A DNA stretch of 14,676 nt from Candidatus Hydrothermarchaeota archaeon (GTDB lineage: Archaea; CAYFZR01), in assembly GCA_046760505.1 (NCBI GenBank), contig JBHIEG010000036.1, positions 1-14,676 of the forward strand, given 5' to 3'. A program made the translations under genes and the position numbers. Shown in pieces: positions 1 to 14,676 of this stretch. How positions within the stretch are numbered: the first letter of the stretch is position 1; the number at the start of each line of letters is the position of its first letter. Below the pieces are notes generated by a model. The model was not told the DNA's origin. It worked only from the letters and a program-made list of their open reading frames with translations, and did not search any database.

Positions 1-1
1 T

Positions 2-289
2 ATTAAATACTCATCCGAGCAAAAGGAGATAGATATCAAACTGATTGAGAGGGAAAATCATATTGAAATCAGTGTTAAGGATAAAGGAATTGGTATTCCT
101 CCCGAAGAGCAGGAGAAGATATTTGAGAAATTCTACCGCGTTGCTGACGCTAGTCATTACAGTCCAAAAGGCGTAGGTCTAGGATTAAAAATCATTAAAC
201 ACATTATGTCCGCTCACAAAGGAGAAATCAAAGTTGAAAGTCAACCAAATAGAGGGAGCACTTTTAGTCTGATCTTTCCAAAATCATGA
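2..289 (+). CDS. Sensor histidine kinase, C-terminal HATPase_c domain (5'-truncated by window)
   Basis: Manual translation of frame 2: IKYSSEQKEIDIKLIERENHIEISVKDKGIGIPPEEQEKIFEKFYRVADASHYSPKGVGLGLKIIKHIMSAHKGEIKVESQPNRGSTFSLIFPKS*. It has the G1 (DKGIGI), F (IFEKFYR) and G2 (GVGLGL) boxes. The stop TGA 287-289 overlaps the ATG of the response regulator (ATGA). Confidence 0.93.
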   Translation: MKYSSEQKEIDIKLIERENHIEISVKDKGIGIPPEEQEKIFEKFYRVADASHYSPKGVGLGLKIIKHIMSAHKGEIKVESQPNRGSTFSLIFPKS

Positions 290-969
290 AAAAAATATTA
301 CTAATCGAAGATGATGAGGGTTTGGTAAAAACGTTAACAACTGCTCTCGAAGCAGAAAACTATGAAGTAACCTCTGCTACTGATGGAGAAGAGGGATTCC
401 GCCTGGCATGTAAGGAAAAGGTTGATTTAATTATTCTCGATTTAGTTCTCCCTTCCTTAAATGGATTTGAACTATGCAGAAACCTGCGCACAAAGGGAAT
501 TAAGACTCCGCTAATCATGCTTACAGGAAAGAGAAAAGAGGAGATTGATAAAGTTTTAGGGCTAGAGCTTGGAGCAGACGATTACATCACCAAGCCTTTT
601 GGAACAAGAGAACTCATGGCCAGAATAAGAGTTATTTTTCGGCGCACAATACCAGAAGATGTCGATATAGAAGAATATTCCTTCGCAGATGTTTATGTAA
701 ATTTCAAAAAGCAGACCGCCTCAAAAGGAAAGAAAGAGCTCTACCTCACTGCCAAAGAATTCGATCTTCTCAAGATCCTCGTTGCGAATGAAGGAGGAGT
801 AGTGAGTAGGGATACGATTCTGGATAAAGTATGGGGGTATGATAAATTTCCTACAACCAGGACAGTGGACACGTTCATCCGTAATTTAAGAAAGAAGATC
901 GAAAATGATCCATCCAATCCTGTCCACCTCATAACTGTACCCTGGTCAGGCTACAAATTTCAGAAGTAA
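286..969 (+). CDS. OmpR/PhoB-family two-component response regulator (receiver + winged helix)
   Basis: Receiver motifs KILLIEDD, DLIILDLVLP, IMLT and GADDYITKPF; C-terminal wHTH LTAKEFDLL...SRDTILDKVWG...RTVDTFIRNLRKKIE...TVPWSGYKF; translationally coupled to the kinase. Confidence 0.96.
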   Translation: MKKILLIEDDEGLVKTLTTALEAENYEVTSATDGEEGFRLACKEKVDLIILDLVLPSLNGFELCRNLRTKGIKTPLIMLTGKRKEEIDKVLGLELGADDYITKPFGTRELMARIRVIFRRTIPEDVDIEEYSFADVYVNFKKQTASKGKKELYLTAKEFDLLKILVANEGGVVSRDTILDKVWGYDKFPTTRTVDTFIRNLRKKIENDPSNPVHLITVPWSGYKFQK

Positions 970-1127
970 TAATATGTATATAAGCCTCGAAAAAAACTCT
1001 TCATCCAATTAAACCTATCCAAATTAACGAAGTCCGAATGATTTACGGCGCTTTTTGAGTCCTCTTCCGCTACCTTTTACCCAGCTTGACATCCCATCAT
1101 GTTATGATTTATCACCCCGGGCAAGGA

Positions 1128-1192
1128 TTAACAAAACTTTGACAAACTCTTAACATCTTTTTAACAACTTTTGCCACTGAGGAGGCTACTGT
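1128..1192 (+). promoter_or_regulatory. Pho-box-like array of OmpR/PhoB-family direct repeats with a candidate -10
   Basis: TTAACA 1128-1133, TTGACA 1139-1144, TTAACA 1150-1155 and TTAACA 1161-1166 start exactly 11 bp apart; a degenerate TTGCCA follows at 1171-1176, then 10 bp, then the -10-like TACTGT at 1187-1192. Confidence 0.72.
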
Positions 1193-1225
1193 AAATGGAG
1201 AACAAAGAACCAACATTGAGGCCAA

Positions 1226-2227
1226 ATGAAGAAAGCCGAGAACAGCACCAAGGTGCTCGTTACCGGAGCAGGGGGATTTATCGGCAGCCATCTGACTGAA
1301 GCGCTCATCGAGAAAGGATATGAGGTTGTTGGCCTATTGGAACCCGAGGACCACAATCCCTGGATAAAAAATATCAACGCTCAGTTCATCAGGGGTGATG
1401 TTACAATAAAAAACTCACTCTACAAAGCAGTAAAGGGTGTCTCTTGCATCTATCATCTGGCAGCCTACAAGACTGGTCCCAGTATCGATAGATACTACAT
1501 CACCAATTACCTGGGCACCAGAAACATGGTGAATGTATGTCTCGAATCAGGAGCAAAGATTAAACGCTTTCTGTTCACATCCTCGATCGCAGCTATTGGG
1601 CCCGGAGAGAAAGGGAAGCTGCTGGACGAAAGCACTCCATGTAAGCCAATTAGCGCTTACGGCAGGAGTAAACTGTTTGCTGAGCAGTTCCTAACTTCAG
1701 TAGGGAAGAAATTGCCTGTCACTATTGTCCGTCTTCCTATAGTCTACGGGCCCAGGTTTTCAGGTTTCCTCCTCCCTATCTTCAAACTCCTGAATAGAGG
1801 ATTCCGGGTTTCTTCCGGACACCCAGCAGCCAATCTTGTCTTTGTGAAGGATATTGCTGAAGGAATCATAATGACTGCAGAAAGTCCCGAGGCGGCCGGA
1901 AAGGTTTACCACTTAGGCGGAGAGAAAAATTATTCAATGGACGAAGTACTTACTTGTATTGAACAGTCTCTGGGGAGGAAAACAATAAAACTGAGACTTC
2001 CCTATTTATTCTGCCTTTTAGTCGCTTGTTTTTCTGAATACCTGTCCAGGGTAAAAATAACAGAACTAATGATACGGAGGCAGAATATAGAAGAATATCT
2101 CAAATACAGCGGTTGGGGAATTGATATCTCTAAAGCAGAGCGAGAGCTGGGCTATAAAGCCCAAACCAGGCTTGAGGAAGGGATGAGGGTAACGCTGGGC
2201 TGGTACAGGAAAGAGGGGCTTATTTGA
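1226..2227 (+). CDS. NAD-dependent epimerase/dehydratase (extended SDR; dihydroflavonol reductase/3-beta-HSD-like)
   Basis: Rossmann motif VLVTGAGGFIG, IYHLAA, FLFTSS, catalytic YGRSK (YxxxK), IVRLPIVYGP and C-terminal KAERELGY. Confidence 0.92.
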   Translation: MKKAENSTKVLVTGAGGFIGSHLTEALIEKGYEVVGLLEPEDHNPWIKNINAQFIRGDVTIKNSLYKAVKGVSCIYHLAAYKTGPSIDRYYITNYLGTRNMVNVCLESGAKIKRFLFTSSIAAIGPGEKGKLLDESTPCKPISAYGRSKLFAEQFLTSVGKKLPVTIVRLPIVYGPRFSGFLLPIFKLLNRGFRVSSGHPAANLVFVKDIAEGIIMTAESPEAAGKVYHLGGEKNYSMDEVLTCIEQSLGRKTIKLRLPYLFCLLVACFSEYLSRVKITELMIRRQNIEEYLKYSGWGIDISKAERELGYKAQTRLEEGMRVTLGWYRKEGLI

Positions 2228-2307
2228 CCGCGATAAAAATTTTACTCAAAGACTGTGCATATGAGAGGGATTCTTGGATTCTTCGTCATTTTTGGGGGTG
2301 ATAGAGA

Positions 2308-3657
2308 ATGAAATCATTCACTCTAGAGCTTATCATGCCCACCCAGAAATATCGCAGATATCCGAGGGGGCTCAGGATGCCCGAGCTGACCCTTCCTGTT
2401 CTGGCTGCTCTTACTCCACCGGGCATCGAGGTCATAATCACAGAAGAAGAGATCGAGGAAGTGACCTTCAAGAGTGGCGTGGACCTGGTGGGATTGAGCT
2501 TTATGACCCCCATGGCTCCCAGGGCCTATGAGATTGCTGATGAATACCGCAGCCGGAGGGTGAAGGTCGTGATGGGGGGCATTCATGCTTCAGCCCTCCC
2601 TGAAGAGGCAGCCCGGCACGCTGATGCCGTCGTCATCGGAGAAGCGGAAAATATATGGAATACCCTGCTAGAAGACTTTGCATCGAACAGGCTCAGAAAG
2701 TATTACAGGTCAGCTGACTTTGCAGACCTGAGCCGGATGCCGCATCCGAGGCGGGAACTTCTTAAAAAGAGTATGACCTTCTCTCCCTATCCTATTCAGA
2801 CCGCTCGCGGCTGCCCGTTCGCATGTGATTTCTGCAGTGTAACAAAGTTTTTCGGAAAAACCTTCCGTTACAGGCCTGTGAAAGAGGTCGTTAGAGAGAT
2901 AGAAAGCACTGAGAAAAAAAATTGGGTCTTCGTCGATGACAACATCATAGGAAACCAAAAGTACGCAAAAAATCTGTTTCGCGAGCTTATTCCCTTGAAC
3001 ATACGCTGGGCAGGCCAGAGCTCAGTCCTCATCGGAAGAAACGATGAACTGCTGAGGCTTGCTGCAGAGAGCGGTTGTACCGGGCTCCTCATAGGGTTCG
3101 AATCCATCTCTTATCAAAACCTTCAGAGTGTCCACAAAAGTTTTAGTAAAGTGGAATACTACGAAGACTGCATCAAGAAACTGCACGACCACGGAATTCT
3201 CGTTCAGGCGTCTTTTATTTTTGGGCTCGACTACGACGACAAAGCTGTCTTTGAGGAGACAGTCGACTTTTTGAGAAAAAGCAAAGTGGCTGCTGTCAGC
3301 TTTTCAGTGCTCACTCCGTTTCCGGGCACACAACTCTTTGAAAAGCTGAGCAGAGAGGGAAGAATTCTTGACTACGACTGGTCAAAGTATGATTTTTCAT
3401 CCGTTGTCTACAGGCCAAAACGTATGACACCAGAAGAGCTCTGGGAAGGAATAAGGAAAGCCAGAAAAGAAATTTACAGCTACAAATCTATCCTCTCCCG
3501 GTTCACAGCGAACCGGTTTCACCCCCTTCTCTATTCAGTTGTGAATCTCAGCTACCATGCAAGGAACAGGAAAATGGCTAGATGCAAAGATAACATGAAC
3601 CGCATATTGAGCTCCAAGTGCAACATAATGGATGACAAAAAAAGAAGGCGAAGATGA
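2308..3657 (+). CDS. B12 (cobalamin)-binding domain radical SAM protein
   Basis: N-terminal B12-binding-type fold (DLVGLS, VVMGGIHAS, AVVIGEAE); radical SAM motif QTARGCPFACDFC (CxxxCxxC), FVDDN, IGFES, FIFGLDYD and LTPFPGT. Confidence 0.92.
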   Translation: MKSFTLELIMPTQKYRRYPRGLRMPELTLPVLAALTPPGIEVIITEEEIEEVTFKSGVDLVGLSFMTPMAPRAYEIADEYRSRRVKVVMGGIHASALPEEAARHADAVVIGEAENIWNTLLEDFASNRLRKYYRSADFADLSRMPHPRRELLKKSMTFSPYPIQTARGCPFACDFCSVTKFFGKTFRYRPVKEVVREIESTEKKNWVFVDDNIIGNQKYAKNLFRELIPLNIRWAGQSSVLIGRNDELLRLAAESGCTGLLIGFESISYQNLQSVHKSFSKVEYYEDCIKKLHDHGILVQASFIFGLDYDDKAVFEETVDFLRKSKVAAVSFSVLTPFPGTQLFEKLSREGRILDYDWSKYDFSSVVYRPKRMTPEELWEGIRKARKEIYSYKSILSRFTANRFHPLLYSVVNLSYHARNRKMARCKDNMNRILSSKCNIMDDKKRRRR

Positions 3658-4979
3658 AAATAACACTCATCTATCCTTCACTGAGTAAGTCCAGCCCATT
3701 AATGCGAAAATGGAAGCAGCCAAAAAGTCACCGCTACCCCGGCCTTGGACTGCTCTATGTGGCCGCGCTCTGCCCACAATCGACAGATATCCGGCTGGTG
3801 GATGATGAGTTCGAAAAGATTCCTTATGATGAGGAAACGGATCTGGTCGGAATCACCGTGCTCACAGCAAACTCAAACCGAGCCTACGAGATATCGAATC
3901 ACTACCGTCAAAAAGGAATCCCTGTGGTGCTGGGTGGAATGCATGTCACTTCCTGCCAGGAAGAAGCCTCGAATTACGCAGATTCAGTAGTTGTTGGCGA
4001 AGCTGAAGACACCTGGCCAAAGCTCCTCAAAGATTTCAATGCTGGCAAGCTGAGACCGATGTATACATCCTCGAATGATGCTGACCTGGCTAATAAACCC
4101 TTTCCAAGAAGGGATCTCGTCAATAAAACAGAATACACGACGATCAACACAGTGCAGGCAACAAGAGGATGTCCTTTTAACTGCGAATTTTGCTCTATAA
4201 CAGCCCTGTTAGGCCGGAGAACGAGATGCAGACCTGTGGAGGAAGTGGTAGAAGAAATCAAATCCCTTGAGGGCACTGAGTTTCTTCTCAACGACGACAA
4301 TCTCGCCCAGAAAATTGACTACTACAAAGAGCTTTTCCGCAGACTCATACCGCTGAAAAAAATGTGGGTGGGCGAGGCATCGTGGAACATTGTGAAAGAT
4401 GAAGAGACACTGGAGCTTCTTAGGGAGAGCGGATGCAGAGGACTGGCAATTGGGTTTGAATCGCTGGAGCCTCAGGACGGTGTGAGCAAAATCATGCCCT
4501 CAAAAAACATATTTCTTCTCTACAAGGAAGTGGTAAGGAAATTACATGAGCATAATCTTATAGTCTACGCAAATTTTCTTTTCGGGTTTGACAACGAAAA
4601 TGTAACAACGTTTGAAAAAACACTCGAATTCGCATTAGAGAGCAAAATTGATGCTGCCCAATTCGGTATTATAAAGCCGTTTCCAGGAACTCCCTTCTAC
4701 AAGCGACTCATAAAAGAAGGAAGGCTCACCGAGAAAAAGTGGTACAACTACACCGGGTGGAATGTCTGCTACAAGCTGAAAAACATGCCAGAGAGAACTT
4801 TCCTTCAAAAATTCTCCTGGATTACAAACGAATTCTTTACCTATCCGAGGATACTATCCCGGGTGATCCGGGCATCGAAGAGGACAGGCCTCTATGGACT
4901 GGGACTTCTCTTTGCCATCAATAGAGGACAAAGAAAATACATAAAGAATTTCTCCCGACAGGTGAAGAGTTCCCTCTAG
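3654..4979 (+). CDS. B12 (cobalamin)-binding domain radical SAM protein (paralog of the upstream gene)
   Basis: DLVGIT, VVLGGMHVT, VVVGEAE, QATRGCPFNCEFC, LNDDN, IGFES, FLFGFD and IKPFPGT; 4-bp ATGA overlap with the upstream paralog. Confidence 0.92.
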   Translation: MKITLIYPSLSKSSPLMRKWKQPKSHRYPGLGLLYVAALCPQSTDIRLVDDEFEKIPYDEETDLVGITVLTANSNRAYEISNHYRQKGIPVVLGGMHVTSCQEEASNYADSVVVGEAEDTWPKLLKDFNAGKLRPMYTSSNDADLANKPFPRRDLVNKTEYTTINTVQATRGCPFNCEFCSITALLGRRTRCRPVEEVVEEIKSLEGTEFLLNDDNLAQKIDYYKELFRRLIPLKKMWVGEASWNIVKDEETLELLRESGCRGLAIGFESLEPQDGVSKIMPSKNIFLLYKEVVRKLHEHNLIVYANFLFGFDNENVTTFEKTLEFALESKIDAAQFGIIKPFPGTPFYKRLIKEGRLTEKKWYNYTGWNVCYKLKNMPERTFLQKFSWITNEFFTYPRILSRVIRASKRTGLYGLGLLFAINRGQRKYIKNFSRQVKSSL

Positions 4980-5047
4980 CCCGAGATTAATTTCAAGAGC
5001 AAATATCGACAGAAGAATTGATGCGGCTATTTACTTACGTGGAATAT

Positions 5048-5452
5048 TTATTCCCTTAGAAAGGCATAGAACCACTCATGAAGAGAGGTTTTATCTGAGG
5101 CATCGATTCCGTATAGGAGAATGCCACTTTCTAAAGCTTCTTTCGCCACTCCCCAGTTCTCCTTGAGAGACGAATGAAATTCTTCAATCGTATAAGGAAA
5201 GACATCCACGGATAGGCCGAGTTTTTCTGGCAGGAACCGGGGTATGCGGTCGTCAAACCTCTCCTTTGAATCCTTCAAGAGAATGACAATATCTACATCG
5301 CTTGCAGGCGTAGCTTCCTTCTTAGCCAGAGACCCGAAAAGGATTATCCCCACTACATCTCTATTTCGAGATAAGCTCTCTGCCCAGGATTTCAATTTAA
5401 TGATGAGCTCTTCGTTATCTAACTTAAAGACCTTGACGGACACAGAACGCAA
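5048..5452 (-). CDS. Minimal nucleotidyltransferase (MNT; putative antitoxin)
   Basis: IILFGSLAKKEATPASDVDIVIL matches the GS-x10-DxD signature, and a third carboxylate lies in SVDVFPYT; 134 aa; overlaps the HEPN gene 3' end by 29 bp. The exact start codon is uncertain. Confidence 0.88.
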   Translation of the reverse strand: MRSVSVKVFKLDNEELIIKLKSWAESLSRNRDVVGIILFGSLAKKEATPASDVDIVILLKDSKERFDDRIPRFLPEKLGLSVDVFPYTIEEFHSSLKENWGVAKEALESGILLYGIDASDKTSLHEWFYAFLRE

Positions 5453-5810
5453 TCACCTCCTCGCAGACTCTTATCGCCTCATCGGCTTCCTCTTTTGTGT
5501 AGTATTTGTATGCTGGTCCTGAGGGATGGGCATTAGGGTATCGGGTAGGAATATAGTATTTATCCAGCTTTTTTGCCTTTTCGATGAGACTGGCTTCAGG
5601 TTTTGTGTCTTCAGACAAGTTCTCCAGTAATTCATATACGGAGTGCCCCCAGGCAATGCAGTTTTTCTTCATATACAATGCCTTTACTGCTTTCTCTGCT
5701 GACTGTTGGGCAGCAAAGCATGCCCAGGCATAATCCCCACTCCCAAGGCTGTTCCGGGCATGTCTTAAATCGGCTTTTGCCTGTTCAAACCAATCTTTGG
5801 ATCTGTTCAT
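5424..5810 (-). CDS. HEPN domain protein (putative toxin)
   Basis: W..QAKADL..A, YAWACFAAQQSAEKAVKA, WGHSV and LDKYYIPTRYPNAH (R-x4-H) are typical of standalone HEPN proteins; SD GGAAGAGGAG on the minus strand at 5826-5817. Confidence 0.92.
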   Translation of the reverse strand: MNRSKDWFEQAKADLRHARNSLGSGDYAWACFAAQQSAEKAVKALYMKKNCIAWGHSVYELLENLSEDTKPEASLIEKAKKLDKYYIPTRYPNAHPSGPAYKYYTKEEADEAIRVCEEVIAFCVRQGL

Positions 5811-5940
5811 AACCTGCTCCTCTTCCTTTTTGAAAATCCCTCATCTGCATTTGAAAACAGAAGAAAATCGCCTTGTCATCTCTTATCTATCTGATTTCAT
5901 CTCGCCTGTCAACCCGGGCCGCTTCTGGAAAAGTCCACCA

Positions 5941-6074
5941 TTTTTACTTTGGCTAGCGCATCTATCTGAGAATAGGGAAGACTCCTCAATTTTTCCCAGG
6001 GAAGACTCCTTTCTAGTTTGGCTGGCGCATCTATCTGAAAATAAGTAAGATAGCTTAATTTTTCCCTGGAAAAG
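5941..6074. repeat. Degenerate 69-bp tandem duplication in the HEPN/cas6 intergenic region
   Basis: 5941-6000 vs 6010-6069 match at 49 of 60 positions by manual ungapped alignment (shared core tttggct(a/g)gcgcatctatctga...aatttttccc). There is also an exact 13-mer agggaagactcct at 5974-5986 and 5998-6010. Confidence 0.85.
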
Positions 6075-6113
6075 AGCTCTTAAATAGGCCTTTTTCACCC
6101 CAAAAAGCACCAT

Positions 6114-6155
6114 CTAAGAAAAAATCTCATTCTTCTTAGTATGGGATTTTTCTAG
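6114..6155. repeat. Imperfect inverted repeat (possible operator or RNA hairpin)
   Basis: ctaagaaaaaatctcat (6114-6130) vs atgggatttttctag (6141-6155, reverse complement ctagaaaaatcccat), 10-nt spacer. Confidence 0.5.
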
Positions 6156-6209
6156 TAATGGAATCTCTTCTTCAGCTTTATTAAAATTTCGAGTTTTTGA
6201 TATTATTCC

Positions 6210-6238
6210 TTGCAAAAAAATTACAGTTATTATAATTT
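6210..6238 (+). promoter_or_regulatory. Candidate sigma70 promoter of the cas operon
   Basis: TTGCAA 6210-6215 followed by TATAAT 6231-6236 (15-bp spacer) or TAATTT 6233-6238 (17-bp spacer) in an AT-rich tract upstream of cas6. Confidence 0.5.
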
Positions 6239-6269
6239 TATCCAAGCAAAAGGAAAACATAAAAATCGG

Positions 6270-7232
6270 ATGCTAAGAAATTTTCGTTTCCAGAAGTTTC
6301 GCTTTTTCTTAAGACCATTAGAGGATATAGAGCTTTCTTCTTTTAAAGGCGCAACACTGAGGGGAGGGTTTGGTAGTGCTTTCAGAAGGATTGTTTGCCT
6401 CAAAAGAGACCTTCCTGGATGTCAAGCGTGTCCGCTGAAAAAAGTCTGTGTCTATTCGTTCATCTTTGAAACCTCCCCTTCTGAAAACTCAACCAAATTA
6501 AGAAAAATGAAAGATATCCCTCGTCCATTTATCATAGAACCGCCCCTGGATGGAAGAAATATTTTTTCGGGTGAAGATTATCTTAGTTTTAATCTCATTC
6601 TCATCGGTCGAGCCATTGATTATCTCCCTTATTTTATATTTACTTTTGAAGAACTCGGTAAGAGGGGATTAGGAAAAGGAAGAGGCAAGTATGAGTTCGA
6701 TCGAGTGGAGGTTTCGCGGCCTGAATCGCAGGACAAGGCTGAGATAATTTATTCTGGAAAGGATAAAATAATTTGTGACTCCTTCGAGCCAATAAAAATT
6801 GAAAAAATACTTACTCAATCGAGCTCAATCAACTCCAATATTATTAGTCTTAAATTTCTCACACCAACCAGAATAAAATTTAACAATAAACTGCTTGGTT
6901 CTCCTGAATTTCATCATCTCATAAGAGCGCTTCTCCATAGAATTTCAGCGCTTTCTTACTTCCATTGTGGACAAGAACTTGAAGTTGATTTTAAAAGGAT
7001 AATTGAGAAAGCTGGAGAGGTAGAAAAGGTATCTTCTGAATTAACATGGTCAGAGTTTGAAAGATACTCCACCAGACAAAAAACAAGGATGAAGATGGGG
7101 GGATTTATAGGAAAAGTAACCTATCGAGGAGATGTTTCTGAATTTTTACCCTTTCTACTCCTGGGCGAACAGATTCACATCGGCAAATCCTGCACCTTCG
7201 GTTTTGGAAAATACATTGTCAATGCCGACTAA
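6270..7232 (+). CDS. cas6: CRISPR pre-crRNA processing endoribonuclease Cas6
   Basis: FKGATLRGGFG, Cys cluster C..GCQACPLKKVCVY, PRPFIIEPP, LKFLTPTRIK, ERYSTRQ..M.MGGFIG and C-terminal G-loop HIGKSCTFGFGKY. ATG 6270 is preferred over the ORF-track TTG 6210, which falls inside the candidate promoter. Confidence 0.93.
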   Translation: MLRNFRFQKFRFFLRPLEDIELSSFKGATLRGGFGSAFRRIVCLKRDLPGCQACPLKKVCVYSFIFETSPSENSTKLRKMKDIPRPFIIEPPLDGRNIFSGEDYLSFNLILIGRAIDYLPYFIFTFEELGKRGLGKGRGKYEFDRVEVSRPESQDKAEIIYSGKDKIICDSFEPIKIEKILTQSSSINSNIISLKFLTPTRIKFNNKLLGSPEFHHLIRALLHRISALSYFHCGQELEVDFKRIIEKAGEVEKVSSELTWSEFERYSTRQKTRMKMGGFIGKVTYRGDVSEFLPFLLLGEQIHIGKSCTFGFGKYIVNAD

Positions 7233-7319
7233 TTTTAGTTTTTGCAAAAAATTTTTATTTACTCTAGAAATATTTTGTATTAGTATTTAGCCACAAAAAA
7301 TGAGAGCATAAGCGGGGGA

Positions 7320-9695
7320 GTGATGAATCACGAAAAAGAAGCCTACATATTGGGCGCCTTACTTCATGATATCGGCAAATTTGTCCAGAGAGCACAGAGA
7401 AATCCAAAAAGCAGAGACCATTGTAAATGGGGAGAAGAATGGTTTCAGGATAATCTTGCAGAAAAATTAACATCCGTCTTCACTGATGACGAGAAAGATA
7501 TAATAAGAAAATCGATTAATGTTCATCATGATTATTTTCCTTTCATCCAGTCAGCCGATGGCATTTCAGCATCTATGGATAGGATTTTGATTAAAAATGA
7601 AGAAGAGGGAGACCCCTTCACAGACCGACTGATTTCCATATTTTCGCGTATTTCAATTTCTAGGAAAGGGAAAGGAGAGCTTCACTATCATAATCTGGCT
7701 GAATTAGAAAAAGAAAATCTAGAAATGACATTTCCCATAAAAGAGAAAAAATGCAATTTCAATGAATATTCTGTTTTACTGGAAAAATTTAACAGCGAGA
7801 TAAAGAATTTAGATTTCAAAGAATTGACGCCAAAGCAAATTATCGAACAAATATATTTCATTCTATGGAAATACACTTGGTGCATTCCAAGTGCAGCGTA
7901 TAAGCATGAGCCAGACATTCCTCTTTTTGACCACTTAAAAATCTCGGCTGCAATTACAGCGTGCCTTTTTGATTATGATCAAAGATCGAAAAAGTCGGCA
8001 CCTGAAAAAAATAGAGAAGATGAAGAAGCTTTTGTTTATATAGCTGGAGATATTTCGGGAATTCAAAGCTTTATACTTGGAATTCTAACTCAACAGGGCA
8101 GAATTGCTAAGCGTCTCCGTGCTCGTTCCCTTCTTATTCAACTTTTATCAGAAATAGCCTCCCATCAGATATTGCATAAATTTGATCTACCTCTATGTAA
8201 CATAATTTCTTCAGCTGGAGGCAATTTTTATATTCTTGCTCCTAATATCCCCGAGGCAGAAAATCTGCTAAATGAACTACAGGAGTCCTTTGATAGATGG
8301 ATGTATGAAGAATACAGGGGTGAAATTTTCATTAGCCTTGCCTGGAGTAAAGCAAATAGCAATGATTTATCTTTCAACATAGATAACCTTTACGAAAAAA
8401 CTCACAAAAGATTACAGTTCAAGAAATACAGCCCCTTTAGGACAAATCTAATTAGTGATAATTCTTGGTCTACCAGAAAATTTTTGTTTAAAGAGGTAAT
8501 AGAGGGGGATGAGAAGGCGTGCGTGGGATGCCGCAAGCATCCTATTACTAATCAAGAAGAAAAGCTCTGCAAGTACTGCGACCTAGATAACAAAGTCGGT
8601 CAAAAATTAACAAGAGGTAAATATATTACCTATTTTTCTGATGATGCTCGCGCGTTTCCTTTGCTAAATTATTCTTTTGATATTTTGCCCAGCCTGAAAG
8701 AAGAAAAAAACGCCTACATGATCCAGGCACTAAACGACACAAAAAACCCGCAGATAGGATTCAAATTCATAGCAACTCATATTCCTACAGCAGAAGAAGT
8801 GGGGTGTAAAAAGGAGGAACATGAACATAAGCCAGGAACACCAGCACCAGCGTTTTTTGATTGTATTGCTGATGCATCTGAAGGGGATAAGTCATTAGCA
8901 TATGTTAAAGCTGATGTTGACAATATGGGAAAAATAATTAGGTATGGCTTCCACCCCTCCCTGCCAGAGGACAAATATGTCATTAAAGAAGTAAAACCAT
9001 CTGTCTCTCGCCTTTGCTCTTTGAGCAGAATGCTAGAAACATTTTTTGGCGGAGTAATACAGTTAGAGTTAGAAAAGGAGTTTCCTGAAATATACACTGT
9101 GTTTTCTGGAGGAGATGAGTTTTTTCTGCTGGGTCCATGGAATAAAATTATTGATTTTACAGAAAAAATAAGAAAAAAGTTCGATCAATTTACTGGGTTT
9201 AATCCAGACCTCACATTTTCAGCAGGGATTACGATGGCGAAACCTCATGAGCCTATATCTTTTTGTGCTGAATCAGTTAGCGAAGCATTGAATTGCTCAA
9301 AGGCAAGAAAAGATGAAACAGACATTGAATTGAAAAATGCTATTACTGTCTTTAATCAAACCTTGAGTTGGGATGAATTAAAGGATATTGTTTTGCCAGA
9401 AGTAAGGAAAATAAAGGAATGGGTGGATAAAGAACTTGTTTCTCGCCAATTTGCTTATTTACTTTGGCAATGCGCACTTAAGTATGAAATATATAAAAAA
9501 ACATGCAGAACAGATAGTCTGGAATTTGTTCCAATGCTTGCAGGAAGCATAAATCGCAATTTAGACCCAGTAAAGCAAGAAAAAATATTTAACTGGACAA
9601 AAAGTTTGTTGCCATCACAGAAGAAAGTATTTAGCGAGAAATTACAATTTTTAAGAACCATAATGGAGTATGTTCTGGCCTATACGAGGAGGTAA
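7320..9695 (+). CDS. cas10: Type III-A Cas10/Csm1 (HD nuclease + Palm domains)
   Basis: HD motifs LLHDIGK, DH, HHD and ADGISA; PLFDHLK; Palm1 GDISGIQSFI, KRLRARS and GGNFYIL; Zn finger CVGC...CKYC; Palm2 KADVDNMG and VFSGGDEFF; 791 aa. Confidence 0.96.
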   Translation: MMNHEKEAYILGALLHDIGKFVQRAQRNPKSRDHCKWGEEWFQDNLAEKLTSVFTDDEKDIIRKSINVHHDYFPFIQSADGISASMDRILIKNEEEGDPFTDRLISIFSRISISRKGKGELHYHNLAELEKENLEMTFPIKEKKCNFNEYSVLLEKFNSEIKNLDFKELTPKQIIEQIYFILWKYTWCIPSAAYKHEPDIPLFDHLKISAAITACLFDYDQRSKKSAPEKNREDEEAFVYIAGDISGIQSFILGILTQQGRIAKRLRARSLLIQLLSEIASHQILHKFDLPLCNIISSAGGNFYILAPNIPEAENLLNELQESFDRWMYEEYRGEIFISLAWSKANSNDLSFNIDNLYEKTHKRLQFKKYSPFRTNLISDNSWSTRKFLFKEVIEGDEKACVGCRKHPITNQEEKLCKYCDLDNKVGQKLTRGKYITYFSDDARAFPLLNYSFDILPSLKEEKNAYMIQALNDTKNPQIGFKFIATHIPTAEEVGCKKEEHEHKPGTPAPAFFDCIADASEGDKSLAYVKADVDNMGKIIRYGFHPSLPEDKYVIKEVKPSVSRLCSLSRMLETFFGGVIQLELEKEFPEIYTVFSGGDEFFLLGPWNKIIDFTEKIRKKFDQFTGFNPDLTFSAGITMAKPHEPISFCAESVSEALNCSKARKDETDIELKNAITVFNQTLSWDELKDIVLPEVRKIKEWVDKELVSRQFAYLLWQCALKYEIYKKTCRTDSLEFVPMLAGSINRNLDPVKQEKIFNWTKSLLPSQKKVFSEKLQFLRTIMEYVLAYTRR

Positions 9696-9697
9696 AA

Positions 9698-10171
9698 ATG
9701 CTTAAAAAATGTGAAAGATGTGGGAAAGAATTTGACGCTCGTGATCCCACACATAAAATTTGTCAAGGATGCTTTCGAGAGAGGAATAAAGGATATATTC
9801 CAGAAGAATTATTGATTCGCTCTTACTTTAATGATAGAGGCAATTTCATAGAAGATATCTTTATAGATATTCCTGAAAGACTTGCAAATATTTTCCATTA
9901 TGATGGTCTGAAGAATACACAGGCACGATATTTTTATAATAAAATTTTGAGGGCCAAAGAAATAGCGTTGCGTGAAGGATTTGATTCAGCAAGACCTATT
10001 CTTAATGAATGTGTGCCAGAGATTCAAGGGAAGTTAAATCGAAGAATAAGTGGATTCACAGAAAGTTTCGCTAGTTTTTTAAAACATCATTTATCATCTA
10101 TCAAAGACGAGAGAACTTTAGAGGCATTTTATAAACATATAAAAAGTGTCTTGGATTTTCTTCCAAGATAA
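9698..10171 (+). CDS. csm2: Type III-A small subunit Csm2 (Cas11) with N-terminal CxxC-x13-CxxC extension
   Basis: Lies between cas10 and csm3; Csm2-like GLKNTQARYFYNKI and C-terminal LEAFYKHIKSVL helices; SD GAGGAGG overlapping the cas10 end. Confidence 0.8.
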   Translation: MLKKCERCGKEFDARDPTHKICQGCFRERNKGYIPEELLIRSYFNDRGNFIEDIFIDIPERLANIFHYDGLKNTQARYFYNKILRAKEIALREGFDSARPILNECVPEIQGKLNRRISGFTESFASFLKHHLSSIKDERTLEAFYKHIKSVLDFLPR

Positions 10172-10185
10172 AAAAAGGAGGAAAG

Positions 10186-10875
10186 ATGAAGTTATTGAGC
10201 TATGCAAAATTAAGTGGAACTATTAAATTAAAGACAGGCTTACATATTGGGACAGGTGAAGAAGTTGGGAAAGGAGAACCATTGCCAGTTATGAGGTCAT
10301 TAAGAACCGGTCTTCCATATGTTCCGGGCTCATCTCTTAAGGGAAAAATGAGATGTCTTCTTGAGATTTCTTATGGAAAAATTGGAGAAAATAATGGTCC
10401 ATGCGATTGCGGTAGATGTCAAATATGTATTTTATTCGGAAGTGGAAGCACCAAAAAGATATTTGAGCCTACAAGACTTATCTTTCGTGATTCATATCTT
10501 AGCGAAAATTTTGAGAAAGAATTAGAAAAAATCGGATTAGAGGAAAAAACAGGTGTAAGAATCGATAGAAAAACAGGAACAGTTGCCAGAGGCGCTCTGT
10601 TTAATATACAAAGAGTTCCTGAAGGTTTTGAATTTGATTTCGAAATCTCAGCAAGAATATTTGAGAACGATGATAAAGAAGCTGTTAAAAAATGGCTAGC
10701 TATGGGCCTTTATTTTTTAGAACAGGATACATTTGGAGGAAGTGGCACAAGAGGAGCCGGGTACATCGAATTTAAAAATATAAAGTTTGATGACAAAGAA
10801 TTCGAGGAGGATTGGAGAGACAGATGTGCTGAAATAAAGGGGGAACTACTAGATCTAAAGATAAAAAAAGAATGA
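10186..10875 (+). CDS. csm3: Type III-A backbone RAMP Csm3 (Cas7)
   Basis: TGLHIG, LPYVPGSSLKGKMRCLLE, C.C..C.IC.LFG, RLIFRD, EEKTGVRIDR, QRVPEG and G-loop GGSGTRGAG; SD AAGGAGG. Confidence 0.95.
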   Translation: MKLLSYAKLSGTIKLKTGLHIGTGEEVGKGEPLPVMRSLRTGLPYVPGSSLKGKMRCLLEISYGKIGENNGPCDCGRCQICILFGSGSTKKIFEPTRLIFRDSYLSENFEKELEKIGLEEKTGVRIDRKTGTVARGALFNIQRVPEGFEFDFEISARIFENDDKEAVKKWLAMGLYFLEQDTFGGSGTRGAGYIEFKNIKFDDKEFEEDWRDRCAEIKGELLDLKIKKE

Positions 10876-11780
10876 AAAAATTTTATCGATTATTCCTTGT
10901 ATTCAAAACACCTATTCTAACTCCCTTACAGGCTGACACAATCTTCGGACATCTCTGCTGGGTAATAGCTCATAAAGAAGGAGAAAATGGATTAAAAAAA
11001 TTTCTTGATCCATTTAAAAGAAGTAATCCCCCATTCATCATTTCAGATGGATTTCCTCATGAGCTTCTTCCCAAGCCGTTATCTGCTGAATTTTTGTGCC
11101 CGGAAGAAAAAAGGAAAGAAGTAAAGAAAAGGGAATGGATAAATATCGAAGAGTTCAATAAGGTAAGAAAGGCAATGCTATTTGAATTTCCTGCAGACCT
11201 TGAAAGTAGGGATATTCCTCAAAATATTCTTTCGATACACAATACAATAGACCGTATAACAAATACAGTTACTTCAGAAGTTGGTGTCTACAGCTTTCAC
11301 GAAACTGCAATTTCAAAGGTGTGTATCTATTTAAAAATTATTGAGGATGTAAGGTGGCTCGAAAGGATAAGAGAACTTTTCGAAGAACTTTCTAAAATTG
11401 GCTTTGGCAGGAAGAAATCAATTGGAAAGGGCCATTTTTCAATTGAAGACATTGAAATATTTAATGGGTTTTCGGAAATAGAAAATGCTGACGGATTTGT
11501 CACCCTTTCTAATTTCTGCCCTGCGGAAAATGACCCAGTCGATGGGCTTTACAAAACATTTGTTAAATATGGAAAACTTGGTGAGGAATTTACTTTTTGT
11601 GGCAATCCTTTCAAGAGGCCTCTGCTTATGATTAAAACTGGCTCCGTTTTTAAAACCAAGCGAAAACCAGAGGAATTTTATGGACGAATGATAAACGAAC
11701 GCATTTCACCCCAAATAGATAAAGTGGTTCAATATGCCTATGCGTTTCCTGTGCCCCTTAGCTATCCAAAAGAAATTTAA
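10872..11780 (+). CDS. csm4: Type III-A RAMP Csm4 (Cas5)
   Basis: ADTIFGHLCW, IISDGFP, HNTIDR, G-loop GFGRKKSIGKGHF, GFVTLS, KTGSVF and QYAYAF; 4-bp overlap with csm3. Confidence 0.92.
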   Translation: MKKFYRLFLVFKTPILTPLQADTIFGHLCWVIAHKEGENGLKKFLDPFKRSNPPFIISDGFPHELLPKPLSAEFLCPEEKRKEVKKREWINIEEFNKVRKAMLFEFPADLESRDIPQNILSIHNTIDRITNTVTSEVGVYSFHETAISKVCIYLKIIEDVRWLERIRELFEELSKIGFGRKKSIGKGHFSIEDIEIFNGFSEIENADGFVTLSNFCPAENDPVDGLYKTFVKYGKLGEEFTFCGNPFKRPLLMIKTGSVFKTKRKPEEFYGRMINERISPQIDKVVQYAYAFPVPLSYPKEI

Positions 11781-11792
11781 TCCATAAAGATT

Positions 11793-12074
11793 ATGAAGTC
11801 TCAAAGAAATATTTTGATCTCCACTGTTGGGATAAGTCTTCTCTCTAATATCGAAAAACTTCCACAGGATAATCTCCTGAAAATAGAAAAAGTAAGAGGC
11901 AACTGGATCGGTCTTTCCAAGAGATTGCTAGAGGAATCGGCTGAGGATAAAGTGAATAAAATATGGCGAGAAAAGAAGTATATAAAGAAAATATATGATA
12001 ACCCAGACCTTTCTGAAAAAGAAAAATTAAAGATGGTTTTTATAGATTTAAGTGAGACCTATCTCAAGAAATAA
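11793..12074 (+). pseudogene. Short APE2256-family (CARF) CRISPR-associated gene, probably internally deleted
   Basis: N-terminus ILISTVGISLLSN matches the TVG(T/I)SLL.N start of APE2256-family CARF proteins, but the ORF is only 93 aa and has no TGG.K CARF motif. The frame is open from ATG to TAA. Confidence 0.6.
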
Positions 12075-12091
12075 AAAAAGGAGATGCATGG

Positions 12092-13330
12092 ATGCCGAAG
12101 ACGCTGATCATAAGCGTTGGAGGAGCTCCCTCTCCTGTGATCTATTCTATCAATCAACACACGCCTGATTACATTATATTTTTTGCTTCTCTTGAATCGA
12201 AAGAACAGATACCTTACATTCTAAAAAAGATTGCATACACTCCGAAGGGAACCGAGAATATCGTCACGGAATCAGCTGAAAATATCAATGTCTGTTTAAG
12301 TCGTCTTCGCAGGGAACTTCCTCAGAAGTTACATCTCTATAAATCTAAGCTTCAGGAAACTATCGTTGATTATACAGGCGGCACAAAATGCATGTCCGCT
12401 GCTCTTGTTCTCTCGACCGTCGATTTGAGCTCTTCTTTTTCTTATATTGGTGGATTAGAGCGAGATAAGGGAGGCATAGGAATCACAATAAATGGAAAGG
12501 AGAGAGGATTTTATACGAATAATCCCTGGGATGAGCTTGCCATAGAAGCAAAGAAGAGAATCTCCCTTCTCTTCAATAGAGCCCGTTATCAAGCCGCTAA
12601 AGATGTGGTTGATAAAACTCTGGAGAAAGTGGCAAATAGAGAGAAGCCTTTATTTGAAATATTGGGCATCCTTATCCAGGGCTACATTTACTGGGATGGA
12701 TTCAAATATAAAACGGCTTTGAACAAGCTTGGAAGGGGGCAGAGGGATCTTAAAATTTATTGTGCGAACCTTGAAGAGAATCATCCCTGTGTCTGTCTTC
12801 AGAGGGATGTCGAAAGAAATATTCATTTTCTTTATCAAATTAAAAGCAGTAATAATCAGATTCTGGATTTAATAAGCAATGCGAGAAGAAGGGCAGAACT
12901 TGAAAACAGGTATGACGACGCTTTGATACGCCTATACAGGACCCTTGAAAAGAGGGCCCAGATTGAGATCCGCAAATACAAAATCGACCCTTCTGATGTT
13001 GATGCTCATCTCCTGCCTCCTTCAATTAGGGATGAGATAAAGAAAAAATATTTTGACAGAAGAAAAAACAAAATTAAGGCTCCTATGTATGCCTCTTATC
13101 AGATACTTAAAGAGAAAGAAAGGGAGCTTGGAACTCAAGGAATCGGACATAAGTTTTTTGACCATTATCATTTCATTGATAAAATCATTGCCTTAAGGAA
13201 TCAGAGCATATTGATCCATGGAGAGAATCCGATTGACGAATCCAAATATAAAGATGTTTATAAAAGAATCTTACAGTTTTTTGAAATCGAGGAGGATGAT
13301 ATTCCCCTTTTCCCTGTGTTTGAATTGTAA
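12092..13330 (+). CDS. CARF-HEPN ancillary effector (TIGR02710/Csm6-like, putative cOA-activated RNase)
   Basis: CARF motifs LIISVGGAPSP and VDYTGGTKCMSAAL, NNPW, RYDDALIRLYRTLE, and HEPN motif LRNQSILIHG (R-x6-H); SD AAGGAG. Confidence 0.88.
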   Translation: MPKTLIISVGGAPSPVIYSINQHTPDYIIFFASLESKEQIPYILKKIAYTPKGTENIVTESAENINVCLSRLRRELPQKLHLYKSKLQETIVDYTGGTKCMSAALVLSTVDLSSSFSYIGGLERDKGGIGITINGKERGFYTNNPWDELAIEAKKRISLLFNRARYQAAKDVVDKTLEKVANREKPLFEILGILIQGYIYWDGFKYKTALNKLGRGQRDLKIYCANLEENHPCVCLQRDVERNIHFLYQIKSSNNQILDLISNARRRAELENRYDDALIRLYRTLEKRAQIEIRKYKIDPSDVDAHLLPPSIRDEIKKKYFDRRKNKIKAPMYASYQILKEKERELGTQGIGHKFFDHYHFIDKIIALRNQSILIHGENPIDESKYKDVYKRILQFFEIEEDDIPLFPVFEL

Positions 13331-13331
13331 C

Positions 13332-13352
13332 CAGAAGCCGGGCTTGCTTCTG
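13332..13352 (+). other. Short stem-loop between the effector gene and cas1
   Basis: CAGAAGC (13332-13338) pairs with GCTTCTG (13346-13352) around a 7-nt loop; no U-tract immediately follows. Confidence 0.35.
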
Positions 13353-13394
13353 TGCAAGTTCTTTGAAAATTAAGCCAGAACTGGAGGATAGAAA

Positions 13395-14387
13395 ATGGCA
13401 GTTCTCTATTTAATAGAACAGGGTTCTCTTCTGAGGAAAGAATCGAAGAGACTGGTTGTAGAAAAGGAAGGAAAAATTCTTCTTGAAGTTCCAGAATTTA
13501 AGATAGAAAGAGTGATCATAATTGGTAATGTTCAACTTACAACCCAGGCTATGAAATTCCTGCTTCAATCGGGTATTGAAACGGCCTTTATGACAACCCG
13601 GGGAAAATTGATAGGAAAACTCACTCCTGTTGAGACTAAAAATGTGGAGCTGAGAATGTTGCAGTATCAAAAATATCATGATGAAAAATTCAGATTATCA
13701 ATGGCAAAATGCATTGTAGAGGGAAAGATAAAAAACTCAAAGGTGCTACTCCAGAAGTATCAGAGGAATCATCCTGAGGTTAATTTCGGTGCATCCATTA
13801 GAGAATTGAATGAATTACTCTTAGGCCTGTCCCGCAAAGAGAAGGTCTCTTCTGTATTCGGTTTAGAAGGAAGGGCATCAGCAGCATATTTCTCATGCTT
13901 TGGCCGTATGTTCAGAAAAGAACTCCAATTTGAGACGAGAACCAAGCATCCCCCACTTGACCCGGTAAATGCTCTGCTGAGTCTTGGGTATACACTGATA
14001 ACAAACGAGATACTTTCTGTAGTCTCTTCTATAGGTTATGACCCTTATATAGGTTTTCTTCATGGAATAGAATACGGGAGACCTTCTCTAGCGCTTGATC
14101 TGGTTGAAGAATTTCGCGCTCCAATTATTGACCGGCTCACTCTGGAAATCATCAACAAAGGGATTATTACATCGGGAGATTTCGAAAAAAAGGAGAAAGG
14201 ATATTTTCTCAAAGATTCTTCAAGAGAGAGATTTTTCAAGCAGTATGAGAAGAGAATGCAGGAAAGTTTTTTCATTCCTGAAGAAAAAGCTGAAGGAAAT
14301 TACAGAAGAATATTTTTCTACCAGGCGCAGAAATTTGCCAAATCTCTGAGATCGGGTAGCTTATACAGACCTTTTGCAATAAGGTGA
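13395..14387 (+). CDS. cas1: CRISPR-associated endonuclease Cas1
   Basis: LYLIEQGS, GLEGRASAAYF, PPLDPVNALLSLGY, GYDPYIGFLHG and SLALDLVEEFRAPIIDR; SD GGAGG. Confidence 0.98.
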   Translation: MAVLYLIEQGSLLRKESKRLVVEKEGKILLEVPEFKIERVIIIGNVQLTTQAMKFLLQSGIETAFMTTRGKLIGKLTPVETKNVELRMLQYQKYHDEKFRLSMAKCIVEGKIKNSKVLLQKYQRNHPEVNFGASIRELNELLLGLSRKEKVSSVFGLEGRASAAYFSCFGRMFRKELQFETRTKHPPLDPVNALLSLGYTLITNEILSVVSSIGYDPYIGFLHGIEYGRPSLALDLVEEFRAPIIDRLTLEIINKGIITSGDFEKKEKGYFLKDSSRERFFKQYEKRMQESFFIPEEKAEGNYRRIFFYQAQKFAKSLRSGSLYRPFAIR

Positions 14388-14393
14388 AGGTCC

Positions 14394-14676
14394 ATGAAAG
14401 AAGCATATTTCTGGATTGTAAGTTATGATATTAAAGACAACAGAAGGAGAAACCATGTAAGCCGCGAGTTAAAAAATTATGGAACAAGAGTTCAATACAG
14501 CGTATTTGAGTGCTTGATGCCCGATGAAAAAGCTCGGGAATTGACTGAAAAATTGGAAAGCATTATTGAGGACAAAGAGGACAGTGTACGATTCTATAAA
14601 ATATGTGAGAGCTGCCAGAGGAAAATTTCTGTTTATGGACGTGGGAAAGTAACAGAAGATGAAGACGTTTATATAA
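14394..14676 (+). CDS. cas2: CRISPR-associated endonuclease Cas2 (3'-truncated by window)
   Basis: Not in the ORF track. Manual translation: MKEAYFWIVSYDIKDNRRRNHVSRELKNYGTRVQYSVFECLMPDEKARELTEKLESIIEDKEDSVRFYKICESCQRKISVYGRGKVTEDEDVYI..., with the YDI, RVQYSVFE and DSVRFY motifs. The final TAA of the window is out of frame. Confidence 0.96.
   Translation, partial: MKEAYFWIVSYDIKDNRRRNHVSRELKNYGTRVQYSVFECLMPDEKARELTEKLESIIEDKEDSVRFYKICESCQRKISVYGRGKVTEDEDVYI

Follow-up and report, generated by a model that had tools for sequence, protein, structure and literature searches.

In type III CRISPR systems, cleavage of the target RNA is established to time Cas10 activity, and this slicing has been regarded as a built-in timer that ends both the signalling and the DNase activity of Cas10. 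In the models studied, the Csm5 subunit has been linked to crRNA maturation. Effectors of four proteins with a single Cas7 are known from subtype III-F, in which Cas10 is not known to have an active cyclase. According to the main text of the 2025 classification, subtypes III-G and III-H do not conserve the catalytic aspartates in Cas7 and have an apparently active HD domain, with the Palm domains of Cas10 inactivated and adaptation modules absent (Makarova et al., 2025; PMC12669027). The same main text describes a variant, III-A2, with a reduced III-A-type effector and a cyclase predicted to be active, which has no Cas11 and keeps the Cas7 aspartate. The module carried by the 14,676-nucleotide stretch analysed here (the window) is an intact type III-A system of a conserved lineage, without Csm5 and with a Csm3 that has no canonical catalytic aspartate, a description resting directly on gene content, motifs, clade-wide conservation and the absence of Csm5.

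Gene content and motifs of the module

The window is the entire contig C36 of a metagenome-assembled genome (142 contigs, 2.17 Mb), and its genes lie in the order cas6-cas10-csm2-csm3-csm4-93-aa ORF-CARF/HEPN-cas1-cas2, all on the + strand:

6210..7232, + strand: cas6, 340 aa from a TTG start at 6210 (PF10040, 80.5 bits)
7320..9695, + strand: cas10/csm1, 791 aa (582 bits with TIGR02578, whose cut-off is 170)
9698..10171, + strand: csm2 (Cas11), 157 aa, whose N-terminus is extended by a zinc-ribbon-like CxxC-x13-CxxC segment (nt 9710-9772)
10186..10875, + strand: csm3 (Cas7), 229 aa (TIGR02582, 149 bits against a cut-off of 90)
10872..11780, + strand: csm4 (Cas5), 302 aa (TIGR01903, 136 bits against a cut-off of 55)
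11793..12074, + strand: 93-aa ORF, built from the two ends of a CARF gene of the Cas_APE2256 family
12092..13330, + strand: CARF-HEPN effector (TIGR02710/Csm6-like), 412 aa (TIGR02710, 158 bits against 83.9)
13395..14387, + strand: cas1 (PF01867, 324 bits)
14394..14675, + strand: cas2, reaching the contig end (PF09827, 91 bits)

From cas10 to the CARF-HEPN gene all frames are intact and spaced by -4 to +17 nt, with a 4-nt overlap between csm3 and csm4. No CRISPR array was detected by TRF within the window, and the array expected after cas2 falls past the contig break. An alternative ATG start of cas6 at 6270 would yield 320 aa, similar to its relatives (314-322 aa); the protein scores 42 bits with TIGR01877, which is under the cut-off, and has a cysteine cluster in its N-terminal half. 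A single Cas6 type is common to loci with and without Csm5.

The Cas10 is of the Csm1 kind that characterizes type III-A, and the two RAMP subunits of that type, Csm3 and Csm4, are present as well, all three scoring above their model cut-offs. It can be aligned end to end with the Cas10 of PDB entry 6xn3, and it carries the HD motif (residues 16-17, nt 7365-7370), the palm motifs DISGIQ (palm1, at residue 244) and ADVDNMG (residue 531), a CVGC...CKYC zinc finger (residues 401-420) and a GGDE motif (residues 597-600, nt 9108-9119). Among 130 evaluable Cas10 proteins of the loci listed, GGDE occurs in the window only, the closest relatives listed having GGDD. Hoikkala et al. (2024) place GGDE among natural, probably active variants. 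It is a conservative change, private to the window among the Cas10 proteins of these loci. Together, the GGDD-type palm and the CARF effector form the pair predicted, from motifs and the TIGR02710 match, to carry out cyclic oligoadenylate signalling.

The Csm2 assignment is supported by operon position and by a score of 164 bits with an HMM built locally from the Csm2 proteins of related loci; the match to PF03750 is weak (19.1 bits, under the 24.8 cut-off). Its extension contains Cys5, Cys8, Cys22 and Cys25, and has been found in 13 further loci among those listed, always in modules without Csm5. The CARF-HEPN protein also matches PF09670 (88 bits) and PF22205 (39.8 bits), has its HEPN Rx6H motif at residues 369-376 (nt 13196-13219) and is preceded by an AAGGAG Shine-Dalgarno sequence. 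The 93-aa ORF has no clear Shine-Dalgarno sequence ahead of it and gave no family match, nor any Pfam match even at E 10. Its N-end aligns with a 366-aa Cas_APE2256 CARF protein (L108:1032-2132; E 4e-4), as does a short C-end piece (E 0.004), and it also matches an ORF of locus L004. The CARF core (PF09651 profile positions 1-136) is missing, which places it outside Cas_APE2256 proper; judging from these alignments, the ORF is an internal-deletion derivative of such a gene, common to one relative.

These results agree with much of the preliminary description of this DNA. It had reported intact and tightly coupled frames, a GGDE-bearing Cas10 with an intact HD domain, a zinc-ribbon-like extension on Csm2, an ancillary CARF gene reduced to 93 aa and a CARF-HEPN effector of intact appearance. 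The frame spacing, the motif positions with the 6xn3 alignment, the four located cysteines, the two-ended alignment to the 366-aa protein, and the TIGR02710 score with its Rx6H motif bear out each of these in turn.

The Csm3 clade and the distribution of Csm5

In the window, the Csm3 loop reads G30-E31-P32-L33-P34-V35 (GEPLPV, nt 10273-10290) in place of GxDNPI, the references having GTDNPV or IDSPV at this point. Three independent alignments, by phmmer against solved Csm3 structures, by MAFFT and by hhalign, all place Pro32 on the aspartate column of the type III-A G-x-D-x-P loop, which we take to be the catalytic column. The loss of this aspartate, already claimed in the preliminary description, is therefore confirmed. 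Glu31 is the residue directly upstream of the lost aspartate, and the protein has a C-terminal extension with an invariant W210 and R211.

The change from GxDNP to GEPLP extends over at least 104 protein clusters forming one compact Csm3 clade. Among the 104 evaluable members within the best 120 homologs, none has Asp or Glu on the aspartate column (Pro in 84, Ala in 11, Ser in eight and one gapped by the aligner), and the residue at -1 is Glu or Asp in 100, with Ala or Gln in the other four. The neighbouring clade, at 44-50% identity, carries DNPII, with ENPV and NNPI as single exceptions. In canonical Csm3 proteins the -1 position is mostly uncharged and often hydrophobic. Glutamate occurs naturally on the catalytic column in eight of the 161 loci listed, which indicates that acidic variants are tolerated there.

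Genomic context was available for four clade loci and one 1.3-kb fragment among the matches listed. The three loci other than the window (L003, L004 and L083) all have the order cas10-csm2-csm3-csm4-TIGR02710 with the zinc-ribbon Csm2 and without csm5, and all have HD and GGDD. A cas6 gene is also found in L003 and L083, and cas1-cas2 in L003 and L004; L004 has 17 repeat copies and L083 at least four. Both the Asp-less loop and the gene order lacking csm5 persist among clade members that are only 50-80% identical. The preliminary proposal of a distinct III-A variant is upheld by this conservation, and a distinct variant under selection is supported.

The capping subunit Csm5, expected of type III-A, was found neither in the window assembly nor in any of five further genomes with such loci. 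Across the 2.17-Mb assembly no TIGR01899 match exceeds its cut-off, nor is there a second RAMP protein (PF03787), in keeping with the absence of csm5 first noted in the preliminary description. TIGR01899 exceeds its cut-off in none of the six genomes, one of which is a single-chromosome assembly. More broadly, csm5 is missing from 31 of 125 evaluable related loci listed, csm4 being directly followed in these by csm6, cas6, cas1 or an array. A locally built HMM detects Csm5 in the 94 other loci and is therefore considered adequately sensitive for ordinary Csm5. The Csm5-less loci cluster on a Cas10 tree, requiring four changes against a shuffled mean of 23 (none of 500 shuffles as low), the tree being a FastTree reconstruction of 110 rows with several long branches. 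The canonical Csm3 aspartate is kept in 22 of the 31 Csm5-less loci, and csm5 loss is, as read from these loci, old and broad, and far older than the loss of the aspartate.

The preliminary description had treated the anomalies as one co-occurring set, a view that these counts contradict: most Csm5-less loci retain the aspartate, GGDE is confined to the window, and the zinc-ribbon Csm2 also occurs with Asp-bearing Csm3. The features appear to have arisen at different depths. The co-occurrence scoring proposed there recovered the clustering of csm5 loss on the Cas10 tree, while GGDE proved not to be common to relatives; likewise, the comparison with relatives found clade members lacking both the Csm3 aspartate and csm5, but carrying canonical GGDD. 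In one locus, L014, the Cas10, Csm4, Cas6 and Csm6 are 59-64% identical to those of L083 and L003, and the csm2-csm3 pair is foreign, with the aspartate present and no zinc ribbon. It follows that the backbone pair moves as a unit and that both versions work with one Cas10 type.

A literature search for natural Csm5 absence returned only experimental work in Staphylococcus, and neither the Csm5-less group nor the Asp-less clade is singled out in the main text of the 2025 classification (PMC12669027); in both cases supplements, which lay outside that search, may list such loci. The broad Csm5-less group raises the question of how crRNA 3' ends are capped and trimmed without Csm5.

Proposed mechanism and alternative readings

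The reading that seems somewhat better than even is that of a four-protein, Csm5-less III-A system with a Csm3 of the GEPLPV clade, which would signal with slicing probably lost or slower. Cas6 would produce the crRNA and the four-protein complex would bind a complementary transcript, turning on the HD ssDNase and the GGDE-bearing cyclase of Cas10, with the neighbouring CARF-HEPN RNase then activated by cyclic oligoadenylate. Without the canonical aspartate, the complex would probably cut its bound transcript far more slowly or not at all. Switching off would in that case come through target release, RNA turnover and signal breakdown, and the outcome may be a longer response, closer to abortive infection. 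We infer the stoichiometry of the complex, the loss of slicing and the sustained signalling from sequence, and a non-slicing, sustained-signalling mode is plausible, though the conserved neighbouring glutamate could still catalyse cleavage.

Glu31 could indeed be a relocated catalytic acid, and an ordinary Csm complex minus Csm5, in which this residue replaces the aspartate within a shortened, proline-rich loop, would still slice. The near-constant acidic residue at -1, the natural Asp-to-Glu changes at the catalytic column and the strong conservation of the remainder of Csm3 (30 sequences of the clade have 48 columns without any variation) are consistent with this. It is nevertheless considered rather unlikely, given that Pro rather than Glu occupies the column in all three alignments, with the stretch from the anchoring Gly to Pro ungapped, that the -1 residue is Ala or Gln in four members of the clade, and that the usual character of this position in canonical proteins suggests a loop that has been rebuilt and not merely shifted. 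A Csm5 that was missed, whether because its gene lies on DNA left out of the assembly or the bin or because its role is filled by a protein beyond the reach of the models, is very unlikely. The fragmented assembly, the contig break at the end of the window and an unannotated 646-aa protein adjoining a second cas1 on contig C46 leave some room for it; against it stand the negative search of six genomes, one of them a single chromosome, the gene that directly follows csm4 in the 31 Csm5-less loci, and the performance of the local HMM in the other 94.

The preliminary description had offered early decay as its alternative, with the loss of Csm5 and of the aspartate, GGDE and the CARF stub as steps towards a dead locus. 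The stub itself, a broken type I-B remnant in the same genome (a 155-aa Cas8b fragment), the absence of the locus from a same-genus genome and the lack of an array assembled beside the module would fit such a course. However, every core frame is intact, as are the HD, palm and HEPN motifs, and the Asp-less loop and Csm5-less order have been kept across the 50-80% identity range of the clade. Even the stub shows nine synonymous against five non-synonymous differences from L004 over its last 18 codons. With adaptation genes retained in the clade, and long arrays, HD, cyclase motifs and CARF-HEPN in relatives, early decay of the core module was rejected, and it is the most improbable of the readings considered.

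Comparison with known systems

The module resembles the canonical III-A Csm complexes (6ifn, 6xn3, 7uzw) in its full-length Cas10 alignment, HD, palm motifs and zinc finger, in Csm3 matches of E 1e-26 to 1e-24 and in the presence of Csm4 and a CARF-HEPN protein. It differs from them in the absence of Csm5, the Pro at the slicer Asp, the Csm2 zinc ribbon and GGDE for GGDD. The best solved match to its Csm3 is PDB 4qts ('CRISPR type III-associated RAMP protein Csm3'; E 4.7e-40, residues 8-204), a likeness that includes the Cys-rich insert CxC..CxxC, although 4qts has GTDNPV where the window has GEPLPV.

It is tentatively suggested, with less than even confidence, that these loci represent an unrecognised, sizeable four-protein branch of III-A (Cas10, an often zinc-ribbon Cas11, one Cas7 and Cas5), one clade of which would lack the slicer Asp and keep HD, cyclase, CARF-HEPN and adaptation, as a 'timer-less' type III; the csm2-csm3 cassette, as in L014, would be swappable between slicing and non-slicing versions on one Cas10 chassis. 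If so, a signalling lineage without the slicer Asp would point to other switch-off routes, or to a deliberate lack of switch-off, and would offer a ready-made high-gain RNA sensor of four proteins only.

Like III-F, the module combines four proteins with a single Cas7, but its Cas10 matches the Csm1 equivalog model strongly (582 bits) and has cyclase motifs. With III-A2, as portrayed in the main text of the 2025 classification, it shares a reduced III-A-type effector and a predicted active cyclase, and it differs in having neither Csm5 nor the Asp; the Csm2 (Cas11) gene at 9698-10171 places it outside that variant. The non-conservation of the Cas7 Asp and the apparently active HD recall III-G and III-H as characterized in that text, from which the window is set apart by its intact palm motifs and its adjacent CARF-HEPN and cas1-cas2 genes.

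Gene content and genomic setting

The window represents contig C36 in full, within the genome assembly G000 (2.17 Mb, 142 contigs), and carries the following genes:

2-969, + strand: histidine-kinase end and response regulator
1226-2227, + strand: NAD-dependent epimerase
2308-4979, + strand: two B12-binding radical-SAM genes, tandem paralogs of 449 and 441 aa
5048-5810, - strand: HEPN / nucleotidyltransferase pair (PF05168, 124 bits; PF01909)
6210-7232, + strand: cas6
7320-9695, + strand: cas10/csm1
9698-10171, + strand: csm2
10186-10875, + strand: csm3
10872-11780, + strand: csm4
11793-12074, + strand: 93-aa ORF
12092-13330, + strand: TIGR02710 CARF-HEPN gene
13395-14387, + strand: cas1
14394-14675, + strand: cas2, cut by the contig end

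Throughout the CRISPR module (7320-13330) every frame is open and adjacent genes either overlap, by up to 4 nt, or are separated by no more than 17 nt, in agreement with the intact frames and tight coupling reported in the preliminary description. The intact appearance of the Cas10 HD domain and of the CARF-HEPN effector has likewise been upheld. Cas10 can be aligned over its entire length to that of PDB entry 6xn3 and contains HD (residues 16-17), DISGIQ, a CxxC..CxxC finger, ADVDNMG and GGDE motifs; the CARF-HEPN protein scores above the TIGR02710 threshold and contains an Rx6H motif. Among the neighboring genes, the HEPN / nucleotidyltransferase pair, of a type often read as toxin-antitoxin, lies just upstream of cas6, and the B12-binding radical-SAM pair adjoins the epimerase.

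No CRISPR array was detected within the window using TRF, and the cognate array was not found at contig ends; the contig presumably breaks after cas2 because of the array expected there. A two-repeat mini-array is present on contig C15 of the same assembly (about 46398-46510), approximately 0.5 kb from a Cas4-like gene (locus L164, 5034-5645, - strand). Its repeat is unlike those of the clade relatives, meaning loci whose Csm3 has a GEPLP-type slicer loop in place of GxDNP, and it was therefore not assigned to the module. The genome also holds a second, broken CRISPR locus (L163, contig C46, 5346-9865), where a 155-aa fragment, whose match to Cas8b/TM1802 is confined to positions 1-94, is followed by Cas4, a PIN protein, a 646-aa protein without matches in Pfam or NCBIfam and a cas1 truncated at the contig end. 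This second cas1 was the sole other cas match above noise when locally built HMMs were run over the whole assembly. The window Csm3 had no match in G006, the sole same-genus genome searched, and the remaining relatives offered for genome comparison belong to the same domain only; the host lineage is therefore isolated and the locus variable within the genus.

The Csm3 loop and the absence of csm5

The window Csm3 loop reads GEPLPV, placing Pro32 on the column of the Asp in GTDNPV / IDSPV, which we take to be the Csm3 slicer residue, with Glu31 immediately before it. The same placement was obtained by phmmer against solved Csm3 chains, in a MAFFT alignment of 37 homologs and in a profile-profile alignment of 30 clade and 26 canonical sequences, bearing out the loss of the catalytic Asp noticed earlier. 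A word-indexed search returned 663 Csm3 homologs, and among the best 120 of 663, which were examined, the first 105 constitute the clade (53-81% identity; 81% for P0002). With the N-terminally truncated P0103 left out, 104 members were evaluable. At the catalytic column neither Asp nor Glu occurs in any of them, the position being Pro in 84, Ala in 11, Ser in 8 and an aligner gap in 1; the preceding residue is Glu in 96 (3 read by eye where the aligner gapped), Asp in 4, Ala in 3 and Gln in 1. The other 15 of the best 120 share 44-50% identity and carry DNPII, except for one ENPV and one NNPI. Across 30 clade sequences 48 columns are invariant, two of them forming a Trp-Arg pair within a C-terminal extension not shared by the sister clade. 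A putative 7-residue 'thumb deletion' in clade Csm3 was discarded, as the extra residues are a sister-clade insert also missing from the solved chains.

An exhaustive search of 50%-identity representatives retrieved 828 proteins at E <= 1e-10. In the best 150 of 828 plus the window, the catalytic column holds Asp in 133, Glu in 6 and another residue in 9, with 3 truncated; the nine comprise the window and three representatives, all of the clade, and five scattered singletons. Taken together, the loop counts in both searches show that the clade is compact in sequence space yet populous, with sporadic Asp loss outside it too. The Asp-less loop is a trait of the whole clade and no lesion.

The absence of csm5 was confirmed over the whole assembly, where TIGR01899 and PF03787 matched Csm3 alone and locally built HMMs revealed no further Csm-type gene. 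At least 160 loci around Csm3 relatives, mostly with canonical Csm3, were collected from genome and metagenome contigs (161 with the window), ORFs were called per locus, and HMMs were built from the window proteins and two Csm5 seeds passing TIGR01899. Absence was scored only where at least 1200 nt of sequence follow csm4. Among the 161 loci listed, Csm5 is present in 94, absent in 31 and not evaluable in 36, and in the Csm5-less loci csm4 is directly followed by a CARF gene, cas6, cas1 or an array. TIGR01899 stayed below cut-off in five of five further genomes with Csm5-less loci, including one assembled as a single chromosome. On a Cas10 FastTree of 110 near-full-length proteins (26 Csm5-less and 72 Csm5-plus rows, several branches being long), the csm5 state needs 4 changes, compared with a shuffled mean of 23, and none of 500 shuffles was as low. 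The co-occurrence proposed at the outset was not recovered, with the catalytic Asp kept in most Csm5-less loci (22 of 31, the others having Glu in 5 and Pro in 4); the 94 Csm5-plus loci have Asp in 91, Glu in 1 and gaps in 2. In these sequences csm5 loss is much older than Csm3 Asp loss. The five Csm5-less loci with Glu (5/31 vs 1/94 Csm5-plus) are L092, L095, L100, L113 and L162; Glu also occurs in L090 and L119, with csm5 evaluable in neither. Cas6 was considered as a substitute Csm5 cap and rejected, the same Cys-rich type of ~315-325 aa being found in Csm5-plus and Csm5-less loci.

Accessory traits and clade loci

The zinc-ribbon-like extension of Csm2 was verified in the window (Cys5, Cys8, Cys22, Cys25). 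Such a Csm2 is found in 14 of the 161 loci listed, 7 being Csm5-less, 6 not evaluable and 1 Csm5-plus (L104), and it is missing from 86 other Csm5-plus loci. L104 (133-14376) contains two adjacent type III modules, the first Csm5-less with the zinc-ribbon Csm2 and the second composed of cas10-csm3-csm4-csm5. In L006 the ribbon is a separate 94-aa ORF. The ribbon stands beside an Asp-bearing Csm3 in L008, L039 and L113, and is therefore not tied to Asp loss. As for GGDE, it is indeed present in Cas10, but its reading as an anomaly was abandoned: among 130 evaluable Cas10 of the loci listed, 127 have GGDD, 1 GGDE (the window) and 1 GGNE, with 1 gapped, and GGDE has been listed as a natural variant (Hoikkala et al.). 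We regard the change as conservative and private to the window.

The 93-aa ORF, previously described as a reduced ancillary CARF gene, has no family match even at E 10. Among all ORFs of the collected loci its single match is a 94-aa ORF in the equivalent position of L004, the window's sister on the Cas10 FastTree (support 91). Apart from the queries, a small-protein search with both ORFs yielded just one protein, a 71-aa fragment that shares 99% identity with the window ORF and is its sole near-length homolog. The L004 ORF aligns with residues 297-364 of a 366-aa Cas_APE2256 CARF protein (L108:1032-2132; 38% identity, E 1e-11) and, by its first residues, with the N-end of that protein; the window ORF aligns with residues 3-86 (E 4e-4) and 297-320 (E 0.004). 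Both ORFs are thus products of internal deletion in which the CARF core is gone. Their last 18 codons, a tiny sample, show 9 synonymous and 5 non-synonymous differences and 4 identical codons, which hints at continued protein-level constraint. The window ORF has no clear Shine-Dalgarno sequence; the downstream CARF-HEPN gene has one.

At least four clade loci were found, two on genome and two on metagenome contigs, L084 being just 1.3 kb. The other three (L003, L004, L083) repeat the order cas10-csm2(Zn)-csm3-csm4-TIGR02710, with HD and SGGDDFF in all and csm5 in none; cas6 is also present in L003 and L083, and cas1-cas2 in L003 and L004. The L004 repeat occurs in 17 copies; in L083 the array is placed between csm4 and the CARF-HEPN gene (about 11600-12400), not after cas2. 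By their sequences these are working-looking systems. Unlike the window, L003 (13230-14942) and the related L014 (12892-14805) have a CRISPR-associated primase-polymerase with TPR repeats directly before cas1 (NF040561, 340 and 367 bits, respectively).

L014 falls within the window's Cas10 clade (support 100, FastTree) and is close to L083 and L003 in Cas10 (62-64% identity), Csm4 (59-63%) and Cas6 (56-61%), with a Csm6 62% identical to that of L083 and only 34% to that of L003. Its Csm2 (24-26%) and Csm3 (41-44%) are foreign to these loci and closest to L013, L104 and L107 (Csm3 62-68%, Csm2 40-44%), with the Asp present and no zinc ribbon. L014 therefore represents a backbone cassette exchange, with csm2 and csm3 moving together and either version of the pair serving the same Cas10/Csm4 chassis.

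The preliminary description had joined these traits into one syndrome and offered early decay as the alternative. The syndrome does not hold: the traits differ in age, csm5 loss being older, the ribbon occurring with Asp too and GGDE being private. Decay is opposed by the clade-wide loop and by the relatives' HD, SGGDDFF, CARF gene and L004 array. What survives of the earlier interpretation is a distinct, selected variant with a loop shared by 104 members, and it is very probable that this lineage is under selection rather than decaying.

Proposed mechanism and known type III systems

In such a variant, Cas6 would cut the repeat, Cas10-Csm4 would hold the 5' tag, and the spacer would be covered by filaments of Csm3 and Csm2, without a dedicated cap. 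Transcript binding would activate the HD nuclease and the cyclase, with cOA in turn activating the CARF-HEPN RNase; signalling is likely to be functional. Because Pro occupies the slicer column, the complex would probably have lost cleavage of the bound target or perform it slowly, and its active state would therefore last longer. Loss or strong reduction of slicing is nonetheless given about an even chance, the conserved Glu31 being the main reason for caution.

Among the open literature listed, the matches to natural Csm5 absence were two experimental Staphylococcus papers, and no description of this variant was found, although an earlier one may exist; Csm5 is never mentioned in the main text of the 2025 classification (PMC12669027). 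As described there, III-G and III-H also have Cas7 without the aspartates, but their Palm domains are inactivated and they have no adaptation module, whereas III-A2 is without Cas11 and keeps the Asp. By its gene content and motifs, the present variant is a III-A system without Csm5, in which Csm3 lacks the slicer Asp and the signalling parts are intact.

Follow-up and report, generated by a model that had tools for sequence, protein, structure and literature searches.

Does the backbone of a type III CRISPR effector still cut its target RNA when it lacks the residue by which such cutting is usually recognized? The question is raised by a locus on contig JBHIEG010000036.1 (assembly GCA_046760505.1) of a Candidatus Hydrothermarchaeota archaeon, in which the Csm3 protein carries a proline at the place of the catalytic aspartate. 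The presence of the Cas7 aspartate serves the field as the read-out for RNA cutting by type III systems (PMC12669027; PMC11026444), and D33 of Streptococcus thermophilus Csm3, which an earlier note on this DNA had named as required for RNA cleavage, is indeed described as essential for backbone cleavage (PMC4770243). Throughout, the window denotes the whole stretch of DNA analysed, 14,676 nucleotides, which is the entire contig of a genome assembled in 142 contigs. Its CRISPR-associated genes and one neighbouring open reading frame are as follows.

6210..7232, + strand: cas6, 340 aa (PF10040, 1.6e-22; TIGR01877, 42 bits, under the cut-off)
7320..9695, + strand: cas10/csm1 (TIGR02578, 582 bits); HD motif, 7365-7370; cyclase motif GGDE, 9108-9119
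9698..10171, + strand: csm2/cas11-like small subunit; zinc ribbon (CxxC...CxxC) at its N terminus, Arg77 at 9926-9928
10186..10875, + strand: csm3, 229 aa, the sole Cas7/RAMP-family gene in the genome
10872..11780, + strand: csm4 (cas5) (TIGR01903, 136.4 bits against a cut-off of 55)
11793..12074, + strand: a 93-aa open reading frame outside the known families, lying between csm4 and csm6
12092..13330, + strand: csm6 (CARF-6H-HEPN; TIGR02710, 158.3 bits; PF09670, PF22205 and PF23400), with the R-x6-H motif at 13196-13219
13395..14387, + strand: cas1 (PF01867, 8e-97)
14394..14675, + strand: cas2 (PF09827, 4e-26), its frame open at the 3' end and running off the contig edge

The protein at issue belongs to the Csm3 family by both sequence and fold, without the catalytic-residue feature of that family. 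The reading frame is intact over all 229 aa (translation of 10186-10875), and the product scores 149.2 bits with NCBIfam model TIGR02582, above the family threshold of 90, and E 9.9e-24 with Pfam PF03787 (RAMPs). Among PDB sequences, phmmer matches it to Csm3 of Methanocaldococcus jannaschii (4qts_C, 4.7e-40) and of S. thermophilus (6ifn_F, 1.4e-26). An AlphaFold2 model computed from a 150-sequence alignment has a mean pLDDT of 93.6 and a pTM of 0.89, and the structures that Foldseek lists for this model at ranks 1-49 are all Csm complexes or isolated Csm3 chains (probability 1.00, TMq 0.61-0.73). With the canonical Csm3 structures from S. thermophilus (6ifn), Lactococcus lactis (6xn3) and M. 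jannaschii (4qts), it shares the TIGR02582 assignment, the fold (Foldseek E ~1e-17 to 1e-18, TM 0.66-0.73), the P-x-x-P-G-S-S-x-K-G-K-x-R and G-rich motifs, and the operon slot between csm2 and csm4; with M. jannaschii Csm3 it also has the Cys4 insertion in common. A search for an Asp-bearing paralogue across the 142-contig assembly found none: TIGR02582 and PF03787 each give a single match. Given that single PF03787 match, there is no paralogue to supply an Asp-bearing Cas7, and we reject the idea that a second Cas7 encoded elsewhere in the genome provides the cleavage.

What sets this Csm3 apart is the loop that normally carries the catalytic aspartate.

10234..10299, + strand: remodelled catalytic loop, residues 17-38 (translation; HMMER and hhalign alignments)
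10276..10278, + strand: Glu31 (GAA), candidate relocated catalytic acid (conservation in the clade)
10279..10281, + strand: Pro32 (CCA), aligned with the catalytic Asp of canonical Csm3 (phmmer and hhalign)

Residues 17-38 read in the translation of 10186-10875 exactly as the earlier note had given them, and the first Asp of the protein is, as it said, residue 74. Alignment with characterised Csm3 proteins also bears out its placement of Pro32 (CCA, 10279-10281) at the position of the catalytic Asp. HMMER sets Pro32 under the Asp of G-T-D-N-P-V in M. jannaschii Csm3 (4qts_C) and under that of I-D-S-P-V in S. thermophilus Csm3 (6ifn_F), with Glu31 at -1 in both cases. Likewise, in an hhalign comparison of 45 members of the clade with 60 canonical Csm3 (probability 100%), Pro32 is the residue matched to the invariant Asp, and Glu31 again stands at -1. 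MAFFT, however, places Glu31 two residues ahead of the Asp column (-2), so that the register of Glu31 is uncertain by one residue. The loop is shorter than the canonical one, as had been suspected, by 2 residues: 12 separate the HIG motif from the hydrophobic residue after the Pro, compared with 14 in canonical loops. In the AlphaFold2 monomer, the block of residues 21-30 is of low confidence (mean pLDDT 62). The Asp column is itself not entirely fixed in nature. In a MAFFT sample of 157 other Csm3 it holds D in 145, E in 6 and a non-acidic residue in 6; in nature, then, about 4% of other Csm3 have Glu at this place in the active site and about 4% have no acid there at all. The 6ifk_G entry has Asn in the column of the catalytic Asp.

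The short loop is the hallmark of a whole lineage. At E <= 1e-10, a word-indexed protein search gave 652 matches, and the 120 best of them were examined. The best 105 of these 120, 53-81% identical to the query, share the loop G-T-G-E-x-x-x-(R/K)-G-E-P-L-P-V, while the other 15 (44-50% identical) have the canonical I-G-x-x-D-N-P-I-I-R or a near variant. The lineage therefore comprises at least 105 protein clusters (90% identity). Searched exhaustively with HMMER, a set of 1.84 billion representatives at 50% identity yielded 2541 relatives (E <= 0.001); of the 150 best-scoring ones, only P0058, P0105 and the fragment P0151 have the loop, a rarity indicating that the lineage is tight inside a very diverse family. 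For column counts, P0100 and P0105, both shorter than 195 aa and both with G-E-P, were dropped, leaving 103 clade sequences (55-81% identical), and position 31 was scored in 102 of them, P0103 being N-terminally truncated. Glu occupies that position in 94 of them and Asp in 4, so that 98/102 (96%) are acidic; the remainder have Ala (3) or Gln (1). Position 30 is G in 100/102, and position 32 is mostly P (82), otherwise A (12) or S (8). In an entropy ranking of the 229 sites, position 31 comes 83rd, and loop positions 26-29 are found at 146-181, among the most variable. With a mean column identity of 64% in the clade, about one third of the sites are conserved at least as well as position 31. 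Outside the clade, only 9% of the 157 other Csm3 have an acid in the MAFFT column of Glu31. The acid-less members include one sub-lineage, P0049 and P0091 (support 0.998), and the singletons P0085 and P0075; along the tree, position 31 has switched to A or Q in 3 lineages and to Asp in about 3.

In a FastTree phylogeny of 260 sequences, the 103 group as a single clade, with support of 0.997, that branches from within Asp-bearing Csm3, with P0126, which has D-N-P, as sister, followed by the P0106-P0120 group. The monophyly of the 103 within Asp-bearing Csm3 indicates that the loop is a single derived event. Some of the outgroups have a Glu at the Gly+1 position, and in P0119 this Glu is accompanied by Asn in place of the Asp. 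The same distribution disposes of the idea that the loop is an artefact, be it a sequencing or assembly error or a pseudogene confined to one genome. The loop recurs at the DNA level in 7/7 loci of other organisms, independent and from different phyla, with neighbouring codons that differ synonymously; it is present in 104 further listed protein clusters; and the reading frame and the whole operon are intact. The earlier note had thought a sequencing error unlikely, and, given the shared loop and the intact frame, we regard an artefact of any of these kinds as so improbable that it can be set aside.

The genomic setting of the loop was followed through related loci. A lone Csm3 query retrieved 0 loci from genome contigs, the clade alignment retrieved 6, and one more (L036) came from metagenome contigs. 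These seven loci (L003-L008 and L036) carry the labels archaeon, WOR-3, Deltaproteobacteria, Elusimicrobia, Clostridia and, in two cases, unclassified; with the window they make 8 loci. The genes cas10-csm2-csm3-csm4 are contiguous in 8/8, with csm2 bearing the N-terminal zinc ribbon. After csm4, six of the seven related loci have a Csm6-like CARF gene, so that a CARF effector is present in 7/8 loci including the window, and L006 has an AAA_14/DUF4143 gene. The 93-aa open reading frame between csm4 and csm6 in the window has no Pfam or NCBIfam match; it gives a weak tblastn match at the equivalent place in L007, where a short similar stretch lies between csm4 and the CARF gene. The HD motif of Cas10 is kept in 8/8 loci, and the cyclase motif is GGDD in 7/8 and GGDE in the window. 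CRISPR arrays of 6, 13 and 17 repeats, with repeats ending in ATTGCGAC, lie downstream of cas2 in L003, L004 and L007. In the window's own genome, whose cas contig ends inside cas2, no array of at least 3 repeats was found. A 2-repeat mini-array is present on another contig (C15) of that genome. Both L005 and L013, a sister locus whose Csm3 is of the Asp type, carry genes of the NE0113 family, the NCBIfam name of which is CRISPR-associated ring nuclease. Judged by their gene content, the related loci look like working, adapting and signalling systems.

One component is consistently absent from this set. No csm5 was found in any of the 8 clade loci. Across the 142 contigs of the window's genome, the best match to the Csm5 model TIGR01899 reaches 13.8 bits and falls inside csm3, and PF03787 gives its single match, although in an assembly of so many contigs absence from elsewhere in the genome is not absolute. 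Csm5 above the cut-off was found in 0 of the 5 related genomes searched, and the weak matches again land on their csm3 genes. The same model does find Csm5, at 62.6 bits, in the more distant locus L015. In the Asp-type sister L013, csm4 directly precedes Card1 and Csm6, and the loss of Csm5 seems, on the evidence of this one locus, to be older than the loop change.

Since its Cas10, Csm3, Csm4 and Csm6 fall to III-A models but Csm5 is missing and Csm2 is atypical, the module is a III-A-like variant and not a canonical III-A system. The type III-A (Csm) effector consists of Csm1-Csm5 and crRNA (PMC11417356). The present system matches type III-A in Cas10 with its HD and cyclase motifs, a putative small subunit, Csm3, Csm4, Cas6, Csm6 and Cas1-Cas2, and in the CRISPR arrays adjacent to the loci of its relatives; it differs in that no Csm5 was found in the window, the genome or the 8/8 loci, and in a Csm2 that carries a zinc ribbon and scores below the Pfam threshold. 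A text search of the literature, limited to main texts, found no description of a natural III-A system without Csm5; what it gave on the absence of csm5 were two studies of S. epidermidis. Nor did a text search turn up any III-A Csm3 described as Glu-type or as lacking the Asp, although the supplementary alignments of PMC8964682, PMC11026444 and PMC12669027 might contain such proteins.

If the Asp is gone, is the rest of the RNase centre still recognizable? In the L. lactis Csm complex, Asp30 of Csm3 is the proposed general acid or metal ligand and Arg48 of Csm2 the proposed general base, with Ile26, Gly27 and Ala28 of Csm3, which precede Asp30 by two to four positions, packed around that arginine (PMC8964682); for the III-Dv complex, the aspartates are described as ligands of Mg2+ (PMC11026444). 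The small subunit encoded in the window fits Csm2 in position and size, although its match to PF03750 (E 0.0022, 19.1 bits) is below the cut-off of 24.8, and its four zinc-ribbon Cys are invariant in 8/8 Csm2 orthologues. A profile built from the 8 orthologues matches solved Csm2 structures weakly, with E 0.012 for S. thermophilus, 0.11 for L. lactis and a range up to 0.35. In these weak alignments, Arg77 falls on a helix Arg of both S. thermophilus and L. lactis Csm2 and is Arg in 7/8 orthologues, including the window; the aligned residue of the L. lactis chain is number 47 in our count and Arg48 in the paper. The general-base arginine of Csm2 thus appears to be kept. Glu31, which aligns 1-2 residues upstream of the Asp, would lie within the stretch surrounding this arginine.

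The remodelling of the clade's Csm3 extends beyond the loop. Acidic columns were compared between the clade (n=103) and the other Csm3 (n=157), and three positions stand out.

10552..10554, + strand: Gly123, Gly in 103/103 of the clade, where 150/157 other Csm3 have Glu (the thumb-strand Glu)
10609..10611, + strand: Gln142, in the E-R-V-P Glu column, acidic in 156/157 others and Glu in 51/103 of the clade
10621..10623, + strand: Glu146, a clade-specific acid, E or D in 100/103 of the clade (97%) and acidic in 16% of the others

Compared with canonical Csm3, then, the protein has Pro32 for Asp, a loop 2 residues shorter and a Glu at -1 or -2, Gly for a thumb-strand Glu kept by 96% of the others, and a relaxed E-R-V-P Glu. 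The clade has gained further conserved acids at Glu94, Glu114, Glu149 and Glu195, and besides Glu146 its own features are Trp170, a W-R extension at the C terminus (Trp210-Arg211) and Ser38 in place of the D/H/N that comes after the loop. The acidic surface has thus been re-laid beyond one residue, a change open to two readings: a metal site that has eroded, or one that has been rebuilt.

Two groups of known systems offer precedents that point in different directions. In the Cas7.2 domain of Sb-gRAMP, the loop residue S457 is dispensable and cutting is done by the thumb residue D547, and homologues carry a Glu at the loop position; for another residue of Sb-gRAMP, D698, a distance of 4.3 A to the scissile phosphate is reported (bioRxiv 10.1101/2022.08.22.504715). 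The gRAMP/Cas7-11 proteins (type III-E) thus share with our clade a loop position without Asp, and in gRAMP a nearby acid elsewhere catalyses; they differ in that gRAMP lacks Cas10 and consists of one fused chain, whereas here the candidate acid is still in the loop. In types III-G and III-H, Cas7 is described as having no conserved catalytic aspartates and the loci as having no adaptation module; in III-G, Csx26 replaces Cas11, and in III-H, a diverged Cas11 replaces the C-terminal domain of Cas10 (PMC12669027). Absence of the canonical Cas7 Asp and a Cas10 with an HD domain are common to these types and to the present locus, which differs in having cas1-cas2, a GGDE/GGDD cyclase motif, a CARF-HEPN effector, a full-length III-A Cas10 and a Csm3 that is III-A by HMM. 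The presence of cas1 and cas2 and the full-length III-A Cas10 with its cyclase motif lead us to reject membership in III-G or III-H.

How should the altered loop be understood? The earlier note had proposed a naturally RNase-dead backbone, while allowing that Glu31 might substitute for the Asp. The loss of the Asp and the short loop, on which that proposal was built, are borne out, but the dead state is not the best-supported reading of a derived remodelling in which 98/102 members retain an acid at position 31. With this conservation and the apparently kept Csm2 arginine, we prefer substitution by Glu31, that is, a remodelled and still active RNase centre with Glu31 as its acid, and give it about an even chance of being correct; that Glu31 comes within reach of the scissile phosphate, and that RNA is cut at all, we infer. 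According to this reading, Csm3 would be the only Cas7 backbone subunit of a compact effector made of Cas10, zinc-ribbon Csm2, Csm3 and Csm4, without Csm5, which would signal to the CARF-HEPN Csm6. In one ancestor, the loop I-G-G-x-D-(N/S)-P would have been replaced by a shorter, proline-stiffened (R/K)-G-E-P-L-P, and the complex would keep cutting bound target RNA at 6-nt intervals, the carboxylate of Glu31, 1-2 residues upstream of the old Asp, holding Mg2+ or serving as acid and Arg77 of Csm2 activating the 2'-OH. An altered cutting rate may lengthen or retune the cOA signal. Several observations are consistent with such a centre: the loop arose once, and acid 31 and Gly30 (100/102) have been held while positions 26-29 were free to vary; Glu is tolerated in the Asp column of 6/157 other Csm3, and some outgroups, including P0119 with its Asn for Asp, have Glu at Gly+1. 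By alignment, Glu31 lies in the stretch that packs round the Csm2 arginine (PMC8964682), itself an Arg in 7/8 orthologues by a weak alignment. The moved acid of the Sb-gRAMP Cas7 domain is a precedent (bioRxiv 10.1101/2022.08.22.504715), and the role of the Asp as a Mg2+ ligand (PMC11026444) is one that, we suggest, a Glu would be able to fill. The related loci, with their arrays, Cas10 HD motif (8/8) and cyclase motif, look maintained. Against it, no aligner sets Glu31 in the Asp column itself, and the loop is modelled at low confidence; the conservation of position 31 (rank 83 of 229) is good but not outstanding, and A/Q replacements (3 lineages) are about as common as Asp (about 3). Moreover, acids that are 96-99% conserved elsewhere have been lost (Gly123) or relaxed (142), as in a wider erosion of the acidic site, and the Csm2 alignment is weak (E 0.012 to 0.11), with its Arg numbered 47 or 48.

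These same weaknesses feed a serious rival, which we hold to be possible though the less probable of the two: that the backbone of the whole clade is naturally RNase-dead or very slow. Csm3 would then merely hold crRNA and target, target binding would switch Cas10 on, and the signal would be ended by target dissociation, ring nucleases or a self-limiting Csm6, with Glu31 and the proline-rich loop kept for structure or RNA contact. The canonical Asp is missing from every clade sequence that retains the loop, two further near-universal acids are lost or relaxed (the columns of Gly123 and Gln142), and Glu31 ranks only moderately in conservation. The acid-less sub-lineage of P0049 and P0091 (0.998) and two singletons persist, and the 6/157 other Csm3 that are acid-less too show that such loss does occur in nature. 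S. epidermidis Csm3 D32A reportedly still gives immunity, and NE0113-family ring-nuclease genes are present in L005 and L013. In III-G and III-H, loss of the Cas7 aspartate has been read as absence of RNA cleavage; however, these types are described as lacking adaptation modules (PMC12669027), whereas cas1-cas2 are present here, together with a cyclase motif and a CARF effector. A dead backbone also fits less well with an acid at position 31 in 96% of members, within a rigid G-E-P-L-P inside an otherwise variable loop, with the apparently retained Csm2 Arg, and with new clade acids such as Glu146, which favour rebuilding over decay. Those new acids suggest yet another arrangement, which we consider unlikely, in which the catalytic acid has moved outside the loop, to Glu146 at the base of the thumb or to Glu94, Glu114 or Glu149, and Glu31 plays only a supporting part. 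Glu146, acidic in 97% of the clade compared with 16% elsewhere, lies four residues past the relaxed E-R-V-P acid, Glu94, Glu114, Glu149 and Glu195 are likewise clade-specific, and D547 in the Sb-gRAMP thumb offers a parallel (bioRxiv 10.1101/2022.08.22.504715). Yet the secondary structure of the model would place the candidates at the thumb base or in the palm, and Glu31 is the sole new acid within the known catalytic loop.

Whichever of these readings applies, the lineage fails the Asp read-out, yet the adjacent Glu is conserved, the cyclase is intact, a CARF nuclease is retained and relatives carry CRISPR arrays. If Glu31 works, a rule that equates a missing Asp with absence of slicing is too strict, and Csm3, like gRAMP, would have a movable catalytic acid. 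With just four proteins and no Csm5, such a minimal effector may in addition have practical appeal as a compact Csm scaffold. To our knowledge, in every Csm complex studied, Cas10 signalling is timed by target cleavage. It is conceivable, though we rather doubt it, that a widespread, cross-phylum, Csm5-less III-A lineage has given up target-RNA cutting, so that its single Cas7 serves as an RNA-sensing scaffold and its signal is timed by target release and ring nucleases. If Glu31 is inactive, then in these natural III-A systems the second-messenger signal would not limit itself through cleavage of the target, which would bear on how type III immunity is switched off.

csm5 is absent downstream of csm4 from all eight loci of the clade whose Csm3 lacks the catalytic Asp (the window, 10872-12092, and the related loci L003-L008 and L036), and it is likewise missing at this place from L013, the sister locus with an Asp-type Csm3. 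No Csm5 match exceeded the cut-off in the whole genome to which the window belongs or in 5 related genomes; Csm5 does occur in L015, a more distant locus. The cyclase motif of cas10 reads GGDE in the window (9108-9119) and GGDD in each of the 7 related loci checked.

Features of the window within and around the cas operon.
2-969: histidine kinase fragment and OmpR-type response regulator
1226-2227: NAD-dependent epimerase gene, preceding the paired radical SAM genes
2308-3657 and 3654-4979, + strand: two neighbouring paralogous genes for B12-binding radical SAM proteins
5048-5452 and 5424-5810, both - strand: overlapping HEPN and nucleotidyltransferase genes (PF05168, 3.9e-36; PF01909, 4.3e-14)
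5941-6003 and 6010-6072: 63-nt unit in 2 tandem copies, in the gap that separates the HEPN gene from cas6
9698-9790: N-terminal zinc ribbon of csm2, CxxC...CxxC, with counterparts in L003-L008 and L013
11793-12074, + strand: 93-aa ORF between csm4 and csm6, with a weak tblastn match at the same location in L007 only

The four zinc-ribbon cysteines of csm2 occur without exception in all 8 orthologues, that of the Asp-type sister locus among them, and the helical part of the protein scores under the Pfam cut-off for Csm2. An N-terminal zinc ribbon of this CxxC...CxxC type is not known from solved Csm2 proteins. The 93-aa ORF found no match in Pfam or NCBIfam; its N-terminus, judged by eye, resembles the beginning of a CARF domain.

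Accessory gene content varies among the related loci, as seen in three of them.
L005, 3693-6144 and 12230-13942: NE0113-family, DUF2130 and TOTE-type AEP-TPR genes
L006, 10673-13250: AAA_14/DUF4143 gene and a 429-aa gene of no assigned function
L013, 4725-5939 and 11270-12382: NE0113-family gene and a Card1-like nuclease gene

The NE0113 family is named ring nuclease in NCBIfam. In the window, the HEPN and nucleotidyltransferase genes directly precede the cas operon and are encoded on the strand opposite to the cas genes, in an architecture that looks like a HEPN-MNT toxin-antitoxin pair. The tandem 63-nt copies, 69 nt apart and 81% identical, may be regulatory. The radical SAM, epimerase, histidine kinase and response regulator genes bear no relation to the Csm3 catalytic-loop finding.

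The contig breaks off within cas2, the place where arrays are found in relatives, and no array longer than a mini CRISPR array of 2 repeats (contig C15, about 46399-46510; 37-nt repeat, 74-nt spacing) is assembled in the genome. The reverse complement of this repeat has ATTGAAAG at its 3' end.

Among 157 Csm3 proteins sampled outside the clade, the catalytic Asp column holds Glu in six (P0107, P0122, P0123, P0152, P0179 and P0262) and lacks an acid in another six (P0119, P0124, P0224, P0255, P0259 and P0263). One of the latter, P0119, has Asn in the column and Glu at Gly+1, and possibly represents an intermediate state.
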